Below, one piece after another: positions 1 to 64,000 of a stretch of 64,000 bases of DNA. How positions within the stretch are numbered: position 1 is the first letter of the stretch; every line of letters starts with the position of its first letter. Origin of the DNA: Dehalococcoidia bacterium (lineage in GTDB: Bacteria; Chloroflexota; Dehalococcoidia; UBA6926). The stretch covers positions 1,678,485 to 1,742,484 of the forward strand of contig OZ242203.1 of the NCBI GenBank assembly GCA_965206275.1, in the 5' to 3' direction. Below the pieces are notes generated by a model. It was given only the letters and a program-made list of their open reading frames with translations, was not told where the DNA came from and did not search any database. Position numbers and translations under genes: made by a program.

Positions 1-183
1 AAGCGCTCCGTCAGCGCCGTCTACAACGCCCAGGGCTTTGAGAGGAGTCAGCGAGACCACCTGATGATCCGCATGATTGAGGGCCTTGTGCCGGATGTGC
101 CGGAGCGGGAGTACCTCGGCAAAGTGCGCATGGAGCAGGGTATGAGGGCGTTCCTTGAGGCGCGCGACGGCCCGTTCCGCTAG
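1..183 (+). CDS. 3' end of a crotonase/enoyl-CoA hydratase-family gene (partial, starts outside window)
   Basis: Frame 1 is open from the window edge to TAG 181-183. The tail ...GMRAFLEARDGPFR resembles the usual crotonase C-terminal AF-x-E-(K/R)-R-x-P-x-F. Confidence 0.45.
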   Translation, partial: KRSVSAVYNAQGFERSQRDHLMIRMIEGLVPDVPEREYLGKVRMEQGMRAFLEARDGPFR

Positions 184-229
184 GCCGAGCCAGGGTCGAG
201 GCGTAAGCACTCAGTAGTGAGGCCGATGG

Positions 230-784
230 ATGGCCGATAACCACGAAGGCGGTCACCCGCCCATCATGCACGGGCACGGTAAGGCAAAGTTCTGCCTGAA
301 CTGCGGCAAAGAACTTGTCGAGCGTGAGATTGACGGCTCAATGCGCCCTGCCTGTGATGAATGTGGCTATGTCCACTACACGGATCCCAAGGTGGCGGTC
401 GGCGTCCTGATCGGCGACGAACAGGGACGTGTGCTCCTCATGCAGCGCGCCCACCACCCACGCAAAGATTTGTGGTCATACCCAGCCGGGTTCGTTGACG
501 CGGGTGAAAAGGTGGAGGATGCTGCGATTCGTGAAACACAGGAAGAGGTCGGCGTCACTGTCGAGCTTGACGGCCTGCTGGGTCTCCATTCAGAGACCGG
601 CAACCGTGTCATCCTAGTCGTGTATCGCGGTCACATCGTTGAGGGAGAGCCGCGGCCTGGCGACGAAAGCCTGGCGGTTGAGTATTTCCCGGCTGATGCT
701 CTGCCTGATCTCGCCTTTGACCGGGACCGCGGCATTATCCACGATTGGCACCGGAGATTTATTGCGCATCCCGCGCCGCGCTGA
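230..784 (+). CDS. NUDIX hydrolase with N-terminal zinc ribbon
   Basis: Nudix box GFVDAGEKVEDAAIRETQEEVGV. N-terminal CLNCG...CDECG. Confidence 0.85.
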   Translation: MADNHEGGHPPIMHGHGKAKFCLNCGKELVEREIDGSMRPACDECGYVHYTDPKVAVGVLIGDEQGRVLLMQRAHHPRKDLWSYPAGFVDAGEKVEDAAIRETQEEVGVTVELDGLLGLHSETGNRVILVVYRGHIVEGEPRPGDESLAVEYFPADALPDLAFDRDRGIIHDWHRRFIAHPAPR

Positions 785-840
785 CAGACGATGACTGAAC
801 GTGAGAGTATTGGAAAAGACTGAGGGATAGGAGGGTAGAG

Positions 841-1731
841 ATGGCGGACTACGAGAACATTATCTATGAACTGCGTGAGGCAGCTGGCGGCAACGTCGCC
901 TACATCATGCTGAACCGCCCCGAGAGACTGAACGCGCTGAGTCGCGCGCTGCTGGCAGACCTCGGCAGCGCTCTCGAAGAGGCGGACAAGGACGAGACCG
1001 TCCGCTGCATCGTCATCAAGGGCGCAGGGCGCGCATTCTCCGCGGGCTACGACATGAACGTGCAGTCCGAGGGCAACCTGCCGCGCGACGCCCTGGCCAT
1101 GATTACCAGCGACCACCCCACGACCATGTATCGCCGCTGGATTTGGGGCAACCGCAAGCCGGTCATCGCTCAGTGCCATTCATTCAGCCTCGCGGGGGGC
1201 GGCCAGTTGGCCTGCCACTGTGACATCACCATTGCTTCGGATGACGCGCTCTTCGGCTATCCGCCAGCGCGCTATGCCAGCGTCGCGACGTACATGATTT
1301 GGCCGGAACTGGTCGGCATGAAGAAGATGAAGCAGCTTGCATTCACCGGCAACATGATGGACGCCCAGGAGGCGTTGCGTGTCGGCCTCGTGAGTGAGGT
1401 TGTTGGGCGTGACGAACTCGACGATCACGTCTGGACGCTCGCCAACACCATCTCCAAGCTGCCGCCTGCCTCCACGGAGCTCAATAAGCGTGCCATCAAC
1501 TACTACTATGAGTCGCAGGGCATGTTCCAGGCGTACGAGTACGCCGAGAACTTGATGTACGTGTCCTACGCGGCCTCCCCGGAGGATCTCCCGAAGGGCC
1601 TGCAGGACGTGGATCGCGTGACGGCAGAGCAGGGGATGCGCGCCGGCTTCCAGTACATGAACGATGCGTTCACCGAAGAGGATCAGGCCATCGCCGCTGA
1701 GCAGATGGCCCGCCCCAGCCGCGCCCCCTAG
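841..1731 (+). CDS. enoyl-CoA hydratase/isomerase (crotonase) family protein
   Basis: LNRPERLNAL and IKGAGRAFSAGYDM motifs. Length is typical for the family. Confidence 0.85.
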   Translation: MADYENIIYELREAAGGNVAYIMLNRPERLNALSRALLADLGSALEEADKDETVRCIVIKGAGRAFSAGYDMNVQSEGNLPRDALAMITSDHPTTMYRRWIWGNRKPVIAQCHSFSLAGGGQLACHCDITIASDDALFGYPPARYASVATYMIWPELVGMKKMKQLAFTGNMMDAQEALRVGLVSEVVGRDELDDHVWTLANTISKLPPASTELNKRAINYYYESQGMFQAYEYAENLMYVSYAASPEDLPKGLQDVDRVTAEQGMRAGFQYMNDAFTEEDQAIAAEQMARPSRAP

Positions 1732-1826
1732 CGCTACCCTGTGCTAGAGTGAGCCATCGGGCAGCGCGTCGCACGACGTCCGCCGCCCAACCACGACGAT
1801 AAGGGGATAGAGGAAGGGAGATTGGT

Positions 1827-2840
1827 ATGAAGGCACTTGTCTTCGACGAGTATGGGGGTCCGGAAGTCCTGCAATGGAAGGACATTGATGACCCCAAGGC
1901 TGGGCCGAATGACGTCGTCATTGAAGTTAAGGCAACGGCTATCAATTACAACGATGTTTGGGGACGCCGCGGTGCCCCTATGGAAGTGGAATTGCCCCAT
2001 ATCTCTGGCAGCGACGCATCCGGTGTTGTCGTGGATAAGGGCAGTGAAGTCACAACTCATTCCATCGGAGACGAAGTTGTCGTGCACTGTGGGCGCCCGG
2101 CTTTCAACAACCGCACGGGACAGGAATGCAACATCTGGGGTTATGACTGGCCCGCGCTTGACGGCGCGCATGGTCAGTATGTGAGAGTGCCGGCGGAGAA
2201 CGCCGTTCCCAAGCCCACCAATCTCACTCATGAAGAGGCGGCCTCATTCCCGCTTGTCCTCGTCACCACGTGGCGCAAGCTGGTTGAAAAGGCTCCGATT
2301 AAGCCCGGCGACCATGTCCTGATCTGGGGCGCGGCGGGCGGTCTTGGTGTCATGGCCATCCAGATTGCCAGGCTGTTCCAGGCGCACCCGATTGCCGTTG
2401 CTTCTAGCGACGAGAAGCTGGAGTTGTGCAAGGAGCTCGGCGCGGAGTACCTGATTAATCGCAAGACACAGGATGTCCGGCAAGAGATGCGCAATATCGT
2501 GGGGCGGCGCGGCGCACAGGTTGTATTCGAACACCCCGGCCAAGCAACCATGGGACTCAGTATCCAGCTTGCCAGTTGGGGCGGCACCGTCGTTACAAGC
2601 GGCGCAACCAGCGGCTACGACGCCAACATTGACCTCCGCCATATCTTCTTCCGACAGGTCAAGCTGGTTGGTTCCACCCTGGGAACCGTCCACCAGTTGC
2701 AGGATGCGCTGGACCAGGTGCAGGCGGGTCACATCAAGCCGGTCATCGACCGTGTCCTGCCGATGAAGGATGCCGGACAGGGACAAACATTGCTTGAGAC
2801 TGAAGAGGTCGCCGGCAAGGTCATCCTGGTACCGGATTAG
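1827..2840 (+). CDS. zinc-type alcohol dehydrogenase / NADPH:quinone oxidoreductase (MDR superfamily)
   Basis: GSDASGVV, the IWGAAGGLGVMAIQIA dinucleotide fold and a GKVILVP tail. RBS GGAAGGGAG lies upstream. Confidence 0.85.
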   Translation: MKALVFDEYGGPEVLQWKDIDDPKAGPNDVVIEVKATAINYNDVWGRRGAPMEVELPHISGSDASGVVVDKGSEVTTHSIGDEVVVHCGRPAFNNRTGQECNIWGYDWPALDGAHGQYVRVPAENAVPKPTNLTHEEAASFPLVLVTTWRKLVEKAPIKPGDHVLIWGAAGGLGVMAIQIARLFQAHPIAVASSDEKLELCKELGAEYLINRKTQDVRQEMRNIVGRRGAQVVFEHPGQATMGLSIQLASWGGTVVTSGATSGYDANIDLRHIFFRQVKLVGSTLGTVHQLQDALDQVQAGHIKPVIDRVLPMKDAGQGQTLLETEEVAGKVILVPD

Positions 2841-2867
2841 ACTTCCGCGAACGAAACGGTACGTAAA

Positions 2868-2899
2868 GGGGGCGTCCCAGGGGACGCCCCCTTTTATTT
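2868..2899. terminator. intrinsic terminator (GC stem + T-tract); the T-tract is the insertion target of the adjacent element
   Basis: GGGGGCGTCCC-AG-GGGACGCCCCC followed by TTTTATTT, 28 nt after the dehydrogenase stop. Confidence 0.8.
2892..2899. repeat. left copy of 8-bp target-site duplication TTTTATTT
   Basis: Identical octamer at 5957-5964. Each copy directly abuts a terminal inverted repeat. Confidence 0.8.
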
Positions 2900-2922
2900 G
2901 GGACTTATATACCTATGCACAC
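2900..2922 (+). repeat. left terminal inverted repeat GGGACTTATATACCTATGCACAC
   Basis: The reverse complement of 5934-5956 is GGGACTTATATACCTATGTACAC, one mismatch. Confidence 0.85.
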
Positions 2923-3086
2923 TACGCGGCGAAGATTGCTGTCCCCACTTCAATGACAATTCCCACGAGAGCCGAAACCAGTTGAACCAAGAACTCCGCT
3001 ACTGCAACAGGGGCGAATATGAGCGCTACGACAATTAGAATCGCCCAACCTGGGTTCTCACGTGCCCATTCCCACACGTAACTCAT
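2922..3086 (-). CDS. 54-aa hydrophobic small membrane protein (element cargo)
   Basis: Hand translation: MSYVWEWARENPGWAILIVVALIFAPVAVAEFLVQLVSALVGIVIEVGTAIFAA. Its ATG overlaps the upstream TGA (ATGA). It is below the track length cut-off. Confidence 0.5.
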   Translation of the reverse strand: MSYVWEWARENPGWAILIVVALIFAPVAVAEFLVQLVSALVGIVIEVGTAIFAA

Positions 3087-3298
3087 GCGCGGCACTCCTT
3101 ACATCGCCCGTCGTCGTAAAGGACTTCGGGATAGCTAACCTCACGCCCACAGTGAGCGCACTCGTAGGTCTTGGGCTTGCCGCTCCCTGGGAAAGTCCCT
3201 GAGAACATAACGCGGGCTATCTCGTCCGGCGTCGCGTCAATGCGCGGCGGGTAACGCCGTTCCATCGGGCGACCGCGTTCTTTCTTATCGCGTGGCAT
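3083..3298 (-). CDS. 71-aa zinc-ribbon protein (element cargo), function unknown
   Basis: CAHCG...CKEC pair, basic N-terminus, and translational coupling to the 54-aa ORF. Confidence 0.55.
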   Translation of the reverse strand: MPRDKKERGRPMERRYPPRIDATPDEIARVMFSGTFPGSGKPKTYECAHCGREVSYPEVLYDDGRCKECRA

Positions 3299-3362
3299 CG
3301 CTATATCTCGCTTTACAACTCGCTATAAATCCGTATCTGGTATACTGGGGACGCGAGAAGGA

Positions 3363-3396
3363 GGCTCTGTTGCGACACATGTGTCGCAACAGAGCC
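3363..3396. promoter_or_regulatory. 34-bp perfect palindrome (17+17, no spacer) upstream of the cargo tRNA
   Basis: GGCTCTGTTGCGACACA|TGTGTCGCAACAGAGCC followed by TTTG. It lies between the divergent small operon and the tRNA. Confidence 0.6.
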
Positions 3397-3407
3397 TTTG
3401 TCGTAAT

Positions 3408-3495
3408 GCCGGGGTGGTGGAACGGTAGACGCGCTGGCCTCTCAAGTCAGTGTCCATCGTTGGACGTGCGGGTTCGAATCCCGCCCCCGGCACCA
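3408..3495 (+). tRNA. class II (long variable arm, Leu-type body, A73, encoded CCA) tRNA; the hand fold gives anticodon CUC
   Basis: Acceptor GCCGGGG/CCCCGGC, D stem GTG/CGC, anticodon stem CTGGC/GTCAG with loop CTCTCAA, variable arm GTCCA-TCGT-TGGAC, T arm GCGGG-TTCGAAT-CCCGC. Confidence 0.85.
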
Positions 3496-3502
3496 TCTCC
3501 GT

Positions 3503-3573
3503 GGCCCGTGCCACCGGACGGCAACTCCCCTTGACGAAGGGAGCCATGATGGGTTCAATCCCCATACGGGCCA
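3503..3573 (+). pseudogene. degenerate tRNA-like gene (perfect acceptor and T arm, truncated D region, enlarged anticodon loop containing GAC)
   Basis: Acceptor GGCCCGT/ACGGGCC, T arm ATGGG-TTCAATC-CCCAT, anticodon stem CTCCC/GGGAG with 9-nt loop CTTGACGAA. Only 15 nt lie between the acceptor and anticodon stems, and there is no CCA. Confidence 0.4.
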
Positions 3574-3841
3574 CTTTCTCGGAGAAGTTAGTCACTCTAC
3601 AATGCATTGACACTGCGTTGTGACCTCCTTCCCGTCAAGACCATTGTACCTCGATTCTCTGGATCAAAAAAGACCTGGATTTGACCGACTTGCTCTCTGC
3701 CCTCTAGTCTGAAAGAGCCTACCAGTCCTAGTTCCCCGCATTGGGTTACTCAGGGATGGACTACACATGTCCCCTGCGGCCCAATGCGTGGTTCGACTGG
3801 TAGGCAAACAGTCCGATCCCAAGACCGCAGGGGGCACACTT

Positions 3842-4393
3842 ATGCGACTCGTCTTTGTTCTTGCCTTGCTATTGATTCTGGCCGCAGGATGCGACGCAGA
3901 AGCCGCTACACCCACTCCACGCGCCACACGGGTTGTCATGCACACGCCGACTCCTACGGCGACATTCATTCCGCGTCCAACAAGCACACCTGCTCCCACA
4001 GCAACGGCCACGGCAATAGCCCCACCAACCGTGAGGCCAACCGCACCCCCGATTGGCGCAGTCACAGTAACGCCGTTCCCGACACAGCCACCACGCAACA
4101 CGGCGCAGACCTCGCGCGTGCCCGTGAGCGTACAGCGCGGGTGTGATGCGGCGTCTGAATTACTTGCTCTCATGGAGAATCTTGACGAGGCAGGGATAGA
4201 GCGTAATCTGACCAGGCTTGCGCGAGCCATCATAAGCACAGGGGAATATGGATTAGACGCGCAGGGTCGGCTTGTGCTCTCGGACATGGCGTCTGCGGAA
4301 CAATACGTCAACGTGTACGACGCCTTCTGGGTGATTGAGTCCGGCCTCGAAACCTATATCCACCTGTGTGAGTTGCAGGGGTACACGCCTTAG
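3842..4393 (+). CDS. lipoprotein with Thr/Pro-rich linker (element cargo)
   Basis: Signal peptide plus lipobox MRLVFVLALLLILAAGC, then a TP-rich linker and a C-terminal domain of unknown function. I chose the internal ATG at 3842 over the track start 3767. Confidence 0.6.
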   Translation: MRLVFVLALLLILAAGCDAEAATPTPRATRVVMHTPTPTATFIPRPTSTPAPTATATAIAPPTVRPTAPPIGAVTVTPFPTQPPRNTAQTSRVPVSVQRGCDAASELLALMENLDEAGIERNLTRLARAIISTGEYGLDAQGRLVLSDMASAEQYVNVYDAFWVIESGLETYIHLCELQGYTP

Positions 4394-5358
4394 CCGTCGA
4401 TTAGATCGGCGTAGGGCAGGCGCTTGCCGTCTATGCCGCGTGCCATCGCTTCCATCTGCTCAAGGGTGTCCAGTGAGCGGTCGTTGTGCCGCCCCGCGAA
4501 CTCCGTGACGTACCTGTTCAGGTGCTTGGGACTCATCTTGTGGTAGATACCGTGATACCCGCGCTTTAGCATCGCCCAGTGGCTCTCAATGCCGTTTGTG
4601 TGGGCCATGCCGTCCACGAATTGACGGACTGAGTGCTTCACGACGCCGTGCCTGCGATTCAGGAACGGCAGGGCGCTATAGGATGCGTGCTCGTCCGTGT
4701 AGACCTGTACGCCCTCTTCCGTGCGCTCGTGGACGAACATCATAAGCGTTGCCGCACTCGTGGAATGCACGACCCGTGCGCTGACCTTGTTGGTCTCGCG
4801 GTCCTTGACACCCGCCACCACAGCCTTGCCGACCGTGCCACGTCCAGCGCGTAGCTTCTTGTTCCCGTGCTTGTTGTCTTCCTTGCCACCGATGTAGGTC
4901 TCATCCACTTCGACGGGGCCTGCGAATCGCTCAGTTGCCGTATCCCACGCTTGGCGGATCCGATGCGCCATGTACCATGCGGACTTCTGCGTGATGCCTA
5001 GATCGCGGTGCAGCTTCATGCTGGACACGCCCTTGAGGTTCGTGGAGAACAGGTAGAAGGCGAGCGCCCACTTGCCAAGCGGCAGGCGGGAATCGTGCAT
5101 GATGGTGCCGGTCTTGACGGTGAAGTCCTTCTTGCAGGCGTTGCAGTGGTACTGTGTGGTCTTGCGATTGGCATAAGGCTTGCGCGTGTGAACGTTGTCA
5201 CTGTCACAGTCCACGCAACGGACGCCGTCAGGCCAGCGCAACGACACGAACCATTCCTCGGCCTGTGTGTCGTCACCGAACCTCTTGACGGCATCCACAA
5301 GGGTTATGCCCTTGCGGTATGACTTGCCTGGTGCCTTCGCCATTCTTTCCGTGTTCAC
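4390..5358 (-). CDS. IS1595-family (ISXO2-like DDE) transposase
   Basis: N-terminal transposase zinc ribbon (CVDC...CNAC), VEVDETYIGG, and the HTNGIESHWAMLKR...Y.H.S.KHL tail typical of this family. Confidence 0.9.
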   Translation of the reverse strand: MNTERMAKAPGKSYRKGITLVDAVKRFGDDTQAEEWFVSLRWPDGVRCVDCDSDNVHTRKPYANRKTTQYHCNACKKDFTVKTGTIMHDSRLPLGKWALAFYLFSTNLKGVSSMKLHRDLGITQKSAWYMAHRIRQAWDTATERFAGPVEVDETYIGGKEDNKHGNKKLRAGRGTVGKAVVAGVKDRETNKVSARVVHSTSAATLMMFVHERTEEGVQVYTDEHASYSALPFLNRRHGVVKHSVRQFVDGMAHTNGIESHWAMLKRGYHGIYHKMSPKHLNRYVTEFAGRHNDRSLDTLEQMEAMARGIDGKRLPYADLIDG

Positions 5359-5444
5359 CGCCTTCCTGATTTATGTACTTAGTGTACACTATGGCGGCGG
5401 ATTTGTCAAGGTGTGATGTACGCTTATCCACAAGGAGGAACAGC

Positions 5445-5609
5445 ATGGCTCAAACCGCACCATGGCATTCAGTGAATTCAACCGTGTATCACGAATGCAC
5501 CAATTGCACCACGGGGAACAACATTGAGCAGGAGAACTGGCGAGCAGGAACTGGCCAAAGGCGACGATGCCTGGAGTGTGTAAGCCTTATTGCTTCCGGT
5601 GGTTGCTGA
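5445..5609 (+). CDS. 54-aa zinc-ribbon protein (element cargo)
   Basis: Strong RBS AAGGAGG 7 nt before ATG 5445. Motifs HECTNC...CLEC. The track start 5373 is rejected. Confidence 0.5.
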   Translation: MAQTAPWHSVNSTVYHECTNCTTGNNIEQENWRAGTGQRRRCLECVSLIASGGC

Positions 5610-5913
5610 GAAGAGGAACCTGTTCCCAGAACACGATTTCGGAGACAGGCCCTTCTGGTTGACCGTGAATAACTGACCACACACGGCGAATCTCTTTGAC
5701 AGGCAACCCGTTATAGATCGCCACCCCAAGCGCCCGCCATTCTTCGCCATGATCGCCCTCGAAACGGACGGCTGGCTCTGGGTAGCTATGGCCTTTACCG
5801 CCCTGACAAGATTCGTATGTGTGGATTCCCTCACGACGCAGGATTAATACTGCTCTCTCAATACCAGAATCGAGCGGTGGGTCAAAGTCCTCTCGTAGGG
5901 CATACTCATTCAT
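5587..5913 (-). CDS. 108-aa hypothetical protein (element cargo)
   Basis: Only long ORF in this stretch. It starts 21 nt inside the right TIR. Third-position GC looks lower by eye than in flanking host genes. Confidence 0.5.
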   Translation of the reverse strand: MNEYALREDFDPPLDSGIERAVLILRREGIHTYESCQGGKGHSYPEPAVRFEGDHGEEWRALGVAIYNGLPVKEIRRVWSVIHGQPEGPVSEIVFWEQVPLLSNHRKQ

Positions 5914-5933
5914 GGTGATCGCCTACGATGTCG

Positions 5934-5956
5934 GTGTACATAGGTATATAAGTCCC
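5934..5956 (-). repeat. right terminal inverted repeat
   Basis: GTGTACATAGGTATATAAGTCCC is the reverse complement of the left TIR with one mismatch. Confidence 0.85.
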
Positions 5957-5964
5957 TTTTATTT
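5957..5964. repeat. right copy of 8-bp target-site duplication TTTTATTT
   Basis: Identical to 2892-2899. Confidence 0.8.
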
Positions 5965-5997
5965 CCCACACGCGGGCGAGAATGAGAAACTGGGCGC

Positions 5998-6738
5998 ATG
6001 ACTCGTCCTGCCAGGCTCACCCGGGCCGTCGTCCTGATTGATGGCCTTGACCCGCGTGCGGTCCTGCCCGCTGCGGGCCCACATCCGGCATTCAGAGAGG
6101 TGGACGGCATGCCCGCCGCCGATGTGCTTCTCCGACATTTGGCAGGGCAAGGAATGACAGAGGTATGGCTTGTTTCGCGCGCCTTACCCGGTATGGTTGT
6201 TCACTATTTCGGCGATGGGAGCAGGTGGGGAGTCAGGGCGACGCACATCCGACAGGACGGCGCGCCGGGCTCAGGCGGCGCGCTTATGGCTGCTCGCCAG
6301 CAAATAACTGAATCAACACTCGTGATTGACGGCGCTCTCGTCACGGATTTCCACCTCACTGCCATGTACGACGCACACTGCACCGTGGACACAGATGTCA
6401 CCATTTGTTTGACCGGCGAAGTAGAGGAGACAGCAGGATTGCCCCGTGCGCGAACGGATTCCTCCTCCCGTCTCGTGCAGGAAATACTGGTTGATCCACC
6501 GTTCCCGACTGACCCGGAGATTCTTGTCGGAGTTGGTATCTACATCATCGAACCCCAGGCAGTGGAGCCCTTACAGAAGGCAGGAGTGAACGCGGATTGG
6601 GTGACAGATGTCCTTCCCACTCTGGCCCGACAGAGCCGTGTTCAGGGATGGCAGGCCAACCCGGCCACCCGATTCAATCTTCCGCGCCGTGTCCGAGTGA
6701 TGCACTCCCAGACCGGACGCGCATTGCCTTCAATCTGA
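5998..6738 (+). CDS. nucleotidyltransferase-fold protein (sugar-phosphate NTP-transferase-like)
   Basis: An N-terminal AVVLIDG... beta-strand, GAPGSGGAL and overall length resemble GlmU/RmlA-type N-terminal domains. The motif match is weak. Confidence 0.5.
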   Translation: MTRPARLTRAVVLIDGLDPRAVLPAAGPHPAFREVDGMPAADVLLRHLAGQGMTEVWLVSRALPGMVVHYFGDGSRWGVRATHIRQDGAPGSGGALMAARQQITESTLVIDGALVTDFHLTAMYDAHCTVDTDVTICLTGEVEETAGLPRARTDSSSRLVQEILVDPPFPTDPEILVGVGIYIIEPQAVEPLQKAGVNADWVTDVLPTLARQSRVQGWQANPATRFNLPRRVRVMHSQTGRALPSI

Positions 6739-6750
6739 ACGTCTGACCGA

Positions 6751-6779
6751 TTGACCAATAGCCTAAACAGGCTTATAAT
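6751..6779 (+). promoter_or_regulatory. sigma70-like promoter TTGACC-17-TATAAT
   Basis: Near-consensus hexamers with 17-nt spacing, in an AT-rich intergenic region about 125 nt upstream of ATG 6905. Confidence 0.5.
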
Positions 6780-6904
6780 CCAAAACTGGTTCAAAACAAA
6801 TTTCTAATTTTGATTTGGACATGGGTGACCCTTCGAGGGTCAAGGCGCGGGATACGGGAGCAGTTGAGATAGTGGGGCTCAGGCCCAAAGAGGAGTAGTG
6901 TGTC

Positions 6905-7675
6905 ATGCCATGGACGCATGCGGGCGTAAGCAGACGCCTGAAGTTGCTCGGCGTGCTGGGAATCGTTGGTGGACTGCTGTTTGCCTCCATTACCGTCGCC
7001 CTGGCGCAAGAGACCCCGGCGGAGGAAGAAGACAGCGTCACCGCCACCTTTGAATATGATTCAGGGGTCAACCTGGGTATCCCGGGTTCATTCTTCCCCG
7101 GCTTTGATGTGGCGGGATCCCTTATGGTTCAGCCTCGGGCGCTGCAAGTGAATGGCAATGAGATGCCGTCGGCTTCTATCACCATTGAGCCGCTTCAGCT
7201 GGAAGAAAGCCAGACGATGCCCACGCTGATTGCTCCCAATCCGAGCAAGCCGAGCGGCAGCACCGCAGAGTACCTGCGCCGAGCCGTTACCGTGTCCGTC
7301 ACCATTGACGGCGAGGATGCGAGCGACACAGCCCGCTTCAACCCCACCATGATGCTCAATCTGGATTTGACAGATGCTGAATGGGAAGAGGCGGACAATG
7401 ACCCGGATGCGTTCGTCGTTCGCGCCTGGGATGCCGGCAGGAATATGTGGTTGACCGTCGAAACATCTACAAACCCGTTCGATATGGTTGTTACGGCCAA
7501 GGTCGCCCGGGCCGGTCAGTTCGCCCTGTTCAGGGAGGAACCGCCGCCTCCTATCCAGGGCGGAGATGTTTCCCTGAGTTCCATGACGCTGCTGTTCATC
7601 GCCATGCTTGGATTCGCGCTGGCCGGTACTGGTGTCATGTTGGCTCGTGGCACGTTAGGTCGGCGTTCCCGCTAG
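6905..7675 (+). CDS. secreted protein with C-terminal membrane anchor, unknown function
   Basis: Signal peptide LLGVLGIVGGLLFASITVALAQE. C-terminal TM helix LLFIAMLGFALAGTGVMLA followed by basic RGTLGRRSR. Confidence 0.65.
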   Translation: MPWTHAGVSRRLKLLGVLGIVGGLLFASITVALAQETPAEEEDSVTATFEYDSGVNLGIPGSFFPGFDVAGSLMVQPRALQVNGNEMPSASITIEPLQLEESQTMPTLIAPNPSKPSGSTAEYLRRAVTVSVTIDGEDASDTARFNPTMMLNLDLTDAEWEEADNDPDAFVVRAWDAGRNMWLTVETSTNPFDMVVTAKVARAGQFALFREEPPPPIQGGDVSLSSMTLLFIAMLGFALAGTGVMLARGTLGRRSR

Positions 7676-7750
7676 ATTTCGATACTTGGAAACTCACGGG
7701 GCGTGGAGGGCCGCCCGGCCCACCGCGCCCCATTCCGTTATTGTGGGTAG

Positions 7751-8203
7751 GTGCAATCCGATTCCAGGACAGTCATCCATGTCGCCTTGCTCCGTGAGGG
7801 CGCAAGTTTGCCGTTTCGCGCCACACCCGGCTCGACCGGCTTTGATATCTACGCCTGCCTGCAGGATGGAGAACAAGAGATTATCGTTGGCACTGATCCC
7901 GTACTGATTCCAACCGGCATCGCTCTCGAGTTCCCACCCACTCTTGATGTCCAGGTTCGCCCGCGCTCCGGCCTCAGCAGTAGGGGGGTGATGGGTACTG
8001 TCGGGACGATCGACAGTGACTACCGGGGAGAAGTCTTCGTCACCATGTACACCGTGGGAAACCGGCCGCCCCACGTTGTCCGCAGCGGCGACAGGATCGC
8101 GCAACTGGTCGTTGGAATCCGCGCCGACGTTTCACTGGAATTCGTGGAAAGCCTTGGCGAGACCGAGCGGGGCGGTGGCGGACACGGCTCCACTGGCGCC
8201 TAA
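7751..8203 (+). CDS. dut: dUTP diphosphatase
   Basis: GSTGFDI, RSGLS, DSDYRGEV and C-terminal GGHGSTG motifs. The start codon (GTG in the track) is uncertain. Confidence 0.85.
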   Translation: MQSDSRTVIHVALLREGASLPFRATPGSTGFDIYACLQDGEQEIIVGTDPVLIPTGIALEFPPTLDVQVRPRSGLSSRGVMGTVGTIDSDYRGEVFVTMYTVGNRPPHVVRSGDRIAQLVVGIRADVSLEFVESLGETERGGGGHGSTGA

Positions 8204-8217
8204 ACCCCACCGCCCGT

Positions 8218-8235
8218 CCTGAGCCTGTCGAAGGG
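8218..8235. repeat. REP-like module A (CCTGAGC[C/T]TGTCGAAGGG)
   Basis: Same 18-mer core at 16705-16722, 29249-29266 and 49940-49957 (one substitution here). It lies between two convergent stops. Confidence 0.6.
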
Positions 8236-8246
8236 CACGAACGCCC

Positions 8247-9077
8247 TCAAACCTCAAGCGGCGTATCGTCCCGGTTCGCCCATTCCCGCATGGACCCGTC
8301 ATAGTTCCGCGTGCTTTCGTAGCCAACCAGCCGCATGACGAATACTCCGTGCGCCGCACGGATGCCACCCTGTCAATACGTGTAGACGTTCTTGTCCGGC
8401 GTGATGCCGTGTTCAGAAAGCAGTTGTCGTATCTCGGATGCCGACTTGAACCGATGCGTTTCGCGGTCCATCAGGTTAAGCCACTCAAGGTGAACGGCCC
8501 CGGGAATATGCCCCGCTCGCGCGTTGGCACGGTTGTTGGAGCCGTCCCATTCGCCATCTGTGCGAACGTCCCAAACGACGGAGTCCGCCAGCGTGCACGC
8601 CTCTTTCAACTCGTCGACTTTCACGAGCATTGAGTCGTCAAGGTTCGGGGTGAATGTCACGCCTTCCGCCCGCGCCGGACGCTGGAAACTGATTACGTGG
8701 CCGCCGTTAACCCAGCCGCGCCAGCCGCCATTCAGCACCCGCGCGTTCCGGTGTCCATATGTGTTGAGAACCCACCACAAGCGGGCCGCCGTCACACTCT
8801 GCGCATTGTCGTAAGAGATTACTGCTGTGTCATCGCCGATCCCCAATCCCTCACACATCTCCTTAAATTGTGAGGACGTCATCATCAGCGTGCGATTCGT
8901 GTCGGGGTCTTTCACGAAGTTGTCCGGAATGAGGACCGCGCCCGGGATATGACCCCTGTTGTAGCCCGCGTCAACGTCGCAGTCCACAACAACAACATTG
9001 TCATCATCCAAATGCTCCGCCAGCCAATCCGCCTCCACCAGGTACTCCGGGTGGGCATAGTCCTCGTTAGTCATCAT
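8247..9077 (-). CDS. two-domain rhodanese / thiosulfate-3-mercaptopyruvate sulfurtransferase with in-frame TGA (8373-8375) at the catalytic Cys position; candidate selenoprotein
   Basis: The track ORF stops at ...DKNVYTY-TGA. The same frame continues QGGIRAAHGVFVMRLVGYESTRNYDGSMREWANRDDTPLEV-TGA, completing the Y-C-x-x-G-x-R active-site loop and the NYDGSW-EW tail. Start ATG 9077 has RBS GGAGGGGAGGG. Confidence 0.75.
8347..8361 (-). promoter_or_regulatory. candidate bacterial SECIS hairpin for the rhodanese TGA
   Basis: On the coding strand: UGA, then 11 nt, then CCGUGC-GGC-GCACGG. Confidence 0.45.
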
Positions 9078-9108
9078 TCCCTCCCCTCCCTCTATGTAGA
9101 ATAGCCAT

Positions 9109-9711
9109 ATGAGCATTCTCGACAAGGCGCAGCGCATGTTCGGTGGTTCCGCTGCTGTGGACAAGGATCGCGTTCCACCCGGTCAGGCCGTTACGCAGAA
9201 GTTTCCCGTCCTCTCTTACGGACAGACTCCGCAGATTGACCTCGCTACGTGGACGTTTGAGGTCATCGGCCACGTCGACAATCCGGTTCGCCTCACGTGG
9301 GAGCAATTCCTTACTCGAGCGAACGATGCCGTGACCGCGGACTTTCACTGCGTTACCGGATGGTCACGACTCGACAATGAGTGGGAAGGCGTCTTTGTCC
9401 GTGATTTATTCGACGAGGCCCGCATCCGCCCAACCGCCACACATGTCATGGCCCACTGCTATGGCGGCTACACAACGAACATCCCACTATCGGCACTCTT
9501 GAATCCCGATGTCCTGATTGCTCATCGCCACGATGGCGCGCCGTTGGAACCGGAACACGGCGGCCCAGCCCGTCTCATCGTGCCTGACCGCTACGCGTAC
9601 AAGAGCGCCAAGTGGATTAAGGCGCTGGAGCTCATGCCGGAGAACAAGCGTGGATTCTGGGAGATCCACGGCTACAACTCCAACGCAGACCCGTGGAAAG
9701 TGGAGCGCTAA
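9109..9711 (+). CDS. molybdopterin-dependent oxidoreductase (sulfite-oxidase fold, YedY/YuiH-like)
   Basis: FHCVTGWS motif (Mo-ligand Cys context), GGPARLIVP and YAYKSAKWI. Confidence 0.8.
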   Translation: MSILDKAQRMFGGSAAVDKDRVPPGQAVTQKFPVLSYGQTPQIDLATWTFEVIGHVDNPVRLTWEQFLTRANDAVTADFHCVTGWSRLDNEWEGVFVRDLFDEARIRPTATHVMAHCYGGYTTNIPLSALLNPDVLIAHRHDGAPLEPEHGGPARLIVPDRYAYKSAKWIKALELMPENKRGFWEIHGYNSNADPWKVER

Positions 9712-9726
9712 GACTTCTAGCCGTTC

Positions 9727-11082
9727 CTACAGGCCCAGCACTCCAATCGAAAACGCCGCCAGAGCCAGCAACACCCCAAATCCCACAACGTCCGTTACGG
9801 TCGTCCCAAATATCCCGGCGGCCAGGGCCGGATCGACGCCGAATCGTCGCAGGATCAGCGGAATCAACACACCGGCGGCCCCCGCCACCAGCATGTTGAT
9901 GACCATCGCAACACCCAGCGCGATTGACAGCACCAACTCCTGCGACCATAGGAACGCAGCTACCGCGGCGACGAGTCCCATCGCCACCCCGTGGGCCAAG
10001 CCGAGCACTATCTCCTTGCCCAATACCTGTCGTGCATTCCGCAAGGTCAACTCGCCCAGCGCGATGCTTCGCACGGCAATCGTCACCGTCTGTATGATCG
10101 CGTTGCCGCCCTGTCCACCCACAATGGGCAGGAATGCCGCCAAGACGGCCGCGAGGGCAATAGTCGATTCAAACATTCCAACGACGGCTGCCGCCGCAAA
10201 TGCCGTGATTAGGTTCACGAATAACCACGGCATCCGGAGGCGCATCGACCGCACGATGCCGGTCTGAACGGATTCATCGGCATTGAGCCCGACGATCATG
10301 TACATGTCCTCGGTCGCCTCGCCCTCGGCAACCTGGATCATCTCCGGCAGGTCGATGAACCCTAGCAGTCGGTCGTCCTCATCCACGGTTGGCAGCGTGT
10401 CGAGCCGATACCGCTCCATGATTCGCGCGCACTCTTCCTGATCCGTGCCGGCCGGCACAGATATCGGATCGTGGTCCATGACGCGGGACAGCGCGGCGCC
10501 CTGTGGGGCGAGCAATAACTGCCGAAAACTGACGCTGCCCGATAACCTGCCCTCTTCATCCACCACAAAAACGCGGGAAAGACGGCGTGTAAGCGCCTCA
10601 GCGTTGCGTATGGCGACCTGCGCCTGCATAACGGTCATCCGCTCACGCAGGGCAAGGAACTCCGTTGTGACGAGCGCTCCTGCAGTTTCCTCTTCCTGGG
10701 CGAGGAGATTTCGCAGAAAATCCTGCTCGGAAAGAGTTCCAACGATCTCTGAGCGTAGCTCTCCCGGCATCGCCCGCAGGGTACGCGCGGCAGTGCCGAG
10801 CGGAGTTCGATTGAAGATCGCTGTCAGGCTTTCGCCCGGGAGGCGAGCCAGGGGCATGATTGCGCGTTCACCATGCCTGACGAGATACTCCAGCATTGCG
10901 CTGACTTCCCGCGCAGATAGATGGGAGAGGATGTCCGCCCGCGTGTGCTCAGGAAGCTGATTGATGGCATCCGCCACGTCCGCCGGCAGTTGTTCACGAA
11001 GCTCCGCTGCCACTGCCGCAGTGTCGCCCGCCGCAACCCGCTCTGCCAGCCTCTCCGTGTCTAACGTTTCGGGCAAGGTCAT
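9727..11082 (-). CDS. mgtE: magnesium transporter MgtE
   Basis: N-terminal MgtE_N region, a CBS pair, and a C-terminal TM domain with GGQGGNAIIQT and DVVGFG. Confidence 0.9.
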   Translation of the reverse strand: MTLPETLDTERLAERVAAGDTAAVAAELREQLPADVADAINQLPEHTRADILSHLSAREVSAMLEYLVRHGERAIMPLARLPGESLTAIFNRTPLGTAARTLRAMPGELRSEIVGTLSEQDFLRNLLAQEEETAGALVTTEFLALRERMTVMQAQVAIRNAEALTRRLSRVFVVDEEGRLSGSVSFRQLLLAPQGAALSRVMDHDPISVPAGTDQEECARIMERYRLDTLPTVDEDDRLLGFIDLPEMIQVAEGEATEDMYMIVGLNADESVQTGIVRSMRLRMPWLFVNLITAFAAAAVVGMFESTIALAAVLAAFLPIVGGQGGNAIIQTVTIAVRSIALGELTLRNARQVLGKEIVLGLAHGVAMGLVAAVAAFLWSQELVLSIALGVAMVINMLVAGAAGVLIPLILRRFGVDPALAAGIFGTTVTDVVGFGVLLALAAFSIGVLGL

Positions 11083-11098
11083 GGCAATCTGCTCCCTT

Positions 11099-11473
11099 TT
11101 ACCGCCGTCGCGTCATCTCTACCCAGGCGCTGTCCAACGTTCCCCTGATGGGCACGGACGGCTTACTGACGCGGATACGCACTGCCTCGATAGGAAGTTC
11201 ATCAAGAAGCCGCTGGGCTGATTCCTCCGCCAGGCTCTCCAACAGTGCGTGCGGCGGCCCCTCCACCACTCCCTGCACAATCTCGAATGCCCGCCCATAG
11301 TCAGCCGTGTCAGAAAGATCATCGGAATGCCCTGCAATGGACAGATCCATGGCCATCTCAAGATCGACGACAAATCGCTGACCCACCGCCTGCTCCTCCA
11401 CGGTCGCGCCATGATGACCGTAGAAGACCATGCCCGCCAGGCCGATGAGGTCTTGCGGCTCGTATTCGTTCAC
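11099..11473 (-). CDS. folB: dihydroneopterin aldolase
   Basis: GHHGATVEEQAVGQRFVVDLEM and overall 124-aa length. Confidence 0.8.
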   Translation of the reverse strand: MNEYEPQDLIGLAGMVFYGHHGATVEEQAVGQRFVVDLEMAMDLSIAGHSDDLSDTADYGRAFEIVQGVVEGPPHALLESLAEESAQRLLDELPIEAVRIRVSKPSVPIRGTLDSAWVEMTRRR

Positions 11474-11494
11474 CGGTGTTCGCCTCCTGAAATG

Positions 11495-12322
11495 CTACCG
11501 GTGTCGCCGAGGTGGGTACCGTGGCGGCGGCGGTTCGTAGTAGTCGTCATCGTCATCATCGTACTGATACGGCATCCGTCGGTACGTCTCATACCTGTTC
11601 GGCTGCCATACCTTTTCCCGCTTCAGGATGCGCCATCCCGCGACGATTCCCGCGCCAGCAACAAAGCCGCCTACGTGCGCCCAATAGGCTACACCGCCAC
11701 CACCCCCTGCCACGACAAGCCCGCCGACTCCCTGGAAAAACTGGATCACAATCCACATCACCAGCAGCCAGACCGCCGGTATCTCCATCACCGTGATGAG
11801 TCCCATCATGAACAGCGTTCGAACCCGACGCCGTGGGAACAGCAGCAGGTACGCGCCCAGCACCCCGGCTATCGCCCCGCTCGCGCCGATTGCCGGGATC
11901 GTGCTGTCCCAGTTGAACAGGATGTGTGTTACGGACGCGAGAACTCCGGTTGCCAGGTAGAACGCCAGAAAGCCGAGCCGCCCGAAGTGGTGCTCAAGAT
12001 TGTCTCCGAACACCCATAAGAACACCATGTTGCCCAAAATGTGCGCCCATCCCCCGTGCAGGAACATGGACGTGAACAGCGTCATCCATGATGGGACGAG
12101 GGGCGCGATGGCCGCGTATTCAGGCAGCGACATTATCTGGTCGAAAAGCTCTCCGTGCGTGAATTCGTAAGGAACCACACCAAAACGGAAGTGGAATATC
12201 GCCCTCTGCTCCGGGTCGAGAATGACGGTGTACAGGAATGCGAGGGCATTGATGATGATCAGCGTGATGGTCAGCCACGCTGTGCCATGCCGCTCGCCGG
12301 CACTGTCTGAAAGAGGGATCAT
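11495..12322 (-). CDS. rhomboid-family intramembrane serine protease
   Basis: HGGWAHILGNM, GASGAIAGVLGAY (catalytic GxSG) and a WAHVGGF histidine helix. The acidic/Pro-rich tail is unusual. Confidence 0.85.
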   Translation of the reverse strand: MIPLSDSAGERHGTAWLTITLIIINALAFLYTVILDPEQRAIFHFRFGVVPYEFTHGELFDQIMSLPEYAAIAPLVPSWMTLFTSMFLHGGWAHILGNMVFLWVFGDNLEHHFGRLGFLAFYLATGVLASVTHILFNWDSTIPAIGASGAIAGVLGAYLLLFPRRRVRTLFMMGLITVMEIPAVWLLVMWIVIQFFQGVGGLVVAGGGGGVAYWAHVGGFVAGAGIVAGWRILKREKVWQPNRYETYRRMPYQYDDDDDDYYEPPPPRYPPRRHR

Positions 12323-12429
12323 GGCCGCTCCACGCCGCCGTCACTGCCGCGCGTCGGCGCCCGCCCCATGCCTACAATGAAACCCGGCGCGCTGTGGCGC
12401 GAGACTCTACTGGTGGAAGGCATATACGT

Positions 12430-13635
12430 ATGAGTGGACCACTTGACGGTCTCCGAATCGTCGATTTAACCCGCATCCTCGCGGGCCCGTTTGCAACCAT
12501 GATTTTATCCGACATGGGAGCGGAGGTGATAAAGGTTGAACGCCCCGAGGGCGGCGACCTCTCCCGCGGCACAGGCCCGTTCTTCGAAGGCGAGAGTTAC
12601 TACTTCGTCAGCGTCAACCGCGGCAAGCAGAGCGTCACACTGAACCTCGCACACCCGGACGGGCAGCAGGCACTCAAGGACATCGCCGCCGAGTGTGACG
12701 TGCTCGTGGAAAATTTTGTCCCCGGCACGATGCGTGACTTCGGCCTGTCCTACGAGGACCTTCAAGCGGTGAATCCTCGCCTCGTCTATTGCTCCATCTC
12801 AGGTTTCGGCCAGACCGGCCCCTACGCTCAGCGTCCTGCGTTGGACATCATCGTTCAGGCCATGGGCGGCATCATGGGTATCACCGGAGAACCCGGCGGC
12901 GGCCCTGTCCGTCCCGGCAGTTCGCTCGGCGACATCATCGCTGGCCTCTTCGCCACAACTGCCATCCTCGCCGCCGTGCAGGAACGGGAACGCAGCGGGC
13001 AGGGACAGTACATCGATGTCTCCATGCTGGAATGCCAACTCGCCATCCTCGAGGCCGCCGTCGGGCGATACGTCTCCACCGGCCACGTTCCCGGCCCCAT
13101 CGGCACCCGCCACCCCTCGTTCACGCCGTTCCAGGCGTTCAAGACGGCGGACGACTGGATCGTTATGGCGATTGTGGGCGGCGTAAATGACCAGTGGCCG
13201 CTGTTCTGTGCCGCCATCGGCCGCGTCGACCTCATCGATGACGTGCGCTACGTCGACGGCTACCACCGCACGCTGAACTATGATGAACTGCTTCCTGAGC
13301 TAGAGGCGGCGTTTCTCCAAAAGCCCGCCGAGCAATGGCTTCGTGAATTTGGCCGACTCGGCATCGCCTGCGGCCCTGTCAACCGTATCGACCAGGTGCT
13401 GGCCGATCCACAGGTTCAGGAACGCGGCGCGATGGTAGACGTTCCTCACAAGAGAGTCGGCAACATCCCCGTCGTCAACTCACCCCTCCGCTTCTCCCGC
13501 ACCCCCGTCGCCGACCTCGGCCCCGCCCCCGACCTCGGCGAACACAACGAAACCGTCCTCCAAGGCCTAACCGGCTACACCCCGGAGCACGTGGAGCGGC
13601 TGCGCACAGAAGGCGTGATAGCCGTGGAGGAGTGA
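12430..13635 (+). CDS. family III CoA-transferase (CaiB/BaiF)
   Basis: LDGLRIVDLTRILAGPFATMILSDMGAEVIKVE and ALDIIVQAMGGIMGITG (catalytic Asp context). I prefer ATG 12430 to the track start 12394. Confidence 0.85.
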   Translation: MSGPLDGLRIVDLTRILAGPFATMILSDMGAEVIKVERPEGGDLSRGTGPFFEGESYYFVSVNRGKQSVTLNLAHPDGQQALKDIAAECDVLVENFVPGTMRDFGLSYEDLQAVNPRLVYCSISGFGQTGPYAQRPALDIIVQAMGGIMGITGEPGGGPVRPGSSLGDIIAGLFATTAILAAVQERERSGQGQYIDVSMLECQLAILEAAVGRYVSTGHVPGPIGTRHPSFTPFQAFKTADDWIVMAIVGGVNDQWPLFCAAIGRVDLIDDVRYVDGYHRTLNYDELLPELEAAFLQKPAEQWLREFGRLGIACGPVNRIDQVLADPQVQERGAMVDVPHKRVGNIPVVNSPLRFSRTPVADLGPAPDLGEHNETVLQGLTGYTPEHVERLRTEGVIAVEE

Positions 13636-13659
13636 GAAGGTAAAGAACCTGAGCGATTC

Positions 13660-13736
13660 TGGCGTCCCCGGTGGGACTCGAACCCACAACCTGCGGATTA
13701 GAAGTCCGCTGCTCTGTCCGGTTGAGCTACAGGGAC
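13660..13736 (-). tRNA. tRNA-Arg (anticodon TCT)
   Basis: Reverse complement folds as GTCCCTG TA GCTC..GAGC A GCGGA CTTCTAA TCCGC AGGTT GTGGG TTCGAGT CCCAC CGGGGAC G CCA. Confidence 0.9.
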
Positions 13737-13790
13737 GCGCTTGGATCGCGGCATCCCCAACATGATAACGCTCTGAATCGAGCGCGCCGT

Positions 13791-14381
13791 TTACTCGCTC
13801 TGCGAGCTATCTTCTGAGGTCGCCCCGTTCGGCGGCGGTGTGTCCACCACGTCCGGTAGCCACGTGTAGACGCGGTGCAAGGGGCGGTACGCCCCGCTCA
13901 CCTGCGAGACGCTCTTGATCTCCAGCCCGCCGATGTCAGCCTTCGTTGTCCACCGGCGCTGCACGTACCCGCCCGCTCTGAACGAGCCGATGAGCGCCAG
14001 CGCCGAAAGCCCCATCGCCTGCGGCAGTCGCCCGACGCGGTTCCGCGTGCCGAGAATCATTCCGGTCAGCAGGGCAGTCGTCATGCCGCCCAGCAGGAAA
14101 TTCGTGCCACAGAACGGCGAAATCGCCAGGTGCGATTCCCCAGCCCTCAGCCGTTCGACTGCTTCCTTGGCGGCATCCTCGATGCGGTCCGCCGTCGTGG
14201 GGCCGTAAACGAAAAACCCATCCTGCTTGGCGCTGCCGCCGAGCCGTCCAACCTGGTCATGCTTCCGCCCAAGAACGGCAATCGTCGCGTGTTCGATCGC
14301 ATGGTTCTGCCGAATACGGTCTATCAACTCGAGAATATCCATTGCACTTTCGAGTATGGGAACCGCGTCAAACAGGGTCAA
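13791..14381 (-). CDS. conserved hypothetical protein
   Basis: Long ORF with no competing frame. It contains a HAIEHATI motif and a hydrophobic central segment. No family was recognised with confidence. Confidence 0.55.
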   Translation of the reverse strand: MTLFDAVPILESAMDILELIDRIRQNHAIEHATIAVLGRKHDQVGRLGGSAKQDGFFVYGPTTADRIEDAAKEAVERLRAGESHLAISPFCGTNFLLGGMTTALLTGMILGTRNRVGRLPQAMGLSALALIGSFRAGGYVQRRWTTKADIGGLEIKSVSQVSGAYRPLHRVYTWLPDVVDTPPPNGATSEDSSQSE

Positions 14382-14433
14382 GGAACCCCATGATTCCTCG
14401 CCACCGCAGCCCTGCGTCCGCTATGATTTTCAC

Positions 14434-15048
14434 ATGGCCTCTGACACAGTGAAACCTCGGCGGAGTAATGGCCTCGCGGGTCCTGCAGCCAAGGGCGTCG
14501 ACCGCGTCCTCATCAGCAAGACGCGCCTCCAACGCCGCGTGAAAGAACTGGCGGCAGAATTGAGCGCCGAGTACGCGGACGGCGAGGTCGTCTGCGTCGG
14601 CGCGCTGAACGGCGTCATCTGTTTTCTCGCAGACCTTGTGCGGGAAATGGACATTCCCGCGCCGGTGGAGCTTGTCCACGTTGATCGGTTCATTGACGAA
14701 CGCGGCCACACCGTTGAGATGCCCAATCCGTTCCGTGAAAGTCTGCGGGGCCGGGATGTGCTAATCGTCGAGGACATCGTGGACACCGGGGTTACACTCA
14801 AGCTGCTCGTCGATAAGGTCCTCGCGGAGAACCCCGCCTCTGTCAAAGTGTGCACGCTGCTGGACAAGCCCGCCCATCGCGAGGTGGAAGTTCAGATCGA
14901 CTACGTCGGCTTCTCGATAGACCCGGTGTTTGTCGTGGGTTATGGCCTCGACTACGAGGGTTTCTATAGAAACTTGCCGTTCGTTGGCGTCGTGGACAGC
15001 GCCGTCTGGCCACCCGCGCTCCTTGAACGCCCCAAGTTCGACTCGTAG
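14434..15048 (+). CDS. hpt: hypoxanthine phosphoribosyltransferase
   Basis: PRPP loop VLIVEDIVDTGVTL and YVGF.I....VVGYGLDY. I chose the internal ATG 14434, because the track N-terminus overlaps the antisense gene. Confidence 0.85.
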   Translation: MASDTVKPRRSNGLAGPAAKGVDRVLISKTRLQRRVKELAAELSAEYADGEVVCVGALNGVICFLADLVREMDIPAPVELVHVDRFIDERGHTVEMPNPFRESLRGRDVLIVEDIVDTGVTLKLLVDKVLAENPASVKVCTLLDKPAHREVEVQIDYVGFSIDPVFVVGYGLDYEGFYRNLPFVGVVDSAVWPPALLERPKFDS

Positions 15049-15162
15049 ACGTAAGCGGGTGCCACCTGCGGCCATTGTCGTTGACACGACGCGTTCCCAT
15101 TGGCCACACTCGCGGTACACATCACAGGGAAAGCGCCTTAGCGGCGCGGGGAGAGGGAGACG

Positions 15163-15606
15163 ATGATCACGGATATTCGCTACAACGCCGTCATGGTGGA
15201 AGATCTGGAAGAGGGCGTCCAACTGTGGAAGGACCTCTTCGGCCTTGAGGAGCTGAACCAGGCCCGCGGCAACCAGTTTGGCATTCGGGCGCAGATGCTC
15301 GGCTACAACGGCCAGCCCGTTATTGAGGTCATGACCCCTGCCGGCCCCGAGACCGCCCTTGCTCGCATGATGGAAGAGCGGAAGAACGAACGAAACCCCA
15401 AGGGCGAGGGCATGTACATGGTCTGCCTTGAGGTCGATGACATCGAGGCAACCATCAAGAATATCGAAGAGAAGGGTGGCCGCATCCAGCGCGAAGAGGG
15501 CAACGCAAACGTCGCGTGGGTGCATCCGCTCGGCACCAAGATGGTTTTCATCGAGCTGCAGCAGCGCGGCGCGGGCGGCATGGGCGCAGCCGGCGGAGGC
15601 AGCTAG
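15163..15606 (+). CDS. VOC/glyoxalase-fold protein (methylmalonyl-CoA epimerase-like)
   Basis: Short beta-alpha-beta-beta-beta pattern, GEGMYMVCLEVDD and WVHP. Confidence 0.6.
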   Translation: MITDIRYNAVMVEDLEEGVQLWKDLFGLEELNQARGNQFGIRAQMLGYNGQPVIEVMTPAGPETALARMMEERKNERNPKGEGMYMVCLEVDDIEATIKNIEEKGGRIQREEGNANVAWVHPLGTKMVFIELQQRGAGGMGAAGGGS

Positions 15607-15683
15607 GCGCGGCCGGGCCGGCGCGTGAACGTCGACGCTGATTCCCAAGGCAGCCGCTTTGGCCTCCACCGGTTTCCGGAGGC

Positions 15684-16661
15684 ATGAACGTGCGGAGTGA
15701 GGACGCATTCCCTGAGCGGGGAGTAAATGAACTCTTCGCGGAACTCTGGTCCGTCTACCTGGCTCGCGTTGTCCGCCTGCTTCTTATCTCGGTAGTCAGC
15801 GCCGCCATTGTATTCGGCGTCATGTACGGCGTCGACACGATCTTGCCTGTAGGGAATCAGCCGGCAATCGATGAGATTCGAGCAAGTGTGCCGATAGACG
15901 GAGTCCCAACCGATGAGCAGCTCCAGGAGATAGCCGAACTTCAGTTGGATGATTTGCCGCTGGCTCTACTCGAGGCGGCGCTCATCGTCAGCGCTGCTCT
16001 GCTGGTGACTGCCGTGGCTGCGGGCGCCTACATGTTCGTCATTGGGGCGCACTATGTTGTTGGCCGCGTCCTGATCTCGGAGGCCCTGACGTTTTCTCTG
16101 CAGCGCGTTGGCAGCCTCATCATCACGACGCTGATGGCACTTGGGGTGGTGTTCGCCGTTTGGACGCTCTTGTTCCTCGTCCCGTTCTTAATTGCAAACG
16201 CCACGATAGATGCCACCCTGATTGCCGCTCTGTTTGGCTTACTCTCCTTTACGGGTTTTATAGGCGCGGTGGTCATAACGGCGTATGTCGCCATCCGCTG
16301 GACGTTCATCTGGCCCGTCATTGCCTTTGAAGGGCTCATCGGAGTTGCCGCTCTAAGACGCAGCTGGGAACTGACGGAGAATTTCTGGTGGCGGACGTTC
16401 GGCGTCGTTGTCATGACAACGCTCGCCGTCTTTGCTATCGGATTTCCCGGTCTCATCGCGACCGGAGCAGGACTTGACACGGTCGGGAACTGGTATACAA
16501 ACCTCATCTCCCCCGCGATTTCGGGGCCGATTCAGGCCATCATGATTTTCCTGCTCTACGCAGACCTGCGAACCCGCAAGGAAGACCCCGCGGGCTACGG
16601 CCCCAACCAAATCGCGAGTGAACTCAACTTCCAGCCGCAGGTATGGGACGACGCGCCATAA
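15684..16661 (+). CDS. multi-pass membrane protein, unknown function
   Basis: About 6-7 hydrophobic helices. No catalytic motif recognised. Confidence 0.6.
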   Translation: MNVRSEDAFPERGVNELFAELWSVYLARVVRLLLISVVSAAIVFGVMYGVDTILPVGNQPAIDEIRASVPIDGVPTDEQLQEIAELQLDDLPLALLEAALIVSAALLVTAVAAGAYMFVIGAHYVVGRVLISEALTFSLQRVGSLIITTLMALGVVFAVWTLLFLVPFLIANATIDATLIAALFGLLSFTGFIGAVVITAYVAIRWTFIWPVIAFEGLIGVAALRRSWELTENFWWRTFGVVVMTTLAVFAIGFPGLIATGAGLDTVGNWYTNLISPAISGPIQAIMIFLLYADLRTRKEDPAGYGPNQIASELNFQPQVWDDAP

Positions 16662-16696
16662 AGCGACGCCGGTCCGCTCATCCCATAGCAACCCGT

Positions 16697-16722
16697 CCGT
16701 TCACCCTGAGCTTGTCGAAGGG
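16697..16722. repeat. REP-like module A
   Basis: CCGTTCACCCTGAGCTTGTCGAAGGG is identical over 26 nt to 49932-49957. Confidence 0.65.
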
Positions 16723-16997
16723 TCGCCCCCAATCACGACGTTCCATTTCCTGACCCGCCACGAGGCGACCAGGCCGTTGTTGATATACGGATCCTTCGAA
16801 ACGAAGTCATCGATGACGGACGTATCGTCAGTACGGAACACGATGGACGCGCCGTCAACGGGATCGTCGTACGCCCCGGCAATGGGCACAATCCCGCGAG
16901 CATTGAGGTCTCTCAGAAGCCCCAGGTGTTCATCGCGATACGCCGGCCGTCGCTCCAACACATCCGCCACGTATTCATAAATCAGAATGTAGTACAT
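16701..16997 (-). CDS. YciI-family protein
   Basis: MYYILIYEY... start, RP..R..HL, and DPY......W.V..W. The last codons run into module A. Confidence 0.7.
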   Translation of the reverse strand: MYYILIYEYVADVLERRPAYRDEHLGLLRDLNARGIVPIAGAYDDPVDGASIVFRTDDTSVIDDFVSKDPYINNGLVASWRVRKWNVVIGGDPSTSSG

Positions 16998-17000
16998 TGC

Positions 17001-19832
17001 TTAGCCGAGTCGTGCCAGCTGCTCCTCGATGCGCTGCACGCGCTGACGTGATTCCTCAAGCCGCTCCTCTTCTTTGGCCACAACCTGCGGCGGCGCCTTG
17101 GATCGGAAGCTGTCATTGGCCAACCGCTGCTCAAGCCCGGTGAGGCGTCCGCGCGTTTCCTCCAACTCCTTTGAGAGCCGTGACCGCTCCGCGTCGGCGT
17201 CCACCAGCCCCGCCAGCGGCACCATAACTGTCACGCCGTCAAGGATGGCCGTCATCACGGACGCGGGATCAGGCCGCTCATCCTCGGGCGCCAGCACGCT
17301 GAGAGAGGACACGCGAGCCAGCACACCGATGGCCTCTCGCGAATCTGCGATGGCCTTCTGTGATTCCGGCACCGCGTCAACGATTGTCTCGATCATGCGC
17401 GAATGTTCAACGTTGCCCTCGGCGCGTGCATTGCGAATGGCCCGAACCACATTGATAACATCCGCAACCTCGGATTCCGCCGCCCCGTCGACATATCCCA
17501 CATCTGCCTCCGGATAAGCACTGATCATGATTGAGTCCATGCCCCGCGCCAATTCAGGTGCGCGAGCGGTGAGGCTCTGCCAGATTTCCTCGGTCACGAA
17601 CGGCATGAAGGGATGGAGCAGGCGCATCGACTGCTCAAGCACGCTAACAAGATAGTGGACGGGCCTGTCATCCCCGTTGCGAATGCGAACTTTGGCAAGC
17701 TCGATATACCAATCCGCGAATTCATCCCACAGGAAATCGCGGATGATCTGTTCGGCCTGGCCCAGTTGAAAATCCTCAAGCAGGCGGTTCACGTCCGCCG
17801 TCACGCTCGCCATACGAGAGACGATCCACCGGTCCTCGCGGTGCTCCGGTGTGGGCATCTCGCTGCCAACCTGTGTGTCCGCCTGCTCCATCGACCTCAC
17901 GACGAACCGGGCCGCGTTCCACAGCTTGTTGGCGAAGTTGCGTCCGGCCTCCATCCGCCCCGGCGTCATCGCAAGGTCATTACCTGGGCTGGTGGCGATG
18001 GTCAGTGCCATGCGGAGCGCATCCGTGCCGTACTCGGCGATGCTCTCCAGTGGATCGATCACGTTGCCGCGCGTCTTTGACATCTTCTGCCGCTGCGCAT
18101 CACGTACCAACCCGTGCAGATAGACGGTGCGGAAAGGAATATCGCCGGTGTTCTCAATGCCTAGCATGATCATTCGCGCCACCCAGAAGAACAGGATGTC
18201 GTATCCGGTTTCAAGCACGGATGTCGGATAGAAATAGAGGAAATCCTCGGTCTGTTCCGGCCAACCCATCGTGGAATGCGGCCAGAGTCCCGAGGAAAAC
18301 CACGTGTCCAGCACGTCCGGGTCCTGCACGAGACTTTTTGAGCCGCAGGAGGAGCATTCGGACGGATCTTCCGCGGCCACGATGGGTGTCGTGTCCTTGC
18401 CCGCATCCGCCCGATCCGAACGCGCGACGATCTCGTTGTGGGTCAGGCCCATGTCGGTGAGTTCCGCGTATGTGGCCGACCATACATCCTGTCCGTCTGC
18501 GTCCGTGACAGGCTCGCGCAACACCATCTCCAGCCGTTCGCCGTCGCACTGGCCGCAGAACCATGCCGGAATGCGATGCCCCCACCATAGCTGGCGGGAG
18601 ATGCACCAGTCCCGGATGCCGTCCATCCAGTTCAGATAAGTTCCAGTGAACCGCTCCGGCACGATGTTGATCCGACCGTCCCGCACGGCCTCTGCGGCGG
18701 GTTCTGCGAGGGGCAGAATGTCCACGAACCACTGGATGCTGACGCGCGGCTCAATGACCGACTGACAACGGTAGCATCGCCCTACGCGGTTCTGGTAGTC
18801 CTCGGTCTTTTCGAGGAACCCCTGCGCCCCAAGATCCGCCACGATCTGTTGCCGCGCCTCGAAGCGGTCAAGTCCCTTATACGGCCCGGCGTGCTCGTTC
18901 ATCGCCCCGTCTGTGTCAATGACTTCGATGATGTCGAGCCCGTGTCGCTGTCCGATCTCAAAGTCGTTTTGGTCGTGCGCAGGCGTCACCTTGAGCGCGC
19001 CTGTCCCGAACTCCATATCCACGTAGTCATCGCCGATGATGGGAATCTCACGGTTGATAATGGGCAGCCGGACAGTCGATCCGATAGCGTCCGCGAAGCG
19101 CGGATCGTTCGTGTTCACGGCGACGGCCGTATCACCTAGGTACGTCTCCGGTCTCGTTGTCGCAACGGTTACATACCGCCCCGAACCGTCTGTGTACGGA
19201 TAGTTGATGTGCCAGAGCTTTCCCTCGGTGTCCTCGTATTCGGTTTCAAGGTCGGACAGGGCGGTGTGATCCGTCGGGCACCAGTTGATCATCCGCTCGC
19301 CGCGATAGATGCGCCCCTTGTCAAAAAGATTCACAAAAGTCGCACGCACGGCGCGGGACGGTCCCTCGTCCAGCGTGAACCGCTCCCGAGACCAATCACA
19401 GGATGCCCCAAGCCGACGATGCTGATACTGGATAAGGTCCATGCACTCGCGCACCCAATCCCAGACGTGGTCAGTGAACTGTGCGCGTCCGATTTTGCGT
19501 CGATCCGTCTCCTGCGACGCGAGTTGATTCTCAACGACATACTGGGTTGCGATGCCCGCGTGATCCGTCCCCGGTAGCCATAACGTAGGGTCGCCGCGCA
19601 TTCGATGCCATCGAACTAAAATGTCTTCGATTGCCGCCGTCAGTGCGTGTCCCAGATGCAGCTGCCCCGTGACATTCGGCGGCGGCATGATGACGACGAA
19701 GGGCTCTTTGGCCGGGTCAATCGTTGGCTTAAAGTAACCGCGCTCTTCCCACCACCGGTAGCGCGCCTCTTCGAAACGCGCCGGGTCATACGCGGGCGGC
19801 ATCTCGGCCGCACGGTCAACGGTCGATGTCAT
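17001..19832 (-). CDS. valS: valine--tRNA ligase
   Basis: HIGH region PNVTGQLHLGHAL, KMSKS region KMSKTRGN, and a C-terminal coiled coil. Confidence 0.95.
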   Translation of the reverse strand: MTSTVDRAAEMPPAYDPARFEEARYRWWEERGYFKPTIDPAKEPFVVIMPPPNVTGQLHLGHALTAAIEDILVRWHRMRGDPTLWLPGTDHAGIATQYVVENQLASQETDRRKIGRAQFTDHVWDWVRECMDLIQYQHRRLGASCDWSRERFTLDEGPSRAVRATFVNLFDKGRIYRGERMINWCPTDHTALSDLETEYEDTEGKLWHINYPYTDGSGRYVTVATTRPETYLGDTAVAVNTNDPRFADAIGSTVRLPIINREIPIIGDDYVDMEFGTGALKVTPAHDQNDFEIGQRHGLDIIEVIDTDGAMNEHAGPYKGLDRFEARQQIVADLGAQGFLEKTEDYQNRVGRCYRCQSVIEPRVSIQWFVDILPLAEPAAEAVRDGRINIVPERFTGTYLNWMDGIRDWCISRQLWWGHRIPAWFCGQCDGERLEMVLREPVTDADGQDVWSATYAELTDMGLTHNEIVARSDRADAGKDTTPIVAAEDPSECSSCGSKSLVQDPDVLDTWFSSGLWPHSTMGWPEQTEDFLYFYPTSVLETGYDILFFWVARMIMLGIENTGDIPFRTVYLHGLVRDAQRQKMSKTRGNVIDPLESIAEYGTDALRMALTIATSPGNDLAMTPGRMEAGRNFANKLWNAARFVVRSMEQADTQVGSEMPTPEHREDRWIVSRMASVTADVNRLLEDFQLGQAEQIIRDFLWDEFADWYIELAKVRIRNGDDRPVHYLVSVLEQSMRLLHPFMPFVTEEIWQSLTARAPELARGMDSIMISAYPEADVGYVDGAAESEVADVINVVRAIRNARAEGNVEHSRMIETIVDAVPESQKAIADSREAIGVLARVSSLSVLAPEDERPDPASVMTAILDGVTVMVPLAGLVDADAERSRLSKELEETRGRLTGLEQRLANDSFRSKAPPQVVAKEEERLEESRQRVQRIEEQLARLG

Positions 19833-19913
19833 TACCGGAGACTCCAGGGCGTCAACATAGCAGCAAAGTCAGGATAGAAAATCATAGTGGCTTCTATTGT
19901 AGCGAATATAAGT

Positions 19914-19946
19914 CCCCTCTCCCTCAGGGAGAGGGTTAAGGTGAGG
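19914..19946. repeat. hairpin repeat CCCCTCTCCC-TCA-GGGAGAGGG(TTAAGGTGAGG), terminator-like
   Basis: Perfect 9-bp stem overlapping the stop (19936-19938) and last codons of the 19936-20622 gene. The motif resembles a widespread REP-type sequence. Confidence 0.5.
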
Positions 19947-20622
19947 AGGACTCGGCCTGCCCCGTCACCACAAGCGCCCGCTCGTAGTCCTCCGGGCTGT
20001 TCATGTTCACGATGACGATAGGGTCTGCGAATTCGACCCTATTCACACGATCAGGATCACGTTCCGTGATCTCACGCAGACCGCGTTCCGCCTCTGTGAT
20101 TGCCTCGATCTCGGAACGCAGTGAAGAGTTCATAACGGGCGGATGCCCCTCGATGCCGCCGTGCCACGGATACGTGATCGGCAGCCCGCCTGCATGATGC
20201 GCCTCCACCAACATATCAGTGATGTGCGCAGGCTTCGGCGCGTCCATTGCGAGAAAGATCCAGTCGGTGGCGCGAGGATCGGCGGCGGCCAGCCCGGCCA
20301 GCACGGAAGTCGTCTTGCCTCGTTCGTAGTCTGTATTCTCGATGATCTTGTAGACCGGTACTCGCTCAAGCGACTCCGGCAGCAGAGGCCGATAGTCGTC
20401 GGCGTCCTCACCAAGCACGACAATCACCTCGTCCACGCCCGAAAGCCCGCCCTGCTCAACTTGGTACGTCAGTAAGTCCTTGCCCATCCATGGCAGCGTC
20501 TGCTTGGGTCGACCCATGCGCGACGAACTGCCCGCGGCGAGAATAACCAGGGAAACGAATCGGGTATCCGTTCCGGTCACGCGAGTTCCTTGTTGATCAC
20601 CCGCTGAAAAGGGCGCAAACAC
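19936..20622 (-). CDS. MobA/MocA-like nucleotidyltransferase (molybdenum cofactor nucleotidylyltransferase family)
   Basis: ILAAGSSSRMGRPKQ motif. Confidence 0.75.
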   Translation of the reverse strand: MFAPFSAGDQQGTRVTGTDTRFVSLVILAAGSSSRMGRPKQTLPWMGKDLLTYQVEQGGLSGVDEVIVVLGEDADDYRPLLPESLERVPVYKIIENTDYERGKTTSVLAGLAAADPRATDWIFLAMDAPKPAHITDMLVEAHHAGGLPITYPWHGGIEGHPPVMNSSLRSEIEAITEAERGLREITERDPDRVNRVEFADPIVIVNMNSPEDYERALVVTGQAESSSP

Positions 20623-21808
20623 GGTCGAGCACGGAGTCCGCCACTTCGCGTTTCGACATCAGCGGCAGATCCTCCTGACCGCCGGACTTGTCGAGGATGA
20701 CGACACGATTCGTGTCCACCGCGAAGCCGGCATCAGTCGCGGAAACGTCGTTGGCGACAATCATGTCCAGCTTCTTGCCCTCCAGCTTGGCGCGTGCGTT
20801 ATTGAGCAGATCCTCCGTCTCGGCGGCAAAGCCGACCTTGATGCCCGGCAAGCCGCTCACCTGCGCGAGGATGTCCGGCGTCTTCTGCATCTCGATGGTC
20901 AGGCGATCTTGCCCCTCGACCTTCTTCATCTTCTGGCCCGCTGCAGAGATCGGCTCCCAGTCCGCCACGGCAGCCGCCATGACGAGCGCGTCCGCCGCGT
21001 CGTTTAGGGCATCCGAGACAGCTGCAAGCATCTGACGAGCGCTCTCCACCTTGACGACCTTGACACCCGCCGGATTGGCGAGACTCGCTGCCGTTACTAA
21101 AGTCACGCGCGCCCCGCGATCCCGTGCCGCCTCCGCGAACGCATACCCTTGCTTGCCGGACGAACGATTCGTCACGACGCGCACCGGATCAATAGGCTCT
21201 TGTGTCCCGCCCGCCGAGACGACGATATGCCGCCCTGCCAGGTCCTGGTTCGCAGAGAGGATCCCCCCCAGCGCCTCAAGAATCTCCGCGGTTTCGACGA
21301 GTCGGCCGCTGCCGACTGCGCCCGAGGCAAGACGGCCTTCGTTCGGCCCAGCGAATTCAAAGCCACGCTCTTTCAGAGCTGCCACATTCGCTTGTGTCGC
21401 TGTGTTCGCCCACATGTGGTGCTCCATCGCGGGCGCGATCAACACCGGGGCTTCAGTGGCGAGAACGATGGTCGAGAGCGCGTCGTCGGCGAGGCCGTGT
21501 GCCAGCTTGGCCATCACGTTCGCCGTTGCAGGCGCGATGACGATGGCGTCCGCCTGACGCGCAATCTCAACGTGCTCAAGTGGGTCCTCGGAGTTCGCGT
21601 CAAATAGGTCAGTAATGACCAGTCGATGTGTCAGGGAACGGAACGTGAGCGGTGTGATGAACTCCTGCGCTGAGCGGGTCAGCACAACGTCCACCAACGC
21701 CCCCGCCTGCATCAGCTTGGAGGCGATGTCCGCCGCCTTATAGCTCGCGATGCTGCCGGATACGCCCAGAACAACCCGCTTGCCTGCTATCGCGTCTGCA
21801 CTGCTCAT
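20597..21808 (-). CDS. coaBC: bifunctional phosphopantothenoylcysteine decarboxylase / phosphopantothenate-cysteine ligase
   Basis: VVLGVSGSIASYKA flavoprotein N-terminal domain. The C-terminal domain has SSGKQGYA. Confidence 0.9.
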   Translation of the reverse strand: MSSADAIAGKRVVLGVSGSIASYKAADIASKLMQAGALVDVVLTRSAQEFITPLTFRSLTHRLVITDLFDANSEDPLEHVEIARQADAIVIAPATANVMAKLAHGLADDALSTIVLATEAPVLIAPAMEHHMWANTATQANVAALKERGFEFAGPNEGRLASGAVGSGRLVETAEILEALGGILSANQDLAGRHIVVSAGGTQEPIDPVRVVTNRSSGKQGYAFAEAARDRGARVTLVTAASLANPAGVKVVKVESARQMLAAVSDALNDAADALVMAAAVADWEPISAAGQKMKKVEGQDRLTIEMQKTPDILAQVSGLPGIKVGFAAETEDLLNNARAKLEGKKLDMIVANDVSATDAGFAVDTNRVVILDKSGGQEDLPLMSKREVADSVLDRVCALFSG

Positions 21809-21811
21809 CGT

Positions 21812-22579
21812 CTATCCCTGATTCAACTCCCAGATTAGCCTAAGTCCCTGCAGTGTCAGATCCGGCTCCAGTTCGTCGATGATCGTCGTCCGCTCTGCAA
21901 TCGGCTCAACAAGCCCACCCGTCGCAATCACACGAGCCTCCGAGCCAATCTCAGCGCGTATTCGCCGAATCACTCCCTCCATCAGCCCAACATACCCGTA
22001 CATCAGCCCGGAGCGCATCGCCTGATCCGTGTCACGCCCGATGACTTTCTCAGGGAACACCGGGTCAATGGGCGGCAACTGCGCAGCGCGTGCGGTCAGT
22101 GCTTCCGATGCCAACGAAATACCCGGAGCGATGACGCCCCCGATGAATACTCCGTCCTCCGTCACCACGTCGAATGTTGTCGCGGTGCCGAAATCGACCA
22201 CAATACCCGGCCCACCATGCAGTCCGTACGCCGCTGCCGCGTTCACGATTCTGTCTGTGCCGACGCCGTCCGGCTTGTCCACATCCAGCGTAACGCCGCG
22301 ATTCCTTGCTGTCTTGACGTCAAGAGCGGAGACGCCGAACGTGTCTGCCGCCGCACGCTCCATCATTGTCGTTAGAGGCGGCACGACCGAACACAGAGAA
22401 ACGCCGTCGATGTCGGATTCACGAATGCTAAAGCGCGCCAGCGCAGAGCACATGTAGTCAGCCGTATCGGAGGGCGAGCTGCTTGCCCCTGTTGAGAGAC
22501 GGTCGGACACGACCACCTGCTCACCGTCAAAGACGGCAAACTTCAGATTCGTGTTCCCTATATCAACGGCCAACAGCAT
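21812..22579 (-). CDS. coaX: type III pantothenate kinase
   Basis: LLAVDIGNTN, DFGTATTFD and TGGL motifs. Confidence 0.9.
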   Translation of the reverse strand: MLLAVDIGNTNLKFAVFDGEQVVVSDRLSTGASSSPSDTADYMCSALARFSIRESDIDGVSLCSVVPPLTTMMERAAADTFGVSALDVKTARNRGVTLDVDKPDGVGTDRIVNAAAAYGLHGGPGIVVDFGTATTFDVVTEDGVFIGGVIAPGISLASEALTARAAQLPPIDPVFPEKVIGRDTDQAMRSGLMYGYVGLMEGVIRRIRAEIGSEARVIATGGLVEPIAERTTIIDELEPDLTLQGLRLIWELNQG

Positions 22580-22695
22580 CCGTCACTCGGCCCCCCGATA
22601 GCAGTTGCTCTCAAAAGACACACGCAATTATACGCGTCAGGTCTATCCATCGGAGCGGCGAATCTGAAACAATCTGGAAACAAGGAGAATTACAT

Positions 22696-23562
22696 ATGAC
22701 CAACCCAACCCGCACAATCCTCGTTATCGGCGCGACTGGCAATCAGGGCGGCGGCCTTGTCGGCCACCTGCTCACGTCCAAGAACTGGCACGTCCGCGGT
22801 CTAACGCGTTCGCCGCAGAGCGAAAAGGCGCAAGCGCTCGCCGCGCGCGGCGTAGAAATCGTGACGGGAGACATGGATGATGTTGCGTCGCTCGATGCCG
22901 CCATGCAGGGCGCATACGGCGTTTTTTCAGTGCAGGATCAGGCTCCTGAGGATGATCCGATGCACGAGGCACGGCAGGGCATCGCCGTCGCGAACGCGGC
23001 GAAGCGGGCAGGGGTGAGCCATCTGGTCTACACCGCCTCCTGCGGCGCAAAGGAGCCGGATCGCGGTGTCTCGTATTGGGACGCCAAACTTGAGGTCATC
23101 GCCCACATCCGCCGGCTTGGTATCCCGTACACCATCCTCCGCCCCGTCTCGTTCGCGGAGAACTATCTCTATGACCGCGAGGGCATCGCCAACGGTGTCA
23201 TTCGGGGGATGTTGACGCCGGACAAAACCTTGCAGGTCATCTCCGGGCACGACATCGGCGCGTTCGCTGCCGCCGCGTTCAACAACCCGGGCACGTACGC
23301 CGGGCAGGAAATCGATATTGCCGCCGAGACTGTCACCATGAACGATATTGCCGCCGCTCTGGGTAGGGTCGCCGGTCACGACGTTCGATATGAGCAGATC
23401 CCTGAGGCGGACTGGCCCCGCGTCTCTCCCCCATCAACTATCGCCATGACCAGGTGGTACCAGCAATACGGCTACGACGAGGACATTCCCGCCCTCAAGG
23501 CCAAGTGGGGAATCCCAACGCTCACGTTCGAGGAATGGCTCCGCGCCATCGGCTGGCGCTAG
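22696..23562 (+). CDS. NmrA-family NAD(P)-binding protein
   Basis: ILVIGATGNQGG. RBS AAGGAG lies 8 nt before ATG 22696. The track N-terminal extension is antisense to coaX. Confidence 0.8.
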   Translation: MTNPTRTILVIGATGNQGGGLVGHLLTSKNWHVRGLTRSPQSEKAQALAARGVEIVTGDMDDVASLDAAMQGAYGVFSVQDQAPEDDPMHEARQGIAVANAAKRAGVSHLVYTASCGAKEPDRGVSYWDAKLEVIAHIRRLGIPYTILRPVSFAENYLYDREGIANGVIRGMLTPDKTLQVISGHDIGAFAAAAFNNPGTYAGQEIDIAAETVTMNDIAAALGRVAGHDVRYEQIPEADWPRVSPPSTIAMTRWYQQYGYDEDIPALKAKWGIPTLTFEEWLRAIGWR

Positions 23563-25133
23563 GCAAACATCGGTGGAACCGGCCCCTCTCCTCGTGCAAT
23601 AACCCCCATCGCCGCCGGAATCTTCTCAATCAGGTCCGAGGCCAGCAGCCCCGAGGCCATGTTGCCGTTTGCGTTAGCAGCTAGCGCCGCCGCCGTTCCG
23701 TGTACATAAACCCCGGCCCGCGCCGCGTCAGAGGCCGCTAGTCCCTGCGCGAGGAAACCAGTGATGATGCCCGCCAACGCATCCCCCGTTCCGCCCGATG
23801 CAAGGGCAGGCAACGCCAACGGACAGATGGACGGCGGCTCATCCCGACTCCCAATGACCGTGTACGCGCCCTTGAGAACCACGGTCACGCCCCACTCTTT
23901 AGCCTTTTCCTTGGCAATCCCAAATCTGTCCTGTTGAACCTCTTCAGCCGATGTTCCGCGCAGCCGCGCCATCTCACCTGGGTGAGGAGTGATGACTATC
24001 GGGCCGGACAGCGACTTCCACCACTCGGATTTCTCAGCTAGTCGATTCAATGCGTCAGCATCAAGCACGATGGGCGTGTCTGTAGGTAGTTCACGAAGCA
24101 AGACGTCTGCAAACGAATCCGTTCCGACAGACCGCCCTAGGCCGGGCCCGACGCAAAACGCATCCGGCGCTTTCGTCTGCAATGAGGCCATGAGTTGCGA
24201 AACGGCTCCTGCTCCGGTCAGGCCGGTCTGCGGATGGCTCGTCAGCGGAATATGTGTCGCCTCCGGCGCGGTATTTGCCAGAGAAGTTGTTATTGAATCA
24301 GGCGCAGCGATGGCAACAGTTCCTGATCCGGCTCGCGCAGCCGCTTGTGCCGCCAATGCGGGTGCGCCGCGATACTGATCCGACCCCCCAACGATGAGAC
24401 TGTGCCCAAATGTCCCCTTATGACCGGCCGCTCTTCGATCTGGCAACAGTCTGCTAACCTCGTTCGCTGTCAGCACGCCGATGCCCGCATCCGTAGGCGA
24501 GAATGATTCGAGACCAATACCGGCAACGCGAATCTGCCCGCAGACTTCCGTGCCCCTCACGGTCAGGCAACCTCGCTTGACTGTCCCAAGCGCCACCGTC
24601 GCATCCGCTGGCAGCGTTGCCGGGTCCGCCTCCCCCGTATCCGAATCGAGTCCCGACGGCAAATCAACGGCCAAAATCGTTGACCGACCCGTCGTGCCGC
24701 GCACTGTATCCAGCGCCTCAAGCATCGGGCCTTCGATGGCGCGTGACTGCCCCGTGCCGAGCAGGGCATCAACAACTAATTCGGCTTTAGTGAGAGTCAC
24801 GTCTAAATCGGCCAAATCACCTTGCGTGATTGAGCAACCCGCTGCTACGCATTCTTCGAGCAACGGGTCGTCTGCTCGCGGAACAGGGCACACAATCGAA
24901 ACGCTCGCCCCGCGTTGCCGTAGTATCCGCGCAGCAATCAGCCCGTCGCCGCCGTTCTTGCCGGGGCCTGCAAGGACAAGAATTCGTCGTTGAACAATCT
25001 GGCTGCCAAGCACCTCTCCGACAGCGTCCGCCACCGCGCGCCCGGCGCGCTGCATCAACTCTTCGACGGTTGTGCCCGCCGCTATCGCATCCTCTTCAAT
25101 ACGCCGCATCTCCGCGGCTGTGACAACTCTCAT
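23559..25133 (-). CDS. nnr: bifunctional NAD(P)H-hydrate epimerase / ADP-dependent dehydratase
   Basis: YjeF_N domain (GPGKNGGDG) plus carbohydrate-kinase-like C domain (GGTGDALAG). Confidence 0.9.
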   Translation of the reverse strand: MRVVTAAEMRRIEEDAIAAGTTVEELMQRAGRAVADAVGEVLGSQIVQRRILVLAGPGKNGGDGLIAARILRQRGASVSIVCPVPRADDPLLEECVAAGCSITQGDLADLDVTLTKAELVVDALLGTGQSRAIEGPMLEALDTVRGTTGRSTILAVDLPSGLDSDTGEADPATLPADATVALGTVKRGCLTVRGTEVCGQIRVAGIGLESFSPTDAGIGVLTANEVSRLLPDRRAAGHKGTFGHSLIVGGSDQYRGAPALAAQAAARAGSGTVAIAAPDSITTSLANTAPEATHIPLTSHPQTGLTGAGAVSQLMASLQTKAPDAFCVGPGLGRSVGTDSFADVLLRELPTDTPIVLDADALNRLAEKSEWWKSLSGPIVITPHPGEMARLRGTSAEEVQQDRFGIAKEKAKEWGVTVVLKGAYTVIGSRDEPPSICPLALPALASGGTGDALAGIITGFLAQGLAASDAARAGVYVHGTAAALAANANGNMASGLLASDLIEKIPAAMGVIARGEGPVPPMFA

Positions 25134-25219
25134 ACAAATATCTTATGGATGTTGTCTGCCACTGGATGTAGCTTCATCCCCGCCCCCTTGAGGAGAGAGT
25201 CAGGGTGGGGGGCGGCCTC

Positions 25220-25612
25220 CTACCCTGGCGCATGGTAGGGCGACGGATACTCCGCCGTCCCCACCACGATGGACAGTGCATATTCAATCGAATGTGTCTG
25301 GCTTACGGTCAGGTCGGTCAGCCCAATGCGCTCCGCTACGGCCTTCGCCCGACCGTGCAGGCGCACCTCCGGTTTGCCGCCGCGCATCGGCAGGATTTCA
25401 ATATCCTTCCAGCCAACACCGCGCGCGCCCGTCCCCAGCGCCTTCATCACCGCCTCCTTGCTCGCGAATCGTGCTGCAAGTTCAGGGTCTCTCCCGCGGC
25501 TGGTCCGCTGCTCCTCCGGTGTGTAAACGCGATCCAGAAATCGCTGCCCGAACCGCTCACGGGCCTCTCTTATTCTCCACACCTCACACATATCGATTCC
25601 GGTGGTCAGCAT
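25220..25612 (-). CDS. acpS: holo-[acyl-carrier-protein] synthase
   Basis: MLTTGIDMCEVWRI..., FASKEAVMKALG. I chose the internal start at 25612. Confidence 0.85.
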   Translation of the reverse strand: MLTTGIDMCEVWRIREARERFGQRFLDRVYTPEEQRTSRGRDPELAARFASKEAVMKALGTGARGVGWKDIEILPMRGGKPEVRLHGRAKAVAERIGLTDLTVSQTHSIEYALSIVVGTAEYPSPYHAPG

Positions 25613-25731
25613 TGTGCAAAAAAACTCCTCTGTTGATGCAGTCCCCAGATTATCGCAGAACGGAAAACGCGCCGTCCCTGCCGTCGCGGACGCTATACTC
25701 AAGGAGGGGCAATCAGAGACAGGGAACGCCA

Positions 25732-26616
25732 TTGACCGCACGTATCATCGACGGCCGGAGCATCGCGGCAGACATTCGCAAGGAAGTCGCGCGTGATGTG
25801 GCCGCGCTCAAGGCAAAGGGCATCATGCCCGGCCTTGCCGCCGTCGTTGTGGGCGATGATCCCGCCTCCCAGACATACGTCGCCAACAAGGAACGTGCAT
25901 GCCGTGAAGTTGGCATCTACACAGAGATTCACCGCATAGACTCCTCCGTTTCACAGGATGGCCTGCTGGATCTCATTGAGTCGCTGAATCGTGCAGGACG
26001 CGTCCATGGCATCCTCGTGCAACTGCCGCTGCCGCCACACATTGAGGAACACGCCATCATTGAGTGTGTCCGACCTGACAAGGATGCGGACGGCTTTCAC
26101 CCGCTCAACATCGGACATCTTGCCATCGGCGACTCCCAGTTCGTGCCCGCCACCCCGTTCGGCGTCATGGAGATGCTGCGACGGGAAAGTGTCCAGCTTG
26201 GTGGCAAGCACGCCGTTATTGTTGGTCGCAGCAACATCGTCGGGAAGCCTATCGCGACAGCATGGATGCAGGGCGATCCGAAATTCTATCCGCGCGTCAC
26301 CGTCTGTCACAGAACCGATCCCGACCTCGCCGAGGTTACGAAACAGGCGGATATCCTCGTTGTGGCTGTCGGCATTCCTGAAGTGATTACCGCCGAGATG
26401 GTCAAGCCGGGTGCTGTCGTCATCGACGTGGGCATCAACCACATTGAAGACAAGAGCCAGAAAAGGGGCTTCAAGATCGTCGGCGACGTTGACTTTGACT
26501 CCGTGTCTGAAGTGGCAAGCGCCATCACACCCGTTCCGGGCGGAGTCGGGCCCATGACCGTCGCCATGCTGCTTCGCAACACCGTCTCCGCTGCGAAGGC
26601 GCAGATTGCAGATTGA
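25732..26616 (+). CDS. folD: bifunctional methylenetetrahydrofolate dehydrogenase / methenyl-THF cyclohydrolase
   Basis: ARIIDGRSIAADIR, VVGRSNIVGKP, PVPGGVGPMTVAML. The start is assigned to TTG 25732 (uncertain). The 150-aa track extension is antisense to acpS. Confidence 0.85.
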   Translation: MTARIIDGRSIAADIRKEVARDVAALKAKGIMPGLAAVVVGDDPASQTYVANKERACREVGIYTEIHRIDSSVSQDGLLDLIESLNRAGRVHGILVQLPLPPHIEEHAIIECVRPDKDADGFHPLNIGHLAIGDSQFVPATPFGVMEMLRRESVQLGGKHAVIVGRSNIVGKPIATAWMQGDPKFYPRVTVCHRTDPDLAEVTKQADILVVAVGIPEVITAEMVKPGAVVIDVGINHIEDKSQKRGFKIVGDVDFDSVSEVASAITPVPGGVGPMTVAMLLRNTVSAAKAQIAD

Positions 26617-27026
26617 TGCGGAGAGCAGGGTGGCTCACCGCCGTGTGCGCGATACTGGCCCTCACCCTCGCCACCGGTTGTGGGGGTAGTAATGACATCG
26701 GCGCGACAGGCCTCCAGCCGGACGGCACCTATATCATCGTTGGAACCGAATTCGCCTTTGAACCGGACACCATCGAGATTCCCGTGAACGAGGAAACTGT
26801 TATCGAATTCAGAAATCTCGGCACGGTGGACCACGATCTCGTCATTGAGGAGTTCGGCGTCGCAACGGGATCAATGCGGATTGGGTCAAAGAAAACAGTC
26901 CGGTTCACCCCAACGGAAACGGGCGAATTCGCCCTCATCTGCTCCATCCCCGGTCATCCGGACGCTGGTATGACGGGAACCGTCTCCGTTGTAGAATCAC
27001 CAGTACAGACCGTTGCGCAAGGCTGA
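26616..27026 (+). CDS. cupredoxin (type-1 copper) lipoprotein
   Basis: Lipobox LTLATGC. Copper ligand pattern H...CSIPGHPDAGM. Confidence 0.75.
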   Translation: MRRAGWLTAVCAILALTLATGCGGSNDIGATGLQPDGTYIIVGTEFAFEPDTIEIPVNEETVIEFRNLGTVDHDLVIEEFGVATGSMRIGSKKTVRFTPTETGEFALICSIPGHPDAGMTGTVSVVESPVQTVAQG

Positions 27027-27034
27027 CACATCCA

Positions 27035-28144
27035 ATGACATCTGACGATACCGGCAACGATAATTCCGCCCCGTTTATGGTGGCCGATTACGAGTTTGAA
27101 CTGCCGGAACATCTCATTGCACAGCAGCCTGTTGAGCCGCGCGACCATTCCCGTCTCCTCGTCATCCACCGCGACTCCGGCCTGATTGAGCACAGGCACT
27201 TCTATGATCTCGGCTCCGTCCTCACGGAGGGAGATGTCCTCGTTGTTAATGAGACCCGTGTCATCCCCGCCCGCCTTTTGGGAACGAAACGAGACGGCGG
27301 CGGACGTGTCGAGATTCTCCTGATTCGTCCCGTGGCGGGAACCGGTGAGGGAGTTGAGGCAAATGAGCGCATGTGGACCGCGATGGTGCGGCCCTCCCGC
27401 CGCGTCGCTGCAAACACCATCGTGGAGCTGGACGCCCCCGGCGCGCCGCGAGTCCATGTCGGACAGCAATACACAGACGGCACCCGGCTCGTCACCCTGC
27501 CGGAGGGCTTCGTCCTTGATGATGTCGGTCAGGTTCCCTTGCCGCCGTACATCCGGCAGGAGATCCCGAACCTCGAACGGTATCAGACCATCTACGCATC
27601 CAAACCCGGCAGCGTCGCCGCTCCTACCGCCGGTCTCCATTTCACACCGGAGCTGATGGACGGTTTGCAAGAGCAGGGTATCCGCATTGCCCGCCTCACC
27701 CTGGACGTAGGCCCTGGCACATTCAGGCCTGTAAAGGTCGATGACCCGCGCGAGCATGTCATGGGACAGGAACGCTACGAGTTGCCGGATGAGGCTGCAG
27801 AGGCCATCTCGCAGGCGCTTGCAGAGGGTCGCCGTGTCGTCGCCGTCGGTTCAACTCCCGTCCGCGCGCTTGAAACAATCGCCATTAACCAGGGTCTTGC
27901 GGCCGGTCAAGGGGAATCACGGAGAATCGCTCCAGAGATTGGAGAGACTGAACTCATGATTCTCCCGGGTTTCCAGTTCAAAGTGATTGGGGCGATGATC
28001 ACCAACTTCCACCTCCCGCGTTCCACCCTCCTTATGTTGGCCTCTGCCTTCGCGAGCAAAGAACTGGTGGATCGCGCATACCGCGAGGCAATTGCCCAGG
28101 AATACCGTTTCTACTCCTTCGGCGACTCCATGATCATGCTGTAG
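27035..28144 (+). CDS. queA: S-adenosylmethionine:tRNA ribosyltransferase-isomerase
   Basis: YEFELPEHLIAQQPVEPRDHSRLLV, AAPTAGLHFT, FYSFGDSM. Confidence 0.9.
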   Translation: MTSDDTGNDNSAPFMVADYEFELPEHLIAQQPVEPRDHSRLLVIHRDSGLIEHRHFYDLGSVLTEGDVLVVNETRVIPARLLGTKRDGGGRVEILLIRPVAGTGEGVEANERMWTAMVRPSRRVAANTIVELDAPGAPRVHVGQQYTDGTRLVTLPEGFVLDDVGQVPLPPYIRQEIPNLERYQTIYASKPGSVAAPTAGLHFTPELMDGLQEQGIRIARLTLDVGPGTFRPVKVDDPREHVMGQERYELPDEAAEAISQALAEGRRVVAVGSTPVRALETIAINQGLAAGQGESRRIAPEIGETELMILPGFQFKVIGAMITNFHLPRSTLLMLASAFASKELVDRAYREAIAQEYRFYSFGDSMIML

Positions 28145-28161
28145 CAAGAGGAACACGATAC

Positions 28162-29238
28162 ATGATTGACCGCGACCGATTGGTAAAGACCTTCACAGAC
28201 CTCGTCCGCATTGACAGCCCATCTGGTGAAGAAGCCGCCATTGCGGACGTGCTCACTGACCGCCTAAGCGCACTTGGATTCAAGGTCTCGCGTGACGCCT
28301 ACGGCAACGTCATTGCCAGTGAGCCAGGCGATGACCCTGTTCTCCTCTCCGCCCACATGGACACCGTTGAACCCGGCCGTGGTGTGAATCCCATCATCGA
28401 TGGCGACGTTATCCACACGGACGGTTCCACAGTCCTTGGCGGCGACTGCAAGGCTGGCCTTTCTGTGGTCCTTGAGGCGCTTGAGTCTTTGCAAGCCGAT
28501 GGCGCAGCCCGTCGCCCGGTTGAAATCGCCCTCACGCGCGAGGAGGAAATAGGGCTCGTCGGTGCGAAGAATCTCGACTTCTCTATGCTTCGCAGCAAGC
28601 AAGCCATAGTCTTTGACGGTGAGGGCCCTGCATACCATGTGACCACCGGCAGTCCCACCTATCTCGCATTCGATATTGACATCACCGGACGAGCCGCTCA
28701 CGCGGGCGTCGAACCGGAAAAGGGCATCTCCGCCATCCAGATTGCCGCCGAGATGATTGTCCAGATGCGAATCGGCCGTCTCGATGAGAACACCACCTTC
28801 AATGTTGGATTGATTGAGGGGGGCAGTGTTCGCAACGCGGTGCCGGAACACGCAAACCTGCACGGGGAAACTCGCAGCCATGACCCTGAAGCCCTGGAGC
28901 GCGTCCGCTCCTATCTCCTCAACATCGTCCAGGACACCCAAGGACGCTGGACGGAAGCCACCATTAACTGTGAACTCACCGAGCAGTTCGTTGGTTATCG
29001 GCTGGATGAGAACGCCGGCTTGCTCGCCCGTGTCAAGGACACGCTCACGACTCTCGGCATGACGCCTGAACTTGCAATATCCGGCGGGGGCACGGACGGC
29101 AACGTCTTTGTCCTCAACGGCATTGAGGCCGTCGTTGTTGGCGCGGCCATGCATGACGCCCATACCGTACGTGAGAGCGTCAGGATTTCAGAGCTTGAAC
29201 AGGGCGCGCAATTCTGCCGCGCGCTCATCGAAATCTAA
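28162..29238 (+). CDS. M20-family metallopeptidase (tripeptidase-like)
   Basis: LLSAHMDTVEPG, TREEEIGLVGA, and about 360 aa long. Confidence 0.8.
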   Translation: MIDRDRLVKTFTDLVRIDSPSGEEAAIADVLTDRLSALGFKVSRDAYGNVIASEPGDDPVLLSAHMDTVEPGRGVNPIIDGDVIHTDGSTVLGGDCKAGLSVVLEALESLQADGAARRPVEIALTREEEIGLVGAKNLDFSMLRSKQAIVFDGEGPAYHVTTGSPTYLAFDIDITGRAAHAGVEPEKGISAIQIAAEMIVQMRIGRLDENTTFNVGLIEGGSVRNAVPEHANLHGETRSHDPEALERVRSYLLNIVQDTQGRWTEATINCELTEQFVGYRLDENAGLLARVKDTLTTLGMTPELAISGGGTDGNVFVLNGIEAVVVGAAMHDAHTVRESVRISELEQGAQFCRALIEI

Positions 29239-29247
29239 ACCCGCTCG

Positions 29248-29266
29248 CCCTGAGCTTGTCGAAGGG
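29248..29266. repeat. REP-like module A
   Basis: CCCTGAGCTTGTCGAAGGG, 10 nt after the peptidase stop. Confidence 0.6.
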
Positions 29267-29297
29267 CTGTTCACATCCAAAATGCCCGCGTGTCGCA

Positions 29298-29327
29298 TTG
29301 ACATGCGCTTCCCGGCGTCCGTATAGT
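29298..29327 (+). promoter_or_regulatory. candidate rRNA promoter TTGACA-18-TATAGT
   Basis: Consensus -35 and near-consensus -10 hexamers, about 130 nt upstream of the 23S 5' end. Confidence 0.5.
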
Positions 29328-29362
29328 GGTAGTTCGCGCCCGTCTTCGGACGGGTGCTGGAT

Positions 29363-29443
29363 GGTTGGCGCCTTAACAAGTGAATAGGTCAAGAATGGTC
29401 AGTATTGTACTGACCGCGGTTCTTCAATGAAAACGGAAACGAG
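29363..29443 (+). other. 5' strand of the 23S processing helix
   Basis: 29363-29393 is complementary (29/31 Watson-Crick, with one G-U and one mismatch, by hand) to 32508-32538. GGAAACGAG (29435-29443) pairs with CTCGTTTCC (32459-32467). Confidence 0.6.
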
Positions 29444-29459
29444 TTAAAAACGATAGTAG

Positions 29460-32452
<2,993 letters not shown>

Positions 32453-32458
32453 TACTAC

Positions 32459-32538
32459 CTCGTTTCCACCCACAAAAGAAGATCAAAGGTCAGCACAGAA
32501 ATCTACTCTTGACCCATTCACTTGTTTAGGCGCCAACC
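32459..32538 (+). other. 3' strand of the 23S processing helix
   Basis: See 29363-29443. Confidence 0.6.
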
Positions 32539-32601
32539 GCCATAATCTCCTTTGCCACCAGTGATAGCGGCGCGTATACTTGGATTCACGTTTCATCACA
32601 A

Positions 32602-32676
<75 letters not shown>

Positions 32677-32690
32677 ATCTCTTCTGATCC

Positions 32691-33443
32691 ATGTCCCGGT
32701 CCCTGACACTCTTTACCCTCTTCGGCACGGCGGTGAGAGTCCACATCTCATGGCCTATCGTCGCCGTCTTCATTACCGCTGTCTTTGCGCTCGCCATCCT
32801 CCCGGATCGAAACCCTGACTGGAGCGTGCCCCAACTGTGGCTGACCGGCGCCCTGATTGCCGTCACCCTTGCCGCGTCCGTTCTTGTGCATGAACTCGCC
32901 CACGTCGCCGTCGGGCGACGACTCGGCATGAGAGCAACAGCCATCACACTGTTCATATTCGGTGGCGTCTCCGCTATGGAAACCGACGCAGCCAAACCGA
33001 AGGCGGAACTCCTCGTCTCAATCGCCGGTCCCCTAACCAGCCTCACCATTGGCCTCCTCGCTATTGCGCTATTGAGACCTGAGCCAACCCTCGGCACCCC
33101 CGGTGCAGATACCTTATTTGCCCAAACGATGCTCTACTACATAGCCCTCACCAACATCGTTCTGGGCATCTTCAACCTGGTTCCCGCCTTCCCGCTCGAC
33201 GGTGGCCGCGTCCTAAACGCCATCCTTTGGGTTATTACGGGAGACCGACGACGCGCCTTGCGAACGGCGTCACTCATCGGCCAACTCGGCGCAGCCGTGA
33301 TGATCGTCTATGGCGCCTACAACCTCTTCTTTGGCGAGCTGCTTATTGGCGTCTGGTTCATCGCCATCGGCGTCTTCCTCATGGAAGCAGCGGTGGGAGC
33401 AAGCGAGTCAAGGAGTGTTGACGAAACAAGAGCAACATCCTGA
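32691..33443 (+). CDS. M50-family site-2 protease
   Basis: HELAHV in a TM helix and FNLVPAFPLDGG. Confidence 0.85.
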   Translation: MSRSLTLFTLFGTAVRVHISWPIVAVFITAVFALAILPDRNPDWSVPQLWLTGALIAVTLAASVLVHELAHVAVGRRLGMRATAITLFIFGGVSAMETDAAKPKAELLVSIAGPLTSLTIGLLAIALLRPEPTLGTPGADTLFAQTMLYYIALTNIVLGIFNLVPAFPLDGGRVLNAILWVITGDRRRALRTASLIGQLGAAVMIVYGAYNLFFGELLIGVWFIAIGVFLMEAAVGASESRSVDETRATS

Positions 33444-33592
33444 ACGGCCTGATCAAACGCCATTCGGTTGCGCTGTGAAGGCACCCGATAGCCGCTGATC
33501 TTCCGCACGAACTGCAGCGCCGCCTCCCGAATCTCATCCTCGGACGCCGCCGGCCCGTCACTGACCCTCAAGCGCTTAATACTCCGGCACAT
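33317..33592 (-). CDS. DUF2277-family small protein
   Basis: MCRSIKRL.....PA.EDEIREAALQFVRKISG matches the family N-terminus as I remember it. The 3' third overlaps the M50 gene. Confidence 0.6.
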   Translation of the reverse strand: MCRSIKRLRVSDGPAASEDEIREAALQFVRKISGYRVPSQRNRMAFDQAVQDVALVSSTLLDSLAPTAASMRKTPMAMNQTPISSSPKKRL

Positions 33593-33652
33593 CTCGAAAT
33601 CTCCTTATGATGTCGCCACATCAAGATGCCGATCGGTGTATACGGTCGGCGT

Positions 33653-34606
33653 TTATTCTGCAGTCAGACGTTTTAACTCCGTCGGGAGTTCTGCCCCGCC
33701 GTACACTTCATCCAGGAACTCAAAGATAGCCGGATGGTCGTCCTCTATGTCATCGCGGCTGTTACTGAGGCTATACCATGGGAATGAGTACACTTCAAAA
33801 TAAGCCGTGCTAAATACTGCAAAGAACTCTCTGGTATTAGACATTAGATATGTTTCCGGATAGAGGTTGTCTTGCAAAGCCGAATCATAAAAGGCATCCC
33901 ACTCACTGTGATCCTCTGCCGTGAAACAGAGGTTTTGAATGCTATGAGCGAATTCATGGACTGTGGTATGCGCGATGCGCCAAACGGGACCCACATTAAG
34001 TCCGAGTAGTTTTTCTTCTGAGATTGCCATTAACGCGAGGCCTAGTCTTGTGCTGTTGAGGCCGCGTAAGGATGCCCACGACCTTCCATCATGAGTTGTA
34101 GTTGTTACGTCCTCCAGATGAGCATATTCTGGCAACGCAGTGATTTTTTCATCCTTTGAAATGATTGCCACTTCCATGCCTGTTTCAGCTATGCACTCGG
34201 CAATGTCTGGCCGGCCGGATAGCATAGGGCCAATCATACCTGCCGCTGAGCTAAGGGCCATTGGATCGATTGCGTCATTTCCTTTGATAGTGACACCTTT
34301 GACGGTAACGAACTGGGTATAGTAAAGGTCTTCAGGGCTAGGAGTAGGCGTCGGCGTAGCAGTGGGAACAGGTGTGGGAGTAGGCGTCGGCGTGGGAGTG
34401 AGCGTGGGTGCCGGCGTAGGGGTGAGAGTAGGTGTCGGCGTGGGGGTGAGGGTAGGTGTCGGCGTAGAAGTGGAAGTAGGTGCTGGCGGTGGCTGCGGGG
34501 TAGCTGTTGATTCGGGCGTTTCGTTAGTGCATCCAATCAGTACAGCAGACGCTATGATGAGTGCTACAGCATAAATTAGCCAATTGCCACAGTTCGACCA
34601 AGACAT
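33653..34606 (-). CDS. lipoprotein with TP-repeat linker and HExxH metalloprotease-like domain
   Basis: Lipobox AVLIGC, a 57-aa (T/P)n linker, and HEFAHS. Confidence 0.7.
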   Translation of the reverse strand: MSWSNCGNWLIYAVALIIASAVLIGCTNETPESTATPQPPPAPTSTSTPTPTLTPTPTPTLTPTPAPTLTPTPTPTPTPVPTATPTPTPSPEDLYYTQFVTVKGVTIKGNDAIDPMALSSAAGMIGPMLSGRPDIAECIAETGMEVAIISKDEKITALPEYAHLEDVTTTTHDGRSWASLRGLNSTRLGLALMAISEEKLLGLNVGPVWRIAHTTVHEFAHSIQNLCFTAEDHSEWDAFYDSALQDNLYPETYLMSNTREFFAVFSTAYFEVYSFPWYSLSNSRDDIEDDHPAIFEFLDEVYGGAELPTELKRLTAE

Positions 34607-34725
34607 TTCCTAGAGCCTCCGGTATATATCTGGGTGTTGAGACCCTTGTACGTGTATCCAAGAAAGCTTGCCCACTAACGAATGAGCATGTCAACCACAT
34701 CTCCCTCCTCTGCTATTCTGTCCAC

Positions 34726-35199
34726 ATGACGGCTTCCAATCGGTCAAACGGCGCTAACCCGGACGCCCGCCAGCGCGCACGTGACATCATCTCCGGCTAC
34801 GTCGGCCACAAGGGCGCGTTGCTCATGGCACTGCTGGATGTCCAATACCAGCTCAACTACATCCCCGAAACGACCGTTGATGACGCCGCTGAAATCCTTG
34901 GCTACTCGCAGCCCGAGGTCTGGGGCGTCCTCTCCTTCTACTCCGATTTCTCCGTGGGGCAGGGCAGCGACCACTTCATTGACGTGTGCATCGATGCCCC
35001 GTGCCACGTGACCGGCGCTCGCTCGATAGAGCGCGCTATCCGTGACGCGGTGGCTGATTCAGACGTCGAAGTACGCACCATTTCCTGCCCGCGCCTTTGC
35101 AACCAGGCCCCCGTCGTGGCCTACGACCAGCGATGGCGCGGCCAGCTAACGCCGGACACCGCCGCCGAATTCGCCCGAAAGATGGGAGTCGCTTCCTAA
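34726..35199 (+). CDS. NuoE-like [2Fe-2S] thioredoxin-fold subunit
   Basis: CIDAPCHVTG...ISCPRLCNQAP cysteine pattern. I chose the internal ATG 34726. Confidence 0.8.
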   Translation: MTASNRSNGANPDARQRARDIISGYVGHKGALLMALLDVQYQLNYIPETTVDDAAEILGYSQPEVWGVLSFYSDFSVGQGSDHFIDVCIDAPCHVTGARSIERAIRDAVADSDVEVRTISCPRLCNQAPVVAYDQRWRGQLTPDTAAEFARKMGVAS

Positions 35200-35201
35200 C
35201 T

Positions 35202-36920
35202 ATGCCGTCTGATCTCTACACCACCCTTAAGCAAGAAGCGGATGCCGCATGGGCGGAATGGGATGATCCGTCCGTTGCTCGCGTCAGCGTCGGCATCTCC
35301 GCCGCCGCTCTCACCGTCGGCGCAGGCGAAACGCTTGACGCCGTCCGGCGCGCGCTCCACACGTTCAACATCAAAGCCCGCGTGCTTGAAGTCGGCGATA
35401 TTGGCTTCTCGTGGGCCGATCCCGTCGTTCATATCGCTCCCGCCAACATGCCGCGCATCACTTATGGGAATGTGACTGCAGACAAAGTTAATGACCTTAT
35501 TCGTGATGTGCTTGTCGATGGCAATCTCCGGCCTGACCTGGCTCTCGGTGTGCAGGGCGACACTCCCATCGCCGGCGTAGATATTCCTCTCCTCGATGAA
35601 CAGTCCTGGATGCGTGACCAACTCCGACTTCTGATGGCCAATTTCGGCCACATTGAACCGGGCAACCTGATGCACTACGTTGCGCGCGGCGGCCTGAAAT
35701 CGCTGGACAAGGCGCTCAATGAGATGTCGCCGCAGGACGTGGTCGATACCGTCCGCAACTCCGGACTGCGCGGCCGCGGCGGCGCGCTCTTCCCCGCCGG
35801 CGTCAAATGGAGCTTCATGGGCCCGCCCGGCCCCGGCGATCGCTACCTCGCAATCAACGGTGAGGAAGGCGACCCCGGCGCGTTCACCGACGCCGCGATC
35901 TTCGAGAATGATCCCCATCGATTGCTCGAGGGTGTGCTGATCGCCTCATATGCGATGGGAGCGAACAAGAGCTATATCCACATCCGCGCGGAGTATCGGC
36001 TGCCCCTTGAACGCCTCCGACGCGCCCTCCATGAGATGGAGGAGCGCGGACTGGTCGGCGACAATGTCATGGGCACCGAGTTCTCCCACGAGGTTGAGAT
36101 TGAGGCCACCGGCCACGCCTACATTTGCGGCGAAGAGACGGCCCTGATGGAATCCGTTGAGGGCCATCGCGGCGCGCCGCGCCCGCGCCCGCCGTTCCCT
36201 GCCGCCTACGGCATCTTTGGCCGCCCGACCACCATCAACAACGTCAAGACGATTTCCTATGTCCCTCACGTGCTCGAGATGGGTGCGGAGGCATTCGCCG
36301 CCATCGGTACGGAAAACGCATCCGGCACGGCAATGTTGTCACTTTCCGGCCATATAAATAAACCGGGAATTGCAGAAATCCCCGTTGGAATTAATCTTAC
36401 TGGAGTTATTGAAAACGTTGCAGGCGGCATCCGAAACGGCAAACAGCCGAAGGCTCTCCAGTGCGGCGGCCCGCTCGGCGGCATCATGTCCGCTGATGAG
36501 ATGGATATGCCTGCCGAGTTCCAGGCTATGACCGCCAAGGGCAGCCCGCTCGGCTCCGGCGGTATTCTTGCCCTTGATGAGGACACCTGCATAGTCGATC
36601 TCGTCAAAAACATCGCCGAGTTCATCGACGAGGAATCGTGCGGCAAATGCTTCCCGTGCCGCAAGGGGGCGACGCACATCTCCCGCCTGCTTGCCACCAT
36701 CACGGAAGGCTTCGGGCAGGAGGGCGACCTTGCCAAGATGCAGAACGTCGGCACCGCCATGGTGCAGGGCTCGCTCTGCGGCCTCGGCCAACTTGCCCCC
36801 GGCGTCCTGAACAACGCTATCCGCTACTTCCGCGCGGAATTTGAGGAGCACATAGATGAAAAATTCTGTCGCACCGGCTCCTGCGCGGCCCTGACCCGTC
36901 AGGAACAGCCCGTTGCCTAA
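35202..36920 (+). CDS. NuoF-like NAD(H)-binding FMN/[4Fe-4S] subunit (FdsB-type with N-terminal extension)
   Basis: GLRGRGGALFPAGVKW, GEEGDPGAF, ESCGKCFPCRKG. Confidence 0.85.
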   Translation: MPSDLYTTLKQEADAAWAEWDDPSVARVSVGISAAALTVGAGETLDAVRRALHTFNIKARVLEVGDIGFSWADPVVHIAPANMPRITYGNVTADKVNDLIRDVLVDGNLRPDLALGVQGDTPIAGVDIPLLDEQSWMRDQLRLLMANFGHIEPGNLMHYVARGGLKSLDKALNEMSPQDVVDTVRNSGLRGRGGALFPAGVKWSFMGPPGPGDRYLAINGEEGDPGAFTDAAIFENDPHRLLEGVLIASYAMGANKSYIHIRAEYRLPLERLRRALHEMEERGLVGDNVMGTEFSHEVEIEATGHAYICGEETALMESVEGHRGAPRPRPPFPAAYGIFGRPTTINNVKTISYVPHVLEMGAEAFAAIGTENASGTAMLSLSGHINKPGIAEIPVGINLTGVIENVAGGIRNGKQPKALQCGGPLGGIMSADEMDMPAEFQAMTAKGSPLGSGGILALDEDTCIVDLVKNIAEFIDEESCGKCFPCRKGATHISRLLATITEGFGQEGDLAKMQNVGTAMVQGSLCGLGQLAPGVLNNAIRYFRAEFEEHIDEKFCRTGSCAALTRQEQPVA

Positions 36921-37854
36921 GATAATCCTTGATATGGACGTGGGAGTTGATGACTCCCTCGCTATCCTGCTTGCGCTTCGCTCACCGGAATTGGAGATCC
37001 TCGGCATCACGGCCGTAGCTGGTAACGCCCCTTTGGAAAACACGGCGAATAACGTGCTGCGCGTGCTGGAAGCGGCGGGGAGGACGGAAATACCCGTCGC
37101 CCGCGGCGCTGCCAAACCACTCACTCGAGAACCTGAAGCCGCGCTCCACGTCCACGGCAACGATGGCCTTGGCAGCGCTCCCGTCCCCCAGCCCACACAG
37201 ATGACCTTTGATGAGCGCACTGCCGTTCAGTTCATCTCCGATATCGTTATGACGCACGAGCCAGATGAAATAACCCTCATACCGACAGGCCCCATGACGA
37301 ATGTCGCCCATTTGATGCGCGAGGCTCCGGAAGCCTTTGCGCGACTGGACAGAGTCGTCCTCATGGGCGGCGCTTTCGCGCTCACCCCGTACGGCCACGG
37401 CAACGTCACGACTGTTTCCGAGTTCAACATCTGGGCGGATCCGGAAGCCGCCGCTGAGTTATTTGACGGGGATATCCCGGTTACTGCCATCGGCCTCGAC
37501 GTGACTACTGATCCCACCGGCTCCATCAACCCCGAACGTCATGAACGACTCCGCGATAGCGCAGACCCATACGCCCGGCTCGCGGCCCTCATCAGCACCC
37601 AGGTGCTCGAGCGATTCGGCGTCGTCAATATCCATGACGCGCAAGCCGTTGCTTACGTTATCGACCCAACAGTGTTTGAGATACAGCCATATGCCGTTGA
37701 GATCATCACGCAGGACGGCTCGGTGCGAGGGCAAACGATAGCGGACAGGCGGCCACGCCGCCCCGCGGATGCCAAACGCGTAGACGTTGCGGTTGATGTT
37801 GACGGCCCGCGCTTCCTTGAACTCTTGTTGGGGCGGCTGACACAGGAGGCGTGA
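36913..37854 (+). CDS. nucleoside hydrolase (IUNH family)
   Basis: ILDMDVGVDDSLAIL aspartate cluster. Confidence 0.85.
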   Translation: MPKIILDMDVGVDDSLAILLALRSPELEILGITAVAGNAPLENTANNVLRVLEAAGRTEIPVARGAAKPLTREPEAALHVHGNDGLGSAPVPQPTQMTFDERTAVQFISDIVMTHEPDEITLIPTGPMTNVAHLMREAPEAFARLDRVVLMGGAFALTPYGHGNVTTVSEFNIWADPEAAAELFDGDIPVTAIGLDVTTDPTGSINPERHERLRDSADPYARLAALISTQVLERFGVVNIHDAQAVAYVIDPTVFEIQPYAVEIITQDGSVRGQTIADRRPRRPADAKRVDVAVDVDGPRFLELLLGRLTQEA

Positions 37855-38846
37855 CGACTACGCAAGCGCCCCTCGTTGTTGCCGTCGGGGCCATCAACTG
37901 GGACGTAACCCTGTTCGTGGAGTCGCTGCCGTCCCCCGGCCAGGAAGTCACGGTCTCCGAAGTTGCGCGCGTTCCCGGCGGTACCGCCGCCAACGTCGCC
38001 GTCGCTGCCGCTCGATTGCTCGCGCCGGATTCCGTCACTTTTGTCGGCGCGCTTGGCGATGACGCCATCGCAGACCAACAGCGCCATATTCTGCGGTCAG
38101 AGGGAGTGTCTACGGACGGCATAGCGACGATTCCCGAAACTGAGTCCGGCCAGGCCTTCATCCTCGTTGACGCCAACAGTCAGAACGTCATCGCCAGCGC
38201 GCTCGGTGCAAACGCCTTTCTTGCACCGGAGCACGCCCGCCAACCTGCCGCCCGCACCGTGCTTTCTCGCTCCCGCTCCTGCGCCATAACCGATCCGCCC
38301 CTATCCGTTATTGAGGAGATCCTGTATATCACCACCGCAACCGACTGCCGTGTTTCATGGGACCCCGGCGTGCTGGTCACGGGCGATAAGAGCATCGTTC
38401 TCCCCATGGCCCGCCGCATGGATACCCTCCTCCTGAACGAAGAAGAAACGGCCACGCTCTTTGAGGAGGACGCCCCGCGTCAAATCGCTGTCCGCCTCTT
38501 GGCCGACGGATGGAGAAACCGCATCATCCTCAAGAAGGGTGGACAGGGAGCAACCGTCATTGACCTTGCAAACGGCCAACTCATTGAAGTGCCGCCGCTC
38601 CCGCTTACCGAGCTGGGCATGAATCCGGTTAACAGCGTCGGTGCAGGTGATGCCTTCCATGGCGCCCTGGCCGCTCTCCAAGCCCAAGGACAGGAATTCA
38701 CTGATGCGTTGCTTGGTGCGACGGCCGCCGCCGGCATCAACGTCTCTCGTTCCGGCACACGAGACGCCCCAACATCCGATGAGCTGGCACAAGTGCTGGC
38801 TGCCTGGCGCGAGATTGGCGGGGCAGCCAACACAAGCCCACTATGA
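37851..38846 (+). CDS. PfkB-family sugar/nucleoside kinase (ribokinase-like)
   Basis: VGAINWD, GGTAANVA, SVGAGDAFHGALA. Confidence 0.8.
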   Translation: MTTTQAPLVVAVGAINWDVTLFVESLPSPGQEVTVSEVARVPGGTAANVAVAAARLLAPDSVTFVGALGDDAIADQQRHILRSEGVSTDGIATIPETESGQAFILVDANSQNVIASALGANAFLAPEHARQPAARTVLSRSRSCAITDPPLSVIEEILYITTATDCRVSWDPGVLVTGDKSIVLPMARRMDTLLLNEEETATLFEEDAPRQIAVRLLADGWRNRIILKKGGQGATVIDLANGQLIEVPPLPLTELGMNPVNSVGAGDAFHGALAALQAQGQEFTDALLGATAAAGINVSRSGTRDAPTSDELAQVLAAWREIGGAANTSPL

Positions 38847-38915
38847 CTCGGCGCTATAGTGGTATGAGTTCTCTATCCCACAATCCAGCAACCTAATCTG
38901 AACGGGAGGCAAAGC

Positions 38916-39596
38916 ATGAAGGTAACGACTGAATTCGATCCGGCGTACACGTATATGACAGTAGAGCTTGATCAGGGCGAATCGATCAAAGTTGAGCCCG
39001 GCGCCATGGCCACCTCGCAGGGCGTGGAAATGCACACCGGCATGACAGGCGGCGGCCTCTTCGGCAAAGTGCGCCGAATGGTCGCCGGTGAATCGTTCTT
39101 TGTGAACACGTTTACCGGAGGCCCCGGCGGTGGCTGGATTGGCATTGCCTCCACCATGCCCGGGGACATGAAGTCGTTTGATATTGAGCCGGGTCAGAAC
39201 CTGTACATACAGGGTGGTTCGTTCCTGGCATCCGATTTGAACGTTGAGCTGGACACGAAGTTCCAGGGGATGCGCGGCATGTTCAGCGGAGAAAACCTCT
39301 TCTTTCTTCGCGCCTACACGGAGCGCGGCACTGGCACGATCTACTGCAACTGCTATGGTGCAATCAAGGAACTCACCGTCTCAGGCGATCAGGAGTTGGT
39401 CGTGGACACCGGCCATCTTGTCGCGTTCTCGGACGGGGTGGAATACTCCATAGGAAAGGTCGGAGGGCTCGTCTCTCTGATCGGAGGCGGAGAGGGCCTG
39501 GTTATGAAGTTCCGTGGAGAGGGCAAGGTCTGGGTGCAGACGCGCACGATCGCTACTCTGGCCGACCTCCTGAATCCCCTCATCTCCAAAAACTGA
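38916..39596 (+). CDS. AIM24/TIGR00266-family protein
   Basis: Family-typical length and motifs: GESFF.NTF.G.G...IA and GEGLVMKF.G.G.V..Q. Confidence 0.7.
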   Translation: MKVTTEFDPAYTYMTVELDQGESIKVEPGAMATSQGVEMHTGMTGGGLFGKVRRMVAGESFFVNTFTGGPGGGWIGIASTMPGDMKSFDIEPGQNLYIQGGSFLASDLNVELDTKFQGMRGMFSGENLFFLRAYTERGTGTIYCNCYGAIKELTVSGDQELVVDTGHLVAFSDGVEYSIGKVGGLVSLIGGGEGLVMKFRGEGKVWVQTRTIATLADLLNPLISKN

Positions 39597-39619
39597 ACGA
39601 CATCCAACAGAGGAAACCA

Positions 39620-40366
39620 ATGAGTACGAACGGACAACAGCCGCCGCGCACCCGGCCGTGGGACGCATTCATCAGCGACCGCGACCGCGAAATCTATGCC
39701 AAGAGCGGCTTTGGCGCGAGCGTCGGCGTGGGCGAACGCCCCGCACTCCTGATTATCGACGCCCAATATCGCACCACAGGTGAAGGCCCCGTTCCCATTC
39801 AGGAAGCGATGGAACAGTACGCCACCGCCGTCGGTGAGGATGCTTGGCACGCAGTCGACAAAATCGAGCAACTGGTCAAGGTTTTCCGCGCCAAGGGATG
39901 GCCGGTCATGTACGCGCAGGGCGAGCGTACCGGCGTGCAAGAGGGCGCGCGCTACACGGACAAGATTCCCTCACTTTCAGCCGACTACAACCTCCCCGGC
40001 AGCCGCGGCGCGCAGATCGTCGAGCCGCTTACCCCGGAACCCAGCGATGTCATCATCTACAAGCGATTCCCGTCGATCTTCTTTGGGACGAACCTCGTCA
40101 CGCAGCTTGTCGCGGCAGGCGCAGATACCCTTGTTGTCGTCGGCTGCACCACGAGCGGATGCGTACGCGGCACTGTCGTTGACGGCATGAGCTACGGCTT
40201 CCGCTGCATCGTGCCGGAGGACTGCGTCTGGGATCGCGGGCAGGCGTCACACGCCATCAACCTGTTTGACATTGCGCAAAAGTATGCCGATGTCATGCCC
40301 CTGGACGAACTCGAACCCATCCTGGAAGCCGTGCCCGCACGCGAGCAAAGTGCCGCCACCGCGTGA
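39620..40366 (+). CDS. isochorismatase-family cysteine hydrolase
   Basis: LLIIDAQY, KRFPSIFFGTNL, VVVGCTTSGCVR (nucleophile Cys). Confidence 0.8.
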   Translation: MSTNGQQPPRTRPWDAFISDRDREIYAKSGFGASVGVGERPALLIIDAQYRTTGEGPVPIQEAMEQYATAVGEDAWHAVDKIEQLVKVFRAKGWPVMYAQGERTGVQEGARYTDKIPSLSADYNLPGSRGAQIVEPLTPEPSDVIIYKRFPSIFFGTNLVTQLVAAGADTLVVVGCTTSGCVRGTVVDGMSYGFRCIVPEDCVWDRGQASHAINLFDIAQKYADVMPLDELEPILEAVPAREQSAATA

Positions 40367-40367
40367 T

Positions 40368-40391
40368 GTCATTCCCGCGAAAGCGGGAATC
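40368..40391. repeat. REP-like module B hairpin GTCATTCCCGC-GAAA-GCGGGAATC
   Basis: 8-bp stem ATTCCCGC/GCGGGAAT. Copies at 45083-45106 and 56115-56138. Confidence 0.7.
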
Positions 40392-40397
40392 TGAATC

Positions 40398-41264
40398 ATG
40401 ACGTCTAAACCTGCAATCCTCCGCAGCCTCCTCAATGCGGACACACCTCTCGTTGTCCCATTCGCCTATGACGCCTTTTCCGCCAAGCTCATAGAGGCCG
40501 CAGGATTTCCCGCCGCCGGGATCAGCGGTTCGTCCGTTGCCGCCTCCGCATTCGGCCTGCCGGACGTCGGACTGCTCTCACGAGAGGACGTCGTAGGGCA
40601 GGCACGCCGTATCGCTGCCGCCGTCAACATCCCTGTCATCGCCGATGCCGACACCGGCTACGGTGGCCCACTGCAAGCTGCTCACACGGTACGTGCGATG
40701 GAGGACGCCGGCTTGGCGGGATTGTTCATGGAAGACCAGGAAGACCCCAAGCGCTGTGCCCACCTCGCAGGAACAGTCGTCATCTCGGTAGAGGCGATGC
40801 TGGGCAAACTGAAAGCCGCCCTCGGCGCGCGCCGCGACAAGGATTTCTACGTCATCGCCCGCACAGATGCCGTGGAGAGTGAGGGAATCGAGGGCGCGGC
40901 AAGGCGTGCCCGCGCCTATCTTGACGCGGGCGCGGACATGGCGTTCCTCGCCGGCCCAAGCACGGTGGAGGAACTGGAACAGTTCCCGAAACTGGTCGGG
41001 CAGGGCAAGTTCATGGTCGTGTTGACAGAAGGAGGGAAGACTCCCCTCCTGCCTGCGTCTCAACTCTCGGGCATGGGCTACAGCCTTATCGGCTACTCCG
41101 GACTCGCGATCGGCTCGGCCGCCAAAGCTGTGCAAGACAGCCTGAACAGCTTGAAAGAGCAGGGCAGCAACGTCAATCTTGCAGACCGCGTCATGCCTCT
41201 CAATGACCGTAATGAAATCCTCGGCCTCGCGGCATGGCAGCAGCTTGAAGAGGAAACCGATTAA
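40398..41264 (+). CDS. isocitrate lyase/PEP mutase-superfamily enzyme (methylisocitrate lyase / carboxyPEP mutase-like)
   Basis: ADADTGYGG and EDQ..PKRCAH motifs. Confidence 0.8.
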   Translation: MTSKPAILRSLLNADTPLVVPFAYDAFSAKLIEAAGFPAAGISGSSVAASAFGLPDVGLLSREDVVGQARRIAAAVNIPVIADADTGYGGPLQAAHTVRAMEDAGLAGLFMEDQEDPKRCAHLAGTVVISVEAMLGKLKAALGARRDKDFYVIARTDAVESEGIEGAARRARAYLDAGADMAFLAGPSTVEELEQFPKLVGQGKFMVVLTEGGKTPLLPASQLSGMGYSLIGYSGLAIGSAAKAVQDSLNSLKEQGSNVNLADRVMPLNDRNEILGLAAWQQLEEETD

Positions 41265-41301
41265 GAGCGCATAATTCTGGTTTATCCGCTATCCTTGCAG
41301 T

Positions 41302-42213
41302 ATGCAAGCACCCCCCTTGTTAGAAGCGACCAATCTCACGAAGCGCTACGGTAGAGTCCTCGCCCTCGATAACGTCACATTTACCGTCGGTGATGGCATT
41401 ACGGGTCTCCTGGGGCCAAACGGCGCGGGGAAAAGCACAGCAATCAAGCTCTTCCTCGGCCTGCTTCAACCCACACAGGGCGCTGCCGAAGTGATGGGAG
41501 CCCAGCCCTACCACGATGTCAACGCGCGTTCCCTCATCGGCTACATGCCCGAGCATGACTGTCTCCCAACGTCTGTCAACGCCTCGGAGTTCCTGACCCA
41601 CATGGCGCAGGTCAGCGGCCTGCCGCCCGCGCAGGCACGCACTCGCGCAGCGGACACCATGCGCCACGTCGGTCTAGATGAAGCCCGCTACCGCAGCATC
41701 GGTGAATACTCCACAGGCATGAAGCAGCGCGTAAAACTTGCGCAGGCCATCGTCCATGATCCCCGCCTCGTATTGCTTGACGAGCCAACTGCCGGACTCG
41801 ACCCGGGCGGGCGCGAGGAGATGCTTGATCTGGTCAAGCGGACCGGACGCGACTTCGGCATCAGCATCGTCTTCTCATCCCACCTCATGGGTGAAGTGGA
41901 GCGGACGTGCGACAACATCATCGTGTTGGAGGCGGGCCGCATCACGCATGAGGGCAGCGTTTCCGGATTCACGGAAAACACTGATGTCCTGTCGGTTGAC
42001 ATCGACTCTCGCCATGATGAGTTCATTGCCGCCCTGACCTCCCGTAGTATTGAGGCTCAGCGAGATGGCAACTCCGTGCTGGTCGGGCATGAGAGCGGCG
42101 AGCATCTTGCGGCCATCCAGGATGCGCTCATCGAGGCTGAAGCCCCCCTCCGCCGCATGGCCTACCGCCGCCGCATGCTGACCGAAATCTTCCGCGACGA
42201 ACCAACGGACTGA
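41302..42213 (+). CDS. ABC transporter ATP-binding protein
   Basis: Walker A GPNGAGKST, signature YSTGMKQR, Walker B LVLLDEP. Confidence 0.9.
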   Translation: MQAPPLLEATNLTKRYGRVLALDNVTFTVGDGITGLLGPNGAGKSTAIKLFLGLLQPTQGAAEVMGAQPYHDVNARSLIGYMPEHDCLPTSVNASEFLTHMAQVSGLPPAQARTRAADTMRHVGLDEARYRSIGEYSTGMKQRVKLAQAIVHDPRLVLLDEPTAGLDPGGREEMLDLVKRTGRDFGISIVFSSHLMGEVERTCDNIIVLEAGRITHEGSVSGFTENTDVLSVDIDSRHDEFIAALTSRSIEAQRDGNSVLVGHESGEHLAAIQDALIEAEAPLRRMAYRRRMLTEIFRDEPTD

Positions 42214-42219
42214 CCGCGT

Positions 42220-43350
42220 ATGGAATCCCGTCCTTCAGGCCAACTCTTTGACATCGGCTACCAGCGCTATGACGGCCCCCGACAGGGTCGCAACCGCGCG
42301 CGCCTTGCCCTGTTCGTCAGCGGCGTCCGCCAATCTCTTGGGCTTGGCCGAGGTGGGCGATCCAAGATCCTGCCCGTGCTCATGGTGTTGGTATCTGTCG
42401 TTCCGGCAGCAGTCATCCTCGTCATCGCCGCCATAAGCGGCGGGATCATAGATCGCCCCGTTGAACTGGGCGACTATTTCCCCATCAACACCTTGCTTCT
42501 GATGATTGTCGCGGCCATCCTCGCGCCGGGCCTCATCGTTCCTGACCGAACGGAGAATGTCCTGAGCCTCTACCTCGTCCGTCCGATGGGTGTATTTGAC
42601 TATCTCGCGGGGCGTTGGCTTGCGTTCTTTCTCGTGACGACGGTCATCATCCTCAGCGGCCCACTGCTGTTGCTCGCCGGATACATTCTCTTGTCAGAGA
42701 ACGCGGCTCAGGAGTTTCGCGATAACTGGCTCGATTTTCCCAGAGTCCTTGTTGCCGCTGCCGCTATGGGCGCATTCATCACATCCATACCGATGGCGGT
42801 TGCCGCCTTTACTCCCCGCCGCGTGTACGCCGCGGCAGTTGTTATCGGCGGCGTCCTGGTTCTGAGCACGGCCGTGGGAGTCTTGACCGAGCCCATTGAT
42901 TTCGATGGATCGTCATTTGAAACAATCGAAGAACGGCCCATCACGGATGAAGAGCTTGCCGCCGCTGAGCAATTTCTGGACGCGACACGCTCCATGCCGG
43001 ACAACGTGGAAGTCATGATCTCCGTGGAGCTCGAATCAGGAGAGACACGACAGTACCTGATGTCACGGACTGACGTTGAAGAGGCTCTCGACGGCGGAAA
43101 TGTCCGGGTATTTGAGTTGGATGAGCCGGAATCGCTCCTGGATCCTGAAACCAGTAAGTGGGTTGTGTTTACCGATCCCACGGGAGCGACAGTATTCGTC
43201 ACCGATCTGCTCTTTGAGGATGTACAGTCGAACAACTACCGCCGATTGGTCGATGAACATCCGGATTATTACCCCATCGCCGCCTATCTCGTGTGGGTAT
43301 TGGTACCCCTCGGGCTCATGTGGTGGCGCTATCGGAGGTATGCGGCATGA
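42220..43350 (+). CDS. ABC-2-type permease with large extracytoplasmic insert
   Basis: Multiple TM helices. It sits between two ABC ATPase genes. Confidence 0.65.
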   Translation: MESRPSGQLFDIGYQRYDGPRQGRNRARLALFVSGVRQSLGLGRGGRSKILPVLMVLVSVVPAAVILVIAAISGGIIDRPVELGDYFPINTLLLMIVAAILAPGLIVPDRTENVLSLYLVRPMGVFDYLAGRWLAFFLVTTVIILSGPLLLLAGYILLSENAAQEFRDNWLDFPRVLVAAAAMGAFITSIPMAVAAFTPRRVYAAAVVIGGVLVLSTAVGVLTEPIDFDGSSFETIEERPITDEELAAAEQFLDATRSMPDNVEVMISVELESGETRQYLMSRTDVEEALDGGNVRVFELDEPESLLDPETSKWVVFTDPTGATVFVTDLLFEDVQSNNYRRLVDEHPDYYPIAAYLVWVLVPLGLMWWRYRRYAA

Positions 43351-44309
43351 GTACAGATGAGGCCGCTGTGGACAACAACACTGAGCCTTCTTCGGACGCC
43401 ACCATCGTTGTTGACAACGTGTCGAAATGGTTCGGCAATGTCGTCGCCGTCAACGAGGTGTCGCTGGAGTTCGGCCCCGGCATCACCGGCCTCCTTGGTC
43501 CGAACGGCGCGGGAAAAACCACGCTTCTCCACATGATGACCGGCCTATCCGCAACATCGCGTGGAGAAGTGAGGGTGCTGGGACAGCCGGTGCGCGGCGA
43601 TACGCAGCTCTACCGCCAAATCGGTGTCATGACGGAACATCAGGCTGTCTACGATTTCTATACGGGCCGCGAATTCGTTGAGCTGTCCGCTCGGATGCAC
43701 AAGCTGGACAACATTCCCGACTCCGTGCAGCGCGCGATTGAAGCCGTCAACATGACTGACGCGCAGAACCGACGCCTGTCTACGTATTCACGCGGCATGA
43801 GGCAGCGGATGCGCCTGGCCGCCACACTCGTGCATGATCCACCCATCCTCGTACTGGATGAACCGTTGAACGGCACCGATCCACGCCAACGGCTGGAGTT
43901 TCATGATCTCGCGCGGAGCCTCGCCGCAGAGGGACGAACGATAGTCGTCTCTTCTCACATCCTCGAAGAAGTGGAGACACTTGCGGACAACATCGTCCTC
44001 ATGGTTAGCGGCAAACTCGCTGCCTCTGGTGATTTCCGCTCCATCCGCGCCCTGCTGGATGACCGTCCGTATCAGATCCGCGTTACTTCCACCAACCCGC
44101 GCGCTCTGGCCGGTGGCCTCATCGGTAGTGACGCCGTCACGTCCGTCACCATGGAGGACGACGGCTCCATCCTTTTCCTGACCAACGACTTGCCGTCATT
44201 GCAGTTGCAGCTTGCCGGCGTTGCGCGTGACGCGGGCGCGGTGCTTCAGACCGTAGAACCGCAGGACGAATCGCTGGAAAGCGTGTTCACCTACATCGTG
44301 GAGCGATAG
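43347..44309 (+). CDS. ABC transporter ATP-binding protein
   Basis: GPNGAGKTT, YSRGMRQR, ILVLDEP. ATGA overlap with the upstream gene at 43347-43350. Confidence 0.9.
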   Translation: MSTDEAAVDNNTEPSSDATIVVDNVSKWFGNVVAVNEVSLEFGPGITGLLGPNGAGKTTLLHMMTGLSATSRGEVRVLGQPVRGDTQLYRQIGVMTEHQAVYDFYTGREFVELSARMHKLDNIPDSVQRAIEAVNMTDAQNRRLSTYSRGMRQRMRLAATLVHDPPILVLDEPLNGTDPRQRLEFHDLARSLAAEGRTIVVSSHILEEVETLADNIVLMVSGKLAASGDFRSIRALLDDRPYQIRVTSTNPRALAGGLIGSDAVTSVTMEDDGSILFLTNDLPSLQLQLAGVARDAGAVLQTVEPQDESLESVFTYIVER

Positions 44310-44312
44310 AAA

Positions 44313-45074
44313 ATGCTGACGGTCTTTTTCCTTACGCTCCGCCAGCTCACCGGCACACGCCGACAGGCCATCCTATGGCTCTTTGCTGCCCTCCCCGTCG
44401 CGCTCGCCATTCTCATTCGCAACCTCACCGACGATTACCAGGACATCATCCTCGGACCGACGATCAGTCTCGTCCTCATACCCATCGTGCTGCCCCTGGT
44501 CGTTGCCATCCTTGCCACAACTGCCCTCGGTGAGGACGTGGAAGATCGCACCCTGTCCTATATCGTCCTGCGACCCGTCGCGCGGTGGCAGATTATTGCG
44601 GCCAAATACGTTGCCGTCATCGTTCTTGCCGCCGTGCCGCTCGTTCTCCTCGGAGGAGCGACCGCCGCAGTGGCATTCGTCGGCGATACCAATGGCGAGT
44701 CGGCCTTTGACTACGAGACCGTGATCAAACCCATCCTGGGAGTCGTGGCCGGGCTGGCTATCGGGATAGTCGCCTATTCCGCCGCATTCATGTGGCTGGG
44801 ACTGATCTCCGGACAAGCCCTCGGAATTGCCATCGTCTATGTCTTTGTTTGGGAGGGCATCGCCGCCGGTATCTTTAGTGGCATTCGATACCTGAGCATC
44901 AGGAGCTACAGCATTATCACAATGCAGGACATCGGCGGGGAACCACTTGACACCATCGGCGCAATCGCCGGTTCCCAGATCGCCCTCAACGTTGCCCTTT
45001 GGGGCGCAGCAGCCGTCGTTGTGGCCTTCCTTGTCCTCGCCCTCGTCCAGCTCCGCAACATGGACGTCCCCTAG
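44313..45074 (+). CDS. ABC-2-type permease
   Basis: Six predicted TM helices. It starts 4 nt after the ATPase stop. Confidence 0.7.
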   Translation: MLTVFFLTLRQLTGTRRQAILWLFAALPVALAILIRNLTDDYQDIILGPTISLVLIPIVLPLVVAILATTALGEDVEDRTLSYIVLRPVARWQIIAAKYVAVIVLAAVPLVLLGGATAAVAFVGDTNGESAFDYETVIKPILGVVAGLAIGIVAYSAAFMWLGLISGQALGIAIVYVFVWEGIAAGIFSGIRYLSIRSYSIITMQDIGGEPLDTIGAIAGSQIALNVALWGAAAVVVAFLVLALVQLRNMDVP

Positions 45075-45082
45075 CCCTTTCC

Positions 45083-45106
45083 GTCATTCCCGCGAAAGCG
45101 GGAATC
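45083..45106. repeat. REP-like module B
   Basis: GTCATTCCCGCGAAAGCGGGAATC is identical to 40368-40391. Confidence 0.7.
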
Positions 45107-45119
45107 CAGAACACGCCCT

Positions 45120-45144
45120 GTCATTCTGAGCGCGGCGAAGAATC
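45120..45144. repeat. REP-like module C GTCATTCTGAGCGC[G/A]GCGAAGAATC
   Basis: Second copy at 49877-49901 (24/25). Confidence 0.7.
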
Positions 45145-45232
45145 TAGAGTCTCATTTGTGCGAGGCAACGCACCCTTTCCACCTGAATCCCATATGATTT
45201 CCCCATAGAACTTCACCCGAACGGAGACCCAT

Positions 45233-46597
45233 ATGCCATTCGACACACTCATCCGCGGCGGCGACGTTGTGCTGCCATACGGCGGCGGCCTCCGCCGCTT
45301 GGACCTCGCTATTACTGAGGGCCGCGTTGCTGCTCATCTTGAACCCGGCGCGGACGCCGAAGCCACCGAAACCATCGACGCCACGGGCAAGGTCATCCTC
45401 CCCGGCGTCATTGACCCTCACACCCACCTGAATCTCGGCGAGGCTGAGACGGCCTTCGAGACCGAAACCCGCGCCGCCGCCCTACACGGCATCACTACCC
45501 TCATCCACTTCCTCATGTCCAACGATCCGTATGAGGCTGAGTACAAGCAATACCGGGAGTGGGGCGATTCCCAGAGCCTGATTGACTACGCCCTCCACGC
45601 CATCATCTCCACACGCGAGCAGCTTGCCGAAATCGACAAGTACATTGATGAATTCGGTATCGGCAGTTTCAAATTCTTCATGAGCTTCCGCGGCGAGGAA
45701 GGCGCGTATATCGGCCTCCCGCCCATCGACGATGGCCTCATGTACGAAATAATGGAGAAACTCGGCCAGCGTCCTGGATCGGTCCTGTGCGTCCACACGG
45801 AGAACATCGAAGTTGTGTGGTCAATCCGTAAGAGATTGGAAGAATCAGGCCGCGATGATCTCAAGGCGTGGCATGAGTCACGTCCGCCGTTCACCGAGGC
45901 CGAAGCCGCCGTTCGCACGATGCTTTTTGGCCGCGAGACCGACTCTCCTCCCTACATCGTCCACACAACCTCCGCCGAAACCCTTCAAGCCGTCCGCACG
46001 TTCCGACGTGATGGCGGCAGCGCCTATGTCGAAACGTGTCCCCACTACCTCTCCCATACCTATGAGTCGCCTGTTGGCACGTTCGGCAAACAGAATCCGC
46101 CTCTTCGTAGCCCCGAAGATCAGGCTGCGCTGTGGGAGGCAATCGCTGATGGCACGGTCGACACGATCGGCTCTGACCATGCCGCCCGCCTTGGCGATCG
46201 CAAGCAGGGCACCATCTGGAGCGCGTCGCCGGGCCAGCCCAACATGCCCATGATTCTGCCCGTCATGCTCCACAATGGTGTCCGTGAGCGTGGTCTTCCG
46301 CTTGAACGAGTTGCGGAGGTCACGTCGGCCAACGTCGCTCGCATCTTCGGAATGTGGCCGCAAAAGGGCTCCTTGCAGGTGGGCGCTGACGCCGACATCG
46401 CCATCGTTGACATGGACGAAACCCGGACCGTCACCGCCGCCGGCCTGCAGGGCCGCGCCGACTACTCAATCTATGAGGGCATGTCCTACACCGGCTGGCC
46501 TGTCCGCACGCTTGTCCGCGGAAAAACAGTCACTGAAAACGGCAAAGTTGTAGCATCTGGGGGTGACGGTCGGTATATTTATCGTTCAGTAGGGTAG
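45233..46597 (+). CDS. dihydropyrimidinase/hydantoinase-type cyclic amidohydrolase
   Basis: PGVIDPHTHL, FKFFM (carbamylated Lys context), GSDHA. Confidence 0.85.
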   Translation: MPFDTLIRGGDVVLPYGGGLRRLDLAITEGRVAAHLEPGADAEATETIDATGKVILPGVIDPHTHLNLGEAETAFETETRAAALHGITTLIHFLMSNDPYEAEYKQYREWGDSQSLIDYALHAIISTREQLAEIDKYIDEFGIGSFKFFMSFRGEEGAYIGLPPIDDGLMYEIMEKLGQRPGSVLCVHTENIEVVWSIRKRLEESGRDDLKAWHESRPPFTEAEAAVRTMLFGRETDSPPYIVHTTSAETLQAVRTFRRDGGSAYVETCPHYLSHTYESPVGTFGKQNPPLRSPEDQAALWEAIADGTVDTIGSDHAARLGDRKQGTIWSASPGQPNMPMILPVMLHNGVRERGLPLERVAEVTSANVARIFGMWPQKGSLQVGADADIAIVDMDETRTVTAAGLQGRADYSIYEGMSYTGWPVRTLVRGKTVTENGKVVASGGDGRYIYRSVG

Positions 46598-46626
46598 GCC
46601 GATAAGTCTGGCCAAAGGGGGCGATT

Positions 46627-49035
46627 ATGTCAGGTCCGCTGTCTCATCTGCGAGTTGTCGACGTTACGGCCTCGCTTGCAGGAGCCTACGCCGCCCGCCT
46701 CCTCGGCGAACTTGGCGCGGACGTCGACCGCGTCCGCCGTATGCGAAATCTCTACGTCCGTCTCAAGGGACGGGAGATGCCGGAATGGGATCCGCTCCTC
46801 CACCGCTCCCTCAACGCGAACAAGGCCCACCGCTCTGACACTGACGCAGAAACCGTCACGCCCGAATCCTTGCTGGCAGTGCTGGATGGACAGGACATCC
46901 TCATCGAAGACATCGGGATGTTCGACGGCGATACCCCGTTTGTGGATTGGGATGCCGTCCATTCCCGCTATCCCCACCTGAGCGTCGTTTCCCTTACGCC
47001 CTACGGCAAAGACGCCCCGTTGGCCGATCTGCCGCCAAGCGATCTAGCAACATGGGCTCTCTGCGGCATGGCGTGGACAACCCCCGGCCCGCCTGACACG
47101 ACCTATGACCTCCCCAATGAGCCGCCGCTCATGCCCACAGGTGCATCCGTTCCATCCCTGATGGCCGGCGCAATCAGCGTCGTTGGAACGCTCGCCACGC
47201 TCTATGCCGACTCCGGCAGTGGCAACGGCACAGGGCCGAGAGTGACCGGCACGCGCATCGAGCTGTCCGAACTGGAGGCGATCACAGCCCTCAACTACCA
47301 TCCGGTCACACAGCGCGAGTACTTGGAATATGTGCTTGATCGTGGCCCGAACGTCCTAGCCCGGCAACCCAACTGCTACATCCCGTGCAAGGACGGCTAC
47401 ATCGTCATCGTCGCCATGAGTCCCCGCCACTGGGAGCAGTTCGCTGAGGTCATGGGCAGCCCCGAATGGGCGTACACCGAGGATTTTGACGACGGCACAA
47501 AGCGTGCCATGAACTGGGATGCTGTCAGCGTCCTCATGACCAACTGGACGATGGAGTACACCGGTGAGGAAATCACCACTGAACTGCAGGCTCGAAACAT
47601 CCCCGCGTTCTGGGCAACTTCCCTTGAAGAGGTGATAACCCATGAGCACGTCAAAGCACGCCGCTACGTTCGCCATATAGAGACGCAGGACGGACAGGAA
47701 ATCCCGTTCACCGGCGCGCCGTTCATCCTGACCGGCTACCCGCGAAACGAGGACGGCAAGCCGGAAGCAGACAGTTCCGTTCCCGCGCCGTCGGTCAATG
47801 GCGCTGCCGCGCCGCACCCTGCCTCAACCCCATCGCTGCCCCTCCAGGGCCTCCGTGTCGTGGACTTCGGCCAATACATCGCGATACCGTACTGCGCCAA
47901 GTGGCTCGCCGCCCTCGGCGCGGATGTTATCCAGGTGGAGAGCCGTGAGAACCCTGCCGACTTTCGCAATTCCCCGCCGTTCGCCGCCCAGATCCCGGGC
48001 ATGAACCGCGCGGGCGCATATAACACCCTCAGCATGGGCAAGCGCGCCATCCCCATCAATCTCCGCACTGAGGAGGGCAGGGATGTCGCTCGCCGCCTCT
48101 GCGCCACCGCCGACATCGTGCTCGAGAATTTCTCGACTGGCCTGATGGAGCGATGGGGCCTTGGCTACAACGACATTGCCCATCTCAACCCGCGTGTCAT
48201 CTACACGTCTGTCGCTGCGTTTGGCAGGAGCGGCCCGCTCAAGGACTACAGCGGTCTGCACAGCATCATCAACGCCTTCTGCGGCCTTGCGGATGTCACC
48301 GGCTACACAGATGGCCACCGCCGACTGCTCGGCTCCTACTTCCCGGATGTTGTTTCCGCCACCTACGCCACCATGGCCACGCTGACGGCCCTGCATGACC
48401 GCAAGCGAACGGGTATGGGGCATCACGTCGATGTCGCAATGACCGAAGCCCTGATGACGCTCATCACGGAGCCGATGGTCGCGCGAGCGACGGGCAGCTA
48501 CACACCCATTCGCGACGGTTCACACCACCCGTTCCACGCCCCGCACAACGTCTATGCAACGAGCGGCGATGACCAATGGATCGCTATCACTGCCCGTACT
48601 GACGCTGAATGGGCCGGCTTGTGCAGCGTCATAGACGGCCTTGCGAACGATGATCGCTTTGCCACGCCTGAATCGCGCAAGCAGAACGAGAGTGCCCTTG
48701 ATGAGATCATCGCGGCTTGGGCGTCTTCACGTGACAAATACGAGACAGCCGACCAGCTGGCCGCCGCAGGCGTGTCCGTCGCTCCCATCCTTGATCCGCT
48801 GGAAGTTGTCGAGCACCCGCACCAACAGGCACGCGGCTTCTTTGCCACGATCGACCATCCCGAGGCCGGTCCACGTCGTACTGCCAAGGTGCCGTGGCAA
48901 GTGAACGGCGAGTACGCGGGTGAATTGCGCCGCGCGCCGATGCTCAACGAGCATACGGACGACATCCTCACTGAGATCCTTGGCATTGGCCAGGAAGAAA
49001 CGAAAGAACTGGTAGCCGCCGACGCACTCAGATAA
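46627..49035 (+). CDS. tandem-fused double family III CoA-transferase (two CaiB/BaiF-like halves)
   Basis: LRVVDVTASLAGAYAARLLGELGADV at the N-terminus, and a second LRVVDFGQYIAIPYCAKWLAALGADVIQVE around residue 410. Confidence 0.8.
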   Translation: MSGPLSHLRVVDVTASLAGAYAARLLGELGADVDRVRRMRNLYVRLKGREMPEWDPLLHRSLNANKAHRSDTDAETVTPESLLAVLDGQDILIEDIGMFDGDTPFVDWDAVHSRYPHLSVVSLTPYGKDAPLADLPPSDLATWALCGMAWTTPGPPDTTYDLPNEPPLMPTGASVPSLMAGAISVVGTLATLYADSGSGNGTGPRVTGTRIELSELEAITALNYHPVTQREYLEYVLDRGPNVLARQPNCYIPCKDGYIVIVAMSPRHWEQFAEVMGSPEWAYTEDFDDGTKRAMNWDAVSVLMTNWTMEYTGEEITTELQARNIPAFWATSLEEVITHEHVKARRYVRHIETQDGQEIPFTGAPFILTGYPRNEDGKPEADSSVPAPSVNGAAAPHPASTPSLPLQGLRVVDFGQYIAIPYCAKWLAALGADVIQVESRENPADFRNSPPFAAQIPGMNRAGAYNTLSMGKRAIPINLRTEEGRDVARRLCATADIVLENFSTGLMERWGLGYNDIAHLNPRVIYTSVAAFGRSGPLKDYSGLHSIINAFCGLADVTGYTDGHRRLLGSYFPDVVSATYATMATLTALHDRKRTGMGHHVDVAMTEALMTLITEPMVARATGSYTPIRDGSHHPFHAPHNVYATSGDDQWIAITARTDAEWAGLCSVIDGLANDDRFATPESRKQNESALDEIIAAWASSRDKYETADQLAAAGVSVAPILDPLEVVEHPHQQARGFFATIDHPEAGPRRTAKVPWQVNGEYAGELRRAPMLNEHTDDILTEILGIGQEETKELVAADALR

Positions 49036-49065
49036 GGGGAACCAACGCGCGCAGGTGTCGAGCAG

Positions 49066-49875
49066 ATGACAACCCTCATCGGCGTAGATTTCAGCGGCTC
49101 TCAGGCTGATAACGCGACGTGGATTGCCATAGCCGCCGTCGATGATGGTGGCCGCATCGAATGGCAGACCCCGTTTCCTATTCGCCGTACTGACCTTGAG
49201 CAGCTTCTGCTGACCATTGAGGGCCCCGCCGTCGCCGCGCTTGATTTCCCCTTTGGCCTCCCTGCCGATTTTGCGGTCACACAAGGCTTCATTCGGTGGG
49301 GCGAGGGCCTCATGGACTCCTGCGACCGCATGTCCACCACAGAGCAGACTGAGTTTGAAGAAGTGGCACGCGAGTATGTCGCCGCCTATGGCGAACCCCG
49401 CCGCGCCAGCGATGTAGCCCCCGCTTTCTCACCCCTCCACGTCACCAACCCCAACATGGTGCCAATGATCTATCACGGCATGGCCATGCTAGGCCGCCTC
49501 CTCGCACGGGCCCGCGGCCGGTTCAGCATTCCGCCGCTTCCTGCCAATTCCTCACGCTGGCAGGTAGCCCTTGTGGAACTGATGCCCGGTCAACTCCTGC
49601 GTGCCAGGGGTGACTCTGGCATCGGCTATAAGAACGGCGACAATAACCTCCGGCGCCGTCACGAGATACTCGCAATCGTTGAAGAGTGGGTTGGCTCGCC
49701 ACTCCCTGAACACGTTCGCCTCGCCTGCCGTGCAAATGCGGACTGCCTCGACGCCGTCGTCAACCTTGCCGGCGCGCTGCAATGGCGCCGCAACCCCGAC
49801 GCCTTCAACCATCCCAACCCTGCCCAGCAGGGCTTCGCCCACGACGAAGGCTGGCTTTACACCCTCCGCCCCTGA
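49066..49875 (+). CDS. DUF429-like (RNase H-fold?) hypothetical protein
   Basis: The LIGVDFSG start resembles DUF429. Weak call. Confidence 0.45.
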   Translation: MTTLIGVDFSGSQADNATWIAIAAVDDGGRIEWQTPFPIRRTDLEQLLLTIEGPAVAALDFPFGLPADFAVTQGFIRWGEGLMDSCDRMSTTEQTEFEEVAREYVAAYGEPRRASDVAPAFSPLHVTNPNMVPMIYHGMAMLGRLLARARGRFSIPPLPANSSRWQVALVELMPGQLLRARGDSGIGYKNGDNNLRRRHEILAIVEEWVGSPLPEHVRLACRANADCLDAVVNLAGALQWRRNPDAFNHPNPAQQGFAHDEGWLYTLRP

Positions 49876-49876
49876 T

Positions 49877-49901
49877 GTCATTCTGAGCGCAGCGAAGAAT
49901 C
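49877..49901. repeat. REP-like module C
   Basis: See 45120-45144. It begins 2 nt after the stop codon. Confidence 0.7.
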
Positions 49902-49930
49902 TAAAATCTCCATTTCCCAACCAAACCCGA

Positions 49931-49957
49931 CCCGTTCACCCTGAGCTTGTCGAAGGG
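49931..49957. repeat. REP-like module A
   Basis: CCCGTTCACCCTGAGCTTGTCGAAGGG. Confidence 0.65.
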
Positions 49958-50052
49958 CATGAGCGGGCATAGAAAAAGCCTACTCCCCACCCCTTGACAC
50001 ACTCTCCCGGCCTGCTACTATAAGAACAATAGTTCTATAAGAGGAGGCTGCC

Positions 50053-51372
50053 ATGCTCATCAAAAGCACTCCGGATGTCTATGAGAAGCTCCGTCATCTG
50101 GGCGGAATGGCAACGGATGACATTCTCTCGCCTGCCGAGCGTTCGGACGGAACCGCGCGTCTGAGCAATGGCAACGAGCGTGTGGGACCGCGCGGCGGCG
50201 TAACTCCGCATGCCGGCGTCTACAAGGCCGCCATGCCGAACGGCAAACGCATCTCGCTGATGCGTGTGATGTTCACCGACCACTGCATCATGGACTGCCA
50301 TTATTGCCCCAACTCCCACTGGGTCCCGCGCAGGCGCTACGGGTTCAAGGTGGACGAACTCGCGCGGCTGTTCAATGAGATGCACCAACGCCACATGGTG
50401 GATGGGCTCTTCCTCAGCTCAGGGATTTTCAAAAATCCCAACGCCACGCAAGAGCGCCTGCTGGATGTTGTCGATGCCGTCCGCTCGCGATACGGATTCC
50501 GCGGCTACATCCATCTGAAAGTGATGCCCGGCACCAACGACGAATCTCTTTTGGAGGCGAGCCAGCGGCTCGGCGCGCGTCTGTCCATCAATATTGAGTC
50601 GCCGTCCGCCGAGCATCTCCGCAAGGTCAGCAAGATGAAGGACTTTGACAAGGGCATCATCGAGCCGATGGGGCGTATCAGCGATCTTATGCAGGAGAAT
50701 TACGGCGGCGCGGTTGGCCAGGCTACGCAGATGGTCGTGGGCGCGGCAGATGAGTCGGACTGGGACATCTATGAGCGTATGACGAGCCTCTACGGAAACT
50801 ACGGATTCAAGCGCGTCTACTACTCGGCGTTTCGCCCCGTACAGTACACGCCGCTTGAAGAACATCCCGCAACGCCGCCCGCGCGTGAGCATCGCCTCTA
50901 TCAGATGGATTGGCTCTCACGCATCTACGGCTACGACTCGGAGGAACTGCGTCCCGCCTTCAGCGACGACGGCTTTCTGGACACGCGCACCGACCCGAAG
51001 CTCATGATTGCGATGACCAACTACGAACGCTTTCCGGTTGACGTGAACCAGGCGACCGAGCAAGAGCTGTTGCGCGTCCCCGGCGTCGGGCCGTTGGCGG
51101 CAAGCCGCATCATCGGGCAGCGTAAAGAACACTCGATTACGCAGAGCAGGGAACTCAAGGCGATGGGTGTCGTGATGAAGCGCGCCCTCCCGTTCCTGCG
51201 CTTCCCGGGCCACAAACCCAGCCCCGCCAAACAGGCCGAGATGCCCCTCTTCCAAGAGCAGCCGACGAAGCCCGCCCAGCCATCGAAACGCACTATGGAA
51301 CTGCACAACGCGTCAGCTGCCAACTGCTCCACGTGCCCCCTCAACCCCGGCACCTGCGGCATGGCGGCATAG
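50053..51372 (+). CDS. radical SAM protein with C-terminal helix-hairpin-helix (putative DNA modification/repair radical SAM family)
   Basis: CIMDCHYC cluster motif, GLFLSSGI, and HhH LLRVPGVGPLAASRI. Confidence 0.75.
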   Translation: MLIKSTPDVYEKLRHLGGMATDDILSPAERSDGTARLSNGNERVGPRGGVTPHAGVYKAAMPNGKRISLMRVMFTDHCIMDCHYCPNSHWVPRRRYGFKVDELARLFNEMHQRHMVDGLFLSSGIFKNPNATQERLLDVVDAVRSRYGFRGYIHLKVMPGTNDESLLEASQRLGARLSINIESPSAEHLRKVSKMKDFDKGIIEPMGRISDLMQENYGGAVGQATQMVVGAADESDWDIYERMTSLYGNYGFKRVYYSAFRPVQYTPLEEHPATPPAREHRLYQMDWLSRIYGYDSEELRPAFSDDGFLDTRTDPKLMIAMTNYERFPVDVNQATEQELLRVPGVGPLAASRIIGQRKEHSITQSRELKAMGVVMKRALPFLRFPGHKPSPAKQAEMPLFQEQPTKPAQPSKRTMELHNASAANCSTCPLNPGTCGMAA

Positions 51373-51401
51373 GAAACGGCTGCAAAGACGACACAAAAAT
51401 G

Positions 51402-51429
51402 GCCGCCTGCCCGGTACCGGGCAGGCGGC
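51402..51429 (+). terminator. strong hairpin, weak T-tract
   Basis: GCCGCCTGCCCGG-TA-CCGGGCAGGCGGC followed by TTGCTCC. Confidence 0.5.
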
Positions 51430-51512
51430 TTGCTCCCCGCCCGCCACCCCTATCTGTGTTACGATTTTTCTACGTTTTGAATACGATCTTTGTCCTCATG
51501 GCTTACAGGTAG

Positions 51513-52874
51513 GTGTTCCGACTAAGAAGCGGCAGTCGATTCAATCCCAGCCAGGTCTTCTTCGGCTGGTGGATTGTATTGGGCGCGTTCCTTATTCAGG
51601 TTCTCAACGGCGGACTCTTTTTCCAGGCGTTCCAGGTCTACTTCAACCACCTTCAGCGAGACTTTGGCTGGTCGAGGCGCAATATCGCCCTCGCCTTCAC
51701 ACTTGCGCGAGCGGAGAGCGGGGTCTTGGGACCGTTTCAGGGCTGGTTGGTTGATCGGTTCGGGACTCGCCGCGTTCTCCAGGTAGGCGTGCTCCTCTAT
51801 GCCGGTGGCTTCCTTCTCTTTGCGAATGTCGAGGAACTCTGGCAGTACTACGGCGCGTACCTGATCATCTCAATTGGATCAAGCCTCGGCGGCTTCATCA
51901 CGATCAACGCTGCCATCGCCAACTGGTTCGACAAGAGACGATCCCGCGCGATGGGACTGGCCTCCGTCGGTTGGGGCGTATCGGGCTGGGCTGTGCCGGC
52001 CGTCGTCTTTGGGATGGACATGTTGGGTTGGCGAGGTCTCGCCATGTGGTCCGGCGTGATTGTGCTCGTTTTAGGACTGCCGCTGACGATGCTCTTCAGG
52101 CATTCACCGGAGCCATACGGTTACCTGCCGGACGGTGCGAAACCGGACGAAAGTGACCGGGACGAAGACGGAGTTCCTGCGACGGCGAGGCCGATTCTCA
52201 GCTTGGTTGCACGGGGATTCACTGCGCGAGAGGCGCTGAAGAACCCCTCCTTCTGGTTCGTTTCTTTCGGCCACGCAAGCGCAATGTTCGCCGTATCCGC
52301 CATCAACGCCCAGTTCATCCCCTATCTTGAAGATGATCTGGGAATCTCCAAAACGACCGGCGCGTGGATCTACACGTTCCTGACGACAATCATGATTGGC
52401 GCGCAGCTGGCAACGGGCTTCCTCGCAGAGAAGGTTGAGATGCGGCTCATCATCGTTGCCTGTATGTTTGGCCACACGCTCGCCCTCGTCCTCCTTGTCC
52501 TGCCACAAGGAAATCCGGAATACGCCATCCCGATTCTGCTCACGTTTGCAGTCGTTCAGGCCCTTTCGTGGGGATTCAGGGGACCGCTGATGACGGCGAT
52601 TCGCGCCGAGTACTTTGGCCGCGGCTCCTTTGCGACCATCATGGGATTTTCCTCGCTTGTAGTGCAGGGTGGCACCATGTTGGGCCCTGTGGTGGCTGCA
52701 GAGTTCAAGGACCAGTTCGACTCGTACTCAGGTGCATTTATCCTCATGGCCTTCGTGACAACGGCCGGCGCGTTCCTCTTTGCCGCTGCCCGTAAACCGC
52801 CCCTGCCACCGCGTTCTCCGGATGAGATGGTGGAAGGAGAACGCGGCGATTCCAACGTCTACGCCGCCCACTGA
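51513..52874 (+). CDS. MFS transporter (oxalate/formate antiporter-like)
   Basis: 12-TM pattern and GW.VDRFGTRR loop motif. GTG start as in the track. Confidence 0.8.
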   Translation: MFRLRSGSRFNPSQVFFGWWIVLGAFLIQVLNGGLFFQAFQVYFNHLQRDFGWSRRNIALAFTLARAESGVLGPFQGWLVDRFGTRRVLQVGVLLYAGGFLLFANVEELWQYYGAYLIISIGSSLGGFITINAAIANWFDKRRSRAMGLASVGWGVSGWAVPAVVFGMDMLGWRGLAMWSGVIVLVLGLPLTMLFRHSPEPYGYLPDGAKPDESDRDEDGVPATARPILSLVARGFTAREALKNPSFWFVSFGHASAMFAVSAINAQFIPYLEDDLGISKTTGAWIYTFLTTIMIGAQLATGFLAEKVEMRLIIVACMFGHTLALVLLVLPQGNPEYAIPILLTFAVVQALSWGFRGPLMTAIRAEYFGRGSFATIMGFSSLVVQGGTMLGPVVAAEFKDQFDSYSGAFILMAFVTTAGAFLFAAARKPPLPPRSPDEMVEGERGDSNVYAAH

Positions 52875-52949
52875 AACTCCAAACTTGAGTGCGCCCCCCG
52901 CGTGGGATAGTCTGAACACAGAAACACAAGCGCTTCGGAGGTTTCGAAC

Positions 52950-55268
52950 GTGACGCAGGCAGCCCCCGCCAACACAATCACCATTACGATTGACGGGCGG
53001 CAGGTCACCGCCCCGGCGGGGTCTACCATCCTTGAGGCGGCCACTGAGGCCGGTATCTACATTCCCACCCTCTGCTACGACGAGCGGCTCAAGGCCTATG
53101 GCGCCTGCCGCATGTGCATGGTTGAACAGGTCGATCGCCCCGGCTTTGCTGCCGCGTGTGTCGCCCCTGCCATGCCGGACGCCGCCTACCGCACCAACTC
53201 CGACGAAACCGTCGAACTGCGCCAGTCCGTTCTCAACCTGCTCATGTCCGAGCATCCGCACGGATGCCTGACCTGCGACCGCATCGTTCATTGCGGCCCC
53301 AACGATATCTGCCTGCGCAACGTCTCCGTGACCGATCGCTGTGTTGTCTGCCCTCAGAACCAGCGGTGTGAGTTGCAGGCGACTGTCGAAATCGTCGGCG
53401 TCACGGAACAGCTGCTCCCGTACAACTACCGTGAGTTGCCCATACGTACTGAAGACCCGCACATCGACCGGGACTACAACCTCTGCATCTCATGCGCCCG
53501 CTGCGTCCGCGTCTGTGATGAGGTCATCGGCGCGGAAGCCATCTCCATGGTCGACCGTGGCGACCGAATCCTCCCTGGCACGCCCAATGATGTTCCCCTC
53601 TCTGACCCGCTCACCGGCTGCATCTTCTGCGGCGCGTGCGTGGATGTCTGCCCCGTGGGCGCGCTCACGGAAAAGGACAACAAGTGGGCCGGCCTGCCGG
53701 ATACCAACGTCACAACCGTCTGCACGGAGTGTGAGATCGGCTGCCAGGTCACCGCTGAACTTCAGGATGGTCGCCTGCTGCGCGTGACACCGGACATCGA
53801 GGGCGGCGCGAATGGCGGCTTTGCCTGCATCCACGGTAAGTTTGAACTCGCCAACGAGTCCAACAATGAGGCCCGCCTGATCAGCGCCATGATTCGGGAT
53901 GCCAACGGAGCGCTTGGTGAGGCGTCATGGGACGATGCGATTGCTGCCGCTGCGGACGGCCTCCGTGGCCATGCCGGCGGTTCTGCTGCCGTCGTGATTT
54001 CTCCTCGCGTCGCCAATGAGGACGCGTGGGCATTGAATCGTCTCGCCCGTGAAACCCTGGAGACTGAGCGTGTTGCGATGGCGGCGTCCGTGTCGGTTCA
54101 GGCGGGCAGAGAGCTCGCCGCCATGTTCGGCAGCGCCGCCAATGTGAATCCCATCCGGGACATTGCGAAATCTCGCGCCGTTCTCGTGATTGGTTCTGAT
54201 ATAGAAGTCACCCATCCCGTCGCCGCCTACCAGGTTCACAAGGCAGTCAACTACAACGACGCCACTCTTATCGGCATCGGCCACGTCGCCTACCCGGAGC
54301 TTGGACGCGCCTCCGAGCGATGGCTAAATTGCGAGGAAGGTGCTGAGCTTGCCGTCCTGCGTGGCATCCTCCGCGCGCTGCTCGACGCCAATCTTGTGCA
54401 CGATGAATTCGTTGAAGAATCCATAGACGGCCTCGCTGACCTGTCTGAAAGCCTCGAGAGAACAACCGTTGAAGACGCAGCGGCTCAGTCAGGCGTTTCC
54501 GCCGATGACCTCCGTTGGGTCGCCCGCATCATCGGCACGTCCACACCCGCCGCTCTCATCTACGGCGAGAGCGAGAATGACGCTCCGGGCTTGGCTACAC
54601 TGATTGCCGCAATCGCCTCAGTGACGGGCAACGTCGCCAACGCGCAGGGCGGTGGTCTCCATGTGCTGCACTCCGGTGGCGGCAACGTGCAGGGAGTCAG
54701 CGATGTGCTTGGCGCAGATGCCGCCACGCTTGACGAGACCGTTGACGCTATCGAATCTGGCGCCGTCACAGCCCTGTACTGGACCGGCGGGATCCCCGCC
54801 GAAATCAGCGATTCTGCCCGCGCGCGGCTGCTCGCCGCGCTGGGTCGCCTTGAGTTCCTGGTCGTGCAGGGCCTTGTTATCGACGATGAGCTGGCATCGC
54901 TCGCCAACGTCCTCATTCCCGCCGCGGCCGCCGTCGAACGCGAGGGAACGTACACGAACGCCGAGCGCCGCGTCCAGCGCGTCCGCCCCATCAAGGACGC
55001 CCCGGGCGATGCACAGGCGGTCTGGCGCGCCCCGGTTGAGATCACCCGCCACCTCGGCGCATCGGACTTCGGGTATGACAATGCCGATACAATCCTTGCT
55101 GACATCGCCGCAGCCGTACCAAACTACGCCGGCATCACCTCTGAGGTGCTCGAATCTCGATTCACCGGCCCCACGTGGCCGCTTCGGGAAGATAGCGCGG
55201 ATGAGCGTCTCTACCAGGGCGGAGTGTTCGGCAACGCCAGCGGCCGCATTCGCCTCGCAGCTGTTTAG
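52950..55268 (+). CDS. NuoG / formate-dehydrogenase-alpha-like Fe-S and molybdopterin-fold subunit
   Basis: 2Fe-2S (C...C..C...C near CRMCMVE), two ferredoxin-type CxxCxxCxxxCP motifs, CTECEIGC...C, then a molybdopterin-oxidoreductase-like domain. Confidence 0.8.
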   Translation: MTQAAPANTITITIDGRQVTAPAGSTILEAATEAGIYIPTLCYDERLKAYGACRMCMVEQVDRPGFAAACVAPAMPDAAYRTNSDETVELRQSVLNLLMSEHPHGCLTCDRIVHCGPNDICLRNVSVTDRCVVCPQNQRCELQATVEIVGVTEQLLPYNYRELPIRTEDPHIDRDYNLCISCARCVRVCDEVIGAEAISMVDRGDRILPGTPNDVPLSDPLTGCIFCGACVDVCPVGALTEKDNKWAGLPDTNVTTVCTECEIGCQVTAELQDGRLLRVTPDIEGGANGGFACIHGKFELANESNNEARLISAMIRDANGALGEASWDDAIAAAADGLRGHAGGSAAVVISPRVANEDAWALNRLARETLETERVAMAASVSVQAGRELAAMFGSAANVNPIRDIAKSRAVLVIGSDIEVTHPVAAYQVHKAVNYNDATLIGIGHVAYPELGRASERWLNCEEGAELAVLRGILRALLDANLVHDEFVEESIDGLADLSESLERTTVEDAAAQSGVSADDLRWVARIIGTSTPAALIYGESENDAPGLATLIAAIASVTGNVANAQGGGLHVLHSGGGNVQGVSDVLGADAATLDETVDAIESGAVTALYWTGGIPAEISDSARARLLAALGRLEFLVVQGLVIDDELASLANVLIPAAAAVEREGTYTNAERRVQRVRPIKDAPGDAQAVWRAPVEITRHLGASDFGYDNADTILADIAAAVPNYAGITSEVLESRFTGPTWPLREDSADERLYQGGVFGNASGRIRLAAV

Positions 55269-55273
55269 TCGGC

Positions 55274-55504
55274 ATGGTCGCAACCGCCGCAACATGGTAC
55301 CTCCGCGCCCACGATGACGGTCGGCCCCTCGGCATACACATCCGTGATGAAGAGCCCCTCGAGCCCGCTCCCGGCATTGTCATCAATGCCGAAGACCCCA
55401 ACCAGACGTGGCGCAGCGCTGAAGTTGTCTCCTTTGAATCCCTCCCCCATGCCTGCTCCATGCCGCGCTACAACGTCATCATCAAGGTTCTGGTTCCGGC
55501 ATGA
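55274..55504 (+). CDS. 76-aa hypothetical protein
   Basis: GC-rich third positions in this frame. It starts 5 nt after the upstream stop, and its stop overlaps the tag start (ATGA). Confidence 0.4.
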   Translation: MVATAATWYLRAHDDGRPLGIHIRDEEPLEPAPGIVINAEDPNQTWRSAEVVSFESLPHACSMPRYNVIIKVLVPA

Positions 55505-56103
55505 CTGAGTCACAAACAGGATCAATTGAATTAGTCCGCTGCTGGCCGGATGTGGACGTCGATCCTCGGATGATTGCCTACCACGATGGGGAGTGGGGCA
55601 CGCCGCTGCATGACGACAACAAGCTGTTTGAGTTCCTCATTCTTGAGGGATTCCAGGCCGGCCTCTCATGGCGCACTATCCTCAACAAGCGCGAAGCATT
55701 CCGCAAGGCTTTCGCCGACTTTGATGTTCAGAAAGTTGCGCAATTTGGCGGCGATGATGTTGCGCGCCTGCTTGAGGACAAAGGTATCGTCCGGAACCGG
55801 CTCAAGATACTTGGCGCCATCAACAACGCGCAGAGGTTCATGGAAATCCAGGAAGAGTTCGGCTCGTTCGATCGCTATATCTGGCAGTTCACCAACTACA
55901 AGACACTGCGCAGCCCCAACCCGATTCTTGGTTGGGAGGATGTGCCCGCCACCTCGCCAGAGTCGGATGCTATGGCCAAGGACCTCAAGGCCCGCGGCTT
56001 CAAGTTCGTCGGATCAACGGTTTGCTACGCGCATATGCAGGCCACCGGCATGGTCAACGATCATCGAGATGGCTGCTTCAAAGCCACCCTCGGCGACTGG
56101 TAG
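55501..56103 (+). CDS. tag: DNA-3-methyladenine glycosylase I
   Basis: YHDGEWGTP, FEFLILEGFQAGLSW. Confidence 0.9.
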   Translation: MTESQTGSIELVRCWPDVDVDPRMIAYHDGEWGTPLHDDNKLFEFLILEGFQAGLSWRTILNKREAFRKAFADFDVQKVAQFGGDDVARLLEDKGIVRNRLKILGAINNAQRFMEIQEEFGSFDRYIWQFTNYKTLRSPNPILGWEDVPATSPESDAMAKDLKARGFKFVGSTVCYAHMQATGMVNDHRDGCFKATLGDW

Positions 56104-56114
56104 ACCTCAACCTC

Positions 56115-56138
56115 GTCATTCCCGCGAAAACGGGAATC
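56115..56138. repeat. REP-like module B (variant GAAAA loop)
   Basis: GTCATTCCCGCGAAAACGGGAATC between two convergent genes. Confidence 0.65.
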
Positions 56139-56149
56139 CACTCACGCCC

Positions 56150-57223
56150 CTAGGGAATCCGCGCGTCCGGCATATTCACCCACGCGCTCATCTCATGTGG
56201 CGGCGTCACCGGGTAACCCTCCGTCACGTAGGCCCCGTCGATTTGGTCGACCTTCGATACGCCAATCAGCGCCATCGCGCTCAGCAGCTCGTCTTCCATG
56301 ATTTCCAGTGCCCGCACGATGCCGTCGACGCCGCCTGCCGCGAGACCCCAACCCTGCAGCTTGCCGACCGCTACGCAATCCGCGCCAAGCGCGAGCGCCT
56401 TGACCACGTCGCTCCCGCGGACGATTCCGCCGTCCAACACGATCTTGGCGCGCCCATCAACAGCCTTTGCGATTTCCGGCAGCGTATCAAGGCTGCCCAG
56501 CGCATGGTCGATCTGACGTCCGCCGTGGTTCGACACCCAGATGATCTCAAAGCCACGCTCGACGGCTATTTCCGCATCTTCTGCCGTCTGGATGCCCTTG
56601 ACCGCGAACGGCAGGCCTATCAGGTCGCGGATGCGCTCTGCCAGATCCCACGTCACCGCTGAGCCGGGTGAGACTCTCTGCACATTCAGAGTCGCCGGAA
56701 CGGAGCGTCCAACAATTGGTCGTTCGCGTCGACTGTATCGAGCGTTGTCTACGGTCAGGACGAACGCGTGATAACCGGCGGCCTTGATGCGTGGCGCCAT
56801 CCCCTCAATCCATTCCCAGTCGCCCTGGATATACATTTGGAACAGCTTTGGGCCGTTCGCCGCCTCCATCGTGCCTTCAAGCCCCGGCTCGGATACGGAA
56901 CTAACCGTTTGGATCGTACCGAACGCTTCGGCCGCCTTTGCGGAGGCGCCCGCTCCCTCTGGATGCAATCGCTGCATTCCACCAACCGGCGCGAGCATCA
57001 CGGGGATGCGCATCTTGTGGCCCAGGAAATCGGCGGACGGGTCCATCTGGGACACATCGCGCAGCACGCGAGGGCGGAATGCGACGCGGTCGAACGCGGC
57101 ACGATTCCGTCTCATCGTTGTCTCCGACTCCGACCCGCCGACCAGGTAATCCCATCCGGCCTGATCCAGGTTCTTGCGCGCGGCCTGGATGGTCTCTTCG
57201 TTGCTGACAAAATCCACGGTCAT
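56150..57223 (-). CDS. FMN-dependent alpha-hydroxy-acid dehydrogenase/oxidase (lactate/glycolate type)
   Basis: SNHGGRQ, DGGIVRGSDV. Confidence 0.85.
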   Translation of the reverse strand: MTVDFVSNEETIQAARKNLDQAGWDYLVGGSESETTMRRNRAAFDRVAFRPRVLRDVSQMDPSADFLGHKMRIPVMLAPVGGMQRLHPEGAGASAKAAEAFGTIQTVSSVSEPGLEGTMEAANGPKLFQMYIQGDWEWIEGMAPRIKAAGYHAFVLTVDNARYSRRERPIVGRSVPATLNVQRVSPGSAVTWDLAERIRDLIGLPFAVKGIQTAEDAEIAVERGFEIIWVSNHGGRQIDHALGSLDTLPEIAKAVDGRAKIVLDGGIVRGSDVVKALALGADCVAVGKLQGWGLAAGGVDGIVRALEIMEDELLSAMALIGVSKVDQIDGAYVTEGYPVTPPHEMSAWVNMPDARIP

Positions 57224-57331
57224 TGCCGAATATCCTCCGATTTATTGAATTACCCAGCACGCGATTTGTGAACCTTCACGCGCCTTGCCTTCAAATTGTA
57301 GCGCCCACGTTCCTCATTGGGCATCCATTCC

Positions 57332-58597
57332 TTACACCGCTCCGCGTTCCGGCGTGATGAACAACGGAATCCGCCGCCGTCGGAACCCCCACCACGCGAT
57401 AATCAGGGCAACGCCAGCCGTCAACGCCAGCCCGAGAAAGGCTGCCTCAAAGTCCAGCCGCTCGCTCACCTCGCCAACGAATACCGTTCCAGCCGCCGAG
57501 CCGAATGAAAACCCGCCCATCATCATGGCCATCGCCCGCCCGTATTTCTCCGGTGGTGTCCAGTCGGCAGCGACGGCCTGCAACATCGGCTGTCCTGTTC
57601 CAAACCCCAGTCCAAGCATGAACGCCGCCGCTAAAAATCCGACGGTCGAATATGTGAATGCCAGGGTGATCATGCAGCCGACGGTGAGAGCCAGCGACGG
57701 CAAGAGGATGATTGCCCGGCCATATGTGTCAGAGACCCGACCCGTCAGGAGTCGACCGGCTATAACCACAACCGCGTACATCACGAAAAACCACTCGTAA
57801 TTTGGCACCCCCCTCGTCTCGCCGAGGATGGACACGAATGTTGTGGTTGCCAGATAGGCTGCTGCTATTAGCAGCACCGTGATTCCCGGCACCAGCGCCT
57901 CCGGCACGATCAGCTTATCGACCCAAGTCTCTTTCCGCGCGGCTGCTCCTTCCCCCGGTGCAGGAGGGTTGGTTTGAGGGCGTCCAGCAGTCCCCTCTCC
58001 CCGGGCTAAAGGACGAACCTTCACTGGGAAGAGAAACAGCGTCGCTCCTGCCATCAACGCCGCGCAGGCAAGGAATAGCTCCGTTGACCCGAAACCGTGG
58101 TAAATCCAAAGCCCGACGGCCGGTCCGAACGCGATGGCAATGTTGTGTGACGTGGCGAAATTGGTCATCGCCTCGCCCCGTCTGTTGGGCGGTGCAATGT
58201 CAAGGATCAATGTCCGGGTTGCGGCTCCCGTTGCCCCGCTCCCCACACGCCGCAGGATTGTCGGCAGCAGCATTGTCAGCGGTGATACGACGATGATCAT
58301 GACCAGCGCGCCCACCACGTTGATCCCCAGGCCGAGAACCGCCATGCCCTTGCGGCTCCATCGGTCCACGCCCAACCCATACAGCGGAACGCCGAACGCG
58401 GCAATCGGCCCGGCAATGCCGATGACCAGGCCGACCGTGGAGTTTGTGCCGCCAAGCTCCTTGATATACAAGGGCACCGTCGGCAGCAGCATGTAGAAAG
58501 TCACGAAGATCGTGAATTCCATCAGGAACAGCAGGACGAACGAGCTTGTATACAGGCGCTGCCCCGACGGCGCGCCCCGCTCAGCGCTGACCGTCAT
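57332..58597 (-). CDS. MFS transporter
   Basis: 12-TM pattern and G..VDRWSRK loop. I chose the internal start because the track N-terminus overlaps mutS. Confidence 0.75.
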   Translation of the reverse strand: MTVSAERGAPSGQRLYTSSFVLLFLMEFTIFVTFYMLLPTVPLYIKELGGTNSTVGLVIGIAGPIAAFGVPLYGLGVDRWSRKGMAVLGLGINVVGALVMIIVVSPLTMLLPTILRRVGSGATGAATRTLILDIAPPNRRGEAMTNFATSHNIAIAFGPAVGLWIYHGFGSTELFLACAALMAGATLFLFPVKVRPLARGEGTAGRPQTNPPAPGEGAAARKETWVDKLIVPEALVPGITVLLIAAAYLATTTFVSILGETRGVPNYEWFFVMYAVVVIAGRLLTGRVSDTYGRAIILLPSLALTVGCMITLAFTYSTVGFLAAAFMLGLGFGTGQPMLQAVAADWTPPEKYGRAMAMMMGGFSFGSAAGTVFVGEVSERLDFEAAFLGLALTAGVALIIAWWGFRRRRIPLFITPERGAV

Positions 58598-58739
58598 TCC
58601 GTCCCCAAGCCCCGATGCGTTCCATCCACGAATCCTAACCCGCTCCGTGCTGCCTGTATATTCACCACCCTGCTCCGCTATACAATGACTCAACGGGGGT
58701 AAGCGGCGTGGTGGACTGGTAAACAGCTGGGGTCGGTCG

Positions 58740-61364
58740 ATGACGACAAGGGGTTCTCCCCTCAAGCGACAATACGAGCGGATCAAGGCCGAATTTCCTG
58801 ACGGAATCCTGCTCTTTCGACTCGGTGATTTCTACGAGACGTTCGGCGAAGACGCGGAAATCGTGTCGCGTGACCTCGGCATCGCACTCACGTCAAAAGA
58901 GCTTGGCCGCGGCCACCGTGTTCCCCTCGCCGGTGTCCCAACCCACTCTCTCGATGCTTCTCTCGCCCGCTTGCTAGAAAAAGGGCACCGTGTCGCAGTG
59001 TGCGAGCAGTTCGGCGACCCCAAGACCGCCAAGGGAATCCTCGACCGTGAGATCATTCGCGTCGTCACGCCCGGCACCATTCTCCAGCACGATCTTCTGC
59101 CTGAAAGCGCAAACAATTTCCTGGCTGCCGTCGTCGTTGATGGCCAGCGCGCCGGTCTTTCCTACGCCGATATCTCGACTTCTGAATTCGCAACCCTTGA
59201 GATCCCCGTGGATGACCTGCAAACCGAACTCGCTGCTCTCTCTCCCGCGGAGTTGCTCGTCCCGGAAGACTTGGATGTTTCGTCGCTGGGGGACGCTGCC
59301 CTCGTTGCCATGGACGCCTCCAGCTTTAACGAGCACGATGCCCGCCAACGCCTGCTAAAGCACTTCGGTGTCCACTCACTGGAACCGTACGGCTGTGACA
59401 ACTCGCCCCTCGCCGTTTCCGCGGCGGGCGCTGTTCTCGCTTACCTGCAGGAAACGCAGCGTGGCGCGCTCACGCAGATCCAGTCCCTCTCCACGCGCCG
59501 GACAGCGGAGACGATGGTCCTTGATCCACAGACTGTCCGCACCCTTGAACTCTTTGAGGGTAGTTCTGGCGCACGCGGAGGTTCTTTGCTTGGCCTCCTT
59601 GACACTACGCAGACCCCGATGGGACGCCGCCTGTTACGCCAATGGCTCGGACGACCTCTCCTCAACCGCGACGCCGTCATCGAACGCCATGACAACGTTG
59701 AGGCCCTCGTTCAAAACCCCATGCTCCGTTCACGCCTCCGCAGTGCCATGCATGGCCTCCCGGACCTTGAGCGTCTTATCAACTTCATCCGCTCCGGCTC
59801 CGCCGCCCCGCGTGATGTTGTCGCCGTCCGACGCGGCCTTGAGGCTGTCTCTGGCATCCACTCCGTGCTCACCGCCGCCCCTCTGCCTGAGATTGCGCGG
59901 GACGACGAAACTGTTTGCCCCCTCGCGTGGACTCTCAACGACATCGAAACACACGATGAAACCCGCAAACTTCTGAACGAAGCTATTGCCGACGAGCCGG
60001 GCGCAACCCTTTCTGCGGGCGGCGTAGTTCGCAAAGACTTCTCGCAGGAATTGGAAGACCTGCGCGCGATTTCCTCTGACGCCCGTGTTGCTGTTGCAGC
60101 CCTCGAAACGGAGGAGCGCAACAACACTGGCATCCCCACGCTCAAGGTTGGCTACACCCGCGTCTTCGGCTACTACATCGAGGTCACGCGCCCGCACCTC
60201 TCCCGCGTGCCGGAACACTACATCCGTAAGCAGACCATTGCGGGCGGCGAGAGGTTCTTCACGCCGCGCCTCAAGGAGCTTGAGGTTCAGATTTCCGAGG
60301 CGCAACAGCGTGCCGAGGAGCTTGAGTCCGCAATCTTTCGCCAAGTGTGCAGCCAGGTGGTGGAGCAGGGTGAGTCCGTCCTTGCCACCGCCCGCGCTGT
60401 CGCCCGCCTAGATGTTCTAGCGGCTTTTGCCGAGAACGCTGTCCGACTCCGTTTCACTCGTCCCGAGATCGACGACTCGCGCGTGTTGGAAGCCACGTCA
60501 GCCCGCCATCCCGTCGTGGAAGAAGTCCTCGACGAGCCGTTCGTCCCTAATGACATCTCCCTCACGGAAGACCGGCCCATCGCCATCATCACCGGCCCCA
60601 ACATGGCCGGTAAGTCCACGTATCTTCGACAAATCGCACTCGTCGCCCTGATGGCGCAGATCGGCTCGTTTGTGCCCGCTGCCAGCGCCCGTGTCGGCCT
60701 CGTCGACCGCATCTTCACCCGAGCAGGCCTCCACGATGACATCTCAACCGGTCGGTCAACCTTCATGGTCGAGATGATCGAAACGGCCGCCATCCTTCAC
60801 CAGGCAACCGACCGCTCTCTCATCATCCTCGACGAAACGGGCAGGGGAACCAGCACCTACGATGGCCTCTCCATCGCGTGGGCCGTCGTGGAGCACATCC
60901 ACAACCACCCCCGTCTCAGCGCACGCACCGCCTTTGCCACTCACTACCATGAGCTTGTCGAACTCGGTGAGACCCTCCCCCGCGCCTTCAACCTTCATGT
61001 CCTCGTTTCCGAGGAGGAGGGCAAAGTCGTGTTCCTGCGTCAGGTTGTTCCCGGCGGGGCTGACCGTTCTTATGGCGTTCACGTCGCACAACTCGCCGGA
61101 CTGCCGCGTGATGTCGTTGCCCGCGCACAGGAAGTCCTAAAGCACCTCGAAGACGATAGGACATCCAACTCCGCCAGTGTGGCCCAGCCCGCCCTCTTCT
61201 CCATCCAGGCTCCGCAACACGAATCTGCGTCTACAGCCACGCAAGTCGAAAAGGAAATCCTCAGCCTTTCCCCCGAACAGATGACGCCTCTTGAGGCCCT
61301 TGCCAAGCTCTATGACCTGCAGCGTCTGGCAGAGCAGGGCAGGAACGGCGCGAGCGACGCCTGA
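58740..61364 (+). CDS. mutS: DNA mismatch repair protein MutS
   Basis: GDFYE mismatch-binding N-terminus, Walker A GPNMAGKST, DE..RGTST. Confidence 0.95.
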   Translation: MTTRGSPLKRQYERIKAEFPDGILLFRLGDFYETFGEDAEIVSRDLGIALTSKELGRGHRVPLAGVPTHSLDASLARLLEKGHRVAVCEQFGDPKTAKGILDREIIRVVTPGTILQHDLLPESANNFLAAVVVDGQRAGLSYADISTSEFATLEIPVDDLQTELAALSPAELLVPEDLDVSSLGDAALVAMDASSFNEHDARQRLLKHFGVHSLEPYGCDNSPLAVSAAGAVLAYLQETQRGALTQIQSLSTRRTAETMVLDPQTVRTLELFEGSSGARGGSLLGLLDTTQTPMGRRLLRQWLGRPLLNRDAVIERHDNVEALVQNPMLRSRLRSAMHGLPDLERLINFIRSGSAAPRDVVAVRRGLEAVSGIHSVLTAAPLPEIARDDETVCPLAWTLNDIETHDETRKLLNEAIADEPGATLSAGGVVRKDFSQELEDLRAISSDARVAVAALETEERNNTGIPTLKVGYTRVFGYYIEVTRPHLSRVPEHYIRKQTIAGGERFFTPRLKELEVQISEAQQRAEELESAIFRQVCSQVVEQGESVLATARAVARLDVLAAFAENAVRLRFTRPEIDDSRVLEATSARHPVVEEVLDEPFVPNDISLTEDRPIAIITGPNMAGKSTYLRQIALVALMAQIGSFVPAASARVGLVDRIFTRAGLHDDISTGRSTFMVEMIETAAILHQATDRSLIILDETGRGTSTYDGLSIAWAVVEHIHNHPRLSARTAFATHYHELVELGETLPRAFNLHVLVSEEEGKVVFLRQVVPGGADRSYGVHVAQLAGLPRDVVARAQEVLKHLEDDRTSNSASVAQPALFSIQAPQHESASTATQVEKEILSLSPEQMTPLEALAKLYDLQRLAEQGRNGASDA

Positions 61365-61365
61365 C

Positions 61366-63198
61366 ATGGCCATCCAACTCCTTGATCGAGATGTCGCCTC
61401 CAAGATCGCCGCCGGGGAGGTCATCGAGCGTCCGGCGTCAGTCGTCAAAGAGCTGGTCGAAAACGCAATAGATGCCGGAGCGGGGCAGGTCGAAGTTGAA
61501 ATCGCTCGCGGTGGGCTCGACCTCATCCGTGTCACGGACGATGCGTCGGGCATCCCGGAAGATGAACTTGAACTCGCCGTCATGCGCCACGCCACCTCGA
61601 AACTCCGCAGCGTTCGCGATCTTGAGAGTATCGGTACGCTTGGCTTTCGCGGTGAGGCCCTTGCATCCATCGCCGCCGTCGCTCGCATGACAATCGTCTC
61701 CCGTGATCCGGACTCAAAGGGCGGCCACTACGTCATCGCCGCCGACAATGAAATCATCGAACACGGCACGCAAGGCGCGCCATTCGGGACTACCGTCTAT
61801 GTTCGCGACCTATTCAAGAAAGTCCCCGCCCGACTGTCATTCCTCCGTTCACCAGCCGCCGAGGCCACGCGATGCGTCAATGTCCTCACCCAATACGCCC
61901 TCGCGCATCCCGATGTTGCCCTGCGCGTGATCGTCGATGGCCGACTTGCCTTTCACTCCCCCGGTAGTGGCGATGCCTCCCATGTCCTTCTTGAAATGTG
62001 GGGGCCGGACACCACATCGGGGATGCTTCCCATCCAACCCACAACCATGGGCGGGACAACGGTTACCGGGTATGCCAGCGAGCCCGGCACGACGCGCCCA
62101 CGACGCACTGGCCAGATTCTCTTCGTCAACGGACGCTTGGTCGAGGCCCGTATCCTCTACTACGCCATTGCCGACGCCTACCGCGACATCGTTCAGCGAG
62201 GCCGCTACCCCCTCGTCGTGCTCTTCCTCTCCGTCCCGCCCGATGAGGTCGATGTCAATGTCCACCCCACCAAAGCCGAGGTGCGCCTGCGACGCGAGGG
62301 CGAGGTTATCGCAACAATCCAACGCGCCATCCGCCGCACTCTCGCCGCGAACGGCATCGTCGCCGCTCCCTCAACGAGCGGGCAGGACGGTGTCTCAGCC
62401 GCTCCGCAGATACCTTCTGCACCCCTTGACGCTGAAGTCCAACTCGAAGCCCCGCCCCTCTTCACAGACCAGGCGTCCAAGAGTGAATCCTCCACTACGC
62501 CCACACAATCCCCACCGTCCCAATTCACACTCCGCCCCGTCGGTCAGGTTGGCCTCACTTACATCGTCGCGGAGGGGCCGGACGGCATGTATCTCATTGA
62601 TCAGCACGCGTCCCATGAACGCGTCGTCTTTGAACAGATTCTTGCCGAGCGCCGCGAGCGAGCCGCGAACTCGCAGGGCCTGTTGACGCCGGCCACAGTC
62701 CAGCTCACCACTCGTCAACTGGACAATATCGCCCCGCTGAGCGACCTCCTTTCCTCCTACGGTTTCGAGTGGGAGCCGTTCGGTGACGATGCCATTCTGC
62801 TCCGCGCTATGCCCGCCTCCCTCAAGGAATCAGAGGCGCCGCAGGCCTTTTTGGAAGTCCTTGATGAGCGTTCCGGTGGCGAAATTGACGACTCAGCGCT
62901 CAGCGGGCAGGCTGTGCCCGCCGGGTCATCGGACTCCGTCGCCCAGGGAGGCATTGATGCCGCGGATAGCATAATCGCGTCCGCGCCGGACGCTGTCGAT
63001 ATGCGGGAGAGACGAATCGCAGCCACTATTGCCTGCCACTCCACCGTTCGCGCAGGCCAGCCTCTCTCCATGTCGGAAATGGAGTCCTTGCTCACTCTTT
63101 TCCGTGATGCCAATTTCCCTCGCCTCTGCCCCCATGGCCGCCCCACCATGGTTCACCTCAGCTCCGCCCAGCTCGAACGTCAATTCGCCCGCCGCTAA
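61366..63198 (+). CDS. mutL: DNA mismatch repair protein MutL
   Basis: IAAGEVIERPASVVKELVENAIDA, GFRGEAL. ATG lies 2 nt after the mutS stop. Confidence 0.95.
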   Translation: MAIQLLDRDVASKIAAGEVIERPASVVKELVENAIDAGAGQVEVEIARGGLDLIRVTDDASGIPEDELELAVMRHATSKLRSVRDLESIGTLGFRGEALASIAAVARMTIVSRDPDSKGGHYVIAADNEIIEHGTQGAPFGTTVYVRDLFKKVPARLSFLRSPAAEATRCVNVLTQYALAHPDVALRVIVDGRLAFHSPGSGDASHVLLEMWGPDTTSGMLPIQPTTMGGTTVTGYASEPGTTRPRRTGQILFVNGRLVEARILYYAIADAYRDIVQRGRYPLVVLFLSVPPDEVDVNVHPTKAEVRLRREGEVIATIQRAIRRTLAANGIVAAPSTSGQDGVSAAPQIPSAPLDAEVQLEAPPLFTDQASKSESSTTPTQSPPSQFTLRPVGQVGLTYIVAEGPDGMYLIDQHASHERVVFEQILAERRERAANSQGLLTPATVQLTTRQLDNIAPLSDLLSSYGFEWEPFGDDAILLRAMPASLKESEAPQAFLEVLDERSGGEIDDSALSGQAVPAGSSDSVAQGGIDAADSIIASAPDAVDMRERRIAATIACHSTVRAGQPLSMSEMESLLTLFRDANFPRLCPHGRPTMVHLSSAQLERQFARR

Positions 63199-63263
63199 TC
63201 CGCGTCAACTGAACAAAAGGCGTACAATCCCCCCATACCCTCAAGACCAAGAGGAGCAAACAA

Positions 63264-63722
63264 ATGACAACAGCAGATCGCGAATCAGCAGCCGACTACC
63301 CGCCGTCTCCCGGTCCGGTTCAGCCGGTGAACCGTCGACTACGGGTCGAATTCAACGGAGAAGTCCTCGCGGAAACAACGCGCGGCGTCCGCATCGTTGA
63401 GAAGGACATGCCACCCGTCTACTACTTCCCGCCCGAGGACGTACGGAAGGAGTTCCTCGTCGCTGAAGACCGCTCCTCCACTTGACCCTTCAAGGGGGAC
63501 GCCAGTTATTGGGGCGTCCGAGTTGGGGATCGGGAAGCCGAAACGGCAATCTGGAGCTACGTGAATCCGAAGGACGAGTACGAGGACATCAGGGAATACA
63601 TGGCCTTCTATACCTGGAAGCTCGACGCCGCCTACGTCGACGACCTCCCTGTTCAATTGGTTCACGGTGACTTCTACGGAGGCTGGCGCACCGAGGATAT
63701 CATCGGCCCCTGGAACTCCTAG
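63264..63722 (+). CDS. DUF427-family protein with in-frame TGA (63483-63485) at the conserved Cys position; candidate selenoprotein
   Basis: The frame reads ...FLVAEDRSST-TGA-PFKGDASYWGVRVGDREAETAIWSY... to TAG 63720-63722. Family members carry C-P-(F/W/Y)-K-G-x-A-x-Y at this spot. RBS GAGGAG precedes the ATG. Confidence 0.7.
63497..63519 (+). promoter_or_regulatory. candidate bacterial SECIS hairpin for the DUF427 TGA
   Basis: UGA, then 11 nt, then GGACGCC-AGUUAUUGG-GGCGUCC. Confidence 0.45.
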
Positions 63723-63928
63723 TCTTCCTCCCACTTCTCCAGGAAGCCCACCGCCTGCCGCCAGGCGTCCGCCCGCACCATTACGCGACACGGGTATCCC
63801 GTCACGCCCAGAAAGCTGTTCGTGTCCCCTTGGTTGACGAGGGCCTCGATACCCTCTTCTAAAAGCGCCTGCACCAGCAGTTCCGCGCTCAACTGGTCAG
63901 AGGTCGTCGTCAGGTGCGTCCACTCCAT
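63719..63928 (-). CDS. DUF2007-like small protein
   Basis: 69 aa with an alpha/beta pattern and L..EGI motif. It converges on the DUF427 gene with overlapping stops. Confidence 0.5.
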   Translation of the reverse strand: MEWTHLTTTSDQLSAELLVQALLEEGIEALVNQGDTNSFLGVTGYPCRVMVRADAWRQAVGFLEKWEED

Positions 63929-64000
63929 GACAACCAGACTACAGGAGCTAGGAAAGGCTGAGGCGAATCGTCTACATCAACATCTGCTGAACGGACAGGA

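Follow-up and report, generated by a model that had tools for sequence, protein, structure and literature searches.

The window analysed here, a 64-kb stretch of a Chloroflexota genome, contains a segment bounded by 23-nt terminal inverted repeats that differ at one position, inside which we observe one transposase gene, two tandem tRNA or tRNA-like genes, a putative lipoprotein gene and several small open reading frames (Table 1). Since the tRNA genes lie inside the terminal inverted repeats, they are cargo of the element. Its cargo amounts to about 2 kb and is variable, as in almost all of its relatives.

Table 1. Coordinates of the element, its cargo and its target site in the window
Feature	Position	Strand	Basis or remarks
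Intrinsic terminator hairpin	2865-2894	+	14-bp perfect inverted repeat, 2-nt loop; found in terminator scan
Target-site duplication, left copy	2892-2899	.	TTTTATTT, in terminator T-tract
Terminal inverted repeat, transposase-distal end	2900-2922	+	GGGACTTATATACCTATGCACAC
57-aa hydrophobic ORF	2922-3095	-	Open reading frame only
zn71, 71 aa	3083-3298	-	N-terminal KKERGRP..YPPRID (AT-hook-like) and CxxC...CxxC zinc ribbon
Possible extended -10 element for tRNA transcript	3338-3346	+	TGGTATACT; inferred by reading the sequence
Perfect palindrome, 36 bp	3362-3397	.	18+18, no spacer; between zn71 and tRNAs
tRNA1, 88 nt	3408-3495	+	ARAGORN; Rfam RF00005, 54.8 bits (gathering score 29)
tRNA-like 2	3501-3576 (about)	+	ARAGORN at relaxed or mitochondrial settings only
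Structured leader upstream of lipoprotein gene	3691-3836	+	-71.2 kcal/mol, z-score -5.1
Putative lipoprotein, 183 aa	3842-4393	+	Signal peptide, lipobox LAAGC (read from sequence), then Pro/Thr-rich linker
IS1595-family DDE transposase, 322 aa	4390-5358	-	PF12762, PF12760, NF033547
Sigma-70-like promoter upstream of transposase gene	5381-5409	-	TTGACA, 17-nt spacer, TACACT; 10/12 consensus matches only
zn54, 54 aa	5445-5609	+	CxxC...CxxC; convergent with orf108, overlaps its 3' end
orf108, 108 aa	5587-5913	-	Motif FDPPLD...ESCQGGxGHSYPEP
Terminal inverted repeat, transposase end	5934-5956	-	GGGACTTATATACCTATGTACAC, read on minus strand
Target-site duplication, right copy	5957-5964	.	TTTTATTT

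Transposase, element ends and protein-coding cargo

The transposase (317 aa if its start is the ATG at 5343) matches PF12762 DDE_Tnp_IS1595 (E = 3.5e-38) and the zinc ribbon PF12760 (2.1e-07), and scores 175.7 bits against NCBIfam NF033547 (cut-off 75). It has more than 8000 homologues, the nearest database relative being 79% identical, and its catalytic residues (D152, D222, E258 and K265) and zinc cysteines (C48/C51/C72/C75) are invariant in 28 of them. An initial sequence-only reading had proposed an IS1595/ISXO2-type transposase, the only one between the repeats; both statements are borne out, with curated IS1595 models passed, catalytic and zinc residues intact, and a single transposase gene inside the element. 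The inverted repeats described in that reading likewise hold base for base. They form the longest inverted repeat of the region, and the 23-nt sequence has only two matches in the window at ≤3 mismatches, with 0 expected (100 shuffles).

We delimited 61 distinct related elements (median size, 3,017 bp; nearly all with cargo), which have the terminal repeat consensus GGGAATTATATAC and perfect 8-bp duplications. The two closest (L003 and L004) have transposases 78-79% identical to that of the window and lack tRNA1 and tRNA-like 2 at the homologous position, and three further elements with 70-71% identical transposases have unrelated cargo, indicating that the tRNAs are optional cargo. It is highly unlikely that the outer repeats are foreign to the transposase and delimit a composite or nested structure, or some other island in which an IS1595 gene happens to lie. 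The transposase start does lie ~600 bp from the nearer repeat (clade median, 106 bp), separated from it by orf108 and zn54, and a short repeat-related motif, GTGTACA, is found close to the transposase promoter. However, the repeat consensus flanks transposase homologues in all 61 elements, each with its 8-bp duplication; L003, with a transposase 79% identical, has an identical 23-nt repeat; the element contains neither another transposase or an integrase nor an inner pair of repeats; and the intervening orf108 module is also cargo in L089, L090 and L106.

Among the small zinc-ribbon or membrane ORFs claimed as cargo, zn71, zn54 and orf108 are each members of a conserved family. The 57-aa membrane ORF is an open frame that has no homologue in any fetched locus (tblastn) and no family match, and may be no real gene. 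zn71 adjoins the transposase-distal repeat and has tblastn matches at the equivalent position in L003, L004, L088, L091-93, L095-99 and L122. RGRP and the cysteines are invariant across its 32 aligned family members, and the pLDDT of its AlphaFold2 model is only 68.7. Judged from this conservation, zn71 is a clade-conserved accessory gene, whose product is probably a DNA-binding accessory protein or regulator. The orf108 family has 22 members, none of them named, and no PDB structure matches the fold of its AlphaFold2 model (pLDDT 90.2) at E ≤ 0.001. Homologues of zn54 were found by tblastn in L106, L081 and L154, adjoining orf108 homologues in the first two. The lipoprotein has no family match and a sole homologue among the fetched loci, in L004 (48% identity, tblastn).

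The element resembles IS1595 transporter ISs, i.e., insertion sequences with passenger genes, in its single transposase, a DDE enzyme whose N-terminus bears a zinc ribbon, its 8-bp duplication and its passengers inside the repeats. Its ends, starting GG..TTAT, and its catalytic motif appear similar to those of the ISNwi1 subgroup, to which it may belong. What sets it apart is the presence, among its passengers, of tRNA genes and of a conserved zinc-ribbon gene with an AT-hook-like motif. Transporter ISs are reportedly confined to two families, IS1595 and IS66 (bioRxiv 10.1101/2021.05.26.445724); the sequence-only reading had also mentioned passenger-carrying IS1595 members. Our literature search turned up no account of tRNA passengers in the IS1595 family.

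Target site and empty sites in relatives

A perfect 8-bp duplication, TTTTATTT, abuts the outer edge of both terminal inverted repeats, exactly as first noted. The adjacent terminator hairpin is host DNA outside the element and serves the upstream dehydrogenase gene (1827-2840). Deletion of positions 2900-5964 in silico rebuilds this terminator with its T-tract, reproducing the restoration that had been claimed, and the insertion itself is shown directly by empty sites. The search for such sites, suggested along with that claim, revealed repeat-bounded presence/absence in 8/8 related contigs (L001, L002 and L168-L173), in which an intact terminator is followed by a single TTT(C/T)ATTT and then the next gene. 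The single 8-mer is TTTTATTT itself in L171, in L002 the alignments of the left and right flanks share exactly 8 bp, and the hairpin is kept in the relatives through compensatory stem changes. The contigs represent at least three diverged lineages, with flank identity of 84% to 97% for L001 and L002.

Judging from the chemistry of the family, binding of the transposase to the 23-bp terminal inverted repeats would be followed by insertion through a cut staggered by 8 bp at an A/T-rich 8-mer, and fill-in of the stagger would yield the TTTTATTT duplication. The target in this case was the T-tract of the terminator behind the dehydrogenase gene. This agrees with a preference for A/T-rich 8-mers seen across the clade, in which the 61 duplications are 86% A+T, versus 48% in the flanks. 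The empty sites and these A/T-rich duplications together support the earlier proposal of a landing in the T-tract. The element is present in one genome only, and its junctions were judged from the assembly, but it is extremely improbable that there was no insertion in this lineage: precise loss of an ancestral element from the relatives would have to leave a clean single 8-mer in all eight contigs, which come from three or more diverged lineages, by independent footprint-free excisions, far less parsimonious than one insertion, and long-read assembly artefacts do not yield a perfect duplication with intact repeats. We are highly confident that positions 2900-5956 are an intact, single-copy 3,057-bp IS1595-family transporter IS with variable cargo, including irregular tRNA genes. 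This 3.06-kb transposon is a recent insertion into a gene's terminator and, apart from its tRNA cargo, is ordinary.

tRNA genes of the element and its relatives

tRNA1 is structurally intact and shows all universal tRNA features, with perfect stems (7-bp acceptor stem and 5-bp T-stem), a long variable arm, U33, A37, the T-loop, discriminator A73 and an encoded CCA, and its minimum-energy fold is the cloverleaf. The anticodon on this leucine-type body is CUC, corresponding to the glutamate codon GAG and sharing at most one of its three positions with any leucine anticodon; the Rfam alignment places CUCUCAA in the anticodon loop. All annotated BLAST matches in phage records are tRNA-Leu. ARAGORN labels the gene tRNA-Glu, a label that we rejected given the leucine-type body and tRNA-Leu matches combined with a glutamate anticodon. 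A consensus scan upstream of the tRNAs returned no sigma-70 promoter, and there is no -35 hexamer near TGGTATACT.

tRNA-like 2 has no Rfam match at E ≤ 1, and folds as a cloverleaf (z-score -3.1) with a 7-bp acceptor stem (extendable to 9), a short 3-bp D-arm, a 6-bp anticodon stem that includes a C.A mismatch, and GAC as the anticodon in a loop that reads UUGACGA; a CCA end is not encoded. Its T-arm (AUGGG-UUCAAUC-CCCAU) matches an in-element tRNA of the relative L100 at 16/17 bases. The two genes form a tandem pair between the 36-bp palindrome and the strongly structured leader. The palindrome (-33.4 kcal/mol as RNA, z-score -8.1) is a candidate operator or leader hairpin. The outer stem of the leader pairs with a G-rich stretch immediately before the ATG of the lipoprotein gene; the leader matches no Rfam family, and in L004 it is 82% identical with its structure retained, all changes being G.U-compatible.

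The sequence-only reading was correct in placing tRNA cargo inside the repeats. Such cargo is not unique to this copy, because irregular tRNAs recur in related elements. L100 has two in-element tRNAs (50.6 and 47.2 bits; anticodons AGA and UGC), and single ones are found in L107 (48.5 bits; ACC), L113 (50.8 bits; leucine-type body, ACC) and L160 (30.5 bits; AGC), so that A34 occurs in four of them (AGA, ACC, ACC and AGC). Two Acidobacteriota loci contain tRNA-Sec-like in-element tRNAs, L102 with anticodon UUA (43.8 bits) and L158 with UAA (36.3 bits). Both have G73, a long variable arm and an acceptor stem of 8 or 9 bp; they are 93% identical to each other, and some of their few differences form a cluster in the anticodon arm. 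The tRNAs with a leucine-type body in the window, L100 and L113 do not represent one conserved lineage, since their mutual identity (60-66%) is no higher than that with standard tRNAs. Across the clade, all 10 distinct standard tRNAs that could be placed lie outside the inverted repeats (those of L012 and L075 were not placeable, no repeats having been found there). With default ARAGORN, 5/5 in-element tRNAs have a mismatched or A34 anticodon and 10/10 outside-element tRNAs are standard (Fisher, P ~ 3e-4). The recurrence of irregular tRNAs as clade cargo indicates that these elements act as vehicles for them.

Possible roles of the tRNA cargo

Our most likely reading, which we hold tentatively, is that tRNA1 may be a working "dual-identity" tRNA able to insert leucine at GAG. 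We propose this because bacterial leucyl-tRNA synthetase does not read the anticodon, as is established for Escherichia coli. GAG accounts for 40.6 per 1000 codons in flanking host genes. Widespread Glu-to-Leu misreading of this major glutamate codon of the host would be costly, which speaks against such a role; a working tRNA1 would therefore need low or conditional expression.

A rather unlikely alternative is that the tRNA genes are passive hitch-hikers, captured beside host tRNA genes via an alternative end and now decaying without function. Clade members inserted 114-425 bp downstream of standard tRNA genes (L005, L055, L070 and L146) offer a route of capture, the cargo is highly variable and its tRNAs are missing from the closest relatives, each of tRNA-like 2 and the L004, L145 and L154 candidates has a degraded structure or goes unseen by Rfam, and the transposases of L154 and L158 are dead. 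Neutral decay should, however, hit stems as often as anticodons, and the stems of tRNA1 are perfect, yet its anticodon is unlike every leucine anticodon. The sharp division between odd in-element and standard outside tRNAs, as well as the clustered L102/L158 differences, also argues against this explanation.

It is likewise doubtful that the tRNA-like genes function outside decoding, whether by punctuating the cargo transcripts with sites for RNase P/Z processing, by diverting nucleases that target tRNAs or by regulating the element. Many allo-tRNA(UAU) species were found to be inactive in translation (Mukai et al., PMC5389517), the pair is flanked by the palindrome and the structured leader, and 9/11 in-element tRNAs or tRNA-like genes of relatives are encoded on the other strand from the transposase, all in line with such a role. 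A processing signal, though, needs neither an encoded CCA nor a standard anticodon loop, and tRNA1 has both; PADLOC, Pfam and NCBIfam found no nuclease, toxin or defence gene in the element.

With respect to known systems, tRNA genes also occur on phages, on plasmids and in tRNA gene arrays; as far as is known, most of these encode standard isoacceptors, which serve to tune decoding capacity or to escape anticodon nucleases. In both cases tRNA genes travel on a mobile element, but the element of the window is a 3-kb transposon with a mismatched tRNA. In tRNA-ProX of Streptomyces and Kitasatospora, body and anticodon come from different isoacceptor families, and A34 is common (PMC11415595). This body/anticodon mismatch and the A34 of four in-element tRNAs are shared features; the differences are the leucine-type body, the transposon as carrier and an element with no synthetase gene inside. 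Bacterial allo-tRNAs have anticodons mismatched to their identity elements, are sometimes tandem and are suspected of a link to transposable elements, with no repeat-bounded element shown in that study (Mukai et al. 2017, PMC5389517). The tRNA-Sec-like genes of L102 and L158 resemble these irregular polycistronic tRNAs, whereas tRNA1, leucine-type with A73 and a standard 7-bp acceptor/5-bp T-stem, is not of the 8/4 or 9/3 serine type. In further contrast to the allo-tRNAs, the tRNAs observed here lie demonstrably within a mobile unit, with empty-site controls.

Boundaries, empty sites and family membership of the element

The element at 2900-5956 belongs to IS1595, is intact, carries cargo and was inserted recently, into the T-tract of a terminator. 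The sequence-only reading had described 23-nt terminal inverted repeats with one mismatch and the same octamer directly outside both of them, and both are reproduced exactly: the repeat ends match at 22/23 nt, form the longest inverted repeat within 2500-6500 and delimit an element proper of 3,057 bp (see table). The repeat sequence has only two matches in the 64-kb window at ≤3 mismatches, and none in 100 dinucleotide-preserving shuffles. The duplicated octamer is the T-tract of the hairpin that terminates the dehydrogenase gene.

The dehydrogenase protein, looked up by exact match, was found on two contigs, L001 (1.0 Mb) and L002, and on each of them the nucleotidyl-transferase gene (window 5998-6738) follows directly after the dehydrogenase gene. 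The empty site of L002 reads ...GGGACGCCCCC TTTCATTT CCCACACGCGGGC..., and in BLASTN against this contig the left flank stops at 2743 and the right flank begins at 2736, an overlap of exactly 8 bp. Six further loci (L168-L173), obtained by a look-up with a cluster member, show the hairpin, a single TTT(C/T)ATTT and then CCC..., the empty-site octamer of L171 being TTTTATTT itself. All eight relatives thus carry the empty site, with a single-copy octamer and the two flanking genes adjacent, which bears out the landing in the dehydrogenase terminator claimed from the sequence and shows repeat-bounded presence/absence of the element. By far the most parsimonious history is one insertion in the lineage of the window.

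Flank identity to the window is 94-97% for L002 and about 84-92% for L001, and a third lineage has a different terminator stem. The stems vary among the lineages of these eight loci by compensatory changes, which argues that the hairpin is functional, and the T-tract and the next 30 nt are conserved after the dehydrogenase gene in all of them. The host lineage is Chloroflexota: the dehydrogenase cluster member is named Chloroflexi/Chloroflexota, and the closest transposase relatives lie in Dehalococcoidia MAGs. Further along the window, a 451-aa ORF (9727-11082, minus strand) that by eye looks like an MgtE-type magnesium transporter stands between molybdopterin-oxidoreductase and FolB genes; it is absent at the same position in L001, L002, L168 and L169.

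The sole transposase, taken for an IS1595/ISXO2-type protein in the sequence-only reading, is confirmed as such by PF12762 DDE_Tnp_IS1595 (E 3.5e-38, 131 bits, cut-off 27), by the curated NCBIfam model NF033547 (175.7 bits, cut-off 75) and, for its N-terminal zinc ribbon, by PF12760 (31.2 bits, cut-off 25.4). In an alignment with 28 homologues (57-80% identical to the window protein), C48, C51, C72, C75, D152, D222 and E258 never vary and K265 hardly does, indicating an intact zinc ribbon and an intact D, D, E(7)K motif; from the family motif, D152, D222, E258 and K265 would be the catalytic residues. The DDE domain, zinc ribbon, catalytic motif, repeats, 8-bp duplication and presence/absence mobility together place the element in the IS1595 family. 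By its repeats (GGnnnTTAT ends), E as the third catalytic residue and a size range with passengers, it may resemble the ISNwi1 subgroup. One transposase, no second insertion sequence and ~2 kb of other genes within the repeats make it a transporter IS, and passenger-carrying insertion sequences are documented for IS1595 (bioRxiv 10.1101/2021.05.26.445724).

Homologues of the transposase are abundant (>8000 matches). Clustered at 90% identity, the window's protein stands alone, on one 1.87-Mb contig, and its closest relative has 79% identity, indicating that the element is single-copy in its genome and otherwise unsampled. An exact look-up of the transposase, with both possible starts, returned no other contig either, so that the search for extra copies has brought up no second copy or donor. 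A scan of JGI metagenomes found no close copies and only relatives at ≤58% identity, which are of use for a clade census. As an insertion sequence the element is a textbook case, and with its sharply defined ends it can serve as a reference for a large IS1595 clade, found in Chloroflexota and other MAGs, that is poorly catalogued.

Features of the window element and its flank, and tRNA genes in or near related elements
Locus	Feature	Position	Strand	Remarks
Window	G+C-rich hairpin (terminator)	2865-2894		3' of zinc-dependent dehydrogenase gene 1827-2840
Window	Target-site duplication	2892-2899, 5957-5964		TTTTATTT, directly outside both repeats
Window	Left terminal inverted repeat	2900-2922		GGGACTTATATACCTATGCACAC
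Window	zn71	3083-3298	-	71-aa ORF
Window	tRNA1	3408-3495	+	88 nt
Window	tRNA-like 2	~3501-3576	+	
Window	Putative lipoprotein	3842-4393		Lipobox LAAGC; one homologue, L004
Window	Transposase gene	4390-5358	-	
Window	Promoter-like site			TTGACA-17-TACACT, upstream of transposase gene
Window	zn54	5445-5609		Convergent with orf108, 3' ends overlapping
Window	orf108	5587-5913		Convergent with zn54, 3' ends overlapping
Window	Right terminal inverted repeat	5934-5956		Reverse complement of left, 1 mismatch (C/T, repeat position 19)
L100	tRNA, AGA	4800-4886	-	Element 4732-7364; leucine-type, long variable arm, A73; 50.6 bits
L100	Second tRNA, UGC	6978-7050	-	Element 4732-7364; short variable arm, no G3:U70; 47.2 bits
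L107	tRNA, ACC	6498-6571	-	Element 4546-6645; U37, slipped acceptor stem; 48.5 bits
L113	tRNA, ACC	4404-4488	+	Leucine-type, A73-CCA; 50.8 bits; left repeat-like site at 4204, right end not found
L160	tRNA, AGC	6575-6667	-	Element about 4882-6821; 30.5 bits
L102	tRNA-Sec-like, UUA	6683-6775	-	Acidobacteriota; would read ochre stop; 43.8 bits
L158	tRNA-Sec-like, UAA	6331-6424	-	Acidobacteriota; 36.3 bits
L005	Standard host tRNA near element	4613-4704		
L055	Standard host tRNA near element	4745-4819		
L070	Standard host tRNA near element	1215-1290		
L146	Standard host tRNA near element	4711-4786		

Target sites and protein cargo across the clade

We fetched 164 loci around transposase relatives and looked in each of them for an inverted repeat enclosed by an 8-bp direct repeat, which gave 61 distinct elements with a perfect 8-bp duplication and the repeat consensus GGGAATTATATAC(Y)T. 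The duplications of these elements are 86% A+T, against 48% A+T in the 300-bp flanks, and the targets of the clade are A/T-rich and of the terminator type; insertion into a T-tract of a 60% G+C genome, as in the window, is a general habit of the clade's transposase. The median element size is 3,017 bp (56/61 exceed 1.5 kb), and the distance from one repeat to the start of the transposase is usually ~106 bp, while ~1.9 kb of cargo follows the gene. This cargo is highly variable, with relatives at 70-71% identity carrying a bPH_3 protein, or a methyltransferase and an HNH gene. The sister elements of L167 (4410-8274) and L166 (4453-6867) hold an N6/N4 DNA methyltransferase with an HNH protein in one and a bPH_3-domain protein in the other, indicating a high turnover of cargo in the clade. 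The relatives are largely MAGs, and their record titles name Dehalococcoidia, Poribacteria, Poriferihabitans, Acidobacteriota and Arenicellales, and these names suggest marine sponge symbionts.

Among the protein cargo of the window element, zn71 has homologues in a dozen or more related elements, where they adjoin the repeat that is distant from the transposase. Members of this family (69-96 aa) always lie next to the far terminal repeat, also in L003, L004, L088, L091-93, L095-99 and L122, and 32 sequences have in common an invariant N-terminal KKERGRP...YPPRID, the RGRP core of which is AT-hook-like, plus four conserved cysteines (C4 zinc ribbon). The zn71 protein may be a DNA-binding accessory or regulator of transposition in the clade; its structure model is weak and too uncertain for a structure search. 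The orf108-zn54 pair travels together between different elements, being found in L106 (5947-6460) and L081 (9-411), with orf108 also in L089 and L090. The model of orf108 is confident (pLDDT 90.2), and a Foldseek search of the PDB with it gave nothing at E≤0.001, with all TM-scores ≤0.52. The 57-aa membrane ORF is an unsupported, putative gene only, and neither for it nor for the lipoprotein, orf108, zn54 and zn71 did a credible match come from Pfam, NCBIfam, PADLOC or PHROGs.

The leader of the lipoprotein gene (3690-3850) is strongly structured (-71.2 kcal/mol, z-score -5.1), and its outer stem takes in the G-rich bases directly ahead of the ATG (3842). In L004 the leader has 82% identity, against 48% for the downstream protein, and every difference preserves pairing. 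No Rfam family matches the leader, which may be a cis-regulatory RNA.

Irregular tRNA genes inside the elements

The transposon itself is of a known kind, and it is the mismatched tRNA cargo and its recurrence across the clade that set the element apart. ARAGORN labels tRNA1 "tRNA-Glu(CUC)", and the gene matches Rfam RF00005 at 54.8 bits (gathering score 29) over model positions 1-71, as a full-length cloverleaf with the anticodon arm CUGGC-CUCUCAA-GUCAG, that is, anticodon CUC in a 7-nt loop with U33 and A37. The variable arm is long and has a 5-bp stem, the D-stem measures 3 bp, the discriminator is A73 and CCA is encoded; among the BLAST matches of tRNA1 in phage records every annotated feature is a tRNA-Leu and none a tRNA-Glu. 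By its variable arm, A73 and similarity to tRNA-Leu it has a tRNA-Leu body; its CUC is not among the anticodons of standard tRNA-Leu (NAG or YAA). We therefore regard tRNA1 as a leucine-type body with a glutamate anticodon. A standard tRNA-Glu, as the label has it, is rejected because the body is not of the short-variable-arm (class I) type, and an allo-tRNA (serine-type, 12-bp acceptor branch of 8/4 or 9/3) because tRNA1 is 7/5 with A73.

A few nucleotides 3' of tRNA1 begins tRNA-like 2, with the acceptor GGCCCGU/ACGGGCC, extendable to 9 bp, and the T-arm AUGGG-UUCAAUC-CCCAU. The D-arm is short; a C.A mismatch occurs in the 6-bp anticodon stem, and the loop, UUGACGA, gives the anticodon GAC. 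It folds as a cloverleaf (z-score -3.1), is seen by relaxed ARAGORN settings only, does not reach the RF00005 gathering score (no match at E≤1 in 2500-6500) and is not an allo-tRNA, being 7/5 (or 9/5) and lacking a long variable arm. Between the divergent zn71 gene and tRNA1 lies a perfect 36-bp palindrome (z-score -8.1). The Rfam matches STnc320 and naRNA4 are sub-threshold, correspond to the terminator and the palindrome, and were dismissed.

With respect to the clade, we searched for tRNA genes within or adjacent to the elements, with ARAGORN at default settings on the 164 loci and with Rfam at the gathering threshold on 264 kb from the 26 closest loci. What ARAGORN reports at relaxed thresholds is mostly noise. 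The irregular genes found are listed in the table. Four in-element anticodons begin with A34, and A34 anticodons are rare in bacteria. The T-arm of the UGC tRNA of L100 equals that of tRNA-like 2 at 16/17 bases. The leucine-type in-element tRNAs are only 60-66% identical in pairwise comparison, which rules out one conserved lineage. In the tRNA-Sec-like genes of L102 and L158 the acceptor stem is 8 or 9 bp, the variable arm is long and the discriminator is G73, and their scores lie below the gathering score of 47 of the tRNA-Sec model; they are 93% identical to each other, yet differ in anticodon. Candidates in L004 and L145 are weak, with no Rfam match at E≤5.

All 10 distinct standard tRNAs (L005, L055, L070, L082, L137, L146) lie outside the repeats, counted over loci in which the element ends are known or located (L012 and L075, with two tRNAs and no repeats found, were left out). 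Irregular tRNAs (5 inside, 0 outside) and standard ones (0 inside, 10 outside) thus differ significantly in position (Fisher, p about 3e-4). The standard tRNAs of L005, L055, L070 and L146 are situated 114-425 bp upstream of the left repeat, and this liking of the element for terminators behind tRNA genes suggests a route by which tRNA genes are captured.

Possible roles of the tRNA cargo

In E. coli, the identity for LeuRS resides in A73 and the tertiary structure, not in the anticodon, so that tRNA1 could, by analogy, plausibly be charged with leucine. In this event some of the GAG (glutamate) codons might be recoded, with the element in control of the process, possibly via the palindrome and the AT-hook-like zinc-ribbon protein. 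Our tentative reading, from sequence features, is that tRNA1 is a working dual-identity tRNA, for which the chances are somewhat short of even. A non-decoding, tRNA-like role of tRNA1 and a capture in decay are alternatives that we regard as equally unlikely. GAG is the host's major glutamate codon (40.6 per 1000 codons in flanking host genes), and strong expression of tRNA1 should for this reason harm the host. The tRNAs are optional cargo, as L004 (transposase 78% identical) aligns on both sides of the tRNA block and lacks the block itself, and L003 likewise lacks it. Self-suppression, in which a suppressor tRNA reads an in-frame stop of its own transposase, is rejected, the transposases of L102, L100, L107, L113 and L004 having no in-frame stops.

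IS1595 cargo elements might be dedicated vehicles that spread dual-identity and suppressor-type tRNAs from one bacterial genome to another, including "homeless" allo-tRNAs, with tRNA1 charged with leucine and recoding part of GAG; we consider this doubtful, and if true it would make mistranslation a transposable trait. We found no literature report of IS1595 with tRNA cargo. One allo-tRNA copy described by Mukai et al. overlaps "a transposon-related protein", and these authors speculated on a link to transposable elements (PMC5389517). The signature of their allo-tRNAs is carried by the genes of L102 and L158, the only relatives here that look allo-like, and the tRNA-ProX dual-identity family has A34 anticodons, as do four in-element tRNAs here (PMC11415595). 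Natural tRNAs with an anticodon at odds with their identity, such as allo-tRNAs and tRNA-ProX, raise the question of where they come from, how they spread and what they do, and a transposon link had previously only been guessed. In our data the mismatched tRNA lies within an element with proven boundaries and empty-site controls, and similar ones recur in related elements while standard ones stay outside, so that a concrete, testable vehicle for their spread is at hand. The element, or tRNA1 with its upstream palindrome, is also a compact construct for testing how bacteria deal with a mobile mistranslating tRNA, be it by tolerating, regulating or exploiting it.

L154, which has a CUA tRNA-like gene, was rejected as a case of self-suppression, since its transposase is a pseudogene that contains TAA and TGA stops and has lost a catalytic D and, by deletion, the zinc ribbon. 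In L158 (5001-5925, 6487-6729 and 8661-10463), we observe a frameshifted transposase and a fragment of a second transposase 75% identical to that of the window, and the DNA directly outside this element holds a group II intron.

Follow-up and report, generated by a model that had tools for sequence, protein, structure and literature searches.

The window analyzed here, a 64-kb stretch of a Dehalococcoidia (Chloroflexota) chromosome, carries an IS1595-family transposon whose insertion site has a zinc-dehydrogenase gene on one side and a nucleotidyl-transferase gene on the other. Among the passengers of this transposon is a class II, leucine-type tRNA gene whose anticodon is complementary to a glutamate codon. 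The features of the locus are as follows.

2892–2899, no strand: left copy of the 8-bp target-site duplication, TTTTATTT
2900–5956, no strand: IS1595-family transposon with passenger genes, 3,057 bp
2900–2922, no strand: left terminal inverted repeat of 23 nt, GGGACTTATATACCTATGCACAC, with 96% complementarity to 5934–5956
3083–3298, minus strand: passenger open reading frame (ORF) of 71 aa, CxxC...CxxC zinc-ribbon-like, divergent from the tRNA
3300–3645, plus strand: 'tRNA module' (putative promoter, palindrome, tRNA, tRNA-like element and hairpin)
3338–3346, plus strand: candidate extended −10 promoter, TGgTATACT, for a hairpin–tRNA transcript, read from the sequence
3362–3397, no strand: perfect palindrome (18+18 nt) lying 10 nt upstream of the tRNA, from a repeat search
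3408–3495, plus strand: class II leucine-type tRNA gene, from ARAGORN, Rfam, the minimum-energy fold and the family alignment
3441–3443, plus strand: anticodon CUC within a canonical loop of 7 nt (C-U-CUC-A-A); its complement is the Glu codon GAG
3501–3575, plus strand: tRNA-like cloverleaf directly 3′ of the tRNA (fold −34.6 kcal/mol, z = −2.9)
3767–4393, plus strand: passenger ORF of 208 aa with a lipoprotein-like signal and a Pro/Thr-rich linker, no family match
4390–5358, minus strand: IS1595-family DDE transposase of 322 aa (Pfam DDE_Tnp_IS1595, 3.5e-38, and Zn_ribbon_IS1595)
5587–5913, minus strand: passenger ORF of 108 aa, no family match
5934–5956, no strand: right terminal inverted repeat, from a repeat search
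5957–5964, no strand: right copy of the 8-bp target-site duplication, TTTTATTT

Structure of the tRNA gene and its transposon

The tRNA gene is 88 nt long and intact, with a long variable arm, an A73 discriminator and an encoded CCA end. An earlier, sequence-only reading of this DNA had described it as a class II tRNA with CUC at 3441–3443 and had proposed ARAGORN as a check, and the description holds. ARAGORN called an 88-nt tRNA at 3408–3495 (plus strand) with the anticodon CTC at position 34, corresponding to 3441–3443. With the Rfam tRNA model the gene reached 54.8 bits, where the gathering score is 29 (E = 4.8e-09, calculated for the 64-kb window). In that alignment the loop is CUCUCAA, CUC rather than a leucine anticodon fills the anticodon columns, and the 14-nt GUCCAUCGUUGGAC appears as an insertion in the variable arm. 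The cloverleaf is also the minimum-energy structure in RNAfold (−40.3 kcal/mol). Every fold detail listed in the sequence-only reading was found in the sequence: a 7-bp acceptor (GCCGGGG/CCCCGGC), the nucleotides U8, A14 and G18G19, a D stem of 3 bp with G13.A22 after it, an anticodon stem CUGGC/GUCAG with one G.U pair, a variable arm GUCCA-UCGU-UGGAC, a T loop UUCGAAU, and A73 followed by CCA. In an alignment with 10 other Leu-type tRNAs, its D loop has 1 nt fewer than theirs ahead of G18G19. Recognition by leucyl-tRNA synthetase (LeuRS), which depends on where G18G19 is placed, could be altered as a result.

The element that carries the gene has the hallmarks of the IS1595 family, namely a DDE_Tnp_IS1595 transposase with an N-terminal zinc ribbon, inverted ends and a target duplication of 8 bp, and its insertion site is empty in relatives. 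The transposase scored 175.7 bits against the NCBIfam model transpos_IS1595 (cut-off 75), and the terminal inverted repeat, which starts with GGG, occurs in only two copies in the window. In the close relatives L001 and L002 the transposon is missing and the encoded dehydrogenase is identical; the empty site in L002 is one single TTTCATTT. The sequence-only reading had placed the tRNA gene on a mobile element, and these data bear it out: the transposon entered this Dehalococcoidia chromosome recently, with the tRNA as cargo. Like other IS1595-family insertion sequences, the element combines a zinc-ribbon transposase and ends starting with GGG with an A/T-rich 8-bp duplication; A/T-rich 8-bp repeats have been reported for the IS1595-family element ISApl4 (PMC12561309). 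It differs from the three closest relatives examined in having a tRNA passenger.

We considered whether the tRNA is a regular part of this transposon lineage and rejected the idea, as the three closest transposase relatives (71–79% identity) have neither a tRNA nor a tRNA remnant. The tRNA is therefore not needed by the transposon. In a pairwise alignment with the closest related copy, L007, the whole tRNA module at 3300–3645 had no counterpart. The 71-aa ORF has homologues in related copies and only a weak family match, and no defence or toxin annotation was found among the passengers with PADLOC, NCBIfam or Pfam. There was no exact-protein match on record for the proteins of the element, and thus no other copies of the exact element were found. 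A literature search combining IS1595, passenger genes and tRNA returned nothing relevant.

Within the tRNA module, the palindrome at 3362–3397 is unique in the 64-kb window and as RNA folds into a hairpin of −33.4 kcal/mol (z = −8.1) followed by UUUGU; it may be an attenuator or terminator, or an operator. Its position upstream of the tRNA had been recognized in the sequence-only reading, which gave the stem as 17 bp; the repeat is a perfect 18+18 nt. A sigma-70 consensus scan upstream of the tRNA called no promoter, including at the promoter-like site at 3338–3346. The motif GCGAGAAG, found before the hairpin and before the terminators of two Gemmatimonadaceae small RNAs, was set aside, as equally long matches occur at random places. 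Directly 3′ of the tRNA, the element at 3501–3575 has a 9-bp acceptor-like stem, a D-like arm, a T-like arm (AUGGG-UUCAAUC-CCCAU) and TTGACG in the 'anticodon' loop; it drew no ARAGORN call and no Rfam match at E values up to 10.

Leucine and glutamate identity elements

The tRNA combines a leucine-type architecture with a glutamate anticodon, as the sequence-only reading had proposed; we compared it with the identity elements of both synthetases. Its body is leucine-type. It is 75–76% identical, over 94–95% of its length, to the Escherichia coli genes annotated as tRNA-Leu, and the alignment conserves UGGYGGAAYUGGUAGACRC, U44-G45, C-G-U48 and the T loop. The E. coli LeuRS identity set comprises A73, A15-U48, G18G19, A20a and the tertiary pairs that link the D loop with the T loop, with C2-G71 as an element against serylation (PMC9976931), and all elements named there are present in the window tRNA. 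A73 lies at 3492 and is followed by CCA. The hinge set (A14, A15-U48, G18G19, A20a, G18:U55, G19-C56 and U54:A58) is read from GGAAC-GGUAGAC, from C-G-U before the T stem and from UUCGAAU, in columns that are invariant relative to E. coli tRNA-Leu. The 3-bp D stem and long variable arm complete the class II architecture of tRNA-Leu. The exception is the anticodon: leucine anticodons are NAG or YAA, with A35 common to all, and the window tRNA has CUC, with U35, so that, as far as decoding goes, it is no tRNA-Leu.

For glutamyl-tRNA synthetase (GluRS), U35, C36 and A37 are strong determinants and N73 is not needed, and the major structural determinants are U13-G22:A46, the lack of nucleotide 47, and U11-A24 (PMC9976931). 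The window tRNA has U35, C36 and A37 of the anticodon-loop set, with C34 in place of the modified U34. It does not have the augmented D helix or the class I shape; instead it carries U11.G24 and G13.A22, and its variable arm is 14 nt long. The host uses GAG as its major Glu codon, at 39 per 1,000 codons. Natural tRNA-Glu(CUC) isoacceptors exist in high-GC bacteria.

Two observations bear on how this mixture should be read. On phage contigs we found class II tRNAs with a Leu-like D arm whose Asn, Gln or His anticodons match their acceptor and discriminator, and a Leu-like body alone is therefore no proof of leucine identity. The sequence-only reading had also allowed for a recently mutated cargo gene. 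This option is disfavoured by the anticodon itself, as CUC is at least two substitutions away from any leucine anticodon, and by the recurrence of the same loop on many divergent Leu-type backbones with compensatory stem changes.

Related tRNAs and antisense small-RNA genes

Pattern scans recovered about 20 further Leu-type class II tRNAs with CUC, from soil metagenomes and one Gemmatimonadaceae metagenome-assembled genome, with a scan pattern that itself required CUC. Across 185,579 species genomes there was one clean match, called by ARAGORN as a class II tRNA with CTC, and the metagenome matches were called in the same way in 11 of 11 cases. The genome-scan matches L003 and L005 were rejected as a degenerate tRNA-like sequence and a chance match, and viral contigs yielded no Leu-type CUC tRNA, only 4 CBC matches. 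CAC, CGC and UGC variants occur beside the CUC tRNAs or at the same locus. The set of modules comprises L004, L010–L012, L014, L016, L018, L019, L147 and L149–L158.

Family members share a Leu-type class II form with a 7-bp acceptor and a 5-bp T stem (7/5), both supported by covariation, together with A73, a non-Leu anticodon and the loop YU-NNN-A-(A/C), which the window loop CUCUCAA fits. Of the cells in the family alignment, 97% are paired; both members of 13 pairs have changed, all five anticodon-stem pairs covary, and the CUC loop sits on many divergent Leu-type backbones. Neither a bacterial Leu-type tRNA(CUC) nor a tRNA/antisense-small-RNA module was described in the literature searched, which is not proof of novelty; Leu-type tRNAs with CUC, CGC, UGC and CAC form a recurrent and apparently undescribed set. 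The window tRNA is 80–82% identical to L010 and L018, compared with 72–76% to Leu-decoding tRNAs, and its Rfam score of 54.8 is at the top of the family range of 45–54. Its apparent membership in the soil family is a matter of similarity, at most 82%. CCA is encoded in the window gene, as in the host tRNA-Arg and tRNA-Met genes, and is missing in soil family members, so that an independent origin from a Chloroflexota tRNA-Leu is possible.

At the tonB–mutS locus of Gemmatimonadaceae, the same acceptor (GCUCGGG, with U3-A70 and no G3:U70) occurs with CUC, CGC or UGC, and relatives have no module there. Identical bodies thus carry different anticodons, which indicates that the anticodon is uncoupled from the acceptor. 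No conserved protein or synthetase gene was found in the family neighbourhoods.

Almost all family tRNA genes are followed by one or two small-RNA genes on the same strand. Each consists of a sigma-70-like promoter, a seed at the 5′ end of the small RNA and, behind the seed, an intrinsic terminator; the seed is complementary to the anticodon loop and the 5′ half of the tRNA, and the promoter lies 5–9 nt ahead of it. The complementary stretch begins 44–65 nt 3′ of the tRNA and matches the anticodon loop, the 5′ anticodon stem and the D arm, over 12–25 nt ungapped and up to 33 Watson–Crick pairs gapped, always covering the anticodon loop. Seed and anticodon change together (GAGAG with CUC, GCGA with CGC, GUGAG with CAC and UUGCAAG with UGC), and the tRNA–small-RNA duplex is favoured by 15–26 kcal/mol. 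As a control, a downstream complement of at least 15 nt was found in only 1 of 428 phage tRNAs. The control tRNA L046 has a 20-nt downstream complement that pairs in the variable arm and was not counted as the same phenomenon. Against Rfam, the small RNAs gave only sub-threshold noise. Their arrangement suggests dedicated antisense RNAs, as would be expected if the activity of the tRNA must be restrained. Together with the uncoupled anticodons, this lends indirect support to the suggestion of the sequence-only reading that Leu may be inserted at GAG codons; neither the family nor the antisense RNAs figured in that reading.

The window has the tRNA half of this arrangement only. An ungapped complement search of ±300 nt around the tRNA found no antisense partner above chance, nor did blastn-short against the whole 64 kb, windowed RNAduplex with shuffles or local alignment with shuffles. 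No same-strand small-RNA gene lies 44–65 nt downstream; TTGACG-17-TTCAAT is present at 3531–3559, with no seed or terminator after it. An inverted match between 3440–3457 and 3606–3623, in which 14 of 18 positions pair, was not significant and was discarded.

Readings of the locus and known systems

We put at about one in two the probability that the window gene is a Leu-accepting missense tRNA, orphaned from a tRNA/anti-tRNA module of an undescribed kind. The tRNA would be charged with leucine by bacterial LeuRS, an enzyme that does not read the anticodon, and the charged tRNA would compete for GAG codons on the ribosome, placing Leu where Glu is encoded. In complete modules, the small RNA would pair first with the exposed anticodon loop and then open the tRNA, neutralizing it much as an RNA antitoxin does an RNA toxin. 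Since the window copy has no antisense partner, it may be nearly silent (there is no consensus promoter, and a strong hairpin stands between the sole promoter-like site and the gene), be neutralized from elsewhere in the genome or cause low-level Glu-to-Leu mistranslation. The missing partner within 64 kb counts against this reading, because a toxic copy left unrestrained should be selected against, as do the lack of a consensus promoter and the shorter D loop.

A bolder and less probable reading is that the window tRNA is the toxin half of a new RNA-only, toxin–antitoxin-like class, and that an IS1595 transposon acquired it without its partner and carried it into a different phylum (Dehalococcoidia). 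In this case the tRNA would be transcribed, leucylated and toxic: with a missense anticodon (CUC, CGC, UGC or CAC) directed at abundant GNG or GCN codons, it would mistranslate and so poison the proteome. It would be restrained by one or two cognate antisense small RNAs, which would unfold it, starting at the anticodon loop, and anticodon and seed would co-evolve rapidly between strains.

A less dramatic account, which we regard as unlikely, is that the transposon acquired a gene of tRNA-Leu type that is unexpressed or non-functional, without consequence for the cell and heading to decay. The gene is a single copy in the window, related transposon copies do without it, and it has no consensus promoter in the scan, a very stable hairpin directly upstream and no antisense partner; moreover, the insertion is recent and polymorphic, which leaves little time for selection. 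Decay, however, is not what the gene displays: the cloverleaf is flawless, all conserved tertiary nucleotides and CCA are intact, and the Rfam score lies at the top of the family range. An anticodon at least two changes from any leucine anticodon in an otherwise undecayed gene, with a loop that recurs on independent backbones, also argues against this account.

We give little credence to a true tRNA-Glu in a class II body, charged by GluRS through the anticodon and faithful in decoding GAG; it might, for instance, be a spare isoacceptor beyond the reach of nucleases that target tRNAs. The strong reliance of GluRS on U35, C36 and A37 rather than N73 (PMC9976931) would permit it, and the phage class II tRNAs with matched anticodons indicate that class II bodies can be re-assigned. 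Unlike the phage cases, however, the window acceptor and discriminator stay Leu-like (G1-C72, C2-G71 and A73), the augmented D helix (U13-G22:A46, no nucleotide 47, U11-A24) is missing, and at least partial leucylation is expected with all LeuRS elements intact. The Gemmatimonadaceae body that carries CUC, CGC or UGC has U3-A70 and no G3:U70, and hence no alanine identity, leaving its anticodon unmatched to the acceptor, and a faithful tRNA has no obvious need for a dedicated antisense RNA.

It is similarly improbable that the RNA is non-translational, serving either as a non-ribosomal aminoacyl donor or as a decoy or sponge that binds an anticodon nuclease, small RNA or tRNA-binding protein, with the anticodon loop as a recognition rather than a decoding site: the family loop is the centre of an RNA–RNA pairing site, anticodons change fast between close relatives, as recognition sites do in conflict systems, and a second tRNA-like fold follows the window gene, but there is no conserved partner protein nearby, and the elements for processing, CCA, charging and use by EF-Tu and the ribosome (acceptor, A73, T loop, U33 and 7-nt loop) are all conserved, which a pure decoy would not need.

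The proposed missense tRNA has partial counterparts in known systems. Nematode nev-tRNAs are class II tRNAs derived from tRNA-Leu with Gly CCC or Ile UAU anticodons (Hamashima et al. 2012, PMC3333845); leucine is the only amino acid with which they are charged, and in vitro they read GGG as Leu (PMC3333845). They share the logic proposed for the window tRNA, a leucine body with the anticodon of another amino acid, but are eukaryotic, nuclear and nematode-specific, whereas the window tRNA is bacterial and transposon-borne. They are also weakly expressed and tend to match rare codons, whereas the window anticodon matches the abundant GAG, and no antisense RNA partner has been reported for them, in contrast to the soil family.

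The allo-tRNAs of soil Acidobacteria and other bacteria are toxic when expressed in E. coli (Mukai et al. 2017, PMC5389517) and lie near toxin–antitoxin and transposon-related genes in soil metagenomes (PMC5389517). Like the window tRNA, they are bacterial and have a long variable arm and an anticodon mismatched to the identity of the body. They differ in having a 12-bp acceptor branch of 8/4 or 9/3, whereas the window tRNA and its relatives have the canonical 7/5, and in that those assayed mostly have Ser or Ala identity, whereas the window tRNA and its relatives have Leu-type elements. The words 'antisense' and 'complementary' occur 0 times in the text of that paper (PMC5389517).

The tRNAProX/ProRSx systems of Streptomyces and Kitasatospora comprise hybrid-identity tRNAs that mistranslate sense codons (PMC11415595). 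They resemble the proposed window tRNA in being genetically encoded bacterial tRNAs of hybrid identity, but have class I tRNA-Pro bodies, Ala, Asn or Thr anticodons and a dedicated synthetase paralogue, whereas the present family has no synthetase nearby. In the type VIII toxin–antitoxin system CreT/CreA, the CreT RNA sequesters a tRNA (PMC8501985). As in the tRNA/anti-tRNA reading, both partners are RNA and the toxin acts on translation; CreT, however, is mRNA-like and is transcriptionally repressed by a CRISPR-derived guide with Cascade, whereas a tRNA would be the putative toxin here, with a plain antisense small RNA as putative antitoxin.

Few lineages are known to have genetically encoded mistranslating tRNAs (nematode nev-tRNAs, acidobacterial allo-tRNAs and Streptomyces tRNAProX). 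The window locus adds a bacterial Leu-type tRNA of canonical 7/5 form, aimed at a very common codon and located on a transposon, which shows that genes of this kind can pass from one genome to another; comparable tRNAs of soil bacteria have antisense small RNAs of their own, and their anticodons switch between close strains. If these findings are confirmed, cells or selfish elements would have a new way to use the genetic code as a weapon or switch, and the modules would be a natural example of antisense RNA directly controlling a tRNA. Why a code-breaking tRNA is kept, and how it is tolerated, are long-standing questions that become approachable. For genome annotation, we note that ARAGORN labels such genes tRNA-Glu or tRNA-Ala by the anticodon alone.

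A leucine-type body with a glutamate anticodon

ARAGORN calls an 88-nt tRNA at 3408-3495 (+) with a CTC anticodon at position 34 (3441-3443). Scored over the whole window, the Rfam tRNA covariance model recovers the same gene (54.8 bits; gathering score, 29; E = 4.8e-09). In its alignment the loop is a canonical 7 nt, CUCUCAA, the anticodon columns hold CUC and not a Leu anticodon, and GUCCAUCGUUGGAC is handled as an insertion in the variable arm. Folding likewise gives the cloverleaf as the structure of lowest free energy. These results bear out the sequence-only reading, which had described a Leu-type class II tRNA with CUC, and the structural details that it listed are all in the sequence: a 7-bp acceptor, U8, A14, GG, a 3-bp D stem, a single G·U in the anticodon stem, T loop UUCGAAU, A73 and CCA. 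In an alignment, the D loop is 1 nt shorter than in ten other Leu-type tRNAs.

Across 94-95% of its length, the gene is 75-76% identical to Escherichia coli genes annotated as tRNA-Leu. E. coli LeuRS depends on A73, the A15-U48 pair, G18G19, A20a and D/T-loop tertiary pairs; neither the anticodon nor the variable arm plays a part, and SerRS is blocked by C2-G71 (PMC9976931). By sequence and alignment, the window tRNA has every one of these LeuRS elements plus C2-G71. The GluRS elements listed in the same source are U34, U35, C36, A37 and an 'augmented D helix' (U11-A24, U13-G22:A46, nucleotide 47 absent), of which it has only U35, C36 and A37. Its anticodon is not that of a tRNA-Leu and its structure not that of a tRNA-Glu. 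Because the LeuRS elements are all present and the GluRS elements mostly missing, leucylation would be the default expectation. GAG is the main Glu codon of the host (39 per 1000 codons), so the tRNA, if expressed and leucylated, would touch most host proteins; GAG is not avoided in the transposon's own genes.

The window tRNA is closer to a family of Leu-type tRNAs with non-Leu anticodons, described below (80-82% identity), than to Leu-decoding tRNAs (72-76%), a margin due in part to the loop that it has in common with that family. Cluster-mates at 90% identity or above carry names that place the host among Dehalococcoidia/Chloroflexota MAGs. The window tRNA gene encodes CCA, as do the host's own tRNA-Arg and tRNA-Met genes, so an independent derivation from a Chloroflexota tRNA-Leu is possible.

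The transposon and the tRNA module within it

The placement of the gene on a mobile element also holds. An IS1595-family transposon occupies 2900-5956, bounded by 23-nt terminal inverted repeats (96% complementary; no further copies within the 64-kb window), with TTTTATTT duplicated, one copy on each flank. Metagenome contigs L001 and L002 encode a product identical, residue for residue, to that of the dehydrogenase gene left of the element (1827-2840); on both, the next gene is the one for the nucleotidyl-transferase, which in the window does not begin until 5998. BLAST aligns the window to L002 at 94-97% identity on either side of a 3,057-bp gap, and the empty site there has a single TTTCATTT. 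The transposase belongs to the IS1595 family (Pfam, 3.5e-38; NCBIfam, 175.7 bits, cut-off 75), and A/T-rich 8-bp target duplications have been reported for another member, ISApl4 (PMC12561309). Protein-family searches gave no match for four small ORFs in the element.

The three closest transposase relatives (71-79% identity) lie in elements of similar layout, none with a tRNA; the window element's inverted repeats are found at both ends of one (L007), at one end of another (L006) and at neither end of the third (L008). In L007, the best-matching copy, homology ends at the start of a 71-aa ORF and restarts near 3645, so that only the window's element has the ~345-bp tRNA module. Around the tRNA gene lie the following features.

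3338-3346: extended -10 TGgTATACT, read from the sequence, the only promoter-like site upstream of the tRNA
3362-3397: perfect palindrome, 18+18 nt, between TGgTATACT and the tRNA
3501-3575 (+): tRNA-like cloverleaf found by folding, directly 3' of the tRNA and followed by another hairpin

The promoter scan did not call TGgTATACT. The palindrome had been noted as having a 17-bp stem; its presence stands, but its arms are 18 nt each, and as RNA it is predicted to fold into a -33 kcal/mol hairpin followed by UUUGU. The downstream cloverleaf, called by neither ARAGORN nor Rfam, has a 9-bp acceptor-like stem and a T-like arm with loop UUCAAUC. It offers a possible GAC 'anticodon' provided that a C·A pair is allowed, and it includes TTGACG-17-TTCAAT, similar to the small-RNA promoters of the family.

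A family of tRNAs with missense anticodons and predicted antisense small RNAs

We scanned sequence collections for a Leu-type D arm (GGTAGACRC), a YU-CUC-R loop and a T loop at class II distance; the counts thus cover the form with CUC and the GGTAGAC D arm. Genomes of 185,579 species, one per species, gave three matches: one clean tRNA, from a Gemmatimonadaceae MAG (L004), a degenerate copy (L003) and a chance match. JGI metagenomes gave 11, every one called by ARAGORN as a class II tRNA of 85-87 nt with CTC, and one contig also has another such tRNA, with CAC. When nine family genes are aligned with two tRNA-Leu genes of E. coli, 97% of cells are paired. Both partners have changed in 13 of 25 pairs, each of the five anticodon-stem pairs covaries, and pairing falls to 36-47% if the 3' partners are slid. 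The CUC family members are real, diverse tRNAs with an odd anticodon in common.

The degenerate copy, from an Arenicellales MAG (L003, 6803-6874 (-)), is a Leu-like tRNA-shaped sequence with loop CUCUCAA, a variable region of ~30 nt, mismatched T and acceptor stems and no ARAGORN call. Two related CUC class II tRNAs (L009, 7379-7463; L013, 1416-1501) have loop UUCUCAA and a disrupted 3' acceptor strand and lack an antisense partner; decay, or an integration event that cut the tRNA gene, may explain them. In one subgroup (L010, L014, L016), anticodon stem 29-41 has a conserved mid-stem C·U or U·U mismatch, and the loop-closing pair of L150 is A·C, features that could tune decoding downward.

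Each of the following modules consists of a Leu-type class II tRNA (CUC, CAC, CGC or UGC) and then one or two predicted small-RNA genes on the same strand.

L004, 783-1005
L010, 1775-2000
L018, 315-510 and 1145-1345
L011/L012, L014, L016, L019, L147 and L149-L158

All non-degenerate soil members for which downstream sequence exists have a tRNA-complementary segment that begins 44-65 nt past the tRNA 3' end. Its pairing covers the entire anticodon loop together with the 5' anticodon stem and 3' D stem, over 12-25 nt ungapped or, with small gaps, up to 33 Watson-Crick pairs within positions 5-48. Ungapped complements of 15-25 nt occur in five of eight distinct family units; in a control set of 428 phage tRNAs, the median for the longest downstream complement is 9-10 nt, and just one has 15 nt or more. 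A sigma-70-like promoter is predicted 5-9 nt ahead of each segment (-35 TTGACC, TTGACG, TTGACT, TTGATC or TTGCGT; spacer 17-18 nt; -10 TAGATT, TATTTT, TAAGTT, TATGCT or TATACT, and GAAACT in one case) and a terminator, a GC-rich hairpin with a U run, after it; the promoter of L004 and the terminators of L004 and L018 are also found independently by the scan tool. These genes would yield small RNAs of ~65-85 nt with the antisense block as a 5' seed that follows the anticodon: UUGAGAG with CUC, UUGUGAG with CAC, and UUGCGAA or GUGCGAG with CGC. In predicted co-folds, the duplex of tRNA and small RNA is favoured by 15-26 kcal/mol. The small RNAs match no Rfam family, and no conserved protein lies beside the modules, whose neighbours include MutS/TonB, VWA, DUF2130, DUF2779 and VanZ. 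The set looks like an undescribed RNA-only module.

Upstream of the tRNAs of L010, L014, L016 and both L018 units are shared motifs, GCGAAGCA (~40-55 nt) and AATCGC (~8-15 nt). Unlike the small-RNA promoters, they do not match the sigma-70 consensus, and they may form an alternative-sigma-factor promoter driving the tRNA.

The module sits between tonB and mutS in Gemmatimonadaceae; relatives with an 80%-identical TonB lack it, and there the two genes abut. Contigs whose TonB is 96% identical to that of L004 have the same tRNA body with anticodon CGC, and the same locus has UGC on another contig and CUC on L004/L017 and L019. The acceptor stem there is GCUCGGG with U3-A70; without G3:U70, which alanine identity requires, the body is matched no better by the Ala anticodons than by the Glu anticodon. 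Three contigs have two tandem small-RNA genes. On L149, where the tRNA anticodon is UGC, the first seed still fits CUC and the second fits the present loop, which looks like the record of an anticodon switch and a replacement antisense RNA; a ~35-nt direct repeat flanks these genes. In the second small-RNA gene of L150 and L019, the seed (GGTGTCTACCAGTTCCACC(A)) matches the D arm, tRNA positions 8-26, with perfect complementarity over 18-19 nt. This region is common to Leu-type tRNAs generally, so that small RNA might also act on the cell's ordinary tRNA-Leu. These loci show a putative accessory module made up of RNA only, in which the Leu-type body stays constant, the missense anticodon changes fast and the antisense RNAs change with it, a pattern that would fit a harmful tRNA under restraint.

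Readings of the window tRNA and neighboring features

No antisense partner of the window tRNA is found adjacent to it or anywhere in the 64 kb. We favor, at roughly even odds (about 0.5), a Leu-accepting missense tRNA orphaned from the tRNA/anti-tRNA family: the window copy would have been moved by the transposon and would be either kept almost silent or mistranslating at low level. A silent hitch-hiker is an unlikely alternative reading of the gene. A true class II tRNA-Glu has a precedent of sorts, as phage contigs hold many class II tRNAs that combine a Leu-like D arm with an Asn, Gln or His anticodon. In those, however, the acceptor and discriminator are changed to fit the anticodon, which is not so in the window tRNA, and the family's constant body, switching anticodon and antisense RNAs argue against faithful tRNA-Glu genes in an unusual body; we consider this reading improbable. 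A non-translational decoy or sponge seems similarly doubtful.

Among the IMG/VR matches listed, the phage tRNAs with a Leu-like D arm have GUU (L024, L026, L030), UUG (L049, L053) or GUG (L112, L126, L136), with U1-A72/G73 for Asn and Gln and G-1/C73 for His; Leu-like ochre-suppressor tRNAs (UUA) occur at phage loci L051 and L088.

The nearest functional analogue of the Leu-accepting missense tRNA is the nematode nev-tRNA, which originates from tRNA-Leu, accepts no amino acid but Leu and reads GGG as Leu (PMC3333845). The nearest bacterial relatives in spirit are allo-tRNAs, whose defining 8/4 or 9/3 structure the window tRNA does not have (PMC5389517), and tRNAProX, which has a dedicated synthetase, whereas the window tRNA has none (PMC11415595). 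We provisionally file it as a variant among known naturally encoded hybrid-identity tRNAs. The antisense modules, at loci outside the window, may represent a new kind of RNA-only toxin-antitoxin-like system; judged by sequence analysis, their closest known class would be the type VIII systems, for example CreT/CreA (PMC8501985).

Elsewhere in the window, a complete 23S rRNA gene (29460-32452) is followed 150 nt later by tRNA-Met (CAU) at 32602-32676. No 5S or 16S rRNA gene was detected in the 64 kb, so the host rRNA genes appear unlinked. A second segment, ~9760-11095, is missing from both L001 and L002 and carries the gene below.

9727-11082 (-): mgtE-like gene, a 451-aa magnesium-transporter-like ORF

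Follow-up and report, generated by a model that had tools for sequence, protein, structure and literature searches.

A UGA-encoded, predicted selenocysteine nucleophile in a two-domain rhodanese-type sulfurtransferase of SAR202-type Dehalococcoidia

A selenoprotein family named 'Rhodanese-related sulfurtransferase' (COG2897/SseA type) was predicted from the Sargasso Sea metagenome in 2005 (PMC1088965, Zhang, Fomenko & Gladyshev) and was found again in GOS in 2008 (PMC2398784). The original evidence comprised three metagenome reads in 2005 and eight in 2008, with no organism assigned, and the 2022 and 2026 reviews carry the COG2897 UxxG family as predicted only. An earlier note on the DNA described here was correct that rhodaneses with selenocysteine (Sec) had been predicted from marine metagenomes (PMC1088965). 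Other Sec-containing rhodaneses, namely rhodanese_LYCAU with its CxU motif, the TsoB rhodanese/DsbD fusion and single-domain COG0607 proteins, have a rhodanese domain with Sec in common with this family but differ from it in architecture and Sec motif.

The locus lies in a 64-kb stretch of DNA, hereafter the window, from a marine or sponge-associated member of the Chloroflexota, a SAR202-type Dehalococcoidia bacterium. By its architecture and motif, the gene at 9077..8247 on the minus strand belongs to the COG2897 UxxG family (form 4), of which AACY01016424, MQG53192.1 and MCY3690685.1 are published examples. It shares with the Sargasso/GOS family the two-domain COG2897-type architecture, a predicted Sec that replaces the catalytic Cys, a UxxG motif (UQGG), a marine source and, directly past the UGA, a SECIS-like hairpin whose small apical loop contains G; nothing fundamentally different was seen. 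New compared to the reads are the placement in SAR202/Dehalococcoidia, a TGA fixed in 80 species-level genomes, tandem Sec paralogs and two alternative SECIS hairpins. The Sec-rhodanese family was already known as a prediction, and the present gene is a real added member. We conclude that 9077..8247 very probably encodes a two-domain rhodanese-type sulfurtransferase with a Sec nucleophile, inserted through SECIS-driven recoding of UGA. The features of the locus, with the basis for each, are as follows.

9078..9090, minus strand: purine-rich Shine-Dalgarno-like stretch GGGAGGGGAGGGA, directly 5' of ATG 9077 (read from the sequence)
8247..9077, minus strand: predicted selenoprotein gene, two-domain rhodanese-type sulfurtransferase (ORF, translation, Pfam, PDB alignment)
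8706..9032, minus strand: N-terminal rhodanese domain, residues ~16-124 (best Pfam stretch; aligns to the N-domain of 1uar)
8268..8630, minus strand: C-terminal catalytic rhodanese domain, residues ~150-270 (second Pfam stretch; PDB alignments through residues 274-275)
8373..8375, minus strand: in-frame UGA, predicted Sec residue 235 (opposite the catalytic Cys in alignments with 1uar, 3hzu and P0163)
8355..8375, minus strand: active-site loop U-Q-G-G-I-R-A, six-residue cradle (U-X4-R) with the UxxG motif (translation)
8346..8362, minus strand: candidate SECIS core UCCGUGC-GGC-GCACGGA, 7-bp stem and 3-nt GGC apical loop (within the bSECIS limits)
8250..8372, minus strand: C-terminal extension of 41 codons, translated only upon UGA recoding
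8247..8249, minus strand: true terminator TGA (ORF, translation, homologous end in orthologs)

The gene spans 276 codons plus the terminator (275 with the second ATG, at 9074, as the start), with Sec as codon 235. A TTG at 9164 was disfavoured as the start because the lengths of the homologs point to ATG 9077/9074, and the purine-rich stretch directly upstream may act as a Shine-Dalgarno sequence. Pfam found PF00581 (Rhodanese) in two stretches of the protein (E=1.8e-36), as in a tandem-domain rhodanese. The N-terminal domain is presumably the non-catalytic one, judging from TST and MST enzymes. The UGA splits the C-terminal catalytic domain, leaving the called ORF without the active-site loop and the last 41 residues. 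As the earlier note had described, the minus-strand ORF ends ...GITPDKNVYTY at TGA 8375-8373, and translation showed the same frame to be open for another 41 codons up to TGA 8249-8247. This extension, QGGIRAAHGVFVMRLVGYESTRNYDGSMREWANRDDTPLEV, completes the active-site loop and contains the conserved NYDGSM.EW tail. It has a GC3 of 0.73 and is overlapped by no other gene.

When the stop was replaced by C, the translation aligned over its full length to PDB entries 1uar, 3hzu, 1e0c and 1urh. The match to 1uar had E=2e-45 with the loop VVYCRIAERSS, and the UGA fell on the catalytic Cys there and in 3hzu, which bears out the claim that the stop sits exactly on that residue. U-QGGIR was aligned with C-RIAER (1uar) and C-RIGER (3hzu), placing the nucleophile at the opening of the six-residue loop of the C-terminal domain. 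These alignments show that the predicted protein has the rhodanese fold. Fold and domain order are shared with the Cys rhodaneses and MSTs of T. thermophilus (1UAR), M. tuberculosis (SseA, 3HZU) and A. vinelandii (RhdA, 1E0C), as well as with E. coli SseA (1URH) and bovine rhodanese (1RHD), and so are the six-residue cradle after the nucleophile and the conserved C-terminal tail. In contrast to these enzymes, UGA (predicted Sec) and not a Cys codon specifies the nucleophile, and the loop QGGIR differs from the signatures of TST (RKGVT) and MST (GSGVT). Assignment to named enzymes was rejected in three cases. The protein scored 134.3 bits against the 3-mercaptopyruvate sulfurtransferase equivalog (NCBIfam NF008557, cut-off 250) and is related to that enzyme without being it, and it fell below the cut-offs of NF041203 for rhodanese_LYCAU (35.4 bits, cut-off 115) and NF045694 for TsoB (19.6 bits, cut-off 805).

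Counterparts with Cys were found when the encoded N-terminal 234 aa were used as the query in a search of representative proteins. The homolog P0163 (38% identity, E=2e-66) has the loop TYCQGGIRAA, the loop YCQGGIRAA also occurs in P0192, there are many full-length Cys representatives, and one relative (L072) carries a Cys paralog. Cys thus occupies the predicted Sec column both in the solved structures and in full-length homologs with the loop YCQGGIRAA, a check that the earlier note had proposed, and these comparisons show a Sec/Cys pairing at the putative nucleophile. The expectation that automatic annotation would truncate the gene was also correct. The best 120 database homologs (64-99% identity) all end before the UGA at ...Y(T/A/S/V)Y and are 232-237 aa long, except for one of 267 aa; the NCBI record HIN06229.1, named 'sulfurtransferase', has 234 aa and ends at the catalytic residue.

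Conservation was analysed in an ortholog set made up of the window and DNA of 80 species-level Dehalococcoidia/SAR202 genomes (81 sequences). The catalytic codon was TGA in 81/81, and TAA, TAG, TGC or TGT was found in none, while the true terminators of the same orthologs were mixed (about 40 TAG, 21 TAA and 20 TGA by manual count). The TGA was also present in five tandem paralogs and in the distant L083-L086, which are metagenome relatives with 38-45% identity, and at 50% identity there were at least 25 rhodanese clusters with the UGA. The context TAT-TGA-C was invariant in all 81 orthologs, and the extension was 41 codons long in 77 of them. Past the SECIS, the entropy at codon positions 1/2/3 was 0.43/0.27/1.17, compared to 0.55/0.38/1.21 upstream, and synonymous codon differences in the extension outnumbered nonsynonymous ones (5898 to 4111 over the 81 sequences). 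From this comparative evidence, the predicted extension is shown to be coding and under purifying selection, and the UGA to be recoded. The coincidence of the stop with the predicted catalytic residue, taken together with its conservation across genomes, is far beyond chance. TGA is an ordinary stop in the source genome, since roughly 40% of the window's long ORFs end in it, and the genetic code is therefore not reassigned.

The hairpin CCGUGC-GGC-GCACGG at 8361-8347 does lie exactly 11 nt past the UGA, as claimed earlier. The bSECIS model calls for an apical loop of 3-9 nt, an upper stem of 4-16 bp, a G at loop position 1 or 2, a UGA-to-loop distance of 16-37 nt and an MFE of at most -7.5 kcal/mol. 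The window hairpin (7 bp, loop GGC, UGA-loop spacing 17, -9.9 kcal/mol) falls within these limits, as do the hairpin of a second class of orthologs, class B (8-bp stem, GUG loop at a spacing of 25, -8.1 kcal/mol), and that of the distant L084 (-7.7 kcal/mol). The fold z-score of the window hairpin against shuffled sequences was -0.45, a measure that is uninformative in GC-rich coding sequence. In the 60% GC window, 6.4% of all TGA triplets have a hairpin that passes the bSECIS thresholds, and 2.1% precede one at least as stable as that of the rhodanese. By itself the hairpin is weak evidence, no more than chance. Rfam detected no SECIS family in the window, and a conserved lower SECIS stem was rejected, as RNAalifold retained a 6-bp upper stem only.

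Codon usage in the stem region was constrained. Normalised codon entropy was 0.34 at codons +1 to +12 after the UGA and 0.70 elsewhere (p=1.7e-5). In class A, with 62 sequences, the codons ATC-CGT-GCG-GCG-CAC were invariant while +9, +11 and +12 varied, and the synonymous sites of the stem-arm codons were invariant in 62/62. In class B, with 17 sequences, the Ile and Arg codons varied (five different Arg codons), and GCG-AAC-AGT-NTG-TTC-GTC-ATG was invariant instead. The hairpin built from these invariant codons, GGCGAACA-GUN-UGUUCGUC, is shifted: it lies 6 nt further downstream than in class A, with its loop 25 nt past the UGA. The synonymous constraint thus moves with the hairpin between the two classes, and this supports a function for the predicted hairpin. 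Two compensatory changes were found, G-C to U-A in L065 within the 6-bp consensus stem and C-G to A-U at the closing pair in L084-L086; with two events the covariation support is thin because the stem is nearly invariant. The proposal of a bacterial SECIS therefore agrees with both the published bSECIS model and the constraint on synonymous sites. Like the SECIS of the E. coli fdhF type, the element is a stem-loop inside the coding sequence directly 3' of the UGA, with a small G-bearing loop and an 11-nt spacing. The minimal SECIS of E. coli has 11 nt between the UGA and the upper stem. The two differ in that there is no sequence similarity, the loop here has 3 nt (GGC) and no bulged U was seen. 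Alternative SECIS hairpins with switching synonymous constraint offer a natural experiment on how SECIS elements evolve within coding sequence.

The genes selA, selB and selD and a tRNA-Sec were absent from the 64-kb window according to ARAGORN, Rfam and tblastn with E. coli SelA/B/D, in agreement with the earlier note, and tblastn and ARAGORN found neither SelA/SelB/SelD genes nor tRNA-Sec in the loci of the 80 relatives (1.6 Mb). BSepDB, which admits only species with at least two of SelA/B/D, lists 49 selenoproteins for Dehalococcoidia UBA1141 (L043 in our set) and 46 for isolate 10f4566d (L018), and Slaby et al. reported SelA, SelB and SelD in 5/5 sponge SAR202 bins. The Sec machinery is known for relatives and is probably encoded in the source genome itself.

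The surroundings of the gene were also screened. The dut gene, a molybdoenzyme gene and the remaining neighbours were syntenic only in L001-L013, and gene context was uninformative on function outside these closest 13 genomes. A whole-window screen for TGA-split genes left the rhodanese only; the pair 41302-42213 and 42220-43350 was rejected as two adjacent genes in the same frame. A screen for conserved in-frame TGA in the relatives' loci detected no other selenoprotein gene near the rhodanese. Apart from the rhodanese and its paralogs, all hits were false positives, due either to neighbouring genes that share a frame or to conserved intergenic sequence; by eye, some of the neighbouring pairs resemble HicA/HicB-type toxin-antitoxin genes.

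A TGA at this position could also result from a pseudogene, a private nonsense mutation or a sequencing or assembly error that turned TGC or TGT into TGA, as it is one base from both, and gene callers do end the ORF at the UGA. This has a practically negligible probability. All 81 independent genomes have TGA at this codon, as do the five tandem paralogs and metagenome contigs with only 38-45% identity, and a common artefact is implausible across short-read and long-read data from different projects. Frame decay, which the earlier note had named as a warning sign, was found in neither close nor distant relatives; the downstream frame is intact, with coding periodicity and purifying selection. 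It is likewise extremely improbable that translation genuinely terminates at the UGA, to give a 234-residue regulatory or binding rhodanese-like protein without a catalytic loop, followed by a small ORF or an RNA element. Neither the active-site loop nor the final part of the fold would be present in such a protein. Internal GTG/ATG codons do exist downstream, for example in ...GVFVM..., but conservation starts at the first codon after the UGA, the periodicity is in the frame of the upstream gene, the QGGIRAA loop is homologous to that of the Cys enzymes, and the stop is always TGA, unlike the ordinary terminators. Bacterial UGA recoding is known to be partial, and some truncated product is likely.

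Recoding with a residue other than Sec would need either hairpin-stimulated near-cognate read-through with Cys or Trp, or a tRNA(Sec)-like tRNA that carries Cys and is delivered in a SelB/SECIS-like manner, the latter being a rare route. The computed evidence shows that there is recoding and an RNA signal, not which amino acid is inserted; Cys here would yield an active enzyme as in the Cys homologs, and the Sec machinery was seen for relatives only, with none in the window or the loci. Nevertheless, we consider a non-Sec residue very unlikely. Loop size, loop G and spacing of the hairpin all agree with the SelB-type bSECIS model, SelA/B/D and very large selenoproteomes are on record for the lineage, and the single base change to UGC or UGU that would suffice for Cys was found in 0 of the 81 + 9 sequences. 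Residue 235 is most probably Sec rather than another amino acid, and the Sec reading of the earlier note is supported, as every refutation test that could be run favoured Sec.

In the proposed mechanism, the UGA at 8375-8373 would not be read as a stop. The hairpin at 8362-8346 with its GGC loop, 11 nt downstream, would serve as a bacterial SECIS in the mRNA and bring in SelB-GTP-Sec-tRNA(Sec), Sec would be inserted, and the ribosome would translate 41 further codons before it reaches the real stop at 8249-8247. In analogy to Cys rhodaneses, the Sec in U-Q-G-G-I-R-A may then accept a sulfane sulfur (or selenium) from a thiosulfate or persulfide donor, and the enzyme-Se-S(-) intermediate may hand the atom to a thiophilic acceptor. 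The chemistry and the physiological substrate of the Sec-rhodanese are likewise suggested by this analogy. A more specific role is as a putative dedicated Se/sulfane carrier that would feed SelD, where an enzyme-Se-Se(-) or Se-S(-) adduct would be formed and the protein would not be merely a faster sulfurtransferase; a related idea is that the two SECIS hairpins reflect co-evolution with SelB variants. We regard this as unlikely. If true, the carrier role would tie the Sec-rhodanese to the selenoproteomes of SAR202, which are unusually large at 46-49 selenoproteins per genome.

For the sulfurtransferase with a predicted Sec nucleophile, there are consequences for annotation as well as for biology. 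No NCBIfam selenoprotein model covers the UxxG rhodanese, and the public records examined are all cut at the catalytic residue. As a result of these truncated records, reconstructions of metabolism in SAR202 and in sponge symbionts list a catalytically dead rhodanese where a predicted selenoenzyme exists. The lineage that carries the Sec-rhodanese is implicated in marine sulfur cycling, and a family that has so far been predicted only offers a clean system in which to compare Sec and Cys in persulfide transfer. The fixation of the residue as predicted Sec in 80 species-level genomes suggests that Se has a strong and lasting advantage over S in sulfur transfer.

The rhodanese-like open reading frame on the minus strand of the window ended with the residues ...GITPDKNVYTY before a TGA, and the same frame ran on for 41 codons (QGGIRAAHGVFVMRLVGYESTRNYDGSMREWANRDDTPLEV). 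Read directly in the window, the positions that the earlier note had assigned to the ORF, the extension and the hairpin were all correct.

Features of the rhodanese-like gene
9077-8247, minus strand: gene, with its start at ATG 9077 or 9074
8375-8373, minus strand: in-frame TGA, residue 235
8361-8347, minus strand: hairpin CCGUGC-GGC-GCACGG, starting 11 nt past the UGA
8249-8247, minus strand: TGA, the next stop

A purine-rich stretch preceded the two ATG codons, and these were preferred over an upstream TTG because of the lengths of the homologs. With a Cys put in place of the stop, Pfam found rhodanese (PF00581) in two stretches (E=1.8e-36), and the protein could be aligned over its full length with two-domain rhodaneses of known structure (1uar, E=2e-45, followed by 3hzu, 1e0c and 1urh). 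In the structure-sequence alignment the in-frame stop codon occupied the exact position of their catalytic Cys.

The published criteria for a bacterial SECIS hairpin (bSECIS) are a stem of 4-16 bp, a loop of 3-9 nt that has a G among its first two nucleotides and lies 16-37 nt from the UGA, and an MFE of -7.5 kcal/mol or lower. The window hairpin, whose spacing the earlier note had described as that expected of a bacterial SECIS, agreed with them (7-bp stem, GGC loop, spacing 17, -9.9 kcal/mol). Yet the window, at 60% GC, holds 2168 TGA triplets, and hairpins at 6.4% of them agreed as well; 2.1% of the triplets had a hairpin of equal or greater stability. The 69-nt region folded no better than its shuffles (z = -0.45). 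By itself the window hairpin has no significance, and with such base rates the case for Sec therefore depends on comparative evidence.

A search over 5.8 billion proteins gave 2481 matches at E<=1e-20. The best 120 of these were 64-99% identical, with just 84% of the query covered, and each ended in ...Y[T/A/S/V]Y, at 232-237 aa except for one of 267 aa; thus, the called homologs were all cut at one codon, the truncation by automated annotation that the earlier note had foreseen. A GTDB scan with one genome per species yielded 80 loci, every one in a MAG of Dehalococcoidia, SAR202 or Chloroflexota. Several of these MAGs came from sponges, and the closest locus (L001) was 96% identical. The loci were picked by similarity to the truncated query, so the set was biased towards the Sec clade, and it was unbiased as to the stop codon used and downstream conservation. 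The catalytic-position codon was TGA in all 81 sequences (80 loci and the window), with no TAA, TAG, TGC or TGT among them. At the true end of the gene, 40-45 codons further on, the stop codon varied (about 40 TAG, 21 TAA and 20 TGA). Frame decay past the TGA was looked for in these relatives and was absent, with an extension of 41 codons in 77/81. Past the SECIS region the entropies at codon positions 1/2/3 were 0.43/0.27/1.17, compared with 0.55/0.38/1.21 in the upstream gene, and synonymous codon differences outnumbered nonsynonymous ones (5898 to 4111). This pattern indicates that the extension is translated in the gene's own frame and under purifying selection. A reassigned genetic code was excluded, as TGA was the normal terminator of roughly 40% of the long ORFs in the window.

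The 234 residues encoded ahead of the UGA served as query against 1.84 billion cluster representatives; among the 150 best representatives (50%-identity clusters), at least 25 stopped just short of the catalytic residue. Of the proteins that ran to full length, the nearest carried Cys in the identical loop YCQGGIRAA (P0163 and P0192), and P0160, P0167 and P0168 were full-length Cys proteins with YCQAGIRAA. P0163 aligned over its whole length (38% identity, E=2e-66), and placed TYCQGGIRAA opposite TY-U-QGGIRAA, giving the U/C column proposed in the earlier note. Five loci (L048, L067, L072, L075 and L077) held a tandem second copy at about 9.7 kb, on the minus strand in L072. Each of these paralogs had the TGA, the loop UQAGLRAAHG and a longer acidic C-terminus, and kept the same hairpin with the Leu codon CUC. 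In L072, a paralog with Cys (YCRSGIRAS) lay in the same 20 kb as the two copies with Sec.

Where the amino acid of a column was conserved, normalised codon entropy was lower at codons +1 to +12 than at the other codons (0.34 against 0.70; p=1.7e-5, Mann-Whitney). The context TAT-TGA-C (window 8372-8378 and the 80 homologous positions) was invariant: Tyr before the UGA was TAT in 81/81, yet TAC prevailed in the rest of these genes (518 vs 149 TAT, 78%). The distant metagenome contig L084 had TAC-TGA-C. UGA-C is the weakest RF2 termination context and would thus favour recoding. The hairpins fell into two classes, with L065 and L074 as intermediates.

Hairpin classes among the 81 sequences
Class A (includes the window): n=62; peptide IRAAHG; invariant ATC-CGT-GCG-GCG-CAC; variable at +9, +11 and +12; CCGUGC-GGC-GCACGG, loop 17 nt past the UGA
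Class B: n=17; peptide IRAANS; invariant GCG-AAC-AGT-NTG-TTC-GTC-ATG, with Ser as AGT in 17/17; variable Ile (3 codons) and Arg (5 codons); GGCGAACA-GUN-UGUUCGUC, loop 25 nt past the UGA

The synonymous constraint shifts with the hairpin between the classes, a pattern that selection on amino acids cannot explain. In the locus alignment RNAalifold retained an upper stem of 6 bp, in which L065 had a single compensatory change (G-C to U-A), and did not find the lower stem conserved. TGA, QGGIRAAH and the hairpin were all present in L083-L086, the metagenome contigs of two distant representatives (45% and 38% identity), and L084-L086 showed a second compensatory change, ACGUGC-GGC-GCACGU.

Comparison across these genomes shows that the UGA is recoded and that a hairpin in the coding region is under RNA-level selection; read through, the gene gives an entire two-domain rhodanese whose recoded residue takes the place of the nucleophile. 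SelB and Sec-tRNA(Sec) would place Sec at the UGA, and the enzyme might cycle via an Se-S(-) or Se-Se(-) adduct, like the Cys persulfide of rhodanese. With the invariant TGA, the constrained extension and Cys homologs sharing the loop, the earlier reading as a Sec-rhodanese was right, and we are highly confident that 9077..8247 is a genuine selenoprotein gene.

Neither the window nor the related loci (1.6 Mb) contained selA, selB, selD or tRNA-Sec; the earlier note had likewise seen no selA/B/C/D in the window. Screens of the window and loci for in-frame TGA genes found no second selenoprotein gene nearby. Eight hits (L014, L016, L021, L025, L031, L061, L063 and L064; minus strand, about 13-15.5 kb) were false positives for Sec, being adjacent same-frame gene pairs (...RREF-TGA-xM.YTYPC...) that we take by eye to resemble HicA/HicB-type toxin-antitoxin genes. 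The long same-frame ORFs at 41302-42213 and 42220-43350 (plus strand), separated by one TGA and two further codons, were read as two adjacent genes and not as a selenoprotein, the second having its own start (376 aa). A species enters BSepDB only if it has two or more of SelA, SelB and SelD. Among the ten bacteria with the most selenoproteins there are Dehalococcoidia bacterium UBA1141 (49) and isolate 10f4566d-... (46), the genomes of L043 and L018. SelA, SelB and SelD occur in 5/5 sponge-associated SAR202 bins (bin16, 22, 87, 90 and 127; Slaby et al. 2017, Table S4). The window's own genome probably encodes the Sec machinery.

Other features of the window
9109-9711, plus strand: 200-aa sulfite-oxidase-family molybdopterin-binding protein (PF00174, E=6e-41)
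4390-5358, minus strand: IS1595-family transposase (PF12762, E=3.5e-38, and zinc ribbon)
3664-4311 and 5478-5834: ORFs flanking the transposase, no Pfam match
3408-3495, plus strand: class II tRNA, 88 nt
29460-32452, plus strand: 23S rRNA gene, followed by tRNA-Met (32602-32676, plus strand)
29.7-32.3 kb: several short ORFs inside the 23S rRNA region, spurious

The molybdoenzyme gene is divergent from the Sec-rhodanese gene, with 31 nt between start codons. It would fit thiosulfate or sulfite metabolism, a link given little weight because the pairing was kept only in the 13 closest genomes (L001-L013) and not in the other 67 loci. The transposase lies where synteny with L001-L013 ends, beside the odd tRNA. 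In this tRNA the variable arm is long, the acceptor/T stems are 7/5, the discriminator is A73 and the D-arm is nearly identical to that of a normal tRNA-Leu(GAG) (L054:20504-20590); by both ARAGORN and Rfam, however, the anticodon loop reads CU-CUC-AA and so holds the Glu anticodon CUC. A metagenome scan gave five diverged 85-nt relatives (L087:1775-1859, L088:632-716 minus, L089:1389-1473, L090:1375-1459 minus and L091:315-399) with the same loop and compensatory acceptor-stem changes, thus a maintained family and not a decayed copy. In the rhodanese alignment GAG stood for Glu, so there was no sign of codon reassignment; the tRNA could be Leu-charged and mistranslate GAG, or be non-translational. 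No bacterial tRNA of this kind turned up in a brief search of the literature. No 16S or 5S rRNA matched at the Rfam gathering score within the 64-kb window, and the rRNA genes therefore appear unlinked.

The gene belongs to a family predicted 20 years ago, and the earlier note was right that such Sec enzymes had been predicted from marine metagenomes: 'rhodanese-related sulfurtransferase (COG2897)' was described with a predicted SECIS in the Sargasso Sea in 2005 (3 sequences; PMC1088965) and again in GOS (8 sequences; PMC2398784). It figures in two reviews: that of 2022 counts it with the predicted selenoproteins whose function is unclear, and that of 2026 calls it 'form 4' and gives its motif as UxxG. 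No NCBIfam (selenoprotein) model covers the family: the best match, the 3-MST equivalog, scored 134 bits against a cut-off of 250, and the gene fits neither of the Sec-rhodanese models LYCAU and TsoB. This probably explains 234-aa NCBI entries such as HIN06229.1 ('sulfurtransferase'). All public annotations seen, including JGI 'thiosulfate/3-mercaptopyruvate sulfurtransferase', end at the Sec codon (232-237 aa). The switch between SECIS classes adds a modest detail that is new, and the practical relevance of the Sec-rhodanese gene lies in annotation.
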